Of a DNA stretch of 64,000 bases, positions 1 to 64,000 are shown piece by piece. Position 1 is the first letter of the stretch. Every line of letters begins with the position of its first letter. The notes beneath the pieces were generated by a model, which worked only from the letters and a program-made list of their open reading frames with translations, was not told the DNA's origin and ran no database searches. Location: assembly GCA_963745235.1 (NCBI GenBank), contig CAVUXE010000057.1:1-64000 (forward strand), read 5' to 3'. This DNA comes from an uncultured Spirochaetota bacterium (GTDB lineage: Bacteria > Spirochaetota > Spirochaetia > SZUA-6 > Fen-1364). Both the position numbers and the translations under genes were made by a program.

Positions 1-720
1 GTCATCACCAGGGAACACTTCGCGGAGACTTTCATAGACGTCAATTTCGGCGCCTTCGCCCAACTCATCCGGGGTCTTGTGCTGCGCCTTGCGATTCAGT
101 ACATCAATCTGTTTCAAAAACTGTTCCCGCTCGCGATTATGCTCGGCCTGAACTTTGAGGATTTGCAGGTCACGGTCCTTTTCAAGCGCAGCACGCTGCT
201 GATCCAGCTCCTTCTTGCGGGCCGCTTCCTGCTCCTTGAGCTTCGCCTTGGCCTGATCGCGCTCCGTGGTCAGAGTGGAAAATTGGGCATTCCATGCTTC
301 CTTTGCCTTGGCCTCAGCCTGGGCTGCCGCCTGCTTGATCGCCAGGTCGCGCTCGGCGATCACCTTCTTGGCGGCCTCTTCCTGCTCCTTGAGCTTCGTC
401 TTGGCCTGATCGCGCTCCGTGGTCAGAGTGGAAAGTTGGGCATTCCATGCTTCCTTTGCCTTGGCTTCAGCCTGGGTTGCCGCCTGCTTGATCGCCAGGT
501 CGCGCTCGACGGCCATTTCAGCAACCTTTGCTTCAGCCTCCTTTTTTGCCTTTTGAACACTGACATCGATCTGCTGCTGCATGCGGCTTCGCTCGTCAGA
601 GAGTTTTCGGCGTTCCTCTTCCGCGATTCTTTCTTCGATCTCCTCGAACTTTTCCCTCGAGATCGTTGATCCGCACCAAGGGCATTTCTCCGTAGCTACC
701 CGAGGACCGGACGGCAACAT
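1..720 (-). CDS. DUF2130-like coiled-coil protein with N-terminal CPWC zinc knuckle (3' end runs off the window)
   Basis: Manual translation from ATG at 720 is open to base 1: MLPSGPRVATEKCPWCGSTISREKFEEIEER...KTPDELGEGAEIDVYESLREVFPGDD. The CxxC, long coiled coil and LGE...L...FP.D pattern resemble DUF2130. GGAGG lies upstream. The ORF track lacks it because there is no stop in the window. Confidence 0.7.
   Translation of the reverse strand, partial: MLPSGPRVATEKCPWCGSTISREKFEEIEERIAEEERRKLSDERSRMQQQIDVSVQKAKKEAEAKVAEMAVERDLAIKQAATQAEAKAKEAWNAQLSTLTTERDQAKTKLKEQEEAAKKVIAERDLAIKQAAAQAEAKAKEAWNAQFSTLTTERDQAKAKLKEQEAARKKELDQQRAALEKDRDLQILKVQAEHNREREQFLKQIDVLNRKAQHKTPDELGEGAEIDVYESLREVFPGDD
211..508. 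repeat. 153-bp (51-aa) intragenic tandem duplication
   Basis: Near-identical copies at about 211-355 and 364-508 (CTTCCTGCTCCTTGAG at 225 and 378), encoding ERDLAIKQAA.QAEAKAKEAWNAQ.STLTTERDQAK.KLKEQE twice. Confidence 0.95.
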
Positions 721-769
721 CTGTGCTCACAAGACACCTCCAATCCTCTTTATAAAAGGACCTAAAAGG

Positions 770-799
770 AACTTATCACTCCTTTTACATCCTTGTCAA
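770..799 (-). promoter_or_regulatory. Putative sigma70 promoter of the DUF2130-like gene
   Basis: Minus strand TTGACA (799-794), 18 bp, TAAGTT (775-770) with an upstream TG, in an AT-rich patch. Confidence 0.45.
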
Positions 800-835
800 G
801 TCCTTTTCGCCGGTAGGCAATTGGGCACAGACGCT

Positions 836-988
836 CGGTGGGCTGGGCACGGCTCACGCAAGGCCCGCCCCAACCCGGGCCACGCCGCCCTGGCCCGGCT
901 GGAAAAGGAAGGCACGGTGACGGGTGTGATCACACAGAACGTGGAAGGCCGACATCGCGCTGGAGGGTGCCGCTCCTGCCCACCCTGA
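836..988 (+). pseudogene. Internal fragment of a sirtuin (Sir2/CobB NAD-dependent deacylase)
   Basis: KARPNPGHAALARLEKEGTVTGVITQNVEGRHRAGG matches the sirtuin A.PN.GH.AL...VITQNVDGLH.AG segment. There is no N-terminal GAG.S motif, catalytic HG or C-terminal domain. Confidence 0.7.
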
Positions 989-1300
989 CCCGGTAGCAGG
1001 GGCACCCTGCTGCGGGTTCTCTGGCAGGCGGGGGCGGGCTCCGCCTGCGCGCGCGTGGGCCGCGAGGGCGTGCACGTGCCACCGATCGCCATCTTCAGCA
1101 TCGCCAATGGGGTGCAACCTCCTTCTTGGGGGTTGAAAGGTTTTTATTTCTTTGACGCCCCCCTTTGGGCCAGAGACACGCGGCGTCCTTGCCGCGCGTC
1201 TCTGGCCCTCTTAAGAAGGAGCGCCCCAACATGGACGTTGGGGCGCGTGGGCATGCGGTCGGCCCGTACCGATCCTTAGAAAGTCCGAAGGCCGGGAGAT

Positions 1301-1496
1301 CTACTTTCGAGTCAGTTCGTCCAGAGATGACGTCCAGCGCGGCGGCGATCTGCTGAATGGTCTTGATGGTCGGGTTCTTGTTCACCCCGGATTCCAGCTT
1401 GATCAGGGTGCTGTAGGTGACGCCTGCCTTCTTGGCCAGCTCTTCCTGGGACAGCTTGCGTTGTTTCCTGAGCTTCTTGATGTTCTGAGCAAGCAT
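1301..1496 (-). CDS. XRE-family HTH transcriptional regulator (1-bp insertion near 1328)
   Basis: MLAQNIKKLRKQRKLSQEELAKKAGVTYSTLIKLESGVNKNPTIKTIQQIAAALDV. Removing one base gives the typical end SLDELTRK* with TAG at 1303-1301, so the longer ORF-track tail to 1095 is probably an artefact. Confidence 0.85.
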
Positions 1497-1504
1497 AATT
1501 CCTC

Positions 1505-1544
1505 TTGACAACCTATCAGTATATTGCTATCATCACGTTGATAG
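1505..1544 (+). promoter_or_regulatory. Sigma70 promoter of the recombinase overlapped by a palindromic operator
   Basis: TTGACA (1505-1510), 17 bp, TATCAT (1528-1533). Inverted repeat CTATCA-N6-TGATAG at 1527-1544, plus an extra CTATCA half-site at 1513-1518. Confidence 0.65.
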
Positions 1545-1620
1545 TTTACTGAGTAGATTGCTAGTAATTGGTTGATCCTAAGTCTCGCGGGCTGATTTGG
1601 CAAGGAGATAGGTCTGTCGC

Positions 1621-3192
1621 ATGAGCAGCGCGGCGCCCCAGAGAAAAGTAGCCTTCTACATCCGCGTCTCCACCGAACGCCAAGCCAAGGTCGAAGAAGG
1701 CTCGCTGAAGAACCAGGACCAGATGCTGCGCGCGGAGCTGGACCGGCGGAACCTCCAGCACAAGGACTGGGGCGCCTTCGTGGAGAGCTACGTAGACGAG
1801 GGCATCAGCGCCAAGACCACCAACCGCCCGGCCTTCCAGCGCCTCATGCGGGACATCGAGCTGGGCCGCATCGACACGGTGATGTTCACCGAGCTGAGCC
1901 GGCTCTCCCGGTCCCTGAAAGACTTCCTGAACATCTTCGAGTTCGCCCAGCGGCACGCCTGCGACCTGGTGTGCCTGAAGACCGAGATCGACACCACCTC
2001 TCCCTACCAGGGGCTGGTGACCAAGATTCTGATCGTGTTCTCCGAGTTCGAGCGGGAGATGACTTCCCGCCGAACGGCCATCAACGCCTATGAGCGCAGC
2101 AAGCGCGGCCTGGCCAACGGCGGGCAGGTCCTCCTGGGCTACCGGCGGGACAAGAAGCACAAGGGCCGCCTGCTCATCGACGAGACCGAGGCCGCGGTGG
2201 TGCGGGCTATCTTCCAGACCTACGCGCGGGAGCAATCCATCCGCCGCACCACGGATCGGATCAAGGAGCGCTTCGAGGGCAAGAGCCCGCGCTTGAAGCG
2301 GATCACTCCCGGCAAGATCTACAGCGCGCTGAACAACAAGGGGTACGTCGGCATCCGGCAGATCAACACGCACAGCAAGGACGGCCGGGAGGAAGTGCCG
2401 GCTGCGTGGGCGCCCATCGTCACCGAGCACCTCTTCCAGAAGGCGCAGACCATCCTCAAATCCAACACGGACCGCTACCACCGCCGCGGTCCCGAGCGCT
2501 ACCTCTACCTGCTCTCCGGACTCCTGGCCTGCGGCAAGTGCGGCCAGCGGCTCCAGGGCAGGAGCGCCTACTCCTCCAACGGCAAGCGCCACCGCTACTA
2601 CTCCCACCGGACCAAGTGCCCCGAGGGCGGGCTGGACCGCATCGACGCGGAGATGGCGCAGGAGCTGGTGCTCGCGTGGCTGCGTGACGTCGCCTCCAAC
2701 GGCGAGCGGTTCCGGGAGCTTGAAGCGCAGGGCAGGAAGCGGATCGCGCATCACATCGGCGAGCTCCGGGAGTCCCTTCGCGGCCTTGAGGCGGAGGGCG
2801 CCGCCATCGAGGAGCGCGTGGAAGCGCGGATTCAGGAGCTCACCAAGACCAGGACGGAAGCGGTCCGGGAATCCATCGAGAAGAGCATCCTCGACCTGCG
2901 GCAGCGCAAGAAGGGGCTCGAAGAGAAACAGACGTTCGTCCTCGATGCCATCCGCCAGACGGAATCCATCCTCAAGAGCCAGGAGGACCAGTTCACCAGA
3001 TACAGCCGGTGGATCCGGAAGGTGCTCGACCAGACCGGGGAAGGCCTCAAGCTCGGCATCCACGGGCTGATCTCAAGGCTGCTCTTGATGGACACGGAAA
3101 TGAAACTGGCTCTCTCAGGGGTCGACCTGAAAGAGCCAGTTCGCGTGGCGTTCTCCTTCGCTCCCCCGGCCGGACTCGAACCAGCGACCTAG
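1621..3192 (+). CDS. Large serine recombinase (resolvase + recombinase + zinc-ribbon domains)
   Basis: YIRVST catalytic motif, DEGISAK...RPAFQRL, LSRLSR, SEFERE, LLSGLLACGKCG zinc ribbon and a C-terminal coiled coil. AAGGAG RBS upstream. Confidence 0.95.
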   Translation: MSSAAPQRKVAFYIRVSTERQAKVEEGSLKNQDQMLRAELDRRNLQHKDWGAFVESYVDEGISAKTTNRPAFQRLMRDIELGRIDTVMFTELSRLSRSLKDFLNIFEFAQRHACDLVCLKTEIDTTSPYQGLVTKILIVFSEFEREMTSRRTAINAYERSKRGLANGGQVLLGYRRDKKHKGRLLIDETEAAVVRAIFQTYAREQSIRRTTDRIKERFEGKSPRLKRITPGKIYSALNNKGYVGIRQINTHSKDGREEVPAAWAPIVTEHLFQKAQTILKSNTDRYHRRGPERYLYLLSGLLACGKCGQRLQGRSAYSSNGKRHRYYSHRTKCPEGGLDRIDAEMAQELVLAWLRDVASNGERFRELEAQGRKRIAHHIGELRESLRGLEAEGAAIEERVEARIQELTKTRTEAVRESIEKSILDLRQRKKGLEEKQTFVLDAIRQTESILKSQEDQFTRYSRWIRKVLDQTGEGLKLGIHGLISRLLLMDTEMKLALSGVDLKEPVRVAFSFAPPAGLEPAT

Positions 3193-3233
3193 TGGTTAAC
3201 AGCCACCCGCTCTACCGACTGAGCTACAGGGGA
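3161..3233 (-). tRNA. tRNA-Asn (GTT), CCA not encoded
   Basis: TCCCCTGTAGCTCAGTCGGTAGAGCGGGTGGCTGTTAACCACTAGGTCGCTGGTTCGAGTCCGGCCGGGGGAG folds as a cloverleaf with anticodon loop CTGTTAA and discriminator G. Confidence 0.97.
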
Positions 3234-3268
3234 ATGTTCCATCAAGGAAGCAAAAAACCGTCTGAATG

Positions 3269-4291
3269 TCAAGGGTTCGCAGCGGCGTTGCCTACGACAA
3301 TCGGCACCACCGCTTCGCACTTCGCGCATGTGTTGCCGCGCAAGCCTTCCACCCGAACCGTGTATCCCATGCGGCGCACAAGGACATTCCTGCAGTTCGG
3401 ACACAGAGTCTTCGATTCCTCGTTGCCCACGTTCCCAACGTAGACGTAGTTCAGGTGGCTGAGGGCCGCCTCCGCCATTCTCTTCACAAGCGTGGGTGAC
3501 GTCGCAGGAATGGTGTACTTGTACTGCGGGTAGTAACAGGAGAGGTGGAGCGGGATGTCACGGCTGAGAGACGCCACAAACGCGGCAAGACTCTCCATCT
3601 GCAGCGCGTCGTCGTTCTTTGTCGGGATGACCAGCGTGGTCACCTCCAGGTGGACCCGACCCGCCGCCTGGCCAAGGAACCTCTTTACCTCATCCAGCTT
3701 GCCGCCCGTCTCCGCGCGGTAGAACTCGGAATCGAATGACTTGAGGTCGATATTCGCCGCGTCCATCAGCGAAAGGACCTCTTCCCCAGGCTCGGCGTTG
3801 ATATAGCCGTTTGATACGAGGACATTCTTGAGCCCTGCTTCGTGGGCGGCCCGCGCCGCATCCAGCAGGTACTCGGCGTGGATCAACGGTTCCGAGTACG
3901 TGTAGGCGATTCCAAAGGACCCGGCATCCTTTGCTTTTCGCACAAGGTCCGCTGGGGTGACGGGCCAGGTCTCTACGTCAGTGGACTGGGAGATCTGCCA
4001 GTTCTGGCAGAACTTGCAGCGGAACGAGCAGCCAACGAATCCTGCCGACAGGATGGTGGACCCGGGATAGAAGTGATACAGAGGCTTCTTCTCGATGGGA
4101 TCAACGGCAAGTGCCGAAATCCTGCCGTAGAAGGGGAGTCGCAGCGTCCCCCCGCGGTTGAACCTGACCTTGCACACGCCGTGGCCGCCCTCTGAGATCA
4201 CGCATCCGTGCGGACACAGCGAGCAGACTGCTTTTCCGTCCGCTCGCCGCGTGAACCAGAGCGCCTCCCGGGTCAGGCCGCCGTCATCCAT
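3269..4291 (-). CDS. amrS: AmmeMemoRadiSam system radical SAM enzyme
   Basis: C.LCPH.C...G.C.VR N-terminus, DPIEKKPLYHF, CSFRCKFC radical SAM triad, YTYSEP and a C-terminal YVYVGN...CP.C. Confidence 0.9.
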   Translation of the reverse strand: MDDGGLTREALWFTRRADGKAVCSLCPHGCVISEGGHGVCKVRFNRGGTLRLPFYGRISALAVDPIEKKPLYHFYPGSTILSAGFVGCSFRCKFCQNWQISQSTDVETWPVTPADLVRKAKDAGSFGIAYTYSEPLIHAEYLLDAARAAHEAGLKNVLVSNGYINAEPGEEVLSLMDAANIDLKSFDSEFYRAETGGKLDEVKRFLGQAAGRVHLEVTTLVIPTKNDDALQMESLAAFVASLSRDIPLHLSCYYPQYKYTIPATSPTLVKRMAEAALSHLNYVYVGNVGNEESKTLCPNCRNVLVRRMGYTVRVEGLRGNTCAKCEAVVPIVVGNAAANP

Positions 4292-4292
4292 T

Positions 4293-5456
4293 CTACCCCA
4301 GCTTGGCCTTGATGGCCTCCACCTTGTCCGTCTTTTCCCAGGAAAAGCCGTCCCGTCCGAAATGACCGTAGCTGGCCGTCTCGCGGTAGATGGGATGCAG
4401 CAGATCCAGGGTGGTGATGATGCCCTGCGGGGTCAGGTCGAAAACCTCGTCCACTGCTTTTTCGATCTTTTCATCAGGGACCTTCCCTGTTCCGAAGGTG
4501 GACACGAAGAGCGAGACTGGTTTTGCAATCCCAATGGCGTAGGCGATCTGGACCTCGCACTTTTCGCACAGCCCCGTGGCGACGATATTCTTGGCAACGT
4601 AACGGGCCATGTACGAGGCGGAGCGGTCCACCTTGGTTGGGTCCTTGCCGGAAAAAGCCCCGCCGCCGTGTCGGGCCATGCCTCCGTAAGTGTCGACAAT
4701 GATCTTCCGCCCCGTGAGCCCCGTGTCCCCGTGCGGCCCTCCGATTACGAAGCGACCGGTGGGATTGATGTGGTACACGGTCTTCCCATCCAGAAGCGAG
4801 GCGGGGATGGCCTTCTTGATGACGCACTGGATGAGCGCTTCCTGGAGCTCTTTGTACGACACTTCCTCCGAGTGCTGATGGGAGAGCACAACAGTTGCCA
4901 CCCGGGCCGGCTTTCCGTCCTTGTACTCCACGGAAACCTGGCACTTTCCGTCCGGCCTCAGGAAGTCGAGGCTGCCATCCTTGCGCGCCTTGGAGGCGGT
5001 CAGCATGATCTGGTGGGCCAGACTGATGGGCGCCGGCATGAGGCTCGGAGTTTCGTTGCACGCATACCCGAACATCATTCCCTGGTCTCCAGCACCCATC
5101 TCGTGATGGAGCCCTGTCCCGTTCACCCCCTGGGCGATGTCCGGGGACTGCTTCTGGATCGTGGAAACGACCGAGCATGATTCATAGTCGATCCCGAAAG
5201 AGGGATCCGTGTAGCCGATTGCCTTGAGGACGCCGCGCACCACATGCTGAAGATCGATGTAGCCAGTGGTGGTGATTTCTCCGCCAACCAGCACCAGCCC
5301 GGTCGTTGTGAACGATTCACAGGCCACGTGCGACGCGGGGTCCTGACGAAGCGCCTCGTCCAGAACCGCATCCGAGACCTGGTCACAGACCTTGTCCGGG
5401 TGCCCTTCGCCAACGCTTTCCGATGTGAACGTGAAATCTTTCCGCTGAGTCACCAT
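4293..5456 (-). CDS. metK: S-adenosylmethionine synthetase
   Basis: [19 protein letters not shown] and GGGAFSGKD motifs. Confidence 0.99.
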
Positions 5457-5520
5457 TGCTCTTTTCCTCTGTTCTGGAAAACCGTGCTGAAAAACGCAGG
5501 AGCTCGCGGGGGACGTGCCT

Positions 5521-5575
5521 GGTTTTTTAGCACTTTTTTACGTGGTTGCAATACACCGCAAATCACTCCACGGGA
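5521..5575 (-). ncRNA. SAM-II-like riboswitch aptamer in the metK leader
   Basis: Minus strand CGTGG-agTGATTT-GCGGTGTA-TTGCA-a-CCACG-TAAAAAAGT-GCTAAA-AAACC. It shows the P1 stem (CGTGG/CCACG) and the UGAUUU, UUGCA, A-rich linker and GCUAAA elements in SAM-II order, between a promoter and metK. Confidence 0.8.
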
Positions 5576-5593
5576 CCTACCGTCCGGGAGAGT

Positions 5594-5622
5594 ATTCTAT
5601 CCTCCGGCCTGCCGCTCGTCAA
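5594..5622 (-). promoter_or_regulatory. Sigma70 promoter of metK-amrS
   Basis: TTGACG (5622-5617), 17 bp, TAGAAT (5599-5594). Confidence 0.8.
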
Positions 5623-5634
5623 GCGCGCATTCAC

Positions 5635-7300
5635 CAGCAGTTCTCAGTTTGACCTCCTCCAAAATGAGCGCCGAGGGAAAGCCGGTAACGCCTGTCTAGT
5701 CCTAGACATGGCTCTGTATTGCCGCTACTCTGGTGCCAGAGCCATGGAACGGGAGGGGGTCTACCAGAAGCTGCTGGACTTGCTCGGGACCGCTATCGCT
5801 GCGTTTCCCGACCTGCGCGAAGGGCAAGAATCGTCAGTACTCCATGGTGGATATTGCGCGGGGAGCCTTCGGGGTGTTCTTCTGCCAGAGCCCGTCCTTC
5901 CTGGCCCACCAGCACCTCATGGAGCAAGCTCAAGGTCGTAATAACGGGCGGACACTCTTCGGCGTGCAAAGACTGCCAAGCGACAACCATGTCCGCGCTC
6001 AGCTGGACGCGGTGGATCCGCAGTTGCTGCGCCGCGTGTTTCAGCAGACAAGCGAGTACCTGATCAAGGAGAAAGTGCTGGAGAAGTTCCGCTCGGTGGG
6101 CAACACGCTCTTGGTGGCTTTGGATGGCACGGGGTACTTCGGCTCCGAGAGCATCCACTGCGATCAGTGCAGCGTGGCGCATCACAAGGACGGGCGCACG
6201 GTATACTCGCACAGCGTCGTGCTGGCGGCGGTGGTGGCCCCGAAGATGCCCCATGTCATTCCGCTGCAACCCGAGTTCATCCGCCCCCAGGATGGCAAGG
6301 ACAAGCAGGACTGCGAGCAGCGGGCAGCGCGGCGATGGCTGGCGCAGGTGGCTCCCCTGTACAGCGATCTGGATGTCACCCTGCTGGGCGACGCGATGTA
6401 TGCCACCCAGCCGCTGATCCAGGAGGTCCTGGATGCAGAAATGGGCTACCTATTTACTGCCAAAGAAGACTCTGCATCGGTATCTGTACGAGGAGATCGC
6501 CTCCTTGGAGAAACTCGGTGAGGTACACTCCCTGGAGCGCAGGCACTGGACGGGGCGAAAGCACCAGTTCTGGCGTTACCGCTGGGCAAACGGGGTACGG
6601 CTTCGAAACTCTGATGACTCCCTCAACGTCAACTGGGCCGAACTGAGCATCAGTGGCGAGGATGGCAAGAAGAGCTTCCACACCGCGTGCATCAGCAGTC
6701 ACTTGGTGAGCGAGGAAAACGTCGAAGAGTTGGTGCAAGCGGCCCGAACACGCTGGAAGATCGAGAACGAGGATATCAACACGCTGAAGACCAAGGGCTA
6801 TCACTTCGAGCACAACTTCGGTCACGGCAAGCTGTTCCTTGCTCAGACGTTGTTGTCGCTGAACCTGCTGGCATTCCTCTTCCACACGGTGCTGGAACTG
6901 CTGGACCGCCGCTGTGCCCTCATCCGCGCCACACTGCCTCGCCGCGATACTTTCTTCCAACACCTGGGGGTACTGACCCAATACATGTGCTTCGAGGGTT
7001 GGCAACAGCTGATGCTGTTCATGTTGGACGGCCTGAAGCTGGCCGACCCGGGCGGATAGACCCTCACCATCAGTCGAAGGCAATCCCGACTCAGCAGCTC
7101 ATTTCAGCCAAAGCCCACGCAACAGGCATGCCATAAAACATCCGCAAGTATTCTTCCTCACTTGAGATGCCCTCTCCCTGGCAAAGCCCGCTGTCAGTCC
7201 GATCCGTTCTCCACGCGTTCCCCATGACAAATTGGACGGGCCTCCCCACGTCGACTACGTGGTGGATTGGCTCCGGGCGAAGTCAAACTGAGAACTGCTG
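5635..7300 (+). mobile_element. Complete 1666-bp insertion sequence (DDE transposase, ISNCY-like)
   Basis: Perfect 19-bp TIR CAGCAGTTCTCAGTTTGAC (5635-5653; reverse complement 7282-7300) and 9-bp target duplication CGCATTCAC (5626-5634 and 7301-7309). Confidence 0.95.
5744..7059 (+). CDS. DDE transposase with two frameshifts (near 5820 and 6462)
   Basis: Joined frames read MEREGVYQKLL...FPDLR/GKNRQYSM...FFCQSPSFL...VALDGT...LLGDAMY/...RTRWKIENE..NTLKTKGYHFEHNFGHG. Confidence 0.9.
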
Positions 7301-7369
7301 CGCATTCACGCCCATGGAGCTCATCGAAAGTCGCTGATAGCAATTCGGAACAGACTCCCGCCGCGGTGA

Positions 7370-8701
7370 TCACCCTATCCTCACCGGCTGGCCGGTTGCC
7401 TCCAGCACGGAGAGCCACAGGGGGTCTTCCGGGGAGAGCATCTTGCGCCGCGAGCAGGCGATATTGATGGGAACATGGGTGAAGTGCCCGCTCCACTGGC
7501 CAATGATGATTCCGGTCTTGCCCGCCATTCCCGCATGGACTGCGTTCTGGGCAAGCTGGATGCAGTAGATGGCGTCATGGGCGTTCGCGGTGACGGAGCG
7601 GACCATGTAGCTGGGATCTATGTACTTGACGTTCACGTACAGGTCCGTCTTCTTGAAGTAGCTCTTGATGGCGTCCTTGAGGAACTGGCCGATGTCCCCG
7701 AGGGCGGGGTTTCCGGACTCGTCCTTTCTGCCGGATGCATCCTTCACGTACTCCTGGCCCGCCCCCTCAGCCACGATGATCACCGCATGGTCCCGCTTTC
7801 GAAGCCGGTCCTCGATCAGGGCGTACAGACCACCGGGGCCTTCCAGGCCAAAAGGCACTTCGGGGATCAGGACGAAGTTCACTTCCGCAAGGGCAAGCGC
7901 CGCGTTTGCCGCTATGAAGCCCGAACCGCGGCCCATGACCTTGACAATGCCGATCCCGTACGGCGCCCCGATTGCCTCCGTGTGGGCGCTGCGGATGCTT
8001 TCCGCCGCCACGGAGAACGCGGTCTCCAGGCCGAATGTCCGCTCCACAAACGAGATGTCGTTGTCCACCGTCTTGGGGATCCCGATGACGGCGATGGAGA
8101 GTCCGCGCTTCTCTATTTCCCGGTGAATCTCCCATGCTCCCCTGAGGGTCCCGTCACCGCCAATGGTAAAGAGAAGGGAGATGCCCCTCTTTTGAAGGAA
8201 GTCCACGATGAGCCCGGTCTCCTGCTGCCCCCGGGAGGAAGAGAGAATGCTCCCGCCCTTCTCATGGATGTCCTTGACGTAGTCCGGCGTAAGGAGGATG
8301 GGCTCGTAGCCGAGCTTCGGGATGAAACCCCGGTACCCGTAGCGGATCCCGAGGATTGACCGCACCCCGTAGCGGTAATGCAGCTCCATGACCAGCGTGC
8401 GGATCACGTTGTTGATCCCCGGGCACAGCCCGCCGCAGGTGACAATGGCCGCGCGGACCATCCCTCCGTCGAAATAGATCTTCTGCCGGGGCCCGGCCAT
8501 CTGGAAGGCGGGCGGCTCTATCCCGTCCTTCACCATGGCCTGGACCGCGTCACGGTCCACGTCAAAAAGAACCGAGTGGTTGTCCTGGACGTAGTTCGCG
8601 GTCTGGTCTCCGTCTTCCGTGTTCAGACCGAGGGGGGAGGGGATGATGGGCTCCCCGAGCGTGTCTACCCTGAGGTCCTCTGCCTTCAGCTGATTTTCCA
8701 T
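7370..8701 (-). CDS. pfkA: 6-phosphofructokinase, probably ATP-dependent (GGDG + PKT type)
   Basis: TCGGLCPG, GGDGT, PKTVDND, MGRGSG and YIDPSY. Start taken at MENQLK (8701). Confidence 0.92.
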   Translation of the reverse strand: MENQLKAEDLRVDTLGEPIIPSPLGLNTEDGDQTANYVQDNHSVLFDVDRDAVQAMVKDGIEPPAFQMAGPRQKIYFDGGMVRAAIVTCGGLCPGINNVIRTLVMELHYRYGVRSILGIRYGYRGFIPKLGYEPILLTPDYVKDIHEKGGSILSSSRGQQETGLIVDFLQKRGISLLFTIGGDGTLRGAWEIHREIEKRGLSIAVIGIPKTVDNDISFVERTFGLETAFSVAAESIRSAHTEAIGAPYGIGIVKVMGRGSGFIAANAALALAEVNFVLIPEVPFGLEGPGGLYALIEDRLRKRDHAVIIVAEGAGQEYVKDASGRKDESGNPALGDIGQFLKDAIKSYFKKTDLYVNVKYIDPSYMVRSVTANAHDAIYCIQLAQNAVHAGMAGKTGIIIGQWSGHFTHVPINIACSRRKMLSPEDPLWLSVLEATGQPVRIG

Positions 8702-9681
8702 ATCTTTTTCAACCCCATCCGTGACTTTACCTCGAGCATGGTCTCTGACGCTACCGCGCGGCACTTGTCCGCGTTCGCTTCGAGGCGCTTTTCCACGGCA
8801 GCCTGTCCGCTGCCGGAGAGCTCCGCATATCTCTCCCTGATGGGATCAAGGACCTTCAGCAGGTTCTTGTGGAGGACTTTCTTGCAGTCGATGCAGCCGA
8901 TCCCCGCGGTGGTGCAGCCGTTGTGGATCTCCGTGAGCTCCGGCTCTTTTGTCACGAGCTTGTGATAGGACCAGATGTTGCACTTCTCCGGTGTTCCGGG
9001 GTCGCTCCTTCGGACCCGGGCGGGGTCCGTTTTGGCGGGGGCGAGCTTCTTCCAGATTTCATCCGGGGTTTCCAGGATGCCGATGCTGTTGCCCTTGCTC
9101 TTGCTCATCTTCGCGTCCCCGTCCAGCCCCGTCACGCGCGGCGTCGGGGTGAGGAGAGCCTGGCATTCGGGGAAGGTGTCCCCGTAGCGCGCGTTGAAGT
9201 GCCGGGCCACCTCGCGGGTGAACTCCACGTGCTGGACCTGGTCCTCCCCAACCGGAACCACATCGCCCTTGTACAAGAGTATGTCGGCGGCCTGGAGCAC
9301 CGGGTAGTCGAGGAGGCCCACGTTGACGGACGCGCGGAACTGGTCCCGCTTGTCCTTGAATTGCGTCATGCGTTCCAGCTCCCCGAGGGGCGTGATGGTG
9401 TTGAAGAGCCACGTCAGGTCCGCGTGCCCGGGGACTTCTGACTGGACAAAGAGGGTTGTGCGCTCCATGTCGATGCCGCACGCGTAGAGCGTGGTTGCCA
9501 GCTGCATGACCCGCCCGGGCATCTCCGCCGGCTCGTACGGGATGGTCACGGCGTGGAGGTCCACCACCGAGATGTATGAGACATAGTTGTTCTGGAGCTG
9601 GACCCAGTTGGCAACCGCGCCGAAATAGTTGCCCAGGTGCAGCTCTCCGGTGGGCTGGATGCCCGTGAAAAGGACCTTCAC
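8686..9681 (-). CDS. trpS: Tryptophan--tRNA ligase
   Basis: GIQPTG.LHLGNY, YPVLQAADIL, VPVGEDQ and KMSKS. Confidence 0.98.
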   Translation of the reverse strand: MKVLFTGIQPTGELHLGNYFGAVANWVQLQNNYVSYISVVDLHAVTIPYEPAEMPGRVMQLATTLYACGIDMERTTLFVQSEVPGHADLTWLFNTITPLGELERMTQFKDKRDQFRASVNVGLLDYPVLQAADILLYKGDVVPVGEDQVQHVEFTREVARHFNARYGDTFPECQALLTPTPRVTGLDGDAKMSKSKGNSIGILETPDEIWKKLAPAKTDPARVRRSDPGTPEKCNIWSYHKLVTKEPELTEIHNGCTTAGIGCIDCKKVLHKNLLKVLDPIRERYAELSGSGQAAVEKRLEANADKCRAVASETMLEVKSRMGLKKIWKIS

Positions 9682-9798
9682 TGCCTCCTCCTCGTCAGCA
9701 CGTTATAGATGAGCGCGCCGGGCCGTGTCAACAAAGCGGATGGACCCCTTCGCTTGTTTTCAGAGGGAACTGAGATTAAATTGAAACTGGAGACCGCG

Positions 9799-10050
9799 AT
9801 GACAGCCAGGACAGAAGCAGTCCAGGAAGGACGCGCCTTCGTTGAAGTTCACGAGGGCAGGACGGGCCGTTTGGTGACCGTTGGCGTCTGTCCGGCGTGC
9901 TGGAACTCTCCGGCGCGCAGGAAGATGCTCCTGGCAGTGCTCGCAAAAAGGAGCTTCGTGGTCGTCCATGGCGAGGACGGGGCGACGGGCATATACCTGC
10001 CCGGCACGGCGCATGCTCCGAATTGTCCCTGGAGCCTCGCAGGGAGATAG
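9799..10050 (+). CDS. Small hypothetical protein (83 aa) with CxxC...HxxxC
   Basis: GGAG RBS before ATG 9799. It fills the trpS-ftsH gap and ends 4 bp before ftsH. Contains VCPACW and HAPNCPW. Confidence 0.6.
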   Translation: MTARTEAVQEGRAFVEVHEGRTGRLVTVGVCPACWNSPARRKMLLAVLAKRSFVVVHGEDGATGIYLPGTAHAPNCPWSLAGR

Positions 10051-10054
10051 AGGA

Positions 10055-11887
10055 ATGAACCCGGATCAGCACAAAAAGACTCAGTTTTCGATTTTCTACG
10101 TCCTGATAGCGCTTCTCGTCATCCTGGGGCTGCAGTGGTACCTGGGGGGCGGAATGTCGAGCGACGTTGCGTACAGCGACTTCAAGAAATACCTCTCGGA
10201 TGGGAAGGTGAGAGAGGTCGTGATCTCTCCCTCTGACATCCAGGGCGTGCTGGCCACGCCCGGAGGGCAGCCGACGCCCTTCCACACGATGCGGGTGGAT
10301 GACCAGGACCTCGTGAGGCAGCTCACCGAGAAAGGCGTGAAGTTCACGGGCAAGGCCCAGGGATCCATCCTGGGCAACGTCCTGTCCTGGATCCTGCCCC
10401 TGGCAATCATGTTTGCCCTCTGGAACTTCTTCATGATGCGGATGGGCTCGGGCGGCCCCGGGGTGCTCAGCATTGGCCAGAGCAAGGCAAAGCTCGTTGC
10501 CGACATGGGAGCCAAGCGGACTACCTTCGGGGACGTGGCGGGCATTGACGAAGCCAAGGAGGAGCTCCAGGAGGTCGTTGACTTCCTGAAGACCCCGCGG
10601 CGCTTCGAGGACCTGGGGGGCCGGATCCCCAGAGGGATCCTCCTGGTGGGCGCCCCGGGGACCGGCAAGACCCTTCTTGCAAAAGCCGTTGCCGGTGAAG
10701 CGGGCGTCCCTTTCTTCAGCATATCGGGGTCGGAGTTCGTTGAGATGTTTGTCGGCGTTGGCGCCGCGCGGGTCCGGGATCTTTTCTCCCAGGCCGCAGG
10801 CAAGGCGCCATGCATCATCTTCATTGATGAGCTGGATGCCCTCGGCAAGGCCCGCGGTTACAGCCCCGTGGGAGGATACGACGAGCGCGAGCAGACCCTG
10901 AACCAGCTCCTCACGGAGATGGATGGCTTTGATACGCGCAAGGGCGTAATCATCATGGGGGCGACCAACCGGCCCGAGATCCTGGATCCCGCGCTCCTTC
11001 GGCCGGGGAGATTTGACCGGCAGGTGGTGGTTGACCGTCCCGACCTGGTGGGCCGGGAAGCCATCCTGAAGGTCCACATCAAGGGCGTGAAGCTTGCAAG
11101 CGATGTGGACCTCCACGTCATTGCCCAGCGGACGCCCGGCTTCGTGGGGGCGGACCTCGCCAACATCGTGAATGAAGCCGCCCTCCTTGCCGCGCGACGG
11201 TCCAAGACGGAAGTCCACATGCCTGAGTTCGACGAGGCCATTGACCGCGTGGTTGCCGGGCTGGAGAAGAAGAAGCGGCTCATCAGCCCCCGGGAGAAAA
11301 AGATTGTCGCCTTTCACGAGTCCGGACATGCAATCGTCGGACACAGCCTCGGCAGCTCGGATACCGTGCAGAAGATTTCCATTGTCCCCCGCGGAGTGGC
11401 GGCGTTGGGATATACCATCCAACTCCCCACGGAAGACCGCTACCTGGTGACAAAGCGGGAGCTGGAGGAGAAGCTTGCTACCCTCCTGGGCGGGCGCGTC
11501 GCGGAGGAGATATTCTTCAACGACGTCTCAACGGGGGCGCAGAACGATCTCTTCAAGGCTACCGACATCGCCCGGGCAATGGTCAAGGAATACGGGATGA
11601 GCACGCGCATGGGCCTGACCGCGTATGAGCGGCCGCACAACCCGTTCCTCCGCGGAGACTCGTACTTCCCGACGGAGAAGGAGTACTCGGAGAAGATCGC
11701 CGCGGAGATCGATGAGGAAGTGAGGCTCATCCTGCAGAAGGCGCATGAAACGGCGAAGGCCATCCTGGAAGAAAAGCGCGTCAAGGTGGAAGAGCTGGCG
11801 AGCCTGCTGCTGGAGAAGGAAGTGGTGGATCGGGAAGAGTTCGTGAAGCTCTTCGACGGGGTGGAACAGAAGAAGGAGCTCGCCTAG
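10055..11887 (+). CDS. ftsH: ATP-dependent zinc metalloprotease FtsH
   Basis: Two TM segments, [25 protein letters not shown] and HESGH. Confidence 0.98.
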
Positions 11888-11910
11888 GCACGGAGGCAGC
11901 CCCGGCTGGC

Positions 11911-12648
11911 CTATGCCGGGGCGGTGGCGCTCTTCAGCTCCCGTTGGGCCCGGGACTCGATGTATTTCAGCAATGTGGTGTGCCCGCCCTCGCCGAAGCC
12001 AAGGAACTGGAATCCCAGCTCTTCGCGGTTGCGGGTCAGCTTGCAGTCCACGGAAATAACGGTGTCTTCCACCTTGAGCGAGCAGTGCGGAATCTCGATC
12101 CCCACCGGAAGGTCCGCTGCGGCAGTGGAGACGCTGGGAAGAAAGCTCGATCCCTGGATGGAAAGCTCGCGAACGGCTCCCGTGACGAAGGAAAGCCGAA
12201 GAGGGTGCGTGAACGCGAACCCGACGCGCTCCGGGGCTGACGGCACGAGGCGGGTATAGTTTCTCTTGTCCCGCACTGATCGGTAGCGCCGGATGATCTC
12301 TTCCAGGCGGTAGAGCTCTTTCTTGTCGGAAAGGTTTCGTCCCAGGATTCCGTTTGCGCCCAGGTGCGCCGCCTTGGCCCCGTCCTCCATGGGAAAGTCG
12401 CTTGCGGTCACCAGGAGGAAGATGACCTCTTCCCGCGGCTTCTTGTCCCGCACCAGCTTGAGGAGAGGCTTCCAATGCCGGGGGAAGTCCACCGCGTCAA
12501 AGAGGATAGTCTGGGGCTGCATCTCCTCGAATCGCTGTATTGCCCGCACGGGGTCTGTTTCCTGCTCCAGCTCGAAGCCCAGCGGCTTGAGATGGTAGCC
12601 CAGGACGTTCGCGTGCTCCTTTGATGATGCAACGAGGAGCAGTTTCAT
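11911..12648 (-). CDS. Receiver-like domain + PilZ domain protein
   Basis: Degenerate REC N-terminus, then RNYTR (RxxxR) and ELSIQG (D/ExSxxG), with a C-terminal LGFQF. Confidence 0.75.
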   Translation of the reverse strand: MKLLLVASSKEHANVLGYHLKPLGFELEQETDPVRAIQRFEEMQPQTILFDAVDFPRHWKPLLKLVRDKKPREEVIFLLVTASDFPMEDGAKAAHLGANGILGRNLSDKKELYRLEEIIRRYRSVRDKRNYTRLVPSAPERVGFAFTHPLRLSFVTGAVRELSIQGSSFLPSVSTAAADLPVGIEIPHCSLKVEDTVISVDCKLTRNREELGFQFLGFGEGGHTTLLKYIESRAQRELKSATAPA

Positions 12649-12657
12649 GCGCGCCGC

Positions 12658-13710
12658 CTATTGAGTGCCAAGATTCTTGATTTCGTAGTCGTCAATTATC
12701 CAGTACCTGTCCCTCTTCTTCAAGAGGTAGGTGTACTGCTTCAGCTCGGTGTAGTCAGGGTACTTGAACCTCTCCAGCACCTGCACCGTGGCTTCACTCG
12801 GATCATACGACGTCTTCTGGATCTCGAAGGACGTGGGGATGATGCTGATCTCCTGGTCGATCCTTGCCTGCATCAGCTCCTGGCGGAACTGGTCGATCAT
12901 CTGGCGCTGTGCCGCCTCCGATGATCTGCGGAACACCCGATCCCTCTCCGGATTGCGCCGGAGCAGGGACTCGAGGTCCAGGTAGAGAAAGAACTTCTCC
13001 CACTGGCTCTTCTGCCGCGCGCTGATCGTGTATGCTACTACCTCGTCCGGCGGGAGCGGGGCCCGCGCAATCAGCGCCCCGGTTTCGGCTTCCACCGCTG
13101 CCCGTTCCTCCGCGCCCATCACGGGGGGCTTGATGTTCAGCGTCATGCGGTTGGATTGCATGACCGTTGAGCCGGGGCCGCGGAACAGGTCGGGATAGAA
13201 CATTGCCTCCACGACGTAGAGGCCGGCGTCGGTGAAGGAGATGTACCTGGCAAGGTCGACCACGAAGCTGTAGTCCTCTCCCGGCTCCAGGCTCACGTCG
13301 CGGAAGAACACCGGTTGATCCGAGTTTCGGCCCATGGTAAATTCCTTCGCGTGCGCAAGGGGAAGGTTCGTGGTGGTGCGCACGTCGAAGTCGAGGTTGT
13401 AATAGCGATTGTCGGCTACCCGGAACCTCATGGTGTCCGGTGAGTTGTTCTGGATGACCGCCTGGATCTGGATTTCGTCCCCGAGGAAGTAGATCTTTTT
13501 CTCATAGAAGCGGACGGAGAAAGCCGCGGTTGGGGCAGCCATGGAGCTGGAGGCGCCGCCGACGCCCGGCATGGCTGACCCGCCTGCCTGGCCCTGGATG
13601 CCGGGCTGACCCTGTGTGCCGGGTTGCCCCTGCGGGCTGACCTGTGCCGCAACCCAGAGAGGTGGGACAAAAACGAAAAGCGCGAACGCGAGGGCAAGAT
13701 TCTTACTCAC
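12658..13710 (-). CDS. Exported hypothetical protein
   Basis: Signal-peptide-like N-terminus, Q/G/P-rich linker (QGQPG repeats) and strong codon bias. Confidence 0.8.
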   Translation of the reverse strand: MSKNLALAFALFVFVPPLWVAAQVSPQGQPGTQGQPGIQGQAGGSAMPGVGGASSSMAAPTAAFSVRFYEKKIYFLGDEIQIQAVIQNNSPDTMRFRVADNRYYNLDFDVRTTTNLPLAHAKEFTMGRNSDQPVFFRDVSLEPGEDYSFVVDLARYISFTDAGLYVVEAMFYPDLFRGPGSTVMQSNRMTLNIKPPVMGAEERAAVEAETGALIARAPLPPDEVVAYTISARQKSQWEKFFLYLDLESLLRRNPERDRVFRRSSEAAQRQMIDQFRQELMQARIDQEISIIPTSFEIQKTSYDPSEATVQVLERFKYPDYTELKQYTYLLKKRDRYWIIDDYEIKNLGTQ

Positions 13711-13746
13711 CTTGGAAGCTCCCGATTATAATATTCGGACGATTCA

Positions 13747-16700
13747 ATGACAAACTTGTTCCGAAAACAGCTTGACCTGCACTTCCAGCGCTCAAAAGCC
13801 TTCCACGCCGTTGCCGAGGCCCAGGGGAAGAAAAGCGCGGCAGTGCGCGTCCATGGACCCAAAGGGGCCTACCTTTCCCTGGTCATTGACCGCCTGCACC
13901 GCCACGCCAAGAGCGGCACGTCGCTCGTCGTCGTTCCGACCGAGATGGAGGCGGAGGCAATCACCCAGGACGTGGAGTCCTTTGGCGTCGCGAGCCCCGT
14001 GCTGTTCCCCTGGTGGGGCACGGTGGGGTACGAGGGGGCAAGCCCGCTTGCCTCGATTTTCGGGGAAAGGGTCTCCACTCTATCGAGGATCACCAGTGGT
14101 GAGGACCTCCTGGTTGTGACTCCCCTCAGGGCCCTCCTGACGCCCGTGCCTGCGCCGGGCTACCTCGCCACCCGCACTGTCTCCGTCAGGAAAGGACAGA
14201 AACTGGACCCGCAGGAGACCGCGGCGCGGCTCTCAGCCGCCGGGTACCTGCGCGTGCCCACGGTGAGCATCCACGGCGAGCTTGCCGTCCGTGGGGAGGT
14301 CCTCGACGTCTTTATTCCCGGCCACGAGCTTGCGGTGCGCCTCACCCTGGATTTCGACACCGTTGCCTCTATCCGGAGGTTCGACCCCATCAACCAGGGC
14401 TCGACAGAGACGCTGGACCGGATCGACATCACCCCCTGCCGCGAAGTTGTCATTGGCCAGGAGGAGAGCCGCTGGCTCTCCAAGGGGCTGCTGGACCAGG
14501 GCTTTGGCGAAAAGGAGGTGGAGGTCACCATTTCGCAGTTGATGGATGATCCGGAGGCGGGAGGCGTCGAGCTGTTCTATCCCCTGTGCTTCGAGTCGCC
14601 TTCCTCCCTCCTCGACTATCTCGGCCCCGGTGCGCAGGTGTTCCTGGTGGATGAGGAGAGGCTGCTGACCAGCGCGGCATCGCTGCGCAAGGAGCACCTG
14701 GAGCTCTTCCGCAGGGCGCGGTCAAAGAAAAGGATCGTTCCCGGTCCACAGAAGATCTTCCTGGACTTTCCCGAGCTCCTTGCGCGCGCGCCGCGCCGCG
14801 TGGACTTTGCCGCGGATGCGGCGGCGGACGCGCTTGCCCTTCCTTCGGACGGCCCCAGGTCGTTCTTCGGCAATTTCACTTTCTTCCGCGAAGAGGTGGA
14901 AGCGGCGTTGAAGAACGGGTACTCGGTGTTCATTTTCGCCGTCTACGACGTCCAGGCGGATCGCCTGCGGCACATCCTGAAGGATCTGCCCGTCGCGATC
15001 CTTCCGTAGAGCATCTCCGCCGGCTTCGCGCTGCCGGAGCAGAAGGTCCTTGCCATCCAGGAGGCGGAGATCTTCGGCCGCAAGCGGCGGATCCCCCGCT
15101 CGGTGGGCGCGGCCAAGAGCGCCGCCATAGAGAGCTTCGTGGAGCTCACGCCGGGGGATTTCGTCGTCCACGTGAACTACGGAATCGGGGAGTTCCAGGG
15201 CATCGAGCGCATTTCCGCGGCCGGCAACGAGCGTGACTACATCACCCTGGAGTACGCGGACGGGGAGAAGCTCTTCATCCCCATCGAGCAGGTCAACCTG
15301 ATCCAGCGCTACATCGGCCAGGAGGGGAGAAAGCCCCGGCTGGACAGCCTCGGCGGGAAGGGGTGGCAGAAGCGCAAGGAGAAGGCCCGCAAGGCGGTGG
15401 AGGAGCTGGCGCAGGGGCTGCTGGACCTGTACTCGCGGCGCAAGGCGGAACCCGGCTTCGCCTTCCCGCCGGACACCGACTGGCAGAGCGAGTTCGAGGC
15501 GGCCTTCCCCTACCAGGAGACCGAGGACCAGCTTCGCTGCATCGAGGAAGTGAAGAAGGACATGGAGTCACCGCGACCCATGGACCGCCTGGTCTGCGGT
15601 GACGTGGGATACGGAAAGACGGAGATCGCGCTGCGCGCCGCGTTCAAGGCCGTGATGGGCGGCAAGCAGGTGGCGCTCCTCGCGCCCACCACCATCCTCG
15701 TGGAGCAGCACTTCGAGACCTTCCGCGAGCGCTTTGCGAGGTTCCCGGCATCCATTGCCATGCTGTCGCGCTTTCGGACCGCGAAGGAGCTGAAAGCGGC
15801 CATCGCCGACATCGCGGGCGGCAAGGTCGACATCGCCATCGGGACCCATCGCTTGATCCAGAAGGACGTGAAGTTCAGGAACCTCGGCCTCCTCGTTGTG
15901 GATGAAGAGCAGCGCTTCGGAGTCAAGCACAAGGAGCGCCTGAAGCAGATCAAGAGCTCGGTGGACTGCCTCACCCTCACGGCCACCCCCATTCCGCGCA
16001 CTCTCAACATGTCGCTGATGAAGGTCAGGGACATGTCCATCCTCAACAGCGCGCCGCAGAACAGGCTTCCCATCGAGACGTTCGTGACGGAGTTCAACGA
16101 GGAGCTGGTGGCACGCGCCATCCGGGAGGAGATCGCGCGCGGAGGACAGGTCTACTACCTGCACAACCGCGTGGAGACCATCGGGGAGATCCACCTGTTC
16201 CTGCAGAGGCTCGTGCCGGAGGTTTCCATAGCGGTTGCCCACGGCCAGATGGAGGAGGACGGGCTGGAGGAGGTGATGCGCGGGTTCGTGCATGGGGAAA
16301 GGCAGCTGCTGCTCTCCACCACCATCATCGAGAACGGCCTGGACATCCCCAACGTGAACACCATCATCATCGACCGCGCTGACAACCTGGGAATCTCCCA
16401 GCTCTACCAGCTGCGCGGGCGGGTGGGCAGAGCCGGCATCCCCGCGTATGCCTACCTCCTGTACCCCGACCGGCGGGCCCTCAGCGAGGTGGCCATGAAG
16501 CGCCTGCGGATCATCTCCGACAACACCGAGCTGGGCTCCGGTTTCCAAATCGCCCTCAAGGACCTGGAGATCCGCGGCGCCGGCAACATCCTGGGCCGGG
16601 AGCAGCACGGCTACATCCTCTCCGTGGGCTACGACCTGTACCTGAAGATGCTGGACGAGGCGGTGGCCTCTCTCTCTTCCCGCGACCGCGAGGAGGCCCC

Positions 16701-17139
16701 GGAGGTCTACATGGACCTGGAATACTCGGGGTACATCCCGGACTCCTACATTCCGGACGCCATGGAAAAGATGGAGGTGTACAAGAAGATCGCGGGCGTC
16801 ACGACGGATGAGGAGTTCGACAAGGTCTACCGGGAGATCGAGGACAGGTTCGGCCCCGTTCCGGACGAGGTGCACAGCGTCCTGGCCCTCGCCGAGATCC
16901 GGATCATCTGCCGCAGGCTCTTCATCACCTCCATCAAGGAGGAGAAAGGCACGCTTGCCATCGAGTTCTCACGCCTGTCCAAGGTTTCCGTGGACAAGGT
17001 GGTGCGGATGGTGAAGGAAGGGCGGGGCAGGGTCACCCTGGATCCCATGAAACCCAATGTCCTCATCATGCGGACGGGCGCAATAGGCTTGCGGGAGAAG
17101 TCGGAGTTTCTGAGGGAGCGCCTTTCCATGCTCACTTGA
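13747..17139 (+). CDS. mfd: Transcription-repair coupling factor, interrupted by an in-frame TAG at 15007-15009
   Basis: UvrB-homology N-terminus, CarD/RID, GDVGYGKT, DEEQRFG, QLRGRVGR and TRCF. Both ORFs share one frame across LP*SISAGF. Confidence 0.93.
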
Positions 17140-17172
17140 GGGGAGCGGGATTCCCGCGTTATACTGCAGGGG

Positions 17173-17520
17173 ATGAAAAGCATCCTGGTCATTGACGACG
17201 AAACCATGATCCTTGATGCGATCAAGATCATTTTCGAGGACATGGGCTATGCAGTGAAGGTCTTCTCCGATTCCCATGCGGGTATGGAAGAGGCCATCCG
17301 CAACGACTACGACCTCATCCTGGTGGACGTGCGCATGCCCGGGATGAACGGCGCTGAGGTCACGGAGGGCATCCGCAAGGGCAAGGCGGGGGCCAAGATC
17401 CTCATCATCACCGCGTATCCGAACGATCCCCTTGCCGCCCGCGCCCTGCAGGCCGGGGCGTTCGGCCTGCTGAAAAAGCCGTTCGAGATCGCGAAAATCC
17501 TGGACTTCCTCAAGGAGTGA
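17173..17520 (+). CDS. Single-domain response regulator
   Basis: ILVIDDE, DVRMPG, ITAY and KPF. Confidence 0.93.
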   Translation: MKSILVIDDETMILDAIKIIFEDMGYAVKVFSDSHAGMEEAIRNDYDLILVDVRMPGMNGAEVTEGIRKGKAGAKILIITAYPNDPLAARALQAGAFGLLKKPFEIAKILDFLKE

Positions 17521-17595
17521 GCGGGTGCCCAGATCCGACGAGCACGCCTATGAAGGCCTGATCCGCGAATCGGAGCGGATCCTCCAGGACGCGGG

Positions 17596-19041
17596 GTGAT
17601 CCACCAGGAGAGCGAGTCAACCACTGAAGACCGGGCAGCCGCGCGGGGGAGGCAGGAGCTCGCGTCCCTCAAGGCCGCCGAAGGGGAAAGCGCGGACGGC
17701 TACGCGGACATCAGGATCTCCGAAGATCGCATGATGGCGGCAGCCAGCTTCTACCCGCCGGTTGGAGCCGGAAGGCCGGTGGAGTTCCTCGAGGTGCAGG
17801 AGCTCATGATCGCAAAGGGGCTGCGTTTCGGCATCTCCTGGGATACCGTCAGGTCTTCCGTCCTGGCATGCAACACCTCGCGCAAGGCCCATGCGGGAGT
17901 GGAGGTGGCGCGCGGTCGAAGGCCCACGGATGAGATTGGCCCCCGCCTGGAGGTGGAGCCGGCCCTCCTCAAGAAGGAGACAGCGGAGAGTCCCGAGGCG
18001 CAGGCGGTGGACTTCAAGGCCATCAGCCCTTTCCGCTTCGTGAAGAAGGGTGACGTCCTGGCGAGGATCACGCCGCGCATCGAGGGCACCGCGGGCATTG
18101 ACGTAATGGGTGCCGTGGTTGCGTACGGCAAAGCTCCCGCCCCCCGCCTGAAGCCGGGAAAGAACACACTGGTGACCGGTGAAACGGTGGTGGCCCAGTG
18201 CGATGGAAAGTTCGTGGCGGGGGAGGAGTCCTTCTGGGTGAGCGAGGTCCTGGAGATCCAGGGAGACGTGGACTACTCCACCGGGCACATCGACTTTGCT
18301 GGTGACGTCGTTGTGCACGGCCAGATCAAGCAGGGCTTCAAGGTGAAGGCGGGCGGGTCGCTGACCTGCTCAAAGCTGATAGATGCCTCCGAAGTGTCAT
18401 GCGGAGGTGACCTGGAGACCGGCCAGGGGATCCTGGGACGCATGCAGGGCACTGTCAAGGTGGGCGGCCGCGTGCGGGCAAAGTTCATCGAGAATTGCTA
18501 CGTGGAGGCCGGCGGTGACGTGATGGTGGCCACGGGCTGCCTCAACTCCGTCATCAACACTCTGGGCGTGATCTCCACGGGCCCCCGGGGCGTGATCATC
18601 GGCGGGAAGCTGCACGCTCAGAAGGGAGTTTCGGCATTCCAGATCGGAAGCACCGCGGGCGTCCGCACGGAGATTCACTGCGGCGTCGACTACCGTGTGC
18701 AGCAGAAGCTTGCGTGGATCAGGGACAAGAACATCGAGCTGGCCCTGAAGCTCAAGGAGGTGGAGGCTACCCTTGCCTCCAAAGGGGAGAGCCCTCGCCT
18801 CGCGGCGCTGCGTGACAAGCTGAAGGCGGCCATCCGCACGATGAACGACTCCGCGAAGAAAATCATCGCTTCTCTGGACAAGAACGAAGATGCGGCGGTG
18901 ACGGCCAGCGGAGAGATCCACCATGGCGTGTTCGTGGAGATCTGCCACGTGCCGCTGGTTGTCTCCAAGCCCATGAGCCGGGTCCGCCTGGTCCTGGACA
19001 AGGCCTTCGGCATCGTGTCACCCGAGCGGCTCAGGGCCTGA
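17596..19041 (+). CDS. FapA (DUF342) family protein
   Basis: ISEDRM.A, VKKGDVLA, GDVDYSTGHIDF.GDV.V.G.I..GF.V, KFIEN and IIGG. Confidence 0.88.
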   Translation: MIHQESESTTEDRAAARGRQELASLKAAEGESADGYADIRISEDRMMAAASFYPPVGAGRPVEFLEVQELMIAKGLRFGISWDTVRSSVLACNTSRKAHAGVEVARGRRPTDEIGPRLEVEPALLKKETAESPEAQAVDFKAISPFRFVKKGDVLARITPRIEGTAGIDVMGAVVAYGKAPAPRLKPGKNTLVTGETVVAQCDGKFVAGEESFWVSEVLEIQGDVDYSTGHIDFAGDVVVHGQIKQGFKVKAGGSLTCSKLIDASEVSCGGDLETGQGILGRMQGTVKVGGRVRAKFIENCYVEAGGDVMVATGCLNSVINTLGVISTGPRGVIIGGKLHAQKGVSAFQIGSTAGVRTEIHCGVDYRVQQKLAWIRDKNIELALKLKEVEATLASKGESPRLAALRDKLKAAIRTMNDSAKKIIASLDKNEDAAVTASGEIHHGVFVEICHVPLVVSKPMSRVRLVLDKAFGIVSPERLRA

Positions 19042-19855
19042 GAGCCCTTCCTTTGGAATGAGCGCGGGCAAAGGTCCCCACGGGGCCAATGAGCGCCTCG
19101 GGAGTCTCGACCTGTGGAACATGACCGGTGCCCTTGAGAATCATGAACCGCGCGCCGGGGATCGCTTCGGCGTATGCCCTGCCGTAGCCGGTGTCCGCAA
19201 TACGGTCGGCCTCACCCCAGATCACGAGGGTCGGAGCGGTGATGCCTCGCAACCGTGCAAGCAGGCTCGCGTCTCCCATCGTGGCGCCTCCGTAGACCGC
19301 GAGCGCGGCCCGGTTGCCGGCCATTGTCGCCTGGGCCGCCGGCGGGAGCTTCGATGGATCGATGCGGAACTTTTCCGGGTCGAAGTAGCTTCGCTGGGCA
19401 ACCTCAGCAAGAGAGAGGGAGAAGAAGTCCACCACCGGGTGCCCCTCGACAAGGATGCCCATTGCGTCGACCAGGATGAAGCTGCTGATCCTGCTCGAGT
19501 GCAGCAGGGCGATTTCGGAGGCGATCCAGCCGCCGATGGAGTTGCCGATCACGGTGACGTCCACGAGGTCAAGGGCATCCAGGAGGCCGACGTACAGCTC
19601 GGCGAGGCTGGCAACGCTCGCCAGGACCTCGGGCCTGGGCGTGCCGCCAAACCCGGGGTGAGCAGGAGTGATCACGCGCGCGTGCTCCGTGGCGGCAAGA
19701 AGGTCTGCAAAACCGTTGACGGACTGCGGGCCTGCGCCTCCGTGCAGAAGGAGAAAGGGATGACCGTCTCCACGGTCCGTCAGGGTCACCTCAACGGGTC
19801 CGAAGCCAGGGGTTGTGACAGTACGATTGCTGGTGCGGGTCTCGATAGTGCTCAT
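19031..19855 (-). CDS. Alpha/beta hydrolase
   Basis: LLHGG, GNSIGG nucleophile elbow, WGEAD and GHVPQ.E. Confidence 0.93.
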   Translation of the reverse strand: MSTIETRTSNRTVTTPGFGPVEVTLTDRGDGHPFLLLHGGAGPQSVNGFADLLAATEHARVITPAHPGFGGTPRPEVLASVASLAELYVGLLDALDLVDVTVIGNSIGGWIASEIALLHSSRISSFILVDAMGILVEGHPVVDFFSLSLAEVAQRSYFDPEKFRIDPSKLPPAAQATMAGNRAALAVYGGATMGDASLLARLRGITAPTLVIWGEADRIADTGYGRAYAEAIPGARFMILKGTGHVPQVETPEALIGPVGTFARAHSKGRALRP

Positions 19856-19877
19856 ATTGCCTCCCTGGTTGAGAATG

Positions 19878-19970
19878 TTGACAATTGCGGTGTCCTCCTA
19901 TATTGTGAACGTAATGTTCACATGAACTTATCGTTCACATGAACAATACGTTCATATGGAGGATAGTCAA
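19878..19970. promoter_or_regulatory. Face-to-face sigma70 promoters with three tandem palindromic operators
   Basis: Plus: TTGACA 19878-83, 17 bp, TATTGT 19901-06. Minus: TTGACT 19970-65, 16 bp, TATTGT 19948-43. TGAAC-N5-GTTCA at 19906-20, 19923-37 and 19940-54. Confidence 0.8.
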
Positions 19971-19980
19971 GGAAATTTGC

Positions 19981-20587
19981 ATGGAAGGCACCAACGAGAA
20001 ACCGGGGCGAAAGGGCCGCGGTAAAGGTGAGGGATGAAGCCCTTCACGAAGCCATTCTGGAGGCGGCAGCGACCCTCCTCATCAGCGTGGGGTTCAAGCG
20101 CTTCACGATGCAGGGGGTTGCGGCTCGGGCGAAAGCCAGCAAGGTGACCATTTACAAATGGTGGCCGTCGAAGGGAGCCCTGGCCCTGGACGCCTACGTT
20201 CACGCCATCACGGGTCGATTGCCTTCCCCGAGACCGGATCCCCTCGCAAGGACGTGGAACACCAGCTTGCCGCGCTCATCAAGTGGCTGACCACCACTTC
20301 GTCCGGCCGGGCAATCAAGGCAGCTGATCGGTGCCGCTCAGGAAGACCCCGACCTCAAGAGGGAATTGACTCTCCGGTACATCCAGCCGAGACGGGAAAT
20401 CGCTGCCCGAGCTTTTGCAAGGATGCTCGGGTGGGACCCCGTGGAAAAGAAAGATTCACTGTACGTGGTCACTGACCAGGTCTACGGGGCCATTTACAAC
20501 CGGCTCCTCTTCGGTCTTGCCCCGCTGGACGAGACCCTTGCCCGTCAGCTTGTTGACTTCTGGGCTCCCGTCGAGGACCGGGCGTAA
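19981..20587 (+). CDS. TetR/AcrR regulator (three apparent frameshifts)
   Basis: AILEAA..LL...GF..FTM.GVAARA..SK.TIYKWWPSK. The C-terminal pieces IAFPETGS and QVYGAIYNRLLFG lie in neighbouring frames. Confidence 0.85.
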
Positions 20588-23283
20588 GAGTCAAGGACAT
20601 CCCTGATCAGCGCCAGGAGCTCCTCCGCCTTGAATGGCTTGCCGATAATCCCCTGCACTGCCAGCTGGTTCACCTCGGGAGAGTTCTGTGCCGGGGGAAG
20701 TCCGCTCATGATGACCACGGGGACGCCTCCCTGCGAGGCGCGGAGGGCGGCAACAACTGCCGCGCCGCCCATGACCGGCATATCCATGTCCGTGAGGATG
20801 AGCTTGATTGGCCCATTCTGGCTCTGCGCCGCCAACTCCAGAGCAGAGGCCCCGCTGTTGGCGCTGAGCACCCTGTAGTCGTAGCTCTCCAGGATCTGCC
20901 GGGTGATCTGGAGGATGGACACATCGTCGTCGATCACCAGGACCGTCTCCCCAGATCCGAGCGGTATTGCCGGCACAGGTTCGTCCAGGTCCGGCTTCTC
21001 CGTGGCGCTCAGCGCGGGCAGATAGATGTCGAACCTGGTGCCGTGGCCCTGGGCGCTTTCGAAAAGAACAAGCCCTCCATGGCCGCGCACGATGGACTGC
21101 ACCGTGGACAGCCCGAGCCCGGTCCCCTTGCCCTTCTCCTTGGTCGTGAAGAACGGATCGAAGATCCTGTCCTGGACATCGAGAGGAATCCCGGTACCGT
21201 CATCCAGGACGCTCAGCACGACGCAGGGGCCCGACCGGGCGCCGGGGTGCAGGGAAGCCATCTCCGGCGTTATGGAGCCTCTGCGCCCCATGATCGTGAT
21301 GTTCCCCCCGTCCGGCAGCGCGTCACGGGAGTTGACGCACAGGTTGATGAGGACCTGGTGCAGCTGCGTTGCGTCCCCCAGGAGGAGGGGCAGGCTCTTC
21401 GGCACGTCATTGGTGATGACGATGTTCTTCGGAAAGGACTCCGTCAGGATCGACTCGATCTCCCGGGTGACGTGACGGAGCTGCAGGGGAGCCAGCTCAC
21501 CTTCGCTTCCCCGCGCAAAGGAGAGCATCTGTCGCACGATCTCGCTTCCCCTGTGGACGCTCGTTTCCAGGATCTGAAGCATCTGCAGGTCACTGGGCGC
21601 GGTGTATCGCATCCGCAGCATCTCCACGGACATCATCACGGGGGACAGGATGTTGTTGAGGTCATGCGCAATGCCGCTCGCGAGGGTCCCCAGGCTTTCC
21701 ATTCTCTGCGTCCGCCGCAGCTGCTTCTCCATCTCCTTCTGCCGGCTGATGTCCCTGTTGATGACCAGCCGCGCCCGGGGAAAGCCCGCGGCGTCCCGCA
21801 CCAGGCTCCAGCGCGAATGGACGCTGATGATACTGCCGGTTTTCGATCTTTGCCGCAGCTCTCCTTCCCATTCGCCGGCGCTCGTCAGCAGCGCCCGCGC
21901 CTCTTCGAAACGGGGGAGGTCGTCGGGAACGACGAGGTCAGGTGTCGGCGTGTTCGTCAGCTCCTCCAGCGTGTATCCGTACAGCTTCAGCGCTGCCCGG
22001 TTGCAATACAGGAGACGCTCGTCTGTCCCCCGGACCAGGATGGCATCCAGGGCAAAGTCGAGCAGGCGCGCCTGTTCGGCGATCTTTGCCTCGTCATGCC
22101 GCCTCCCCGTGATGTCTGAAACCATCCAGATGGCGCCCGTGGTCCTCCCCGCTGAGTCGCGCAGGGGTGCCGTCGAGATGCTGACGTCGACGGGAGCGCC
22201 GTCGCGCCGAGCACGGCGGCTCTCCACGTTGTGTACCGGGGAGCCCGCAAGCGTCCGCGCAAGGAACCCCTGGAAGTCCCCGACTTTCTCTCCGGGCAGG
22301 AACGGAACAGCTCTTCCCAAGGCTTCTTCCTGCGTCCACCCGAACATCTGCGTCGCCGCGGGGTTCCAGCTCTGCACCTTTCCTTCGGAGTCGATGCTGA
22401 TGATGGCGATGGGGGAGGAATCTATGATGGCGCGCATGGTCCGCATGCTGGCGGCCAGCAGCTCCTTCTCCCGGGATATCTGCGCTCGAAAATGGGCGTT
22501 TTCCAGCACCGTCGGAAGGCGTCGCAGGTAGCTTGCGTCCTTGATCACGTAATCAGAGGCGCCAAGACGCATCGCCTGGACTGCAATCTCATCGTCACCC
22601 TGCCCGGCGGCAACGACCACCGGGATGCCGGGCCCCCCTTGCTCGCGGAAGGCCTTCAGGAAGTCTATGGCGTTGGTCCCTTCGAGACGGTCGTCCAGGA
22701 GAAGAACGTCGCAGCAGGGTTGCTCGCTCGCCGGGTCCTTGCGGGTCAGCCTCCATATGACTTCCAGCGCGCTGCGCGCTGCCCGCACGTGGATGTGAGG
22801 CGCGAACCGGGAGAAATGCCGCAGCATTTGCTGGAAATCTCCGCTGCTCGTGGTGGCATAAAGGACCGCGAGCGGGCTCGCGCGTCTCACCTCCTCAACG
22901 GACTGCCGGGAAATAGCGTCACGCATCATGGCCGGCAGGCGCTGGAGGTAGTCTCCGCGCTTGACCATGAAATCGTTCGCGCCGCTTTGCAGCGCCGCCA
23001 CTGCGGCCTCTTCGCCGCCGGAGCTTGTCAGGACGACAACGGCCATTGGCAGCATGCGGTCCCGGACGAAGGGGACCAGGGAAAGGCCGCTGCCGTCAGG
23101 AAGCCCCACGTCGGCCAGGAGGATGTCGTAGGGGGAGTAGTCCGGACCGGCGGACTCGAGCATGGTGCGGGCGTCCGCAACGGAGCCCGCGGTTTCTATC
23201 CTCACCTCCGGCTCCGCGGCCCGGAGGGCCTCTGAAAAAAGGTCGATGGCGCGAGGATCATCCTCGACGTACATCACTCGCAT
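20545..23283 (-). CDS. Hybrid histidine kinase REC-REC-PAS-PAS-HisKA-HATPase-REC
   Basis: Two N-terminal receivers, two PAS domains, AHDLNN, NLCVNSRDA, DDGTG, FFTTK, GTGLGL and a C-terminal receiver. Confidence 0.93.
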   Translation of the reverse strand: MRVMYVEDDPRAIDLFSEALRAAEPEVRIETAGSVADARTMLESAGPDYSPYDILLADVGLPDGSGLSLVPFVRDRMLPMAVVVLTSSGGEEAAVAALQSGANDFMVKRGDYLQRLPAMMRDAISRQSVEEVRRASPLAVLYATTSSGDFQQMLRHFSRFAPHIHVRAARSALEVIWRLTRKDPASEQPCCDVLLLDDRLEGTNAIDFLKAFREQGGPGIPVVVAAGQGDDEIAVQAMRLGASDYVIKDASYLRRLPTVLENAHFRAQISREKELLAASMRTMRAIIDSSPIAIISIDSEGKVQSWNPAATQMFGWTQEEALGRAVPFLPGEKVGDFQGFLARTLAGSPVHNVESRRARRDGAPVDVSISTAPLRDSAGRTTGAIWMVSDITGRRHDEAKIAEQARLLDFALDAILVRGTDERLLYCNRAALKLYGYTLEELTNTPTPDLVVPDDLPRFEEARALLTSAGEWEGELRQRSKTGSIISVHSRWSLVRDAAGFPRARLVINRDISRQKEMEKQLRRTQRMESLGTLASGIAHDLNNILSPVMMSVEMLRMRYTAPSDLQMLQILETSVHRGSEIVRQMLSFARGSEGELAPLQLRHVTREIESILTESFPKNIVITNDVPKSLPLLLGDATQLHQVLINLCVNSRDALPDGGNITIMGRRGSITPEMASLHPGARSGPCVVLSVLDDGTGIPLDVQDRIFDPFFTTKEKGKGTGLGLSTVQSIVRGHGGLVLFESAQGHGTRFDIYLPALSATEKPDLDEPVPAIPLGSGETVLVIDDDVSILQITRQILESYDYRVLSANSGASALELAAQSQNGPIKLILTDMDMPVMGGAAVVAALRASQGGVPVVIMSGLPPAQNSPEVNQLAVQGIIGKPFKAEELLALIRDVLDSYARSSTGAQKSTS

Positions 23284-23309
23284 GGGTCACCTCGGTGCAG
23301 CCGTCCATC

Positions 23310-26300
23310 TCATGGTTCCCTCTCAGTTGATGCTGCCGGCAGCCAGACGCGAAACGTTGCTCCGTTTTCGGGCGCGCTTTCCACCTCTATCCAGCCGCCG
23401 ATCTCCGCCACGGTGCTCTGGCAAACTGCAAGGCTCAGTCCGACGCCCTTCGTCTTTACCTGGCTGGAGCCCGGCTCCGCCCATTCTCCCTTGGTCGTAA
23501 AGAACGGCGTGAACACCCTTGGAAGATTCTCGGGGGAGATGCCCAGGCCGTTGTCCGACACTTCGAGGCAGCAGAACTCCGCTTCGCTTCGCGTGCAGAC
23601 GGTTATGCACGGTGAGGGGCGCGCGATGAGAGCCTGCATGGCGTTTGTGATCAGGCTCGTGACGATGAATGCCAGCATGGGCTGATTGACGCGAACCCGC
23701 GGGGTCGGCGGGAACGCCGTCGTCAGAGAGATCCCCTCGTTTTCCAGCTGCTCCTCGAAGAGGCCGAGGATTGCGGGAACGGCCTCTTCGAGGCGAAGCG
23801 TCTCCTGTGATGTCTGGGAAGCGCTGGTCAACGCCTGGAGCCGGTCCGTGATGTCCACGGCCCGCTGCACAGCCTTCAGGGCCTCCCCGATGTAGGTGCG
23901 CGCCCCGGCCGGTAGGCCGGCATCCAGGGAGAGCAACGTCCAGGTACCCTTTGACCGCGGCGTTGATGTTGTTGAACTGGTGCGCAATCCCCGCCGCCAG
24001 CGTCCCCAGGCTTTCCAGCCTCTGCGCCCTGATGATCTGCGCCTGCAGGGCCCTCTGGCTCGTGACATCGCGGGCGATGCACGTGATGCCCACGATCTGC
24101 CCGCCTGCGTCCGTCACAAATGAGATGGATGTGGACACGTTCACCGTCTTGCCATCCTTGCGCGTGACCGTGCTCTCCAGGCCCACCACGTGCCCTTCGC
24201 TCCGCAGCTTCTCCCTCAGCGCTGGCTCCTGGTTCACTATCTCCAGTGAAAGAAGCGGGTTGATGGATCTGCCGATTATTTCCTCAGCCGCGTATCCGAA
24301 GATCTTCTCCGCCCCTTTGTTCCAGCTGGTCACAATGTCGTCAAGATCGATTCCGATGATGGCGTCGTTCGAAGACTCCACCATCGCGGCAAGACGGAGA
24401 TTCTTCTCCTCCATCTGGCGGCGCTCCGTCATGTCCCGGGAAATGCCGAATGTCCCGACGATCTCTCCCTTGTCGTCCAGCAGCGGCATCTTGGTGGAGG
24501 AAACCCACGTCAAGGGCCGGTCCGTCCAGATTTCCTGCTCCACGGCGTTGACGAGTGGTTGCCCGGTGCGAATGATCTGCTGTTCGTCGTTGTATGCTTT
24601 CTGGGCGTGCTGCGGGGCAAAAAAATCGAAGTCCGTCTTGCCAAGCACATCGGCAGGGCTCTTTGCCCCCAACTCCCGCACATGGGCCTTGTTGTTGAGA
24701 ATGAACCTGCTTTCCCTGTCCTTGAAATAGATATAGTCGGGGACGTTGTCCATCAGGGCTGTCAGGAACGCCCTCTCCCGGGCAAGCGCAGCCTCTGCCT
24801 TGACGCGCTCGGTCACGTCCTCCACGAACCCTTCGAGGAGCGGGGTGGAAGAACCGATGGGGACGTATGCCCTCAGCATCAGTTGGGCGATGACCGTGCT
24901 TCCGTTCCTGTGGCGATAGCGGTTCTCAACCCTCCGCCATTGGCGGTCTTTCAGGACGAGCGTCAATGATGGCTGGGCGTTGCCCGGGGTCCTCGTACAA
25001 GACCTCGGCCACGTTTTTCCTGTTGACCGCGTCGATGAGCTGCACGGGGAAGTCGTATCCCACCATTCTCGCGAACGCGGGGTTGACGCTTATCAGCTTT
25101 CCCTCCAGGGTGGATTGAAATATGCCGATGGGCGCTTCCATGAAGATGGTGCGATAGCGCTCCTCGCTTTGCCGCTGCGCCTCCTGCGCTTTCTTGAGGG
25201 CCGATATGTCCTTGGTGATTCCGACAACGCCCGCGACAATCCCATCCGCATCGAAGATGGGCACTTTCGTGGTCAGGATCCAGTGCGTTGTGCCGCCAAC
25301 CAGCTTTGGCTCTTCCTTGTTGATCAATCTCCTTCCCTGTCCAATGATGAGGCGTTCGTCGGCCGCGAACTCCGCCGCCATTTCCGCGGGGTAAAAGTCC
25401 CGGTCCGTCCTGCCGATGAGGTCCTCCGGCTTCGTGGCCTGCATGATGTCCGCCACGGGTTTGTTGACCAGGATGAAACGACCGCGCGTGTCCTTCAGGA
25501 AGATACCGTCAGGAAGAGTGTTGACGACGGTCCGCAGGAGGGACCTTTCCTCATCGATCCTCCGTTCCAGCTTCTTGCGCTCGGTGATGTCGCGGACAAT
25601 CCCGAGAATGCCCGTTGCGGCCCCGGACGCGTCGCTGAACGGCAATTTCGTCGTAAGCGCCCATGCGTGAACGCCAGCCGCCGAAATGATCTCCTCCTCT
25701 ATGTCCGTCTCACCTGTGGCGCTTTTCAGGATCTGCCTGTCGTATTCGGAATAGAGGTCCGCAACCTCTTTCGGGAAGAAGTCATGATCTGTCTTGCCGA
25801 TCATCTGTTCAGGAGACGACATGCCCGCCCATGTCGCGAGCTGCCGGTTGGCAAGCACGAACCTCCCCTCGCGGTCCTTGATGAATATCTGGTCGGGGAC
25901 GCTGTCGATGACCGCGCGGACAACGGAGCGTTCCTCCCTGAGCCTGCTCTCCAGGCGCTTGTAGTCGGTAAAGTCGACAACGTTCACGAGCATGTACGGG
26001 TACGCATCTGTTTCCGAAGGGATGAAGGTCCTGACGAGAAGGTCGAGCCTCTTGCCGGTCAAAGTCCGCGCGCTGGTCTCTGCTTCGAATCGTTCGCGAC
26101 CCTCCGCCATTGCGGCAAAGAGATCAATGAAGTCTCCCATGGCCCCCGGATCAAGCGTGGTGTCCAGGGGACCCAGGAGGTCGGCCCTGCTCCCGGCCTC
26201 GTACAGCCTGAGGGTGGCCTCGTTGACGTCAACCACGCGGACCGCTCGAACCCCTTTTCGGACCAGGGCGGGATGGGCGCGCAGGTATGCCCGGAGGTCC

Positions 26301-26440
26301 GGGATCCTGCGTGAGGTCCACTGCTTGATGAGCTCCCGCAGGCCGGAAATGTCCTCTTCCCAGAGAGACACCGAGGAATGCTCGAAGATGCTGCGGTACC
26401 TGTCTGCCGCGGCCCGCGATGTGGCGGTTCTCTTTTTCAT
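23310..26440 (-). CDS. Soluble multi-PAS histidine kinase (two frameshifts, near 24965 and 23935)
   Basis: Three contiguous ORFs give a run of PAS/PAC repeats (DITERK, GKTD.DF), then AHQFNN, NAMQA, DNGLG, FFTTKG and G.GLSL. Confidence 0.88.
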
Positions 26441-26460
26441 GCGGCACGTCCCTCAGTGCG

Positions 26461-27735
26461 TCAGATGACCGTCCCGGGGCTCAGGACCGTGCCCTTGGGG
26501 ATGATGATGATCCCGTCCCGGATCGAGTATCTCTCGAAGTCGCCGTCCCGCCGCTGGATCGGGTCGATCCCGATGCGGCAGTTGTCTCCGATGCGCGCGT
26601 TCTTGTCGATGATGGCCTTCTTGATGATGCACCCCTGGCCGATCCCGATGTTCGGCTCTCCCCGGTTGGCCTCGCGGTCTTCCGCGGTTTCGTAGTAGTC
26701 GGCCCCCATGCAGACCACCCCGTCGAGGTTCGCGCCGCTCTCGATGATTGTGCGGATCCCGACGATGGAGTTCGCGATATTCGCGTTGGTGATGATGCTC
26801 CCTTCCGCGGCAAGTGACTGCGAGATGGTGCTGTAGTTGATCTTGGACGGCGGCAGGTCGCGGCGGTGCGTGAAGATGGGAGCATTTTCTTCGTAGAGGT
26901 TGAATGCCGGGTTGATCGAAGCGAGGTTGATGTTGGCCTCGTAGAAGCTCTTGATGGTCCCGATGTCCTCCCAGTATCCGTCGAAGACGTACGTGAAGAC
27001 TTTCACCTTGTCGATGAGCGCGGGGATGATTTCCGAGCCGAAGTCCGTCAGGGCATTGTCCAGCGCCTTCTTGAGAACGCCAGCCGTAAAGACATAGATT
27101 CCCATGGATGCCAGGAACAGGTCCCCGTCCGCGTCCAGCTCCTGCTGGGCCCTGATCTGCGGGGGAATGGCCAGGGCGGATATGTCCTGGCTGCGGGGCG
27201 GTTTCTCGATGAACTTCGTGATCCGGTAGCCTGCGTCCGCCTGGAGGATGCCCAGGCCGGTGGCCTTGTCGCGCGTGACGGGCATGGAGGCCACCGTCAC
27301 CTCGGCGCCGGATTCCACGTGCGTCCGATACATGTCCGTCAGGTCCATCCGGTAGAGCTGGTCTCCGGAGAGGATGAGGTAGTGGGTGGGGGAATGGTCC
27401 TCGAAATGCAGGAGGTTCTTGCGCACCGCGTCCGCCGTGCCCTGGTACCAGTCGCTGGATTCGAGGGTCTGTTCCGCGGCAAGCAGCTCCACAAACCCCG
27501 GTGTGAAGGTGTCGAAGCGGTAGGTGTTGTTGATGTGCTTGTGAAGCGAAGCGGAATTGAACTGCGTGAGGACGTAGATCTTGCGCATCCCCCCGTGCAT
27601 GCAGTTGGAAATGGGGATGTCGACAATGCGGAACTTGCCTCCGAAGGGAACAGCCGGCTTCGCTCGATTGGCCGTGAGCGGATAGAGCCTCTGTCCTTTC
27701 CCGCCGCCGAGGATGATTGAAATGATCTTTTCCAC
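26461..27735 (-). CDS. glgC: Glucose-1-phosphate adenylyltransferase
   Basis: ILGGG.G.RL.PLT..RAKPAVPFGG, WYQGTADAVR, ASMGIY and YWEDIGT. Probable GTG start at 27735. Confidence 0.97.
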   Translation of the reverse strand: MEKIISIILGGGKGQRLYPLTANRAKPAVPFGGKFRIVDIPISNCMHGGMRKIYVLTQFNSASLHKHINNTYRFDTFTPGFVELLAAEQTLESSDWYQGTADAVRKNLLHFEDHSPTHYLILSGDQLYRMDLTDMYRTHVESGAEVTVASMPVTRDKATGLGILQADAGYRITKFIEKPPRSQDISALAIPPQIRAQQELDADGDLFLASMGIYVFTAGVLKKALDNALTDFGSEIIPALIDKVKVFTYVFDGYWEDIGTIKSFYEANINLASINPAFNLYEENAPIFTHRRDLPPSKINYSTISQSLAAEGSIITNANIANSIVGIRTIIESGANLDGVVCMGADYYETAEDREANRGEPNIGIGQGCIIKKAIIDKNARIGDNCRIGIDPIQRRDGDFERYSIRDGIIIIPKGTVLSPGTVI

Positions 27736-27894
27736 CTTGCTGCCCCCCGGACAGAAAAGTCTACGACGCCCCCTTCCACCGGTCAAGGCAGAACAGCGTC
27801 GACATCAAGACAGCGGGCGCCTTTTCCGCGTGCCCGCCGGCATGGTACTATTGCCCGGGGAGGCGGTCCTCTGGTCCGCACAGGGAGGGGGCGA

Positions 27895-30188
<2,294 letters not shown>

Positions 30189-30189
<1 letters not shown>

Positions 30190-31370
30190 TGTCCGACGAG
30201 GCGCCGCGAACACGGAGGGGGATCGACTTCCTGAGACGGGGCGGGCAAGGCGTTCCCGGGCCAGCGCTTCGCTGGACGGATGCTTCCGCTCCTGCATCGT
30301 CCCAGGATCCCCGGTTCCCTGGCTGGGTCAGGGAGGGAGAGTTTCTCTATCGACGCAGGCTCGCTTTTGCCCGGGCGCGCCGTGGAGATCTGGGATCCGG
30401 CCTTTTCCCCCGAGGCGGGGTCCGTGGACAAGCTTGTCTTCTATGATACGGAGACAACGGGTCTTTCCGGCGGGGCGGGAAGCTTGATCTTCCTGTTCGG
30501 CGCCGCATGGTGCGAAGGGCATGACCTGAGGTTCGAGCAGCTTTTCCTGGCCGACTTCCCGGGGAACCGGAGTTCCTGCAGGCCATCGAGGGCCTGCTGC
30601 GGCCGTTTGCGGCCTGGGTCTCGTACAATGGGAAGACCTTCGACAGCCACCTGATCCGGACCAGGTTCCTGATGAACGGGATGACCATGGAGCCGGGCCC
30701 GCAGGTGGACCTGCTCCATCACGCCAGACGGCTGTGGCGCTCCATCACGCGGGATTGCAGCCTGAAAGCCATCGAGAGAGACATCCTGGGAGTCACGCGG
30801 GAAATGGACGTGGCCGGAGAGGACATTCCCCTGGTCTGGCTGGAGTTCCTGCGGACCGGCTCACCGGGGATCCTGCCGGTCGTTTTCCAGCACAACATGA
30901 CGGACATCACCTCCGTCGCGCGCCTCTACGGCGTCATCGGGAGCCTGCTCCGCGGCGACGTGGAGGAAACGCCGGTGGATGAGACCGCCCTCGGGGGCTG
31001 GCTCCTGGCGCGCTCACCGGCAAGCGGTGCCGCCCTCCTTGGGGAGGCCTTCCAGAAAGGAAGCCTCCAGGCCGGCGTTGCGCTCAGCCTTCACCACAAG
31101 AGGCTCGGGGAATGGGACACGGCTGTCGGAATCTGGCAGGAGCTCCTCCAGAGATCGAAGAGCCTGTTCGCCGCGGTGGAGCTGGCGAAGCACCTGGAGC
31201 ACAGGGTGCGCGATCTCAGGCGGGCGCTGGAAATCGTGGAGATGGTCAGCTCGTGGCAGCTGCCCTTGAGCGCCGGTGATCGCCAGGAAATCAGGAGACG
31301 CAGGGACCGCCTGGTGAGAAAGCTGTCGATGAGGACGGAGCGCTACCCGAGAACCGCTTCGACTGAATGA
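30189..31370 (+). CDS. mrfB: MrfB/YprB-like RNase H-fold exonuclease with TPR-like tail (frameshifted)
   Basis: FYDTETTGLSGGAG, SYNGKTFD, DLLHHARRLW...CSL..IE, HNMTDI and VELAKHLEHR. Overlaps the mrfA stop (TGATG). Confidence 0.85.
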
Positions 31371-33756
31371 TCCGCCCCGTCCGCGAAAGCAGGAATGACA
31401 GTCTCTGAAATCGGCTTGCCGTCAACACTGACAGACTGGATTCCCCTGCACACGTGCCGCGGGTTCTTCACGGTGATGAGGTACCGTGAGCCTCGAAACA
31501 CGCGGGTCACCTGGAAGCCGTCCCATGCCGCGGGGATGCAGGGGTCCACCAGCAGGCCGTCGAAATCCGGCCTGATGCCGAGCATGTATTGCGTTGCCGC
31601 CTGGTAGACCCAGGATGCCGTGCCCGAGAGCCAGGAGTTTCGCGCGAGGCCGAACTGCGGATGCTCGTCCCCAAGGATGTTCTGCGGATAGACCCAGGGC
31701 TCGCACTCGAAGCGCTCGATCTGGTCGTTGCTCAAGGCCGGGTTGATCTGGCGGTAATACTGCCACGCGCGGTCCCCGTTTCCGACCATGGTCTGGGCGA
31801 TCATGGCCCACGGGTTGGTGTGGAGAAATATCCCGCAGTTCTCCTTTGCCCCGGGGGGATACGTTGTGACGCCGCCTTTTGCGGGGTCGAACCCATTGAA
31901 ACCGGGCGCGGACTTCTTTATGCCGTATCGCGTGTTCAACTTTGTATGGAGGGACTCGAGCGCGGCCCGGGCCCTCTCCGGCGTGGCAAAACCCGAGATC
32001 ACCGCCCACGTCTGCGCGTTGACGTAGATCTGGCCCTGCTCGTTGCACCGCGAGCCAAGCGGCGCGCCATCCGCGTCGAAATAGCGAACGTACCATGCTC
32101 CATCCCACGCGTGCTCGTTGAAAAGAGCTTTCATCTCGTCGTACAGGCGCGTGTACCGCTCCGCCCCGGCGGGATCCCCGCGCCGGGAAAGGAGTGCGGA
32201 CAATTCCTGCAGCGCTTTCCCGTACAGGCACGCGGTGAAGATCGACTCCGCGCCCGCTGCAAGGTTCACCGTGTCATTCCAGTCCGCAAAACCAAGGAGG
32301 GGAAGCCCATGGCGCCCCACGTTGCCGCGGGTGAAGCCGAGAGCGCGCTGGAGATGCTCCAGCACGGAAGCGCTTTCAAGCGGCTCTCCCGAGGTTGCCT
32401 TGTCGTAGAAGGGCAGGGGGGTGGAAAGGAACCCGAAGTCCCCGGTCTCTTTCACGTAGGCGGAAACCGCCAGGATGATCCAAAGAGCATCGTCACTGTA
32501 GTACTGAGGGCGATCTTCCCTTTCACGGGCGTCCCCCATGCTCCCCTCCATGGTCGCGGGGTTGAACTGGTGCATCGCGCACCCGTCGCGCGTCTGAACG
32601 GACAGGAGGCGCTGGATGAGCTCCCGCGCCTCTCCGTGGGCAAAGGGCAGAACGCCCATCACGTCCTGCGATGAGTCGCGGAAGCCGATTCCCCGGGCGC
32701 CGTAGCCGAGCTGATACAGGGAGAGGTAGCGTGACCAGGTCAGGGTGACGTGGCATTGGCGGGGATTGTGGATGTTGAGCATCCTGTCCGCATCCGTGTC
32801 AGGCGTGCGCGACCTGCTGCCTGTCCAGGCATGATGTCCAGAACCGTCCGAGCTCTTCGAAGGACTCATCCACCCGGGCGGGTCCGCGAAAAGCGCGGAT
32901 GCCCGGGCATCGCCGCCGCCAGGCTTTCTGCCTGGCCTACCTGGACAATCAGCCTTCGCTCGTCCCCCCTTGCCATCCTTCCGAGGTGATGCATGAGGGC
33001 GCCGATATTGTCCCCCCGGTTCGCCTCCCCGTTGCCCAGCTCTTTCGCGAGAAGGCTCCGGGGAGCCGACCAGGTCCCGTACTCGTTGTCCCCGAGAAAT
33101 CTTTTGCGGTCCGTCTCGAACGAAGAGGCGGGGAGGCTGGATGTCATGTAGTTGATGCGGGTATCCCGCATCATGAACGCGTACTGGGAGAGGACGACGC
33201 GGCCGTCCTGCCCGGTCGCCGCCCGGCTCTGCATTGTCTGCGGCACCCAGTCCGCGTTGGTGAGCTGCTTCAACGCGTCGAAATGCGTGTACTCCACCAC
33301 GGGGATGGCATCCACCTCGACGGCCTTTCCTCCGACCTTCGCGACCCGGATATCCATGATGAGCCGGCTATCCTTGTGCGGGACAAAGAAAGTTGCCGAC
33401 ACCTGGAGGCCGGCCACGACGGAGACGATCCTGGTGTAGCCCAGGCCGATGTGGCATTCAAAGAAGTCCAGGGGCTGCAGCCCCGGGACGAAAAAGGGGG
33501 AGAGAAGGGCATACCCGGTCCGTGAGCGCGTGCGAAGGTAAAGGGTGGTGCCTTTGAAATCCGACGCGGGCGTGAGCGCCAGGTAGCGCGTGATGCGGTT
33601 TGTGGCCGGGTCTCCCCGGCAGAGCAGGCTCCCTCCCGTGTGATCCACGAACCCCCCGAAGGAGAGCGTGCCCACGTAGTTGATCCACTTGACGGGGGTC
33701 AGGGGATTCGTGATCACGTATTCCCGGGCCGCGTCGTCGAAATGACCGCACCTCAC
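31343..33756 (-). CDS. GH94 glycoside phosphorylase (two close frameshifts, about 32810-32905)
   Basis: GHFDD..REYVI, RGIGFRDSSQD, FADWNDT catalytic Asp, YPPGAKEN.GIF.H and NSWLSGT. Confidence 0.9.
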
Positions 33757-34906
33757 TGGGCTCCTCCACGCCGTCCAGGGACCTCTTCAATCTCGGGGAG
33801 TGAGAAAAGCCTTTCCAGGAACATGGATGCTGCCCCGTACGCAACGATGAGATCGCCCAGCTCGGAGAGCTCGATCTGGAGCGACTTTTTTCCATAGGGC
33901 CAGTTCTTCTGGACCTCTTCGTCGATCACCGGGATGAGGATGGACCGGAACTTCTCAACGCTTCCCCCGATGAACACGTGCGAGAGGTCCAGGGTGTTGA
34001 CCAGGAGGGCCACATTCCTCCCGATTTCCCGAGCCACTTCCCGGAATGCGGACTGGTCATTCATCGCGGCGCTCATGGTCTCATCCGGGAGGGAGAACTG
34101 GCTCCTGGTTTCCGCTGTGCGGAAGACGCTTCGAAACTCACCGGCTGAGCTGTTCGCGCCAAGGTGGACGCGGCCTCCAATGACCAGCCCAAGCCCCACG
34201 GACACGCCGCCCCCGTTCACGTCTCCCACCCGTTCCTTTCGGAACTCCCCCAGGAGGAAGAGGAACTCGCGCGGCCTGTTCCCGCGGTTGCGCACCAGCT
34301 CGGCCCAGCAGCAGCAGTTGGCGTCGTTGTCAATGCACAGCGGCTTTCCAAGAAGCCGCGCCCCCGACGCCGTGAAGTCCACCGGAAGCGAGATGCCCAG
34401 GGGGAGGGACTGCTGGATGACGCCGTTGGCGGAATCCACTATCCCCGAGACGCCCACGCCGATTCCCAGCGGCTCGAGCGCGCGGTTTTCAAGGTCAAGG
34501 GAGACCTCGCTCATGATGTCCAGGAAGACCGACGGCAGCTGTTTCCCTTCGGCTTTCATGGGCTCCGAGCGCGAGTACAGCACCTTTCCATCCAGGTCCA
34601 CCGCCACGGCCGTGTAGCGCTCGGTCTGGATCTCCAGCCCCACGACGCAGCCGTAGTCTCCGCGCACGCTGAGAAAGACCGGCCTTCGCCCGCCCCTCTC
34701 TCCCGCGTCTCCCTCGGCGGATCTCGACGATGATCTCCTTTTGGAGCAGGTCCGCAACGATCTTTGTGACGGTGGATTTGTCCAGCTTCAGGCTCGCGGA
34801 CAGCGCGCTGCGGCTGACCCCCGGGGAGACCCAGATGGCCCTCAGGATCCTGTGAAAGTTGACCGGGCTCGAAGCCTTCCTGAGCAGGAAACCAATGTTC
34901 CTTCAT
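33753..34906 (-). CDS. ROK-family transcriptional repressor (frameshifted near 34700-34740)
   Basis: The middle frame encodes the wHTH (SRSALS..LKLDKSTVTKIV), followed by GIGVGVSG.VD, DNDANC and AGEF. Confidence 0.88.
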
Positions 34907-34908
34907 AG

Positions 34909-35033
34909 TAAGTTTCTTCTATCAACTTATGCTATCAAAGCTCTCATAGTTAATCAATATTGAAATTTAAAGATTTTTCTTGACAACTGGCTCCGGCTAT
35001 GATGTAATCATGTTGGTTGAAGGAAGCAATCAA
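34909..35033. promoter_or_regulatory. AT-rich divergent control region with two candidate ROK operators
   Basis: TAAGTT-N9-AACTTA (34909-34929) and TTGGTT-N9-AATCAA (35013-35033). TTGACA at 34980-85. Confidence 0.5.
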
Positions 35034-35061
35034 CCTATGAACCGCTGGATCAGATTCGTGC

Positions 35062-36034
35062 ATGGAGGTTGAAGTCTTGGCTGACGTGATGACCGAGGCC
35101 GTGCCAAAGGCGCGCATCGCCGTGAGGCCCAACAGGCGCAAGACCAATTTCGGCCTTCTCAGCATGGTGATTCCCGGGAACCCTCGCCCTGATTCTTTTC
35201 AGCTACCTCCCCATGCTGGGGATCTTCATTGCTTTCAAGAACATCAACTATACCAAGGGACTCCTCGGCAGTCCCTGGATCGGTTTGAAGAACTTCGAGT
35301 TCCTCTTCAAGACGCCGGATGCCTGGATCATCACGAGGAACTCGGTCCTCTACAATATCGCATTCATCGTTCTCGGCACCATCGCATCGGTGGGCGTCGC
35401 CGTTGCGCTGGATGGGCTTCGAACCAAGCGGCTTTCCCGGCTCTACCAGGGGGTCATGTTTCTCCCCTACTTCTTCTCCTGGATCGTCATCAGCACCCTC
35501 GTCTTCTCTCTTCTTTCAACGGATCTCGGTTTTTTCAACAAGCAGCTGTTTCCAGCCCTGGGGATCGCTCCGGTCAACTGGTACATCGAAAAGATCTACT
35601 GGCCTTTCATCATCATCTTCACGAACCTGTGGAAATACACCGGGTACTGCAGCGTCATCTACCTTGCCGCCATCTCGGGGATCGACCAGAACTGCTTCGA
35701 AGCAGCGGCTCTCGACGGGGCCAGCCGATGGCAGGTCATCAGGCGGATCATGATCCCCCTGATATCCTACGTCATCATCATCCAGGTGCTGTTGTCCATC
35801 GGTCGCCTGTTCTATTCGGACTTCGGCTTGTTCTACCAGGTCCCCCAGAACATGGGACCACTGTTCGACACCACGAACGTCATTGACACGTACGTGTACC
35901 GCACTCTGGTGAACGTCGGCGACATCGGGATGTCCGCCGCGGCAGGCCTGTACCAGGCCGTCATCGGGTTCGTGCTGGTCCTCGTGTCGAACCTCATCGT
36001 GCGGAGGATCGACGTGGAGAAGAGCCTTTTCTGA
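35062..36034 (+). CDS. Sugar ABC transporter permease (frameshift near 35180; start may be TTG 35077)
   Basis: YLPMLG..IAFK, SPWIGLKNF.FLF and EAAALDGASRWQ. Confidence 0.92.
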
Positions 36035-36041
36035 GGCGCGC

Positions 36042-36966
36042 ATGAAGCAGTCAGCGTCAGCTTCCGTTGCAACGATGATTCTCGGACCCGGGCAGGGGGC
36101 GGCAGATCGTGTCCCATGCTCTGTTCATCGTCATCTGCATCATCTGCCTGTATCCGCTGGCCCTCGTGATCGGCATCTCCTTTTCATCAGAGAGCGCCAT
36201 CGCCATCCACGGGTTCAAGCTCATCCCGGCCCAGACGAGCCTCGTTGCCTATAACTTCGTCCTGAAGCAGAGCGACGCCGTGGCGCGGGCGTATGTCATT
36301 ACAATCATCGTGACAGGGCTGGGGACGGTGCTCAGCACCCTCGTGATCGCGCTGTATGCGTACCCCCTTTCCCGCAAGGATTTCCCCCAGAGGAAGCTGT
36401 TCTCGTTCATCGCCTTCTTCACGATGCTGTTCTCCGGCGGCCTCGTGCCCTGGTACATGGTGTGCGTGCAGATCCTCCACCTCAGGAACAACATCTGGGC
36501 GCTCATCCTGCCCTACACCATGAACGCGTGGTACGTGCTCATCATGCGGACCTTCTACAAGACCAACGTCCCGGATTCCATCATCGAGTCCGCGAGGATC
36601 GACGGGGCGGGGGAGTACACGATTTTCTTCCGCATCATCATCAGCCTGGCAAAACCGGGGCTCGCGACCATTGCGCTTTTCAACACCATCGTGTTCTGGA
36701 ACGACTGGTGGCTGCCCCTGATGCTGGTGAACGACCCCGCCTGGTTCAACCTCCAGTACCTGATGTACAGGGTCCAGGTCAACATCCAGTACCTGTCCAG
36801 CATGGCGGGGAACACGAACGTGGCGGGTGAGATCCTTCGACGGCTCCCCTCGCGCACGGCTCAGATGGCCATGTGCATCCTGTCCATCGGGCCCATCGTT
36901 CTCGCGTACCCGTTCTTCCAGAAGTACTTCGTGAAGGGGATCACCATTGGGTCTCTCAAAGAGTAG
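36042..36966 (+). CDS. Carbohydrate ABC transporter permease (5' frameshift near 36095)
   Basis: AYPLSR, FSGGLVP, IESARIDGAGE and YPFFQKYFVKG. Confidence 0.93.
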
Positions 36967-37020
36967 GCAAGACCGGCCCGTCGGGCTGGACGCCATATAT
37001 CACAAGAGGAGGATTCTGAG

Positions 37021-38499
37021 ATGAAAAGAGCGATTCTGTTTCCGCTCGTCGCACTTTTCGCTCTCTCCCTGGTCGCCGGCGTGTGGGCCGGAGGGCAGGG
37101 TGAGAAGGGTGGCCAGGGCGGCGCGCCCGTGCAGCTGACCTGGTACTTCATCGGCAACGGGCCGCAGAAGGACGTGGACAAGGTGGAAGCGGCGGTGGAC
37201 AAGTACATTCAGGGCAAGGGCCTGAACGCCACCGTGAAGCTTGTCTGCTTCGACTGGGGCGCCTACGACAACAAGATGCAGACCATCATTGCCAGCGGAG
37301 AGCCGTTCGACATCTGCTTCACCGCCGTGTGGACGAACAACTACAGGAACAACGCGGGCCGCGGCGCATTCCTCGCCCTGAATGACCTGCTCACCAAGTA
37401 CGCTCCCAAGACGAAGGCGCTCCTGGGCGCGGACTTCCTGGCCGGCTCGGCAATCGACGGGGTGAACTACGCCATCCCGGCGAACAAGGAAAAGGCGCAC
37501 AACTGGGGCTTCATCGTCCGCAAGGACCTGGTTGCCAAGTACAAGATGGACCTTTCGGGCGTGAAGAAGCTGGAAGACATGGAGCCGTTCCTCAAGACCA
37601 TCAAGGACAACGAGCCCGGGATGTACCCCCTGGAAGCCTGCGTGGGAGAGTCGCCCCGCTTCTTCCTGGACTTCGACAAGCTCGTTGACGACGACATCCC
37701 CATTTCCCTCTATTCCGACAACCGCTCCTCGAAGGCCGTCTTCGAGCTCGAGGCCCCCGAGACGATTGCCCTCTATCGCACAATGCACAAGTATTACAAC
37801 GCCGGCTACGTCCGCAAAGATGCAGCCACCATCACGGACTTCAACGCTGATGAGAAGGCAGGCCTGATCTTCGCCGCGGCCAAGTCCCTGAAGCCGGGCA
37901 AAGACGCCGAGATGACCAATCAGACCGGCCAGCCGTGGATGCAGATCGATATCACCCCTCCGGTCATGTCCAACCGTGAGACAACCGGGTCAATGCAGGC
38001 GTTATCCCACACCTCGAAGCACCCCGAGGCAGCCATGGCGTTTCTGGAGCTGTTCAATACCGACAAGTACCTCAACAACCTGATCAACTTCGGCATCGAG
38101 GGCTCGCATTACGTGAAGGTGAGCGACAACGTGATCAAGGCCGGACCCCAGAACGACCAGTATAACCCGCAGACGGGCTGGATGTTCGGGAACCAGTTCA
38201 TCAACTACCTCTGGTCCAACGAGGACCCCCAGAAGTGGGAGAAGTTCACCGCGTACAACAAGTCCGCCCTTCCCCTCAAGAGCCTGGGCTTCTCTTTCGA
38301 CCCCACGCCCGTGAAGACCCAGATCGCCACCGCGAAGAACCTCTGGAAAGAGTTCACCCCGTCCCTGGAAACAGGCACGGTTGACCCGGACAAGGTGATT
38401 CCCGAGGCAATCGCGAAATACAAGGCGGTCGGCATCGACGACATCAAGGCTGAGGTCCAGAAGCAGTACGACGCCTGGCTCGCAAAGAAGAAGGGATAA
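37021..38499 (+). CDS. Sugar ABC transporter substrate-binding protein (DUF3502-type C-terminus)
   Basis: Signal peptide ending [30 protein letters not shown] and EVQKQYDAW. Confidence 0.92.
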
Positions 38500-38514
38500 G
38501 CCTCTGTCCCGTGA

Positions 38515-38547
38515 GGTCCCCCGCCCGCGGCGGGGGACCACTTCTTC
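38515..38547 (+). terminator. GC hairpin after the binding-protein gene (attenuator or stabiliser)
   Basis: GGTCCCCCGCC-CGC-GGCGGGGGACC followed by ACTTCTT. Confidence 0.6.
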
Positions 38548-38587
38548 GGTTCATCTGACGCATGCGCTCTCACCCGTGGAGGAAGAG

Positions 38588-41044
38588 ATGGTCTACGGAC
38601 ACTTCGACGACGGCGCCCGGGAGTATGTCATCACCCGGCCGGACACCCCATGGCCGTGGATCAACTACCTCGGAACCGAGGACTTCTTCTCCCTCGTTTC
38701 CAACGCCGGCGGCGGCTACTCCTTCTACAAGGATGCCCGGCTGCGGCGCCTCACGCGGTATCGCTACAACGACGTCCCCATGGACTCCAACGGCCGCTTG
38801 TTCTATATCAGGGACGGGGAGACCGTCTGGAACCCCGGTTGGCGGCCTGCAAGGACGGACCTGGAATCGTACGAGTGCCGCCACGGCATGGGGTACACGA
38901 GGATCCGCTCCCTGCGGGACGGGGTCTCCGCCGACCTGCTCCTTTTTGTGCCGCAGGGCGCGGACTGCGAGGTCCAGCGCCTTGTCCTGAGCAACACCTC
39001 CCGGGGCAGAAAGACCCTGGACCTGTTTGCCGTGACCGAGTTCTGTCTCTGGAACGCCATGGACGACATGACGAACTTCCAGCGCAACCTCTCCACGGGA
39101 GAAGTCGAAGTGGAAGAGGGCGTTGTTTATCATCGAACGGAGTACAGGGAGCGGCGCAATCACTTTGCGTTCTATTCAGTGAATGCTCCCGTGGCGGGCT
39201 TTGAAACGGATAGGGAACAGTTCACCGGGCGCTACGGCGGGTTCGAAAGGCCGGAGGCTGTTTCCTGCAGACGGCTGCCGGGGACGCTGGCCAGCGGCTG
39301 GTCACCCATTGCGGCGTTTCACCTGAAGATCTCACTCGAACCGGGCGAGTCGCGGAGCCTGGTTTTCCTCCTGGGCTACGTGGAGAATCCTGATGCCGAG
39401 AAGTGGTCGGCACCCGGAGTGATCAACAAGGCGCGGGCCGCGGCCCTGCGGGCACGTTTCGACACCGACAGCAAGGTGGAGGCTGCCTTCCGGGAGCTTT
39501 CCGCCTCCTGGTGCGCCCTTCTTTCGGGGTTCAGCGTTTCCTCGGGAGACGAGAGACTGGACCGCATGGTGAATGTCTGGAACCAGTACCAGTGCATGAC
39601 CACCTACAACATGGCACGGAGCGCAAGCTATTTCGAGAGCGGCATAGGGCGCGGAATCGGCTTCCGGGACACAAGCCAGGACCTCCTGGGGTGCGTGCAC
39701 CAGATCCCGCTGCGGGCCCGCCAGCGCCTCCTGGACGTCGCCTCCACGCAGTTTGCCGACGGCGGTGCCTACCACCAGTACCAGCCGCTGACCCGGCAGG
39801 GAAACCGGGATGTGGGCGGAGACTTCAACGACGACCCCCTGTGGCTCATCCTTGGCGTCGCCGGCTACATCAAGGAGACTGGTGACTGGGCAATCCTGGA
39901 GGAGCCTGTTCCCTTCGACGCGGAGCCCGTCCCAGCCCCGATGTTCGAGCACCTGCTGCGGTCCTTCAATCATGTCGTTGAGAACCTGGGTCCGCACCGG
40001 CTTCCTCTGATCGGGCACGCGGACTGGAACGACTGCCTCAACCTCAACTGCTTCTCCACCGACCCCAACGAATCATTCCAGACCGCGGTGTCCCGTGACG
40101 GAAGGACCGCGGAGTCGATGATGATCGCGGGGATGTTCGTCCTGATCGGAGAGGATTTCATCCAGATCTGCCGACGGACAGGGCGGGAGGCGATGGCGGA
40201 TGAGGCGCAGGCCCGGGTCAACGAGATGCGCAGTGCCATCCTGGCGCACGGCTGGGATGGCGGATGGTTCCTGCGGGCCTACGACAGCTTCGGGAACAAG
40301 GTCGGCTCGCGGGAAAACACGGACGGCCAGATCTACGTCGAGGCCAACGCATGGTGCGCCATGGCACGCGTCGGGACGGAGCACGGGTACCCCCTCAAGG
40401 CTCTTGACGCCGTCAGGGACCGGCTGGCCACCCGGTATGGGATCGTGATCCTGGATCCTCCCTATCGGGAGTACCACGTGGAGCTCGGTGAGGTCTCATC
40501 CTACCCGCCCGGGTACAAGGAGAATGCCGGCGTATTCTGCCACAACAACCCGTGGGTCATGATCGCGGAGTGCGTCGCGGGCCGCGCCGGGCAGGCCTTC
40601 GATTACTACAAGAGGATCTGCCCCTCGTACCTGGAGGGTGTGCAGGAGCTTCACAGGACCGAGCCGTACGTGTACTCGCAGATGGTCGCCGGCAAGGCAG
40701 CCCCGCGCCACGGGGAAGCCAAGAACTCCTGGCTCACCGGCACCGCCGCCTGGAACTTCGTTGCCGTCTCGCAGTGGATCCTCGGGGTTCGGCCGGAGTT
40801 CGACGGGCTGAGGATAGATCCCTCCCTGCCGCCCGAGCTGCGGAATGTGGAGCTGACCAGGAGGTTCCGCGGCTGCCGGTATTCCATACGGATACGGAAC
40901 TCGGGCAGGACGCCGCAGGAAAGGACGATCACGGTCAACGGGAAGCGGGTCGCAGTCGAACGTCGTGCCCCCGGGAAGCGCAGGGCGCGGAGATCCGTGT
41001 CGAGGTCGACATGTAAGAACGCCTTCGGCTTTCAGAGGCCGTAG
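38588..41044 (+). CDS. GH94 cellobiose phosphorylase-like enzyme (true stop may be TAA 41016 after a late frameshift)
   Basis: [56 protein letters not shown] and KNSWLTGT. Confidence 0.93.
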
Positions 41045-41865
41045 TAGCTGATCACGTAATCCGTCACGGGCAGAAAACCAAGCCTCTCGTACAGGGAGAT
41101 CGCGGGCCGGTTCCTCTTCTTCACAAAAAGGCATGCGCCCTCTTTTTCGCGGAGGACTCTCTTCAACAGCTCAGAGACCACCAGTCGGCCCACTCCCATG
41201 CCCCGAGAGCCGGGAACGGTGAAGACTCCGCCGATCTGGTCCACCGAAAAACCGCGGGCATTTGTCGCCGCCTTTGCCACCGGCACGCCGTCCCGCTCCG
41301 CGACGAACACGAGCTCCTCCTTCAGCGTCCTGTGCAGGAGCTTCAGGCACTGCGCGTCGTTGAAGTGGCGCGGGTCGACCACCACCTCCTCCAGCTCGTA
41401 CGCTTTCTGGAGCGGAAAAAGGGCATGCGCATCCGCCTCCCCGGCCATGCGGATGGCGAGCCTGCCGTCCTGCGACGCGAGAGCCGGCCGCGCGCTTTCC
41501 CGGGTGACACTCATGAGGAAATACTCGATGCGCGCTGTCGGGAGGCTGGGCATCAGGGCCTCCATCGCGCTTGCCGACCGACCGGTGCCCATGATGGAAT
41601 GAATGGGCGGATGAACGTCCCGCAGCAGCCGGGAGAGCTCGGCTCCGGGAGAGACGTCGTCCGCCAGCAGCGGGAGAAGGAGCCCGGATGACGTGATGAG
41701 AAAGGTGCCGGTGACGCAACCCCGCGCGTCTTTGGCAACGTACACGGTCTGCCCGCGCGCGCCGGTTCGGAGGCGCGCGGTGAAAGGAACACAGAGGGAC
41801 TCATCACGGAGGAGGAACGACAGGACGCCATCCATGTCCGCCCGCGCCGCCGCCCGCCAGGTCAT
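41032..41865 (-). CDS. GNAT-family acetyltransferase
   Basis: QIGGVFT.P..RG.G.G and [12 protein letters not shown]. Confidence 0.88.
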
Positions 41866-43589
41866 TTCTGCGTGCCCTCGCTCCCCGGCGGGAAGCGGAC
41901 CGGGAGCGTGCCGGTTGGCGTGAAGTCACCCGCGAGCGCCGCGAACCCGGCTCGAAACGAATCCTTCCCGTCCCCGTAGACCGCGATGGCGGTGGTCACC
42001 CACGGGACTTCCTGGAGATAGACGGGGCTCAGCGCGGAGATCACGACGACGTTCTTCGCCATGCCCTGGAGCTCCTTCAGCACGTCCAGGCTGTTGAAAT
42101 TGGCAAGGCAGAACACGATGGTGTCATAGCGGCCGGCCAGGGCTCGCATTGCCGCTCTGTCCTCCCTGCGGGCCACGTAGAAAGGCATGAAGGGAAAGAG
42201 GAAAGTCTCCGCGCGGGGATACCGTCGAAGGCCTTCGCTCATGAAGTCCTGAAACTGCCCCGCAAGCAGGATCCTGCGGCCCTGCGCCGGGCGGAAGGGG
42301 ACCTGCGCGGAGGAAATGGCCGTGACCGCCCGGGTGGCGCTTTGCGTGAAGAAGTCAAGCGCGCCCGCCGCGGGCACCAGGGACGCTACCCTGTCTGGAT
42401 CCGGGATCAACAAAGAGCTGCCGTCACGGAAGAATCGAAGCTTGGTCTCCAGGACGCGCCGCACGGAGCCCTTGACGGCGGCCCTGAAAGCGGCGTCATG
42501 GCGCATCGTCTTGATGAGCTCATCCCACGTCCGCGCCTGGGTTGCCGGCGTGTGCGAGATGAGCACCATGTCGTTTCCCGCCTCCAGGGCCCGCCGGCAT
42601 GCGCTCGGCGTGGTGAGGCCCCCGGTGAGCACCCCGTCCATCTCCATGTCGTCCGTGATGATCATCCCCTTGAACCCGAGCCGGTCACGCAGAACGCTCT
42701 GCAGGAAGAACGGAGAGAGCGAGGCGGGCGTCAGGTTGCCGAGGATTCGCGGGAAAGCGAGGTGACCGGTCATGACCGCGGGAATGCCCTCCGCGATGAG
42801 GATCCGATACGGCACGAGGTCCCGGTCCAGGAGCTGGGAAAGCGTGACATCGATGCGGGGAAGCCTGCCGTGCGAATCCTTGTCCGCGGAACCGTGCCCG
42901 GGGAAATGCTTCGCGGTGGTAATGACCCCGGCCTTCTGCATGCCGCGCGCATAAGCGGCGGAGAGGAGCCCCGTCTCCGAGGGGTCGGACCCGAAGGAGC
43001 GCGGGCCGATGACGCTCGCCTCGGGGTTGGAGTAGACGTCCGCGGTGGGCGCGAAGTCCATGTTGATGCCGAGCGCCGCGAGCTCCCTGCCGAGGTAGTA
43101 CCCGGTGAGGAAAGAGTCCTCGGGCGCCCCCACCGCGCCCAGGGCGAGGTTGCCCGGGGAGATGGAGGTCTCATCCTTGATCTGGCGCACCCACCCGCCT
43201 TCCTGGTCTGTGGCCACGAAAAGCGGGACATGGAACCTGCCGCGCTCAGCCAGGCGCTGCATCAGAGCCACGTCCCGAGCAAGCGAGGTGAGGTCCGAGA
43301 CGTTGCGCGGGAACAGCTTCACTCCGCCGATGCTGTGGTCCTTGATCCAGTGCTGGATCTCCGCGGACGGTCCCACTCCCTGGTAGCCCAGGAAGAACAC
43401 CTGTCCAAGCAGCTCGTCGTCCGTCATTGCGTCTGCGATGCGGGAGGCAAGAGACGCGGGCGGGCCGGGATCGAAAAATCCAAGGCCCCAGGCCCTGCCG
43501 GCCAGGGCGGCCAGGAGGAGCGCGGCAGACGCCGCCTTCAGGAAGCGATGCGCGGATCGCGTCTCCACGATCAGAATGCCAGGTTCCAT
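41862..43589 (-). CDS. nagZ: GH3 beta-N-acetylhexosaminidase
   Basis: DQEGG, RSFG, KHFPGHG...DSH and ITDDMEM. Confidence 0.85.
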   Translation of the reverse strand: MEPGILIVETRSAHRFLKAASAALLLAALAGRAWGLGFFDPGPPASLASRIADAMTDDELLGQVFFLGYQGVGPSAEIQHWIKDHSIGGVKLFPRNVSDLTSLARDVALMQRLAERGRFHVPLFVATDQEGGWVRQIKDETSISPGNLALGAVGAPEDSFLTGYYLGRELAALGINMDFAPTADVYSNPEASVIGPRSFGSDPSETGLLSAAYARGMQKAGVITTAKHFPGHGSADKDSHGRLPRIDVTLSQLLDRDLVPYRILIAEGIPAVMTGHLAFPRILGNLTPASLSPFFLQSVLRDRLGFKGMIITDDMEMDGVLTGGLTTPSACRRALEAGNDMVLISHTPATQARTWDELIKTMRHDAAFRAAVKGSVRRVLETKLRFFRDGSSLLIPDPDRVASLVPAAGALDFFTQSATRAVTAISSAQVPFRPAQGRRILLAGQFQDFMSEGLRRYPRAETFLFPFMPFYVARREDRAAMRALAGRYDTIVFCLANFNSLDVLKELQGMAKNVVVISALSPVYLQEVPWVTTAIAVYGDGKDSFRAGFAALAGDFTPTGTLPVRFPPGSEGTQK

Positions 43590-44368
43590 TCGTCGCTCGA
43601 GTACTTTTGAGCGAGGATGCGGGCCGCGGCCTCCCGCTCTTCCGCGCTGAGGTCTGATTCCTCGGCGTGCACGCAATCTCTGAACGCGGAGGCAAAACCT
43701 GACCGCGCCTCCTCGAAGCTGAGACGTTTGCCCGCCTGCTCGTCCAGGGACGAAGGATCATGGGAATCCGCCGGTTCTTCCACGCCAAGGTAGCGGAACA
43801 CCCGCCTGCCGGGATTGCTGAGAGGAATGGAACCGTGCTGAAGGATTGCGGTCCGCGTGGTCATCTGGGCGCTGCCAATGAGCTTGCGGCCGTCACGCGC
43901 CGTTATCTCGAACTCACCGGACGAGCGAAAGCAGTCCGGGTTTCGAAGGTCTCCCTGTCGGGAGGAGTTGATCCTTGCCGCGACCCCCAGCCTGGCAAGT
44001 CCCTCCAACAGGATCCCGGCGATGAACTCGTAGACCGTCCGTTTCCGGGAGTCACCAAGGCGCTCGGCTATGAGGGTCTTCGAGAGGATGACGGAGTAGG
44101 TGAGCTCGTCGTCATGGAGCACCGCGTGTCCCCCCGTGGGCCTGCGCACCAGGGTCACGCCGTCCCGCGCGAGCAGCTCTGGAGAGTACAAGCCCTTGAT
44201 CCTCTGGAACCTGCCCAGAGAAAGCGTGGGAGGCGAGAACCCATACAGCCGTATCACCTGCCCGGATCGACCGGCGCCAACCGCCTCCGCGAGAGCCTCG
44301 TCGATGGCCATGTCGAGCCTGCCCTCCATGCGGGGGTGCAGGATGAGGCGGAAACTAATACTTTTCAC
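43571..44368 (-). CDS. Lipoate-protein ligase / octanoyltransferase (LipM-like)
   Basis: MAIDEAL, RRPTGG.AVLHD.ELTYS and RKLIGSAQ...LQHGS. Confidence 0.88.
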   Translation of the reverse strand: MKSISFRLILHPRMEGRLDMAIDEALAEAVGAGRSGQVIRLYGFSPPTLSLGRFQRIKGLYSPELLARDGVTLVRRPTGGHAVLHDDELTYSVILSKTLIAERLGDSRKRTVYEFIAGILLEGLARLGVAARINSSRQGDLRNPDCFRSSGEFEITARDGRKLIGSAQMTTRTAILQHGSIPLSNPGRRVFRYLGVEEPADSHDPSSLDEQAGKRLSFEEARSGFASAFRDCVHAEESDLSAEEREAAARILAQKYSSDEWNLAF

Positions 44369-45293
44369 CCTTCGTCTCGTCGATGTATTGCCCTGCGGCG
44401 TGGGCCGCCACGGCGCCTTCCCCTGCCGCGACGACGAGCTGGCGGAACGGGCTTGCGCGCACGTCCCCGACCGCGTACAGGCCGGGAACGCGCGTCTCCA
44501 TGCGCTGGTTCGTCTCGATGTATCCGCCATCATCAAGGGGAAGCCCCATCCCCTTCACAAGGTCGGTCCGCGGATCGGAGCCGATGAAGACGAAGACGGC
44601 CGCCACCTCCTCCTCGCACTCCTTTCCCGCCTGGTTGTCCACCAGCTTGACCTTCCTCACCACCTTGTCGCCCTCGATCTTTCGAAGCTCGGTGTTGAAG
44701 CGCACGGTAATCTTGGGGTTTGCAAGCACGCGCGCCGCCACGGCCTTCTGCGCGCGGAACCTGTCCCGCCGGTGGATCATGAGGATGGAATCAGCGAGGT
44801 GCGAAAGGTAGGTTGCCTCGTCGCAGGCGGCATCTCCCCCGCCCACCACCAGCATCCTTTTCCCCTTGAAGAAGGGGCCGTCGCAGGTTGCGCAGTAGGA
44901 TACGCCCTTTCCCGACAGCTCGGCCTCACCGGGCACCCCGAGGGTGCGGTGTTTCGCCCCCGTGGCCAGGATGACCGTCAGGGTGGTGATGGGGCCCCGG
45001 TCGGTCTCCACGACGAAAATGCCGTCCTCTTTCCTCACGGCGGACACCGCCGCATTCTCGACCTGTGCGCCGAACTTCCTGGCCTGCTCCTCCATTTTCT
45101 GGGTGAAATCGAAGCCGCTCACCGCGTCAGGGAAGCCCGGGTAGTTTTCCAGGGTGTCGATGAGGAGAGCCTGGCCGCCGGATGACAGCTCTTCCAGGAG
45201 GAGGGTGCGCAGGTTCCCCCGGGCGCCATACTGCGCGGCAGAGAGCCCGGCTCCGCCGGCTCCAATGATGATGAGGTCCTGATCCGTTGTCAC
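44355..45293 (-). CDS. trxB: Thioredoxin-disulfide reductase
   Basis: ENYPGF, GVSYCATCDG, GGGDAA, HRRD.FRA and GDVR. Confidence 0.97.
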   Translation of the reverse strand: MTTDQDLIIIGAGGAGLSAAQYGARGNLRTLLLEELSSGGQALLIDTLENYPGFPDAVSGFDFTQKMEEQARKFGAQVENAAVSAVRKEDGIFVVETDRGPITTLTVILATGAKHRTLGVPGEAELSGKGVSYCATCDGPFFKGKRMLVVGGGDAACDEATYLSHLADSILMIHRRDRFRAQKAVAARVLANPKITVRFNTELRKIEGDKVVRKVKLVDNQAGKECEEEVAAVFVFIGSDPRTDLVKGMGLPLDDGGYIETNQRMETRVPGLYAVGDVRASPFRQLVVAAGEGAVAAHAAGQYIDETKGEKY

Positions 45294-45333
45294 TGCAAAA
45301 TCTCCCGGGCGAAAAGATACCAGATTGCCGGGC

Positions 45334-45360
45334 TCATGGGAAGGAAAGTTCTACCGACAT
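45334..45360 (+). promoter_or_regulatory. Possible sigma28 promoter of the flgN operon
   Basis: TCAT-N15-ACCGACAT resembles TAAA-N15-GCCGATAA. Confidence 0.4.
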
Positions 45361-45387
45361 TGAAGGAAGATAGAGGAGCAGAAGACC

Positions 45388-45891
45388 GTGGATCAGCAGA
45401 CGACTGTCCTGGGAGAGACCCTGCGGGGGCGGATGGAGCGGGAGAAGGAGCTTTTTCTCGAGATGGGGCAGCAAGTCGAACGCCTTCGTGACTCGGTCCA
45501 GCGCAAGAGCTGGACAGCCGGGCTCGCCCTTGCCCAGGGCCTGGAGAGATTCGCCCTGACGATCGAGGAAGCTGACACCGAGCGAGACAAGGCCCTCTGC
45601 GCCCTCTGCGCCTCGCTGGGGCTTCCCGAGGACGCGGTCTTCTCTGCCGTGCTCTCACGAATGCCCGCTGGGCAGCGCAGGACGCTGGAAGAGAGCTGGC
45701 GAAACCTCCGTATGTCGGTCGTCCGGCTCGCAACGGCCACCAACCGGCTCAGGTACTTCGCGGAGGCGCTCGCGGGGACGCTCGGCAGGATTCTGGAGGA
45801 GGTTTTCCCGCATCGAAGGGGCAAGATCTATTCCCGCCGCGGCAAGGCGACCAGCGTCAACGACTCGCTCCTGGTCGACAGAAGCCTGTAG
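45388..45891 (+). CDS. flgN: Flagellar export chaperone FlgN
   Basis: Helical protein directly upstream of flgK, ending in G.IYSR.G...LLVDRSL. Confidence 0.75.
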   Translation: MDQQTTVLGETLRGRMEREKELFLEMGQQVERLRDSVQRKSWTAGLALAQGLERFALTIEEADTERDKALCALCASLGLPEDAVFSAVLSRMPAGQRRTLEESWRNLRMSVVRLATATNRLRYFAEALAGTLGRILEEVFPHRRGKIYSRRGKATSVNDSLLVDRSL

Positions 45892-45900
45892 GAGGTCAGC

Positions 45901-47778
45901 GTGCAGTCCACCTTTGCCCCCATAGAGCTCGGCAAGCGCGGGCTCGTCGCCACGACCCAGGGGATACAGACCGTCGGTCACAACCTTTCCAACGCGTCCG
46001 TCGAAGGATACAGCAGGCAGCGCGTCGAGATGACTGCCAGCCCTCCGCTGTACGAGCCGCAGCTCAACCGCGAGCTCACCCCCGGCCAGATCGGCCAGGG
46101 CGTCGAGGTGTCACGGATCGAGCGTGTCAGGGACATGCTGCTGGAGGGCAGGATCGTTTCCGAGCAGAACATGCAGGGCTACTGGGACGCCCGGGACAAG
46201 TACATCCTCATGATGGAGCAGGTCTACAACGAGCCGACAGATCATTCCGTGCGGACCCTCATGGACAGGTTCTGGGGGTCGTGGCAGGAGCTTTCGATCA
46301 ATCCTACGGACATGGCGGCCCGGCGGTCAGTTCTGGAAAAGGGCAAATCTCTCATCGACGGCATCCACGAGCGGTATGCCCGGCTCAAGGGCATCCGGGA
46401 CATGCTGGACGATGATGTGCGCGGCACCGTGAAGCAGGTCAACGAGCTCACGACGGAAATTGCCGGCTTGAACAAGCAGATTCAGAAGATCCAGGCCCTC
46501 GGGGACAACCCCAACGACCTCAAGGACCGAAGGGATCTCCTGGTAGGCAGGCTGTCGGACCTCGTCGACATCTCCGTAACGTACAACGATCCGGCCGGGG
46601 AGCTCGTCATAGCCACGGGCGGCATGCACATCGTGCAGGGAGCCCACCACGAGGTGATCGGGCTGGATCCCGACAAGACGGACGAGGGATACTCGAAGCT
46701 CGTGTGGGACGACACTCGCGGACCCGTGAACCTCCGCGGCGGCAAGCTCGCCTCCCTGGTGCAGCTGCGCGACGGGGACGCCCGCACGGAGATCCAGAGC
46801 CTGGACCTCATGACGGTGAACTTTGTCGACCTCGTGAACGAGATCCACCGCAAGGGCTTCGGCCTGAACGGGCAGACGGGAACCGACTTCTTCGTGGAGA
46901 GGCCATTCGTCTTCGACGTTGCCGGCAACTACGACCGGACGGGCAAAGGCGTCTTCGATTCCACGTGGCTCTTCAGGGTCACCGGCGCAAACGAGCTCAA
47001 GCCCACGGACCTCATCGGCCTGGCCGGGACCATCACGCTCCCCGGGCGCCAGGGAAACGTGACGGTGGACTACCATCCCACGGACACCGTCGAGGATCTC
47101 ATCACGCGCATCAACCTTTCCGGCTCGGAGGTGGTGGCACGCCTGAACTCGGACGGGAAGCTTTCCCTCAAGGCCGTGCCGGCGGCTGACAACCGAAACC
47201 CCGATTTCGTCCTGCGTGGCATCGAGGACTCGGGGCAGTTCCTTGTCGGCTACAGCGGCATCCTGCGTCAGCCGGGCGCGGCGGGGGCATATTCGTGGAA
47301 CCAGGCAAACGCGGTGCAGGCGCTTCGCCCGGATGCGCAGTTTGCGGTGGCTCCCCTGGCCCATCCGGCGGGCTGGATCAGCGTGAACGACCGCGTGGTG
47401 GAGGACCCGGGGACCATCGCGGCCGCCTCCGGGACGGCGGGGGTTTCGAACGGGATCGGAGACGGAACGGCTGCGCTCGCCATTGCGCAGCTTCGGACCA
47501 CGCCGGTGATGGTCGGATCGGTCTCGACATTCGACGGCTATTTCGCGGACAGGGTTGCGGCCGTCGGCCTGAAGGGTGACGAAGCATCGCGGAGCATGGA
47601 CACCACGAAGCTCGTGATGAAGGAGCTGAAGGACATGCGGGAGTCACTGTCGGGGGTGAACCAGGATGAGGAGCTCACCAAGATGATCACCTACCAGAAC
47701 GCCTACTCCGCCATCGCCCGGTTCGTGACAACCTTCGACCAGATGCTGCAAGTCATCATCAACAGGATGGGTGTGTAA
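45901..47778 (+). CDS. flgK: Flagellar hook-associated protein FlgK
   Basis: GHNLSNA..EGYSRQRV, NDL.DRRD and SGVN.DEEL..MI.YQ.AY.A.AR. Confidence 0.97.
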   Translation: MQSTFAPIELGKRGLVATTQGIQTVGHNLSNASVEGYSRQRVEMTASPPLYEPQLNRELTPGQIGQGVEVSRIERVRDMLLEGRIVSEQNMQGYWDARDKYILMMEQVYNEPTDHSVRTLMDRFWGSWQELSINPTDMAARRSVLEKGKSLIDGIHERYARLKGIRDMLDDDVRGTVKQVNELTTEIAGLNKQIQKIQALGDNPNDLKDRRDLLVGRLSDLVDISVTYNDPAGELVIATGGMHIVQGAHHEVIGLDPDKTDEGYSKLVWDDTRGPVNLRGGKLASLVQLRDGDARTEIQSLDLMTVNFVDLVNEIHRKGFGLNGQTGTDFFVERPFVFDVAGNYDRTGKGVFDSTWLFRVTGANELKPTDLIGLAGTITLPGRQGNVTVDYHPTDTVEDLITRINLSGSEVVARLNSDGKLSLKAVPAADNRNPDFVLRGIEDSGQFLVGYSGILRQPGAAGAYSWNQANAVQALRPDAQFAVAPLAHPAGWISVNDRVVEDPGTIAAASGTAGVSNGIGDGTAALAIAQLRTTPVMVGSVSTFDGYFADRVAAVGLKGDEASRSMDTTKLVMKELKDMRESLSGVNQDEELTKMITYQNAYSAIARFVTTFDQMLQVIINRMGV

Positions 47779-47788
47779 GGGGACCTGA

Positions 47789-49039
47789 ATGAAACGGATA
47801 AGCTCACAGTTGCCCACATACGACAGCAACTACTATACGCGCCTGCGCGAGTATGACATGAACGAGATGTACGGGAAGATCGGCGGGCAGACGCGCATCA
47901 GCAAGCTGCGTGACGACCCGATGGCCGCCTCGCGCTCGACGCGCTTCCAGTCGGAGATCCTGCGCAACGAGCGCTACGGGAAGAACGTGGAGAGCGTCCG
48001 CGGCACCATCGCCACGGCGGAGGGAGACCTGCGCAGCGCCATGGACGTCCTGCAGCGCATTCGTGAGCTGGGCGTGCAGGGGGCGAACGGCACGCTGGAC
48101 AAGACGCAGATGGGGTATCTCGGCCAGGAGGTGGATCAGCTCCTGGGGGAGCTTCTCACCGTCGCCAATACCAAGGACCAGAACGGCAACTATCTCTTCG
48201 CGGGGACCGCGTCACGGACGACGCCATTCAGGCTGACCATGGGGCGCGTGGCGGGGGGAGACGGTGACAAGGTGGTCTCCGTCGACTACATGGGGAACAT
48301 CGGGCGGAACGCCGCGGAGATCTCCGAGGGGGCCCAGGTGGGGATCAACCTGCCGGGCAACGTCGCTTTCTGGGCGGAGCAGCAGCAGATCTATTCGACG
48401 GTGGACGGGAGCCAGTACCGCGTGCAAAGAGATCAGTCCATCCGGATCGACGGCACAGAGATCCACCTCGCCACCGGCGACACGTTGAGCGCCGTTGCGG
48501 CGAAGATCAACGACGCGAGCGTCCCCGTGCGGGCCCGCATAGATCCCGTGGCGGGCGCCCTGGTGCTTGAAACCACGGTGGCCCACCAGATCTGGGCGGA
48601 AGACCTGGGCGGCGGCACGGTGCTCCAGGACCTCGGGATCCTTGCCCCCGGCGGAAGCCACCCGCCTCTCAACGTCGCCCAGAGCGCCCGCGTTTTCGGG
48701 GGATCGATCTTCGACATGGTGATTGCCCTGCGAAACGCACTCTACGAGGGCTCCTCGGAGAAAGTCAGCACGGCGGGCCTTCGCGGCCTGGAGAGCTCGA
48801 TCACCAACATGGCCGGCGTCCTGGGCGATATTGGCGCGCGGGACAACCGCCTGGAGGCAACGGCCAAGAGGCTGGAATACGAGAAGCCGGTGCTGGTGGG
48901 GTTCGATTCCCAGGAACGGGACCTGGACATGGCGGATGCGATAACGCAGCTGAAGACGCTGGAGTACACCCAGGAGGCGGCGCTGTCCGCCACTGCGCGG
49001 GCCCTGAACCGCCCGAAGCTCCTCGATTTCCTGAGGTAG
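47789..49039 (+). CDS. flgL: Flagellar hook-associated protein FlgL
   Basis: RIS, DDP.AA, GANGT, GNYLFAG and LLDFLR. Confidence 0.95.
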   Translation: MKRISSQLPTYDSNYYTRLREYDMNEMYGKIGGQTRISKLRDDPMAASRSTRFQSEILRNERYGKNVESVRGTIATAEGDLRSAMDVLQRIRELGVQGANGTLDKTQMGYLGQEVDQLLGELLTVANTKDQNGNYLFAGTASRTTPFRLTMGRVAGGDGDKVVSVDYMGNIGRNAAEISEGAQVGINLPGNVAFWAEQQQIYSTVDGSQYRVQRDQSIRIDGTEIHLATGDTLSAVAAKINDASVPVRARIDPVAGALVLETTVAHQIWAEDLGGGTVLQDLGILAPGGSHPPLNVAQSARVFGGSIFDMVIALRNALYEGSSEKVSTAGLRGLESSITNMAGVLGDIGARDNRLEATAKRLEYEKPVLVGFDSQERDLDMADAITQLKTLEYTQEAALSATARALNRPKLLDFLR

Positions 49040-49042
49040 CAG

Positions 49043-49495
49043 ATGACGATGAAGATCCGCACCAAGCCATACGGCGAGATGGAGATTGCAGACAGGCAGA
49101 GGCTCATCTTTCCCCGGGGCATCTTCGGGTTCGAGGAGTTGCGTGAGTTCGCGCTCCTGGACTCCGCCCAGACCCCGTTCTACTGGCTGCAGTCCCTGCA
49201 GCGCGTGGAGATTGCCTTCGTCCTGATAGACCCGCACTTCTTCCGTCCCGACTACACTCCGGACGTGGATCCCGCGGAGCTGCAGGAGATCGAGATCCGG
49301 GGCCCCGAAGACATGCTCGTCTTCGCCATCGTTACAATCCCCGAGGACTCCTCACGCATGACGGCCAACCTCCAGGGACCCCTCCTCATCAACAGGCGCA
49401 CCAGCGTCGGGCGCCAGTCCATCAGCACCAATCCGCTCTGGGGTGTGCGCCACACCATCCTCGAGGAGCTGGCGCTCGCGCGACGGGGAGCCTGA
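49043..49495 (+). CDS. fliW: Flagellar assembly factor FliW
   Basis: FPRGIFGFE, FYWLQS and MTANLQGPL.IN. Confidence 0.95.
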   Translation: MTMKIRTKPYGEMEIADRQRLIFPRGIFGFEELREFALLDSAQTPFYWLQSLQRVEIAFVLIDPHFFRPDYTPDVDPAELQEIEIRGPEDMLVFAIVTIPEDSSRMTANLQGPLLINRRTSVGRQSISTNPLWGVRHTILEELALARRGA

Positions 49496-49873
49496 TGCTG
49501 ATCCTTGCGCGGCGGATCGGTGAAAGCATCATGGTCGGGGACCAGGTGGAGATCTCCGTTGTCGACATCAAGGGAGATCAGGTGAAGCTTGGCATCAATG
49601 CTCCCTCCCAGGTGAAGGTGTACCGGCGCGAGGTGTACTCCGCCATCCAGGAGGAGAACCGTGCCGCGGCCGCGGCCGCCCCCCGGAGCCTCCCGCATAT
49701 CGAGGGTCTGCTGGAGAAAAAGGAGAGCACGGAAGGGTCCAAAGGGGCCCCCGGGAAGGGCTCCCCAAGGGGCCCCCAGGGAAGGGCCCAAGGGCGATCC
49801 GCGGGAAGGGCCCAAGGGCGGCAGTCGAGACGAGCCGAAGCCGGGCCCTACGGGGAATCCACGAGCCCGCTGA
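49495..49873 (+). CDS. csrA: Carbon storage regulator CsrA with repetitive C-terminal tail (end uncertain: 49873 or 49974)
   Basis: MLILARRIGESIMVGD...VKLGI.AP..V.VYR.EVY..IQEEN, followed by a tail of imperfect 24-bp repeats. Confidence 0.92.
49728..49850 (+). repeat. About five imperfect 24-bp tandem repeats (REGPKGxP-like)
   Basis: GGAAGGG(T/C)CCAA(A)GGG recurs at roughly 24-26 bp spacing. Confidence 0.8.
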
Positions 49874-50981
49874 AGATCTGGTCGAAACGGTCCGCAATTT
49901 CCAGGAACCTGTCCGCGAGGAAAGGATCGAAGTGCGTTGCCCGTTCCGCGCGGATGGTCTCCACCGCCCTCTGATGGGTGAAAGCCTCCTTGTACGGGCG
50001 ACGCATCCGCAGCGCGTCGTAAACGTCCGCCAGGGCGACAATGCGGGCGGACAGCGGAATAAGGTCCTCGTTCAGGCCGTGGGGGTAGCCGGTGCCGTCC
50101 CAGCGCTCGTGGTGGCGCAGGGCAATCTCGCTGGCCATGGGGTTGGGATAGGTTGAGAGGATGTACGCCCCGTTCTTCGTGTGCTCCTTCATCACTTCCC
50201 ATTCCCAGCTCTCCAGGGGGCCAGCCTTGTTGAGGATGTCGTCAGGAGTCCCGATCTTCCCCATGTCATGCAGTGCGGCCACCTGGCCGATGCTCTCCAC
50301 GAACTGCTGATCCACCTCCGGAGTCTCAGCTCGTCCATGGAGGTCTTCTGCGAGAGCCCGGGCGTAGAGATCCACTCTTTCGACATGATACCCCGTGTCG
50401 TTGTCCTTGAGACGCGCCGCCTGCAGGAGGCTGGCGAACGTGTTCTGGAGCAGCTGACGGTATTCCGTTGAAATGTCGAGGCAGACGGCGCAGAACGCGC
50501 GCGGCTGCTCCAGCATCGCGTGCGCGGCGATGGTGCCAGCCTGCGCCGTTGATGAGACGGGGAGGACCCATATCTTGGATACATTGAGGAGCTGATCCAC
50601 GCCTGTCTTTTCCACCCGTCCGTTCCACATGAAGCCGGTGGCCGGAGAGAGGATTGCGCGGAAGAGCTCGCTGCTTCGTTTCTCATCGAAGAACGAGGCA
50701 TAGAACTGGGTAAAGTACTGGCCCAGGACCTCCTCCCCGCACCCGAACAGGAGGCAGAAGCTCTCGTTCGCCGTGATGATCTTCAGGCTGCCGTCGAGAA
50801 AGAGGCTTGGGATCCGTTCGGTGAGGAAGCTTGTCTTCCATTGACGAAACTCAGCGGAGTCGAGGATCGAGGTGCCTTCGCTCTTCCCCGTCGAAAGCTC
50901 ATCCAGGCTTTCTACATCGACCGCCTGGTCCACCCCAGGCTCACTGTTCGTTTCATCCATTGCCTTTTCCCGCTCATTCAC
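49848..50981 (-). CDS. PAS + HD-GYP cyclic-dinucleotide phosphodiesterase
   Basis: D.DTG.HVERV, LHDMGKIG, HHERWDGTGYP and ADVYDAL...RPYK. Confidence 0.92.
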   Translation of the reverse strand: MNEREKAMDETNSEPGVDQAVDVESLDELSTGKSEGTSILDSAEFRQWKTSFLTERIPSLFLDGSLKIITANESFCLLFGCGEEVLGQYFTQFYASFFDEKRSSELFRAILSPATGFMWNGRVEKTGVDQLLNVSKIWVLPVSSTAQAGTIAAHAMLEQPRAFCAVCLDISTEYRQLLQNTFASLLQAARLKDNDTGYHVERVDLYARALAEDLHGRAETPEVDQQFVESIGQVAALHDMGKIGTPDDILNKAGPLESWEWEVMKEHTKNGAYILSTYPNPMASEIALRHHERWDGTGYPHGLNEDLIPLSARIVALADVYDALRMRRPYKEAFTHQRAVETIRAERATHFDPFLADRFLEIADRFDQIFSGLVDSP

Positions 50982-51649
50982 ATCCCGCTCGCAATCTCTG
51001 CTTCGCTCTTCCTGAGGTACAGGGGGCGCAGGGGGAGGGGGTCAGCTCCTTCCCTTTCCATCTTTGCCACTCCGAGGCGCAGGAGCGCCCGCGGGTCCAG
51101 GAGCTCCGCGCACGGCACCGCGCCGGCCGGTTCTCCCAGGAGCGCCCGGATCCTGCACGCATCAGGACCGGCAAGAAGCGGGTCTTTCGCCGAAACAAGC
51201 CGCGCGGCCAGCGCCGCCGGCGTCAGATCCAGGTAATCGCTGCGACGCGTCCCCGCAATGAAGAGAGCCGTGTAAATCTTGCCTTTGCGGGCGTCGATGA
51301 CAGCATACACCTCCCCCGCGCGGGATTGCCAGGGCTCTGCAATCGCATCAAGGGTGGAGACTCCCACCACGGGGATCCCGCGCGCGCTGGAGATCCCCAG
51401 AGCGGTGGCAAGCCCGATACGTATCCCCGTGAAGGAGCCGGGCCCAATGGAGCAGACGATGAGATCCAGGCTGGCGGCCGTGAGGCCGAGGCGGACGAGG
51501 AGCGTATCCACCAGGGGGAGAAGGGAAGGTGAGTGCTGAAGGCCCTGCCGGAGGGCAAGAGAAGCCCATGCTCCGGAAGCGCACACGCTGATTGCAAGCA
51601 CCTCCGTGGAGGTGTCCACGGCGAGAACGTTGCCGTTCACGTGATGCAT
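50978..51649 (-). CDS. tsaB: tRNA t6A biosynthesis protein TsaB
   Basis: LAVDTS, GPGSFTGIRIG, IDARK and PLYLR.SEAE. Confidence 0.95.
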   Translation of the reverse strand: MHHVNGNVLAVDTSTEVLAISVCASGAWASLALRQGLQHSPSLLPLVDTLLVRLGLTAASLDLIVCSIGPGSFTGIRIGLATALGISSARGIPVVGVSTLDAIAEPWQSRAGEVYAVIDARKGKIYTALFIAGTRRSDYLDLTPAALAARLVSAKDPLLAGPDACRIRALLGEPAGAVPCAELLDPRALLRLGVAKMEREGADPLPLRPLYLRKSEAEIASGM

Positions 51650-52110
51650 TCCTCCACAAGGATGTCGCGGCCGCCGTCCGGGGCCAGTCCGACAGAAATG
51701 CGGGTATGGGGGACGTCAAGCGGCTCCAGCTTTTCTCCCCATTCGACCACGACAATCGAATCCCCGCGCAGAATGTCCTCAAGGCCGAGATTCTCCATCT
51801 GGTCCCGGCCATCTATCCGATACAGGTCGACGTGATACAACGTGACTCCCTGGCTTCGATACTCCGAGATGATGGTGTAGGTGGGGCTCGAGATTTCCTC
51901 CCGGATACCGAGCCCGCGGGCCATTCCCTTTGCAAGGACTGTCTTGCCTGCTCCCAGGGGGCCAATCAGCAGCACGACTGCCCCGGGGGAGAGCGCGGCA
52001 CCCAGCCGTTCACCGAGGGCGAGGGTGTCCCCTGGTGCGGCGCAGTGATGCCGGGCTGAGGACAGAGTACTCACGGTCGGCAGAGTAGTGGAAACGTATC
52101 CGGCGGTCAA
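51637..52110 (-). CDS. tsaE: tRNA t6A ATPase TsaE (start may be GTG 52074)
   Basis: GPLGAGKT, SPTYTI, H.DLYR and VEW. Confidence 0.95.
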   Translation of the reverse strand: MTAGYVSTTLPTVSTLSSARHHCAAPGDTLALGERLGAALSPGAVVLLIGPLGAGKTVLAKGMARGLGIREEISSPTYTIISEYRSQGVTLYHVDLYRIDGRDQMENLGLEDILRGDSIVVVEWGEKLEPLDVPHTRISVGLAPDGGRDILVEECIT

Positions 52111-52121
52111 TGGCGGCCGTC

Positions 52122-53282
52122 TCAGCCAGCGCGCCGGGGGATTGTCCTCTGGACTTGTTGCCTGGCCTGCGCGACCGTCGTTGGCCTGCTGAAGTTGTAC
52201 ACGAACTCACTGATGCGGTTCAGGTGCTGGCGGGTGACCTTGGTGAACATGACGTGCATGGAGCCGCCGCGTCCTATCTTTCGGCGGGCGCTCATCACCT
52301 TGCCGAACGCCCGGATCGGCGCTTTGCGGTCGATATCGAACTCCACCATGACGAGCTTTCCCTTTTCGAAGGGTTTCGTGGTCTGGATTGCGCAGCCGCC
52401 CGCGGAGAGATCGACGACGGTTCCCAGCGCGCGCATGCTCCTCTCCACGCTCGCCTTCTTCTGCATCGTGCGGCCCTCCATGACTTCCGTGATGCGGATG
52501 GGGTAGAAGAAGCAGGAGCGCATAAGCTCCCGGCGCCTGCTCCTGCGGCGCTGCTCCCGCCGGATGGTCTTTGAGTGCTGGATGAGCACGCAGGAGATCC
52601 CCTTGACGGTGTCATACCCCAGCACCTTGGAGGGGAAGGAATAGCCGGCGTCGTTGTCGCGCCAGAGATACACGGAAAGGCCCGTCCCGCGCATCCACCT
52701 CGTGTCGGCTCCGGCCGTGGCCTGCGGCGCCGCCACGGTGAGGAAATCCTTCATGTTGGAGACGAGCCTGCTCGCGAAGGGGCTTCCGCCCTGCGGCGTG
52801 ATTGTCAGGACCTGCCCGGGCTTCAGCAGGATGGTCGAGCTCAGCGTGGCCCCGCGGCGCGCGTTTCGCTCGATGATCTGCTTGATCTGGAAGATGATGG
52901 CGGCGCGCTTTTCCCGCTCCTCCTCCGTGACGCCCCGCGCATTCTGGAGCGAGTAGAGGCCTTTCTTCAGGGTGTCGTCCAGAAGCCCGACGCTCGTGAA
53001 GACCAGGGTCGGCTGCTTGACCTTGCATGCGACAACCAGGTTTTCCAGCATGTCGACGTGCGCCGGAGGCAGGCCGAGGGACTTGGCGGTGCGGCGGAAC
53101 GCCGTGCTGGAATAGCGGGCCTCGTCGGCCGCCGTGCGCGGCCGGCTCCTGCGGTTGATGACGGCCGCAACCAGGATGAGCAGCGCGACACCGGCAATCA
53201 CCGCCGCGAAGGAAATGATGATGCTTCGCGAGCTGCTTCCCGGGCCGCCCAGGAACTGGTAGGCCGTCTGCAGCGCTATCAT
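52122..53282 (-). CDS. Membrane-anchored PilZ-domain (flagellar brake-like) protein
   Basis: N-terminal TM segment, QRRRSRR and DLSAGG. Confidence 0.88.
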   Translation of the reverse strand: MIALQTAYQFLGGPGSSSRSIIISFAAVIAGVALLILVAAVINRRSRPRTAADEARYSSTAFRRTAKSLGLPPAHVDMLENLVVACKVKQPTLVFTSVGLLDDTLKKGLYSLQNARGVTEEEREKRAAIIFQIKQIIERNARRGATLSSTILLKPGQVLTITPQGGSPFASRLVSNMKDFLTVAAPQATAGADTRWMRGTGLSVYLWRDNDAGYSFPSKVLGYDTVKGISCVLIQHSKTIRREQRRRSRRRELMRSCFFYPIRITEVMEGRTMQKKASVERSMRALGTVVDLSAGGCAIQTTKPFEKGKLVMVEFDIDRKAPIRAFGKVMSARRKIGRGGSMHVMFTKVTRQHLNRISEFVYNFSRPTTVAQARQQVQRTIPRRAG

Positions 53283-54140
53283 GCGCCCCCCTCCAGGAGC
53301 GGCATGAGGCGCGTCATGCGGGGAGCGATCTCGTATTCAAGAAGGTCGCCGATGAGCACTGAGTCCTTCGCGTTGAAAGCCGCCACCAGGTCGCGGAGGA
53401 CCGGAGTCAGGTCCGCGATCATGCGCCCCCGCTCCGCATCCGGGGGGAGGAAGGGGACCAGGGAAAGCATGGAATGCACCGTGTCGGTGAACCCTATGAC
53501 GGTCTCCATTGCGGCCTTGTCTTTTCCCGTCTGGAGAAGCACGGACACCTCGGGGAGACTGTCCACGCGCGCGCGCAGGTCCGAAAGGCATCTCGCAAGG
53601 GCCTCACGTGGCTGCGCCGCGTCCGCGATCCGCTTCGATAACTCCTCGCGGAGCAGTCCAACCAGAGCGACCGCATTCTGGCGCTGCTCCGGGGACCAGC
53701 GGCGCATGTCCGCCGGCTGAACCCCTTCGAACAGGCGAATGAACCTGTCCAGGGCGTCCGCGCCCGGTGGGAGAAACGGGTTGGCGCGGATGCCGTCCAC
53801 GGTCTCCGAAAGATTCGAAAGCAGCTCCTCCAGAACGGGACCGGGGGCCCTGATCTCGTCCGCGAACATGCCGAGCCACTGGTCCAGGGTCTGCCAGTGC
53901 TCCACTTTCATGTCAGCGGTGTGAAGGGCCTGGATCTCTATTTCATTCGACGGAATCCACAGCGGTGCCTCCCCAGATGCCTGCCGGCATGGACAACAGG
54001 TCCTGCCCGTCGGCCTGCAGGCCCGTGATGACGAATCCGGCCGCGCCGAGCCATGCCTGGACGCCGCTCATCACCTCGGCGAGGGTCTTCTCCTTTTCCA
54101 GGGAAAAGCTGACCTGTTCACCGTTGATTTTCAGCAGCAC
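53279..54140 (-). CDS. Hypothetical protein split by a 1-bp insertion near 53945
   Basis: Removing one base joins ...VDSVE to EIEIQALHTADMKVEHW... The C-terminus is D..LIGDLLEYEI.P. Confidence 0.75.
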
Positions 54141-54164
54141 GAGAGGCTCCTTTTCGTCCCGGCA

Positions 54165-56182
54165 TTACTGGTTCTGCTTGTTGAAGTTCTGGAGGGACTG
54201 TGAGTTCTTCTGCAGGGTGTCGAGCGAGCTCTGCATCTGGCCATACTTCCTCTTCAAATCGGCAAGATAGTCATCCAGCTTGGTCTTGTAGTCATCTATC
54301 GAGCGTGAGTTCCTGGCGATCTGCGAATCCAGGTCGGTGACCCGCTGCGGATAGATGCCGGTTTCCTGCACATACGGCCGCAGGAGGTTGTCCAGGGAAT
54401 AGGCGGCCCCGCTGTTGATGACGAGGCTTCCCGTTGTGTCATTCCCGAACAGCTGCTTCACAGCCTCCGGATGCTGTTCGATTGCCGCGGTGAGCTTGGC
54501 CTCGTCCACCTCCAGGTATCCCCGCAGCTTCGTTTTGTCCAGGGAGAGCGCGCCGGGGGCCCTGGCGTCAGTCGAGATCCCGATCTGCGCCAGGAGGCGC
54601 ATGTCCCGTCCGAGGGACGTGGGGTAGGGGTTCATCATGATGTTCTGCAGGGAGTTCTTCATCTGCATCAGGGAGATTTCACCCATGAGCAGACCCATGT
54701 CGTCCTGGGCTTTCTTCTTCTCGTCGTCCGTGAGGTACGATGCGTCCTCGATGATCTGCGGGTCCTTGCGCGTGAGGACATCGATCTGGGTGATGGTCCG
54801 GTTGTACGCGCCCAGCAGGTCCAGGAGCTGTTTCTTGATCCCTTCGGTATCATGCTTGACCGTCAGGGTGACCGGCGAATCGCTCGGGGCCTTCAGGTTC
54901 AGCGTCACGCCGGGGAGCACGTCGTCAATGGTGTTCGAAGGTCGAGTGACATCGATGCCGTCAACGGAGAGCACCGCGTCCCCCGCCTGGTTGAGCGCGT
55001 TCTTCGGCACGTAGTCTCCCCGCTGAGTCTTGTCATACAGGGAGATGTCCTTCACGGAAAGGCGGCGATAGGTGTTGCGGTTTCGCAGGTCCAACGCGCT
55101 CAGGCTGGACGCTTGCTCTCCGACCGGGATCTCAATCTTCTGGAAATCCGTTGAGTCCGACAGTGGAGGGAGGGGGACCTCCTTCCCGTCGGCTTCCATG
55201 AAAAGCATCTGCAGGTCATCCACCTTCTCCGGGGGCTTGGGCGGCTCCCAGGGAGGAGGGGGCCCGCGACGGCTGGCTCTCTATCTTGATTCCCTGGTAG
55301 TCGATTCCGCCCGTGGACGGAACACTCGGTCCCGGTGGCGCCGCTGCCTGGCTGGGCGGCGTTTCGGGAAGGTGCTCCACTTTCACCGAGAGCTCCAGGA
55401 CCATGTTCTTGTTGAGCGTTGCCGCGGGGCTGACGGGAACCTTGATCTCCGAGCCTGGATTGAGGGTGATAGTGCCGTTCTGGATCACTACGGCGCCCGG
55501 CCGCCGGCGGTGTAGTCCATGTGCTCACCGCTTTGTCATTCAGCTGGACCTGGCGGCTGGCCGTCAGTGACCTTTCCAGCATCCCGGCCTTCACGCCCAT
55601 GTCAGCGGCCGCCCCCAGAAGGGTGAGGCGGTTCTTGGCCCCGGTGACCTTGGATTCGATCAAGAGCACCTGCGTGGTTGGCGTGTCGTTGACAACCGAA
55701 GCGGACAGGAGGTCACCCCCCTTGGCGTTCAAGGCGTCAGCGAACGCCTTCACGGAACCGCCTTTCCAGGAGAGCCGCACTTCCTTGTCTCCGACACGAA
55801 ACGCGTAGTCTCCTGGATCCACTACGAAATCCCGCGGAAGGGATTGGGAAAGGAACCTGTCTGCCGTGGCTGTCTTCTTGACGAGGATCTGCTTCGTCTC
55901 CTCCAGTGCCTGCCGGGTGGCAGAGGCAACGAGCGTCTTCTCATCGGAGGATGCGGCGATGCGGTCGTTGAAAGGGTTTTGAAAGCCGTACAGCGCTCGG
56001 GCGCTGTCTCGAAGGGTCGCAAGCCTGCGCGAAACATCCTGCCAGGAGCCCTTCTGCTGCTTCTCGAGGTCCACCTCTTTCTGCATGCGCTTCAGGGGCT
56101 CCCTCTTGGCCTCCATGAGGGCGTCGATTATCTTCTGAGTGTTGTATTTATCATTGACGCCTGGGATGGCAAAATCGGACAT
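54165..56182 (-). CDS. fliD: Flagellar filament cap FliD (frameshifts near 55495 and 55250)
   Basis: MSDFAIPGV..KY, A.L.VDGI.V.R.SN.IDD..PGVTL and LKRKYGQM..SL..L. Confidence 0.93.
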
Positions 56183-56208
56183 CGTGCGGCGCTTACCCCC
56201 CTCCGCTC

Positions 56209-56276
56209 CCGCAGTACTCTGCGGGGTTTCCGCAGTACTCTGCGGGGTTCCGCTGCCCACACGGTATACCGTGTGG
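56209..56276. repeat. Two tandem 21-bp hairpin units and a perfect 20-bp palindrome between flaG and fliD
   Basis: CCGCAGTACTCTGCGGGGTT(T/C) at 56209 and 56230; CCACACGGTATACCGTGTGG at 56257-56276. Confidence 0.9.
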
Positions 56277-56304
56277 TTTTCAGCGGCGTTGCCCATCCGG
56301 CCCG

Positions 56305-56646
56305 TCAGATCTTCTCGTCGACCAGCAGCCCGATGGTCTCCTTGATCCGAGCGATAAGATGCTGGATTTCCTCGGGGGGGATCTCCTTGATTACCTTATC
56401 GGTTTCCCCGTCAACGACCTTGATGATCACCTGGTTGATCTCGTCGTTTACGGACAGCTTCACCCGCCGGTTGAACGCAAGAAACGTCCTCTCCAGCGCT
56501 TTCGCCTGTGCTTCGATCTCCGAGCGTGATAGCTGTGCGTCCGGCTGCGGACGCGGCTGCCGCTCGGGTGCTGCCCGGGGCTCTTTCATGAGCACATCCG
56601 GGACGGGATTCGATTTCAGAATCCCGGGTATCTCCATGCTCATCAT
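56305..56646 (-). CDS. flaG: Flagellar protein FlaG
   Basis: VKLSV......VIIKVVD.ET.KVIKEIPPEE and GLLVDEKI. Confidence 0.93.
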   Translation of the reverse strand: MMSMEIPGILKSNPVPDVLMKEPRAAPERQPRPQPDAQLSRSEIEAQAKALERTFLAFNRRVKLSVNDEINQVIIKVVDGETDKVIKEIPPEEIQHLIARIKETIGLLVDEKI

Positions 56647-56647
56647 T

Positions 56648-56661
56648 GTACCTCCATGTAC
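56648..56661 (-). promoter_or_regulatory. CsrA-type hairpin over the flaG Shine-Dalgarno
   Basis: GTAC-ATGGAG-GTAC, then A-ATG. Confidence 0.55.
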
Positions 56662-56848
56662 CTCATTGTCACGGCCTTCACGCGGAGTCCGCGTGGTGTG
56701 CCCTGACGCTCATGCGTGAGGCAGTTCCCATTGCCTCACCCAAGAAAGGGGGCGGGAGGGCGCGACCCCCCACTCCCGCGCACTCACCGGAAAAGGTGAC
56801 GTCCAGTAACCTCTCCCGTCGGGAACGGTCCGATCTGAGCAGTCCCTT

Positions 56849-57712
56849 TCAGGCCAGCAACTGCAGAACCGACCTCGTCTTGAGATTGGCCTGCGCCAGC
56901 ATTGCCGTGCTGGACTGCATCAGGATCTGATTCTTCACGTAGTCAACCATCTGTGAGGCCATGTCCGTGTCGCGAATCTGGGACTCCGCTGCCTGCATGT
57001 TCTCAGCAGCCACGGCAACTCCCTTCGCCGCCATCTCGAAGCGGTTCTGATATGCTCCGAGGTCGGCCCGCTGCCGGGAGACCCGCCTCATGGCGTTGTC
57101 CACCATGCCGATTGCCTGATTCGCCTTGTCGGGGGTGGAGATGGAGATGGACTGGTTGCCCCCTCCCGTCGCCATCAGCCCGAGGGCCTGCGCGGTCATG
57201 GTGCCGATGAACGCCTGCTTCCGCTGGTCCATGTTCGCCCCTACCTGGAAGAACATCTGCCCCGTCACGACGCCGCCCCCCGCGGGGTTGGCGAACTTGC
57301 CGGTCAGCATGTTCATCCCATTGAACTGGGCATGGGACGCGATCCTGTTGACCTCGTCCACCAGCTGTGAGACTTCCACCTGGATCTGCATCCGGTCTTC
57401 ATCAGAGTAGATGCCGTTGGCCGACTGGACAGCCAGCTCACGGATCCGGTGCATGATGTCATGGGTCTCCGCCAGGTAGCCTTCCGTGGTCTGGATGAAG
57501 GACACCGCGTTCTCGATGTTCCTCTCCGCCTGATTGAGCCCGCGGATCTGGGAGCGGAGCTTCTCCGACACGGCCAGACCGGACGCGTCGTCTCCCGCCC
57601 TGTTGATCCGGAGCCCCGAGGACAGCTTTTCGATGTCCTTGTTCAGGTCCACCTCATTGAACTTCACCGTTCGATTCGCGAACAGAGCGCTCATGTTGTG
57701 GTTTATGATCAT
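56849..57712 (-). CDS. flaB: Flagellin FlaB (copy 2)
   Basis: [26 protein letters not shown] and [10 protein letters not shown]. Confidence 0.98.
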
Positions 57713-57735
57713 GAAACCCTCCTTGACTGGAATCT

Positions 57736-57753
57736 GGAGGCGTCCGTGCCTCC
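57736..57753 (-). promoter_or_regulatory. CsrA-type hairpin in the flaB copy 2 leader
   Basis: GGAGGC-ACGGAC-GCCTCC, 12 nt upstream of the AAGGAG SD. Confidence 0.7.
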
Positions 57754-58009
57754 CTCAGTACCTGCCATGTGTGCCGCCGGGGCCATTTCACGGGAAGGAG
57801 TCGCGCCTTCCTTCCCACCGTTCCCATTTCCCCCGCAACAGGGAAGCTTTGTCCGTGCCGCCATGCAGTCTTCAGCAGTGAGCGCATGGCGTGCCGCGAC
57901 GGGGCTTCCCTTTTCCCGACACACCTCAGGAGGGTTCTTTTTCAAAGATCAGAACGGAAACCGATCCATCCGGTGCACCACTGTGTGGCGCACCCTTCAA
58001 TGTACTCCT

Positions 58010-58870
58010 CTACTGGAGCAGCTGCAAGACCGTCCGCGGCTTGGCATTCGCCTGCGCGAGCATGGCAGTGGCGGACTGCGTTATGATGGCGTTCTTCGTG
58101 TACTCCACCATCTCGGAAGCCATGTCTGCGTCGCGGATGCGCGACTCTGCCGCCTGCATGTTCTCCGCCCCCACGTCCAGGCCTTTTACCGCGTACTCCA
58201 GGCGGTTCTGGTAGGCGCCGAGGTCCGCGCGCTGCTTGTTGATGAGCTTCAGCGCCGCGTCCAGCTGTCCGATGGAACGGTTGGCCCCGTCCGGCGTGGA
58301 CATGGAGATGATCTGCCGGGTACCGACCTGGCGGATTCCCAGCGCTTCGGAGGTCATCGTGCCGATGAACACGCGAACGCGCTGGTCCATGTTTGCGCCG
58401 ATCTGCAGCCACATGGAGGCGGTGATGATGTTCTCTCCCGCCGCTCGCGCAAAGCGGCCCGTGAGCATGTTCATCCCGTTGAACTGCGCGTGGGAGGCAA
58501 TGCGGTCCACCTCGTTGACGAGAGCGGATACCTCGACCTGGATCTGCATCCTGTCCTCATCCGTGTAGATGCCGTTGGCCGACTGGACCGAAAGCTCCCT
58601 CAGGCGCTGGACGATGTCCTGGCTCTCCTGGAGATAGCCTTCCGTGGTCTGGATGAAGGAGATCCCGTTTGATGCGTTGGTGCTTGCCTGGCGGAGACCC
58701 CGGATCTGGGACCTCATCTTCTCCGACACGGCCAGTCCTGACGCATCGTCCCCCGCGCGCGTGATCCTGCTTCCCGACGACAGCTTTTCGAGGCTCTTGT
58801 CGAGGGCAAGCCCGTTCACGTTCAGCTGGCGCTCCGCGAACAGCGCGCTCATGTTGTGATTGATGATCAT
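58010..58870 (-). CDS. flaB: Flagellin FlaB (copy 1)
   Basis: MIINHNMSA start at 58870 with conserved flagellin N- and C-terminal motifs. Confidence 0.98.
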
Positions 58871-58918
58871 GGTTTCCTCCCTGAAACCCTCTGATGTACC
58901 CCGGGCATCCATGCCCGG
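58871..58918 (-). promoter_or_regulatory. Two CsrA-type hairpins in the flaB copy 1 leader
   Basis: CCGGGC-ATGGAT-GCCCGG (58918-58901) and GGTTTC-AGGGAG-GAAACC (58888-58871, SD in the loop, directly before ATG). Confidence 0.75.
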
Positions 58919-59090
58919 AGTCGGTTTTCCGGGGAGCTCTCCCGCTTCCTCAGGCCGAGCCATCCCTCCGATTTCCCTTGACCGGCCTTCCAGGTGTGCC
59001 GATACGCAGAATAGCGGAAGGAGGGTTGAGGCCCTTGAAGTCGGCCGGAGCTACCCTCAGTCCTTTTTTCGACAGGGGGGAGTTTAAAGA

Positions 59091-60242
59091 TTAGGCCTTT
59101 TTTTCCCTTTTTTCGGAAAGAGAATCGAGGTATCGCGCAGCTATCCGGTCGTCAGGATCGTACTCCAGCACCGTTCGAAAGAAGCCCAGAGCGTCGTCCC
59201 GGTTGCCTCCCTTCAGGGCGACGATGCCGAGATTCGAGATGACCTTGGTGTTTTCGGGCTCTATTTTCAGCGCTTCCAGCAGCCGTTTCTGGCTTTCCGC
59301 CAGCTCGCCGAGCTCCATGAGGCAGATTGCCAGCTCGTTCAAAAGGTCCGCATGCGGGGCGCCGAGGCCAAGCGCCTTGAGAAACGCCTCTTTGCCCTGC
59401 GCGTACTCCCCGAGGCGCCTGTGCGCCCACCCGAGGAGAAACCACGCGTTCTGGAAGTCGGGGCGGGACTCGATGAACTCCTCGATGTAGCCGATCCCTT
59501 CCTTTTCCCTTCCCATGCGGATGGCATCAAAAGCCTTCTTGAACAGGCCATCTATCAGCCCCTGCGTGTCGATCTCCTTGACGATGCGCCTGGCTTCCGT
59601 GAGTCTCTTCTCATCGGCTCCGGTCTTGATGAAGACCTGCAGATGCTCCCGGGCCTTCTCGAAAGAGCGCTGGTGCAGATAGAAGTAGGCCAGATTGTAA
59701 TGGATTGTCGGCTCCGAAGGATCCGCCGCGAGCGCTCTCTTGTAGGCTTCGAAGGCCAGCCCGAGGTATTCTTCCGCCCCTGCCTCGTTCTCCCGCTTCT
59801 CATGCTGGCGCGCTCGTTCCTCGTAGACGAGGGCGAGGTTCAGGAGCGTGGCGGCATCGTCTGGAAAGAGACCCTCAAGCGCGCGGAACACCTCTATGGC
59901 GAGCTCCGCGTCACCGTCCCTGGCCTTCAGGATTCCCAGGTGGGTGAACTCCTGCCTGATATCCGGTTTGACCGCCAGGACAAACCGGCGGTAGTAGTCC
60001 GTGTGAGGATTCTCCTGGTCCCACGCCAGCACCTTGAGGGCCCCGGCAACGATTGCCTCCCAGCTCAGCTCAGAGTTGGGAAGCGCCGCGGCTCCCTGCG
60101 GCATCTCGACGGGAAGGAGGATCTCGGGATCCAGCACGAAGGACCCTATCTGTCTTTGCGACGTCCCCTTGATGGAAACAAACCCGACGCTCGACAGCCT
60201 CGCTTTCTCATCCATCGTCGGCGCCGCTCCCTTCGCCGCCAT
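59091..60242 (-). CDS. TPR-repeat protein
   Basis: Repeated NLA..Y, AWFLLGW and NLG...A..F..VL..DP.D motifs. Confidence 0.88.
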   Translation of the reverse strand: MAAKGAAPTMDEKARLSSVGFVSIKGTSQRQIGSFVLDPEILLPVEMPQGAAALPNSELSWEAIVAGALKVLAWDQENPHTDYYRRFVLAVKPDIRQEFTHLGILKARDGDAELAIEVFRALEGLFPDDAATLLNLALVYEERARQHEKRENEAGAEEYLGLAFEAYKRALAADPSEPTIHYNLAYFYLHQRSFEKAREHLQVFIKTGADEKRLTEARRIVKEIDTQGLIDGLFKKAFDAIRMGREKEGIGYIEEFIESRPDFQNAWFLLGWAHRRLGEYAQGKEAFLKALGLGAPHADLLNELAICLMELGELAESQKRLLEALKIEPENTKVISNLGIVALKGGNRDDALGFFRTVLEYDPDDRIAARYLDSLSEKREKKA

Positions 60243-61119
60243 CCGACGGCTCCTCGTCCGGGAATGATCTATCGCTCTGCGGGGCCTGAGGGGGGGAAGG
60301 CTTGCCTGGCTCGACAGCGGTCTTCCGTTGGGAGGTGATATATGAGTTGATCAGGAGCTTGTAGCTCATGGGGGGGTCGCGCGGATACTCCACTGCGACA
60401 ACGACGACATCCTTTCTCCCACCCACCTCATCTACCCTGCCGATGACACCGAGGAGCAGGAGCTCTCCTCCCTGCTCGCCCTTGGCAATCCTCAGTGTGA
60501 CCGTGCTGCCGACAGCCTTGGGCGTGACCGCAGAGGTGAGGACCTTCGCGCCACCGAAAGACAAGTCTCGGAGAATGCCGCGATGCGCGGTGCCATTCAG
60601 CGACAGGATTGCCTCCCTGGTTTCCAGCCCGAGCTTCTTCATGCTCTCCGGGGTCACCAGGATCCGCTCCTCTTTTCGCCGCTGGGCGTTCGCGTTGGCA
60701 TCCAGCAGGCTGCCGAGGATGGAGATAAGGTCGTCCGGGGGCCGCTGCGTGAACTCCACGGTGAGAAGCTGCACGTCCTGGTTCTGCGGATCATACGGAG
60801 TGAAGCCTCCGACCATGCAGGCGACGAAGAACGTGATGGGTTCCGGCTTGTCCGGGAGCTTGAAGCACCACCTCAGGGAAAGCCTGTTGTTCGCCCTGCG
60901 CAGGGCAATCAGGAATGTCTCCTTGACGGTCACGATCACCCGGGAGGCCGCCATTGAGCTGGAAAAAACCACGCACGGCCACTGTCGGTCGAGCACCTTC
61001 AGGTAGACGTTCTTTGCGACAAAGCCGGTCGCGCTGAGGACCTGCTTGTTGAACGTGATTTCCGTCTTGCCGAATTGCTCGAAAAAACGGGTGATCTGCT
61101 GCGCTGTGACGATGGACAT
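60208..61119 (-). CDS. PlzA-like PilZ c-di-GMP-binding protein
   Basis: Spirochaete-type N-domain (WPCVVFSSSM, RPPDDLI.ILG.L), RRKEER and DLSFGG. Confidence 0.85.
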   Translation of the reverse strand: MSIVTAQQITRFFEQFGKTEITFNKQVLSATGFVAKNVYLKVLDRQWPCVVFSSSMAASRVIVTVKETFLIALRRANNRLSLRWCFKLPDKPEPITFFVACMVGGFTPYDPQNQDVQLLTVEFTQRPPDDLISILGSLLDANANAQRRKEERILVTPESMKKLGLETREAILSLNGTAHRGILRDLSFGGAKVLTSAVTPKAVGSTVTLRIAKGEQGGELLLLGVIGRVDEVGGRKDVVVVAVEYPRDPPMSYKLLINSYITSQRKTAVEPGKPSPPQAPQSDRSFPDEEPSDGGEGSGADDG

Positions 61120-61165
61120 CGGGGCGATGCTCCCTTACTATTAGCCACCAATATAAAGAAGGGCA

Positions 61166-62188
61166 TTGTCGCTGTCAATTCGAGCGGGGAGGAAGACGTT
61201 GTATTCAGTATTCGGGGTGGAGAACCCCTTGATGGACATCATCGCCCACGTCGACTATGACTTTCTGCGTCGCTTCGACAAACAGCCCGGCTCGATGCAC
61301 CTCGTAGACCACGCCGAAATAGAGAAGCTTCGGCGGGAGCTGCCCTCGTTTCGCGTCCTGCCGGGCGGAAGCGCCGCAAACACCGCGCGGGGGATCGCGT
61401 GGCTGGCGAGCCCGAGCGGTCGGGAGGTCCTGGAGCACCTCGGTGGCCTGAAACGCGAGGGAGAGGGCAACCTTCCTCCCGTATTCAACGGAGCGGTCGG
61501 GCGGGACGCCATCGGGGACCAGTTCGAACAGCTCATGACCGCCGCGGGCGTGTCCGCGTCCATCGTGCGCAAGGAAACCCCGACCGGCACGTCAGTCATC
61601 CTTGTGACCCCGGATGGCGAGCGAACGATGAACACCTTCCTGGGTGCCTGCCGGGACTTCGGGCCGCAGGATCTCGACCTCGGGAAGCTCGCCCGCTCCC
61701 GCATCCTCTACCTGACCGGCTACCTGTGGGATACCGCGCACCAGGATGCCGCCGCCCGGAAGGCCGCGGACTCCGGCGCCACGGTCGTTGCATTCGACCT
61801 GGCAGATTCCTTTGCCGTCCGCCGCTCGGGGGAGGCGTTTCGTTCATGGATTCCCGCTCACGTTGACGTGCTCTTCGGAAACAGGGACGAGATCGCTATC
61901 CTCACCGGGGCGTCGTGCGACGAGGACTGCGTGGCGGAGGCGGGAAGGTTCGCGCCTTTAGTCGTCATGAAGATGGGGGAAAAGGGCTGCATGCTCGGGC
62001 AGAAAGGCAAGCTGGAGGTTGTGCCCGGCGTTCCCGTGAGAATGGTCGACACCACCGGGGCCGGTGATGCGTTCGCGGCTGGCTTTCTTTTCGGGATGCT
62101 GCAGGGTGCCGAGCCGACTGTATGCGCGCGACTGGCGAATGCCATCGCCTCACGCATCGTCGGACGCGAAGGATGCAGCTACGACTGA
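61166..62188 (+). CDS. PfkB-family carbohydrate/adenosine kinase (start uncertain)
   Basis: NPLMDI, GGSAAN, G.VG.D..G, DGERTM.T.LG and DTTGAGDAF. Confidence 0.9.
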   Translation: MSLSIRAGRKTLYSVFGVENPLMDIIAHVDYDFLRRFDKQPGSMHLVDHAEIEKLRRELPSFRVLPGGSAANTARGIAWLASPSGREVLEHLGGLKREGEGNLPPVFNGAVGRDAIGDQFEQLMTAAGVSASIVRKETPTGTSVILVTPDGERTMNTFLGACRDFGPQDLDLGKLARSRILYLTGYLWDTAHQDAAARKAADSGATVVAFDLADSFAVRRSGEAFRSWIPAHVDVLFGNRDEIAILTGASCDEDCVAEAGRFAPLVVMKMGEKGCMLGQKGKLEVVPGVPVRMVDTTGAGDAFAAGFLFGMLQGAEPTVCARLANAIASRIVGREGCSYD

Positions 62189-62625
62189 GGAGGGTCCTCT
62201 TCAGGGGCGGTGCGGTCCCGCGGCTCACTTTCGCGCGTCCCTGCGCTCGTTCGCCCTTCGCCGTCCGTGGCCAGGGGCTCACTCTCGCGCGTCCCTGCGC
62301 TCGTTCGCCCTTCGCCATCCGTGGCGAGGGGGGTGTGCATCAGCAAGTCGTCATCAATGCGGCTGATAAGCCTTTCCGCCACGCTGTCTATCTCGGAGGA
62401 CTCCTGCGGCTCGCGACCGTCCCGCAGCTTGAACATCTCGTCCGCAATGTTGAGCGCGGCAAGCACGGCCACGGTGAGAGGCTCGGCAAAAGAGTAGCGC
62501 TTCCTGACTTCTTCGATCCTGGATTTGACGTACGCTGAAAGCCGGTTGAGGTGCTCGGTGCTTTCGTCTGACTGGATGACGAAGGAGGCTCCAAGCACGT
62601 CGATTCTGAGCTGACGCTTCTCCAT
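62179..62625 (-). CDS. zapA: Cell division protein ZapA with repeat-extended C-terminus
   Basis: I.VLG..F......HL..L..YV and AVLAALNIADE.F. The tail contains PLATDGEGRTSAGTRESE twice. Confidence 0.88.
   Translation of the reverse strand: MEKRQLRIDVLGASFVIQSDESTEHLNRLSAYVKSRIEEVRKRYSFAEPLTVAVLAALNIADEMFKLRDGREPQESSEIDSVAERLISRIDDDLLMHTPLATDGEGRTSAGTRESEPLATDGEGRTSAGTRESEPRDRTAPEEDPPQS
62222..62329 (-). repeat. 54-bp tandem duplication forming four ANGGAN-loop hairpins
   Basis: Units start at 62222 and 62276. Minus-strand hairpins are TCGCC-ACGGAT-GGCGA, GCGC-AGGGAC-GCGC, GCC-ACGGAC-GGC and GCGC-AGGGAC-GCGC. Confidence 0.9.
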
Positions 62626-62637
62626 GACCGTCCCTGC

Positions 62638-62994
62638 TTAGAAGATGTCCAGCTCTTCCTTCTTCGGCTCAGTCTCGGTCCGCTCGGAGGGAGGACGCTG
62701 CGGGGGCGCTGCTTCCTCAGGAGTCTGCCGCCTGCCGTTGTTCTCAGGCTTCCTGGCAGTGGTTGCGGCTTCTTCCAGCTCATCCAGGTGCTGCAGGGTC
62801 CGCACGATCACGGACTCGATCTCGCGCTGGTCCGTCTTGAATCCGTCCACAAGAGACTCCAGCTCCTTCATCCGCTTCTGCGCGGACTCAAGCCCCTTGC
62901 GGAGCGTGGAGTTCTCCTCTTTCAGCACCCGGATGAGTTCGATGGCTCGAGTGATCTTGCCTTCCAGCAGCCTGATCTGCTCGAGGGTGATCAT
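62638..62994 (-). CDS. ZapB-like coiled-coil protein
   Basis: [28 protein letters not shown]..., immediately upstream of zapA and overlapping the rplT stop. Confidence 0.8.
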
Positions 62995-63377
62995 TTTCCG
63001 GCGCTCACCGCTGCAGCAGCTGCCGGGAGGGCTTCCTTCGCCCTGGCAATGAGAGCCTTGAAGGCAATGGGATCCTCGATAGCCATGTTGGAAAGCGCCT
63101 TGCGGTTGAGAACGACGTTTGCTTCCCGCAGCCCGTGCATGAACTGCGAATAGGTGATGCCTTCGGGGCGAACCGCTGCGGAAATGCGCGTGATCCACAG
63201 TCTGCGAAACTCGCCTTTCCGTCTCTTGCGGTCCCGATACGAGGCAGCCAGCCCTTTCATGACCGCTTCCTTCGCGGTCTTGAAGAGCCTGCTCCTGCCT
63301 CCCCAGTAGCCCTTGGCGAGCTTCATTATCTTGCGTCGGCGTTCGCGCCTCCGCGTACCGTTTTTCGACCTCGGCAT
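62991..63377 (-). CDS. rplT: 50S ribosomal protein L20
   Basis: AKGY.G.RS, YRDR..RK..FRRLWI.RI and LNRK.LS.MAI.D. Confidence 0.98.
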
Positions 63378-63395
63378 GGATCAGGTTCTCCTCTT

Positions 63396-63603
63396 TCAGT
63401 ACTTGCCCGGCGTACGGCATGAGCTTCTTGACGCGCTTCTGCTCGACAGAGCTGAGCGTGGCGGGAAGGCGCAGGCGTCTCTTCCTCTTGGCGTTCTTCT
63501 TGGTGAGGATATGGCGCAGGCCCTGCTTCTTGTAGCGCACCTTTCCCGTGCCGGTGACATGGTAGCGCTTGGCCGCGGCTTTCTTCGTCTTCATCTTGGG
63601 CAT
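63396..63603 (-). CDS. rpmI: 50S ribosomal protein L35 (extra G near 63407 removes the stop)
   Basis: [19 protein letters not shown]...RHILTKK..KRKR.LR. Removing one G gives ...LMPYAGKY* with TGA at 63398-63396. Confidence 0.93.
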
Positions 63604-63606
63604 TGT

Positions 63607-64000
63607 CTATCCTTTCTTGGCCTTGGTTCCCTTTGGGTTCAGGAGGATCGACATCGTTCGACCTTCCATCTGGGCGGGCTTCTCCACGAGGAAGGAGTCT
63701 CCGAGCATCTCCAGGATCTTGTCCAGTACATCCTTGCCGAGCTCCGTGTGCGCAAGCTCACGGCCGCGGAAGCGGACCGTCACCTTGACCTTGTTCCCCT
63801 CATCGAGGAACTCGCGCACATGTCGCGTTTTGAACTCCAGGTCATGCCCGTCGATTTTCGGCTGCATCCGGATCTCTTTGATCCGGATCTGCTTCTGGTG
63901 CTTCTTTGACTCCCGGCTCTTCTTCTCGAGCTCGAACTTGTATTTTCCGTAATCGAGGAGCTTGCATACCGGCGGTTGGGCCTGCGGGGCTACTTCCACC
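63607..64000 (-). CDS. infC: Translation initiation factor IF-3 (5' end outside the window)
   Basis: [26 protein letters not shown] and [12 protein letters not shown]. Confidence 0.98.

Follow-up and report, generated by a model that had tools for sequence, protein, structure and literature searches.

A large serine recombinase gene that ends inside tRNA-Asn in an uncultured Spirochaetota bacterium probably carries its own attachment site

We find that positions 1-3168 of the window, the 64,000-nt stretch of an uncultured Spirochaetota genome analyzed here, probably (roughly 80%) represent the right end of an integrated element, and that the attachment site (attP) of its large serine recombinase (LSR) lies inside the recombinase's own reading frame. 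Such a location would explain why the integrase gene runs into the end of tRNA-Asn. By sequence comparison across the family, the gene occurs in two forms, long and short, whose sequences separate precisely at the att core. We infer that the long form corresponds to the element in its excised or pre-integration state.

Results

The integrase gene and its junction with tRNA-Asn

The features at the junction are:

1621-3192, + strand: LSR gene, integrated short form, 523 aa (open reading frame, Pfam, homologues)
3134-3158, no strand: P arm of the att site, inside the integrase reading frame, with GTTCG at 3139-3143 (conserved alignment block)
3159-3168, no strand: identity block CGCTCCCCCG, common to attR, attP-type long forms and empty attB sites
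3162-3163, no strand: predicted central (crossover) dinucleotide TC, from the dyad symmetry and spacing of the flanking motifs and the att logic outlined in PMC3783163
3169-3192, + strand: host-derived last seven codons, AGLEPAT, and TAG; antisense of the tRNA T-arm and variable region; B' arm
3160-3233, - strand: tRNA-Asn(GTT), integration target (B' side) (ARAGORN)

The 523-aa protein matches the Pfam families Resolvase (PF00239, 6.5e-33, residues 10-163), Recombinase (PF07508, 1.6e-12), and Zn_ribbon_recom (PF13408, 1.7e-06). Thus, the recombinase adjacent to tRNA-Asn is, by its domains, of the serine type and an LSR. The motif YIRVSTERQ occupies residues 13-21 and includes S17, which we take to be the catalytic nucleophile. 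The short form is laid out as catalytic domain, Recombinase domain, zinc ribbon, and coiled coil, and C304, C307, and C333 are invariant across 45 long forms. Codons 1-516 are element DNA, with 94% identity over residues 1-516 to the 662-aa protein P0005. The reading frame is intact, is 94-97% identical to metagenome copies, and ends in ...APPAGLEPAT, with TAG at 3190-3192. It overlaps tRNA-Asn by 33 nt, so that, as the initial annotation had stated, its last codons are antisense to the tRNA.

This tRNA is the single one called by ARAGORN within the window and the sole tRNA-Asn among the 48 tRNAs of the genome, a draft of 104 contigs rated 85.7% complete. Read on the tRNA strand, the acceptor (TCCCCTG/CGGGGGA) contains U6-G67 and the T-stem (GCTGG/CCGGC) contains U51-G63, the two wobble pairs that the same annotation had pointed out; the anticodon stem has G27-U43. 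The tRNA is identical at 74 of 74 positions in five relatives (G006, G010, G011, G015, and G017) whose fetched loci contain no LSR match. Thus, the U-G pairs are native.

Rightward from the tRNA, the window shows synteny with relatives (G015, G006, and G011; 78-80% across the full 2297-nt query). Leftward of 3159, it departs from their native flank, and this synteny break agrees with the proposed placement of an LSR element at the tRNA-Asn 3' end. The long and short forms of the integrase part at 3168/3169, before the T-stem, and their divergence point coincides with the synteny break. Since they diverge at the core within the gene, the suggestion that attP lies inside the integrase reading frame also holds up. 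The long and short forms, and the occupied and empty sites, have only CGCTCCCCCG in common, which indicates that the T-arm is host DNA; on these alignments, strand exchange must fall within the 10-nt block 3159-3168. Read as APP in the integrase frame, the block consists of the discriminator and acceptor 3' strand of the tRNA together with 2 nt of its 3' trailer.

Classical tRNA-gene islands have a tyrosine recombinase beside the tRNA; here, a serine recombinase takes that place. Between attP-type and attB-type sequences, identity extends over ~10 nt only, and no long copy of the tRNA 3' end (about 17-45 nt or more) is supplied. On the right side of the core, TCGAAC (3176-3181 in the window) lies at +15 in B' of 11 of 11 attR sequences, and GC[AG]AAC lies at +20 in P' of 8 of 10. 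The same 5-bp shift of the outer motif is described for the LI integrase in the available text of PMC3783163. The picture on the left is less clear: a column block conserved in 11 attR and 4 attP sequences marks the P arm, and the B arm of empty sites in the genus has no mirror motif.

Long and short forms across the family

The 120 best matches to the LSR comprise 45 proteins with a C-terminal module (~660 aa), 66 that end near the junction, and 9 partial sequences. Three long proteins (P0005, P0006, and P0009) are 93-94% identical to the window LSR up to APP and then continue with DQPxAN... for 146 aa. Antisense tRNA T-arm tails end 50 of the 66 short homologues, so the overlap between integrase and tRNA is not chance. 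These tails have 21 distinct spellings, with APPAGLEPAT accounting for 17 of the tails, implying many different tRNA alleles and hosts. The expectation that the C-terminus differs between states is therefore borne out at the family level, with ~660-aa long forms on one side and tRNA-fused forms such as the 523-aa window protein on the other.

A homologue abuts an ARAGORN-called tRNA-Asn at the same junction in six metagenome contigs, with three different alleles. In an order-level search of 92 genomes, the N-terminal part of the integrase (N-part) abuts tRNA-Asn in G000, G024, G026, and G033, and, by coordinates only, an N-part pseudogene does so in G031. A scan of genome contigs gave one close match, L112, from a metagenome-assembled genome of an uncultured Spirochaetaceae. 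In the long-form locus L037, the neighboring genes are not obviously those of a mobile element, as judged from ORF starts only.

We placed 102 proteins on an N-part tree, in which the window's own clade has 70 members (15 long) and its sister clade 32. The own clade shows 14 changes between long and short state, against a mean of 13.9 for shuffled labels (range 10-15, 1000 shuffles). Thus, the state is not inherited within this clade. Ten long/short sister pairs occur on the tree. The deep sister clade (40-45% identity) is entirely long, without the APP core, and some of its members lie on megabase contigs.

The C-terminal module and its detached copies

The 146-aa C-terminal module combines a weak helix-turn-helix (HTH) with the first half of the Recombinase domain, present here for a second time; all seven C-terminal parts (C-parts) match Pfam Recombinase positions 2-50 (best 1.2e-07). 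In an AlphaFold model of P0005 (mean pLDDT 80.5, from an alignment of 45 sequences), residues 361-451 form long helices, pLDDT falls below 50 at 503-525, and most of the C-module scores 84-93. The core lies at the APP codons within residues 503-525, so that attP would fall in a disordered linker encoded by the integrase gene itself. Folded alone (7 sequences), the C-part reached a mean pLDDT of 58.9, and a Foldseek search against the PDB gave no match at E <= 0.001, the top one being a weak hit to a Pax paired domain (E 0.086). Alignment of the C-part to the window N-part with hhalign was also weak (probability 2.8%, E 0.016, residues 148-214).

Detached intact C-parts with the core in front occur as 144-146-aa ORFs in G010, G015, and contig L054. 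Core-preceded detached pieces as a whole were found in G010, G015, G024, G013, G026, and L053/54, none of them sharing a contig with the matching N-part-tRNA junction. The C-part contig of G024 was set aside: it is an island in the acylphosphatase-glmS spacer without a clear right end.

A unit of ~110 nt bounded by two cores, here called X, stands between native-type flank and C-part in six of eight resolved left junctions; no clean junction of native flank, core, and C-part was found. At the right of X, an in-frame start lies 8 codons ahead of APP: ATG in G024 and L051/52, where it overlaps the stop of a 25-codon ORF, GTG in G015, and TTG in L053/54. The X of G010 has no in-frame start. In contigs L051/L052 and in G015, the order is N-part-X-C-part, with the halves unfused. 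We rejected an origin of X as a copy of the N-part 3' end, as local alignments were no better than shuffles. These core-bounded units may be nonautonomous cassettes, some with toxin-antitoxin pairs, moved by the same integrase, and they may leave an improved, nearly palindromic attB beside the tRNA.

Neighboring genes and the search for the left end

Upstream of the integrase, the window contains:

1-720, - strand: gene of a coiled-coil protein whose N-terminus is Cys-rich, truncated where the contig begins and located on the junction's element side
1095-1511, - strand: XRE-family HTH regulator oriented divergently to the integrase, with TTG 1511 or ATG 1496 as start (Pfam HTH_3 1.3e-16)
1156-1275, no strand: conserved double-hairpin, terminator-like module behind the XRE gene (comparison with other loci)
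1505-1533, + strand: sigma-70-like promoter TTGACA-17-TATCAT, 11/12, TG, upstream of the integrase (motif scan)

The XRE gene is kept upstream of the LSR in other loci, and the integrase promoter and its XRE partner are conserved; the scan for sigma-70-like promoters found 2 sites where 0.3 were expected. An inverted copy of the double-hairpin module comes after the integrase C-terminal piece in other loci. A fragment of a SIR2 gene lies 700 nt upstream of the integrase. The contig begins 1620 nt upstream of the integrase gene, inside the element at a repeat, which leaves the left end outside the assembly. The internal 153-nt repeat held by the coiled-coil gene probably broke the assembly.

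A tblastn search with six C-parts found no intact C-part in the draft assembly of the window's own genome, the sole match being a degraded remnant of 60-80 aa (C50:6650-6895, 44-59% identity). With a draft genome and a contig that breaks off at a repeat within the element, this absence is weak evidence. A repeat search returned a single tRNA-like copy (C50:5625-5666; 42 nt, 38/42), which was rejected as the element's own left end because the sequence that follows it is not that of an integrase. An inverted 26-nt partner lies at ~6660, with a HepT/MNT pair between the two, which marks the copy as the footprint of another element; two tRNA alleles are mixed in its T-stem. Other insertions account for the 42-43-nt tRNA-Asn fragments of C50 and of relatives. 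C50 and C98 contain rearranged pieces that resemble att sites, an inverted repeat resembling a tRNA, and toxin-antitoxin cargo.

Locating the left end by synteny through the FecR/DUF6600 gene beside the C50 copy failed because this gene is multicopy, and the native tRNA flank of G006 and G011 (1.5 kb and 12 kb) has no counterpart beside any att-like site in G000. Neither reads nor contigs contained a circular junction or an empty site from the same population. The best sequencing runs, with 0.10-0.18 of words, yielded only short unitigs of relatives, with no joints at the core, and 0 of 23 metagenome contigs had the terminal overlaps of circular contigs.

Proposed mechanism and alternative explanations

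Under the reading that we favor, the free form would encode ~660 aa: a canonical LSR core to about residue 500, the disordered linker (503-525), and the 146-aa DNA-binding module. The crossover core would sit in the linker at the APP codons and match the last bases of tRNA-Asn. Because the core is identical to the tRNA-Asn trailer, discriminator, and acceptor 3' strand, integration would leave the tRNA unchanged and would fuse codons 1-516 to seven antisense-tRNA codons and TAG, while the C-terminal module would be shifted to the far (left) end of the element. This domain swap might conceivably be a directionality switch, a hypothesis that we offer tentatively and think more doubtful than probable. 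The full-length protein, made only from the excised circle, would integrate, and the short form would excise; no separate recombination directionality factor (RDF) gene would then be needed. The detached module, translated alone from the left end with a start from X in several loci, may help the short form to excise.

The initial annotation had instead put the LSR's crossover in the quasi-symmetric T-arm, with the element supplying a wobble-tolerant tRNA 3' strand (G63, G67). The antisense of the T-arm does fall inside the ORF, the two-allele T-stem at C50:5625-5666 could mark T-loop recombination by another element, and in one distant long form, P0048, the junction is still followed by a tRNA-like GTLEPNT. 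However, the long and short forms already part ahead of the T-stem, the five relatives without an LSR match have the identical tRNA, and the C50 copy has the same G63 and G67. Furthermore, the Watson-Crick displaced end predicted by that proposal, CCAGCCAGGGGAG, has 0 exact matches and 23 one-mismatch matches, none in a T-loop context. We therefore abandon the T-arm crossover and the element-supplied strand, which appear extremely improbable. It is nearly as improbable that the two forms are separate inherited lineages, derived from one old truncation, with attP outside the gene and the tRNA overlap incidental. The all-long sister clade without the APP core, with members on megabase contigs, would fit such a history, but the shuffle-like distribution of states in the own clade, the 21 different tRNA-derived tails, the coincidence of form divergence with the synteny break, and the same core in front of detached intact C-parts all speak against it.

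Two further possibilities accept the junction and differ in what becomes of the C-part. The halves might be unfused even in the circle, with X between N- and C-part, the integrase short in both states, and the C-part a separate gene starting in X. Contigs with N-X-C order, the presence of X ahead of the C-part in six of eight contexts, and the in-frame starts 8 codons before APP (G024, L051/52, G015, and L053/54) are as this would predict. Yet the long form is one contiguous ORF in 45 of the 120 homologues, three of them at 93-94% identity to the window LSR, G010 lacks an in-frame start in X, and N-X-C order is also expected from outer-core excision or accretion; we judge this arrangement quite unlikely. 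The window copy could also be a stranded remnant whose left end and C-piece have been lost or scrambled, so that the long form cannot be restored and the copy may be fixed. The degraded C-part in the assembly, the rearranged pieces in C50 and C98, and the SIR2 fragment favor this, but the intact ORF with its close metagenome copies, the conserved promoter and XRE partner, and the incompleteness of a draft whose contig ends inside the element at a repeat weigh against it and leave it unlikely.

Discussion

Attachment sites inside genes that act as switches are known with tyrosine recombinases, as in mycobacteriophages BPs and Brujita and in the partition of the SSV1 integrase. In phages with tyrosine integrases, integration-dependent truncation of phage regulators is described in the available text of the CyranoPS preprint (10.64898/2026.10.29.762952). 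The likeness to our system is that attP lies inside a gene and that the protein differs between the free and integrated states and acts as a switch. As far as that description goes, these systems differ in that the recombinases are of the tyrosine type and that the truncated protein is usually a repressor, or the integrase gene is split and inactivated.

Among serine integrases, an attP inside the enzyme's own gene already has precedent, going by the accessible accounts of DsiB at ssrA and of Goe14. The large serine recombinase of the SPbeta-like Bacillus phage Goe14 has attP in its C-terminal coding region; upon integration, the integrase becomes 131 aa shorter and a 97-aa ORF is left at the other end (bioRxiv 10.1101/2021.11.22.469490). 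No RDF gene was found according to that preprint, whose authors speculate that integration is carried out by the long form and excision by the short one. Compared by description, the window family differs from Goe14 in its tRNA target, in the recognizable DNA-binding domains of the lost part, and in that both states are documented across the whole family.

DsiB is the serine integrase of the Dehalococcoides ssrA-specific genomic islands, which can stand in tandem at one site (McMurdie et al. 2011, PMC3146451). Again compared by description, its gene of ~540 aa overlaps the ssrA 3' end or the direct repeat. As outlined there, however, DsiB has a tmRNA target, mid T-loop insertion, a 20-bp repeat, and a second, small recombinase, DsiA, as its partner. 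The available text also describes no defined conserved C-terminal domain being cut off, whereas a folded 146-aa module is removed in the window family. The window system targets tRNA-Asn, with a core made of its last 8 nt plus trailer. We found no second recombinase beside the window LSR in the 1.6 kb present on the contig.

Integrases of the A118/LI type mostly target protein genes. The order of Resolvase, Recombinase, and zinc ribbon with coiled coil is common to them and the window enzyme (Rutherford et al. 2013, PMC3783163), as are short att sites with the outer motif 5 bp nearer the center in attB than in attP. By the same account, they differ in that the zinc ribbon is their last domain and in that attP is not part of the gene.

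Our results indicate that tyrosine integrases are not alone in targeting a tRNA gene and restoring it. The ~10-bp core at the nearly universal 3' end of tRNA-Asn, together with 21 tRNA variants, suggests a broad host range, which the initial annotation had anticipated and which now looks likely, and a predictable landing site. Serine integrases are valued in genome engineering because they act one way, reversal requiring a separate directionality factor that is hard to find. The idea that direction might follow from length has been raised in print twice (for DsiB and Goe14), apparently without a reported test in the text available of either. This LSR family may thus offer a natural test of whether enzyme length can encode the direction of recombination.

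An integrase gene ending in tRNA-Asn

The source genome is a draft of 104 contigs (5.85 Mb), and the window is the initial 64 kb of contig C57. ARAGORN detects a single tRNA in the window, which is also the only tRNA-Asn among the genome's 48 tRNAs.

Features of the integrase locus (window coordinates)
1505-1533, strong sigma-70-like promoter, preceding the integrase gene
1621-3192, plus strand, integrase ORF (523 aa; C-terminus APPAGLEPAT; stop TAG at 3190-3192)
3160-3233, minus strand, tRNA-Asn(GTT)

Pfam matches to Resolvase, Recombinase and Zn_ribbon_recom identify the 523-aa protein as a large serine recombinase (LSR), and the coordinates give a 33-nt overlap with the 3' part of the tRNA. 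The tRNA carries U6-G67 and U51-G63 pairs. Re-reading the sequence shows that the initial annotation described the ORF end and both pairs correctly.

An XRE gene lies upstream of, and divergent from, the integrase. Behind it is a double-hairpin module (1156-1275), 80-90% conserved in many loci, which also occurs inverted directly behind the integrase C-terminal piece in L022, L026, L029, L030, L037, L053 and L054. Thus, one terminator-like unit closes both divergent genes. The element's own left end is missing; the contig starts 1620 nt upstream of the LSR gene. The start falls inside a coiled-coil protein gene (1-720) with a Cys-rich N-terminus, in which a 91-nt stretch is repeated 153 nt further on (210-453; 94.5% identity); this repeat probably broke the assembly. 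A lone SIR2-family fragment (850-960; E 1.5e-05 to Pfam positions 59-96 of 180) lacks a complete ORF and sits between the coiled-coil and XRE genes.

Long and short integrase forms

Close homologues found by protein search split into two length classes, 523 aa versus about 660 aa. Short forms, such as P0003 (94% identical) and P0008 (89%), end like the window LSR. Long forms (P0005 and P0006, 94%; P0009, 93%) are collinear with it up to ...APP, the end of the "N-part", and then continue as DQPxAN... for 146 residues more, the "C-part". Among the best 120 homologues, the C-terminal module is present in 45, nine are partial, and the other 66 stop close to the junction. Antisense T-arm tails terminate 50 of the 66, in 21 spellings (APPAGLEPAT, n=17; others include EGLEPPT, DRLELPT, and VRLELTT). 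The remainder end in a small core-bounded unit, X (two), in PPV (four), or otherwise (10, two of them broken long forms).

Within a set of 92 genomes from the order, N-parts that border directly on tRNA-Asn occur in our genome, G024, G026, and G033; G031 has a pseudogene N-part in this position, judged from coordinates only. The LSR also abuts tRNA-Asn (ARAGORN) on six metagenome contigs, with three distinct alleles, and a 43-nt tRNA fragment on two more. Residues about 513-661 match away from the N-part in G010, G013, G015 (twice), G024, G026, and our genome. These detached C-parts are intact 144-146-aa ORFs in G010, G015, and contig L054, and damaged in G024, G013, G026, and our contig C50. 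Run labels (small shares only) hint that the family may be common in wetland and sediment metagenomes.

The core lies at the end of the tRNA

We aligned the DNA of 11 N-part/tRNA junctions, four contiguous long forms, six detached C-terminal pieces, and 12 empty tRNA sites. The sole sequence common to all four classes is CGCTCCCCCG (3159-3168). This core consists of two trailer bases, the discriminator, and the acceptor 3' strand; the APP codons occupy 3160-3168. Rightwards of the tRNA, synteny with relatives (G015, G006, G011) holds at 78-80% identity across the full 2297-nt query, and leftwards, resemblance to the native flank stops at 3159. On this alignment the T-arm, right of the core, is host DNA. 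The ORF's final seven codons and stop are therefore the antisense of a host tRNA.

The initial annotation had proposed that an LSR targets a tRNA, and N-part/tRNA-Asn junctions in the window, relatives, and metagenome contigs bear this out. Its attP within the integrase's own gene is likewise upheld by the core at the APP codons, common to junctions, long forms, and empty sites. The crossover that it placed in the T-arm must be moved, since the shared block is limited to 3159-3168 and the T-arm lies to its right. The state-dependent C-terminus that it suggested agrees with tRNA-fused 523-aa forms and forms of about 660 aa, mixed within one clade. As a hypothesis, this change of C-terminus may also control the direction of recombination.

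Motif offsets were counted from the first C of CTCCCCC. TCGAAC occurs at +15 on the tRNA side (B') in 11/11 junctions, and GC[AG]AAC at +20 on the C-part side (P') in 8/10. This matches the LI integrase, for which the published account (PMC3783163) describes the zinc-ribbon motif of attB, compared with that of attP, as "shifted by 5 bp toward the center". By their sequence, the att sites of the family look like LSR sites. Conservation extends to the P arm, where the window has GTTCG at 3139-3143. If the motifs are mirror images, we infer that exchange would be centered on core bases 2-3, TC (3162-3163; tRNA positions 72/71); sequence identities alone permit any position in 3159-3168. Empty sites in this genus lack the mirror motif (GTTCGA, 11 nt, core) in their left arm; it is present in the native flank of G023 and at the right end of X.

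Origin of the U-G pairs

It had also been proposed that the element supplied the wobble-pairing tRNA strand. This is contradicted by the loci of G006, G010, G011, G015, and G017, where tRNA-Asn is identical at 74/74 positions, U-G pairs included, and a tblastn search with the LSR found no match. G018, whose tRNA-Asn allele differs from the window's, shares with four of these five a native downstream flank with two hairpins, unlike window 3100-3158. This comparison indicates that the U-G pairs are native. Of the two refuting observations named in the initial annotation, matching wobble pairs in element-free relatives are seen; the other, a lack of any duplicated tRNA fragment, does not simply hold, since there is a 42-nt copy at C50:5625-5666 (38/42 matching). 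This copy bears the same G63/G67 and is followed by non-integrase sequence; its T-stem mixes two alleles of relatives and its anticodon stem is foreign. The Watson-Crick displaced end predicted earlier, CCAGCCAGGGGAG, has no exact match, and allowing one mismatch gives 23 matches, in no case behind a T-loop.

The surrounding stretch of C50 (5625-7069; L001) is littered with att remains. A terminator-like flank is followed by a core and by the 42-nt tRNA-Asn-like 3' fragment; next come HepT/MNT genes (a toxin-antitoxin pair), 26 nt of the fragment repeated in inverted orientation (about 6660-6685), a C-part in degraded form (6692-6895), and lastly an X that is inverted and frameshifted (6989-7069). 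Copies of the tRNA-Asn 3' end (30-51 nt, to the anticodon loop) also occur in L014 (G034:C12 3977-7891), L018 (G019:C85 959-3413), and L038/L039; one example is an exact 43-nt repeat 3.8 kb from the full tRNA-Asn, with no recognizable integrase in between. Other elements thus use tRNA-Asn too, probably crossing over in the anticodon loop. The LSR of L038/L039 borders on a tRNA-Asn fragment rather than on the full tRNA.

Two states rather than two lineages

A FastTree phylogeny was built from the N-part alone (alignment columns to P0005 residue 500). Its 102 proteins comprise all 45 long forms, with P0004 and P0007 scored as long, and 57 near-junction forms, omitting nine N-terminally truncated near-junction proteins and nine partial ones. 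One deep clade is wholly long (32 proteins, 40-45% identity), and the APP motif is missing in the two members read. The window's own clade has 70 proteins, 15 of them long and scattered as sisters of short ones. It requires 14 state changes, against a mean of 13.9 (range 10-15) in 1000 label shuffles, 671 of which gave 14 or fewer. Thus, state carries no phylogenetic signal in this clade, as expected if each lineage were caught in either its free or its integrated form. Because the result is a lack of signal, it is not inflated by relatedness. Judged from these sequences, long and short forms are two states, not two lineages.

The long form P0048 (55% identical) has tRNA-like ...SGTLEPNT... 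straight after the junction, and P0047, its short sister on the tree, ends ...RAGLEPATR. In this sub-lineage, the sequence common to attP and the tRNA may be longer.

The severed C-terminal module

An AlphaFold2 model of P0005, built from an alignment of 45 long forms, has a mean pLDDT of 80.5. Confidence falls below 50 at residues 503-525, the span containing the junction (514-516), and reaches 84-93 for most of the C-module (532-661). In the modelled fold, residues 532-580 form a strand plus four helices and residues 600-661 a beta-hairpin plus three helices; this second part repeats the pattern with which the Recombinase domain opens (174-238). Pfam Recombinase positions 2-50 are matched above the cut-off by all seven C-parts scanned (best E 1.2e-07; 32.3 bits versus a cut-off of 21.1 for the first scanned). 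HTH families match C-parts weakly, with more distant long forms reaching HTH_38 and HTH_23. Together, the domain matches and the model suggest that integration removes a predicted bipartite DNA-binding module, leaving a complete canonical LSR core.

X units and excision

The sole C-part in our assembly is the degraded remnant on C50. Elsewhere, X precedes the detached C-part in six of eight resolved contexts (G010, G024, G015 twice, L051/52, L053/54), the others being G013 and G026. The smallest X, about 110 nt long, has a core on either side. At its left end are T[CA]GAAC at P'-type distance and, running through the core, a conserved 25-codon ORF tail, LPLLDELRTYCYEHKIEEIPALLAV, in which variation between copies is synonymous; its right end has GTTCGA at B-type distance. 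Larger units carry BrnT/BrnA (our contig C98) or HicA/HicB-like ORFs (G014, likeness read from translations), or span 1.1 kb (G015). A terminator-like flank lies upstream of X in G010, G024, G014, and C98, and the same kind adjoins full tRNA-Asn in G014 and G002.

Accretion would explain this arrangement most simply. On that reading, X would be a non-autonomous unit with att sites at its ends, and the LSR element would have entered a site made of the X right end and the tRNA, a near-perfect dyad. Excision via the inner or outer core would then yield N-C (long) or N-X-C circles. An N-X-C arrangement is present in L051/L052 and G015. No clean native flank-core-C-part junction lacking X was found among the resolved contexts, and no excision was seen at read level or in 23 metagenome contigs (no terminal overlaps).

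The BrnT/BrnA unit (C98 4120-4840; L135) has a native-type flank and core on its left and GTTCGA-11 nt-core on its right, followed by a degenerate tRNA-like stretch and DUF433/PIN-like (DUF5615) pairs. Its sequence resembles that of an attB-like site left empty beside a pseudo-tRNA. In G024:C93 (L022/L132; about 5200-5450 of L022), X and a frameshifted C-part occupy the acylphosphatase-glmS spacer, away from any tRNA. Our genome's empty spacer (C58:75290-75330) contains GCTCCCCC; a bare core may thus act as a secondary site.

Relation to known integrases

Two published systems already raise the idea of integration altering the integrase end. In Dehalococcoides ssrA islands, the gene for DsiB, a 540-aa serine recombinase, overlaps the final ~70 bp of ssrA or its 20-bp repeat (McMurdie et al., PMC3146451). 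In Bacillus phage Goe14, integration takes 131 aa off the integrase and makes a 97-aa ORF; its authors, who saw no RDF resembling sprB, speculate about a regulatory function (bioRxiv 10.1101/2021.11.22.469490). We found no description of the window's LSR family in the literature outside subscription journals and supplements.

Three aspects are new here. The element targets a tRNA, at whose extreme end the core of about 10 nt lies. What is severed is, according to the structural model, a conserved, predicted folded DNA-binding module on a disordered linker. Finally, both apparent states of the integrase are documented throughout a large family.
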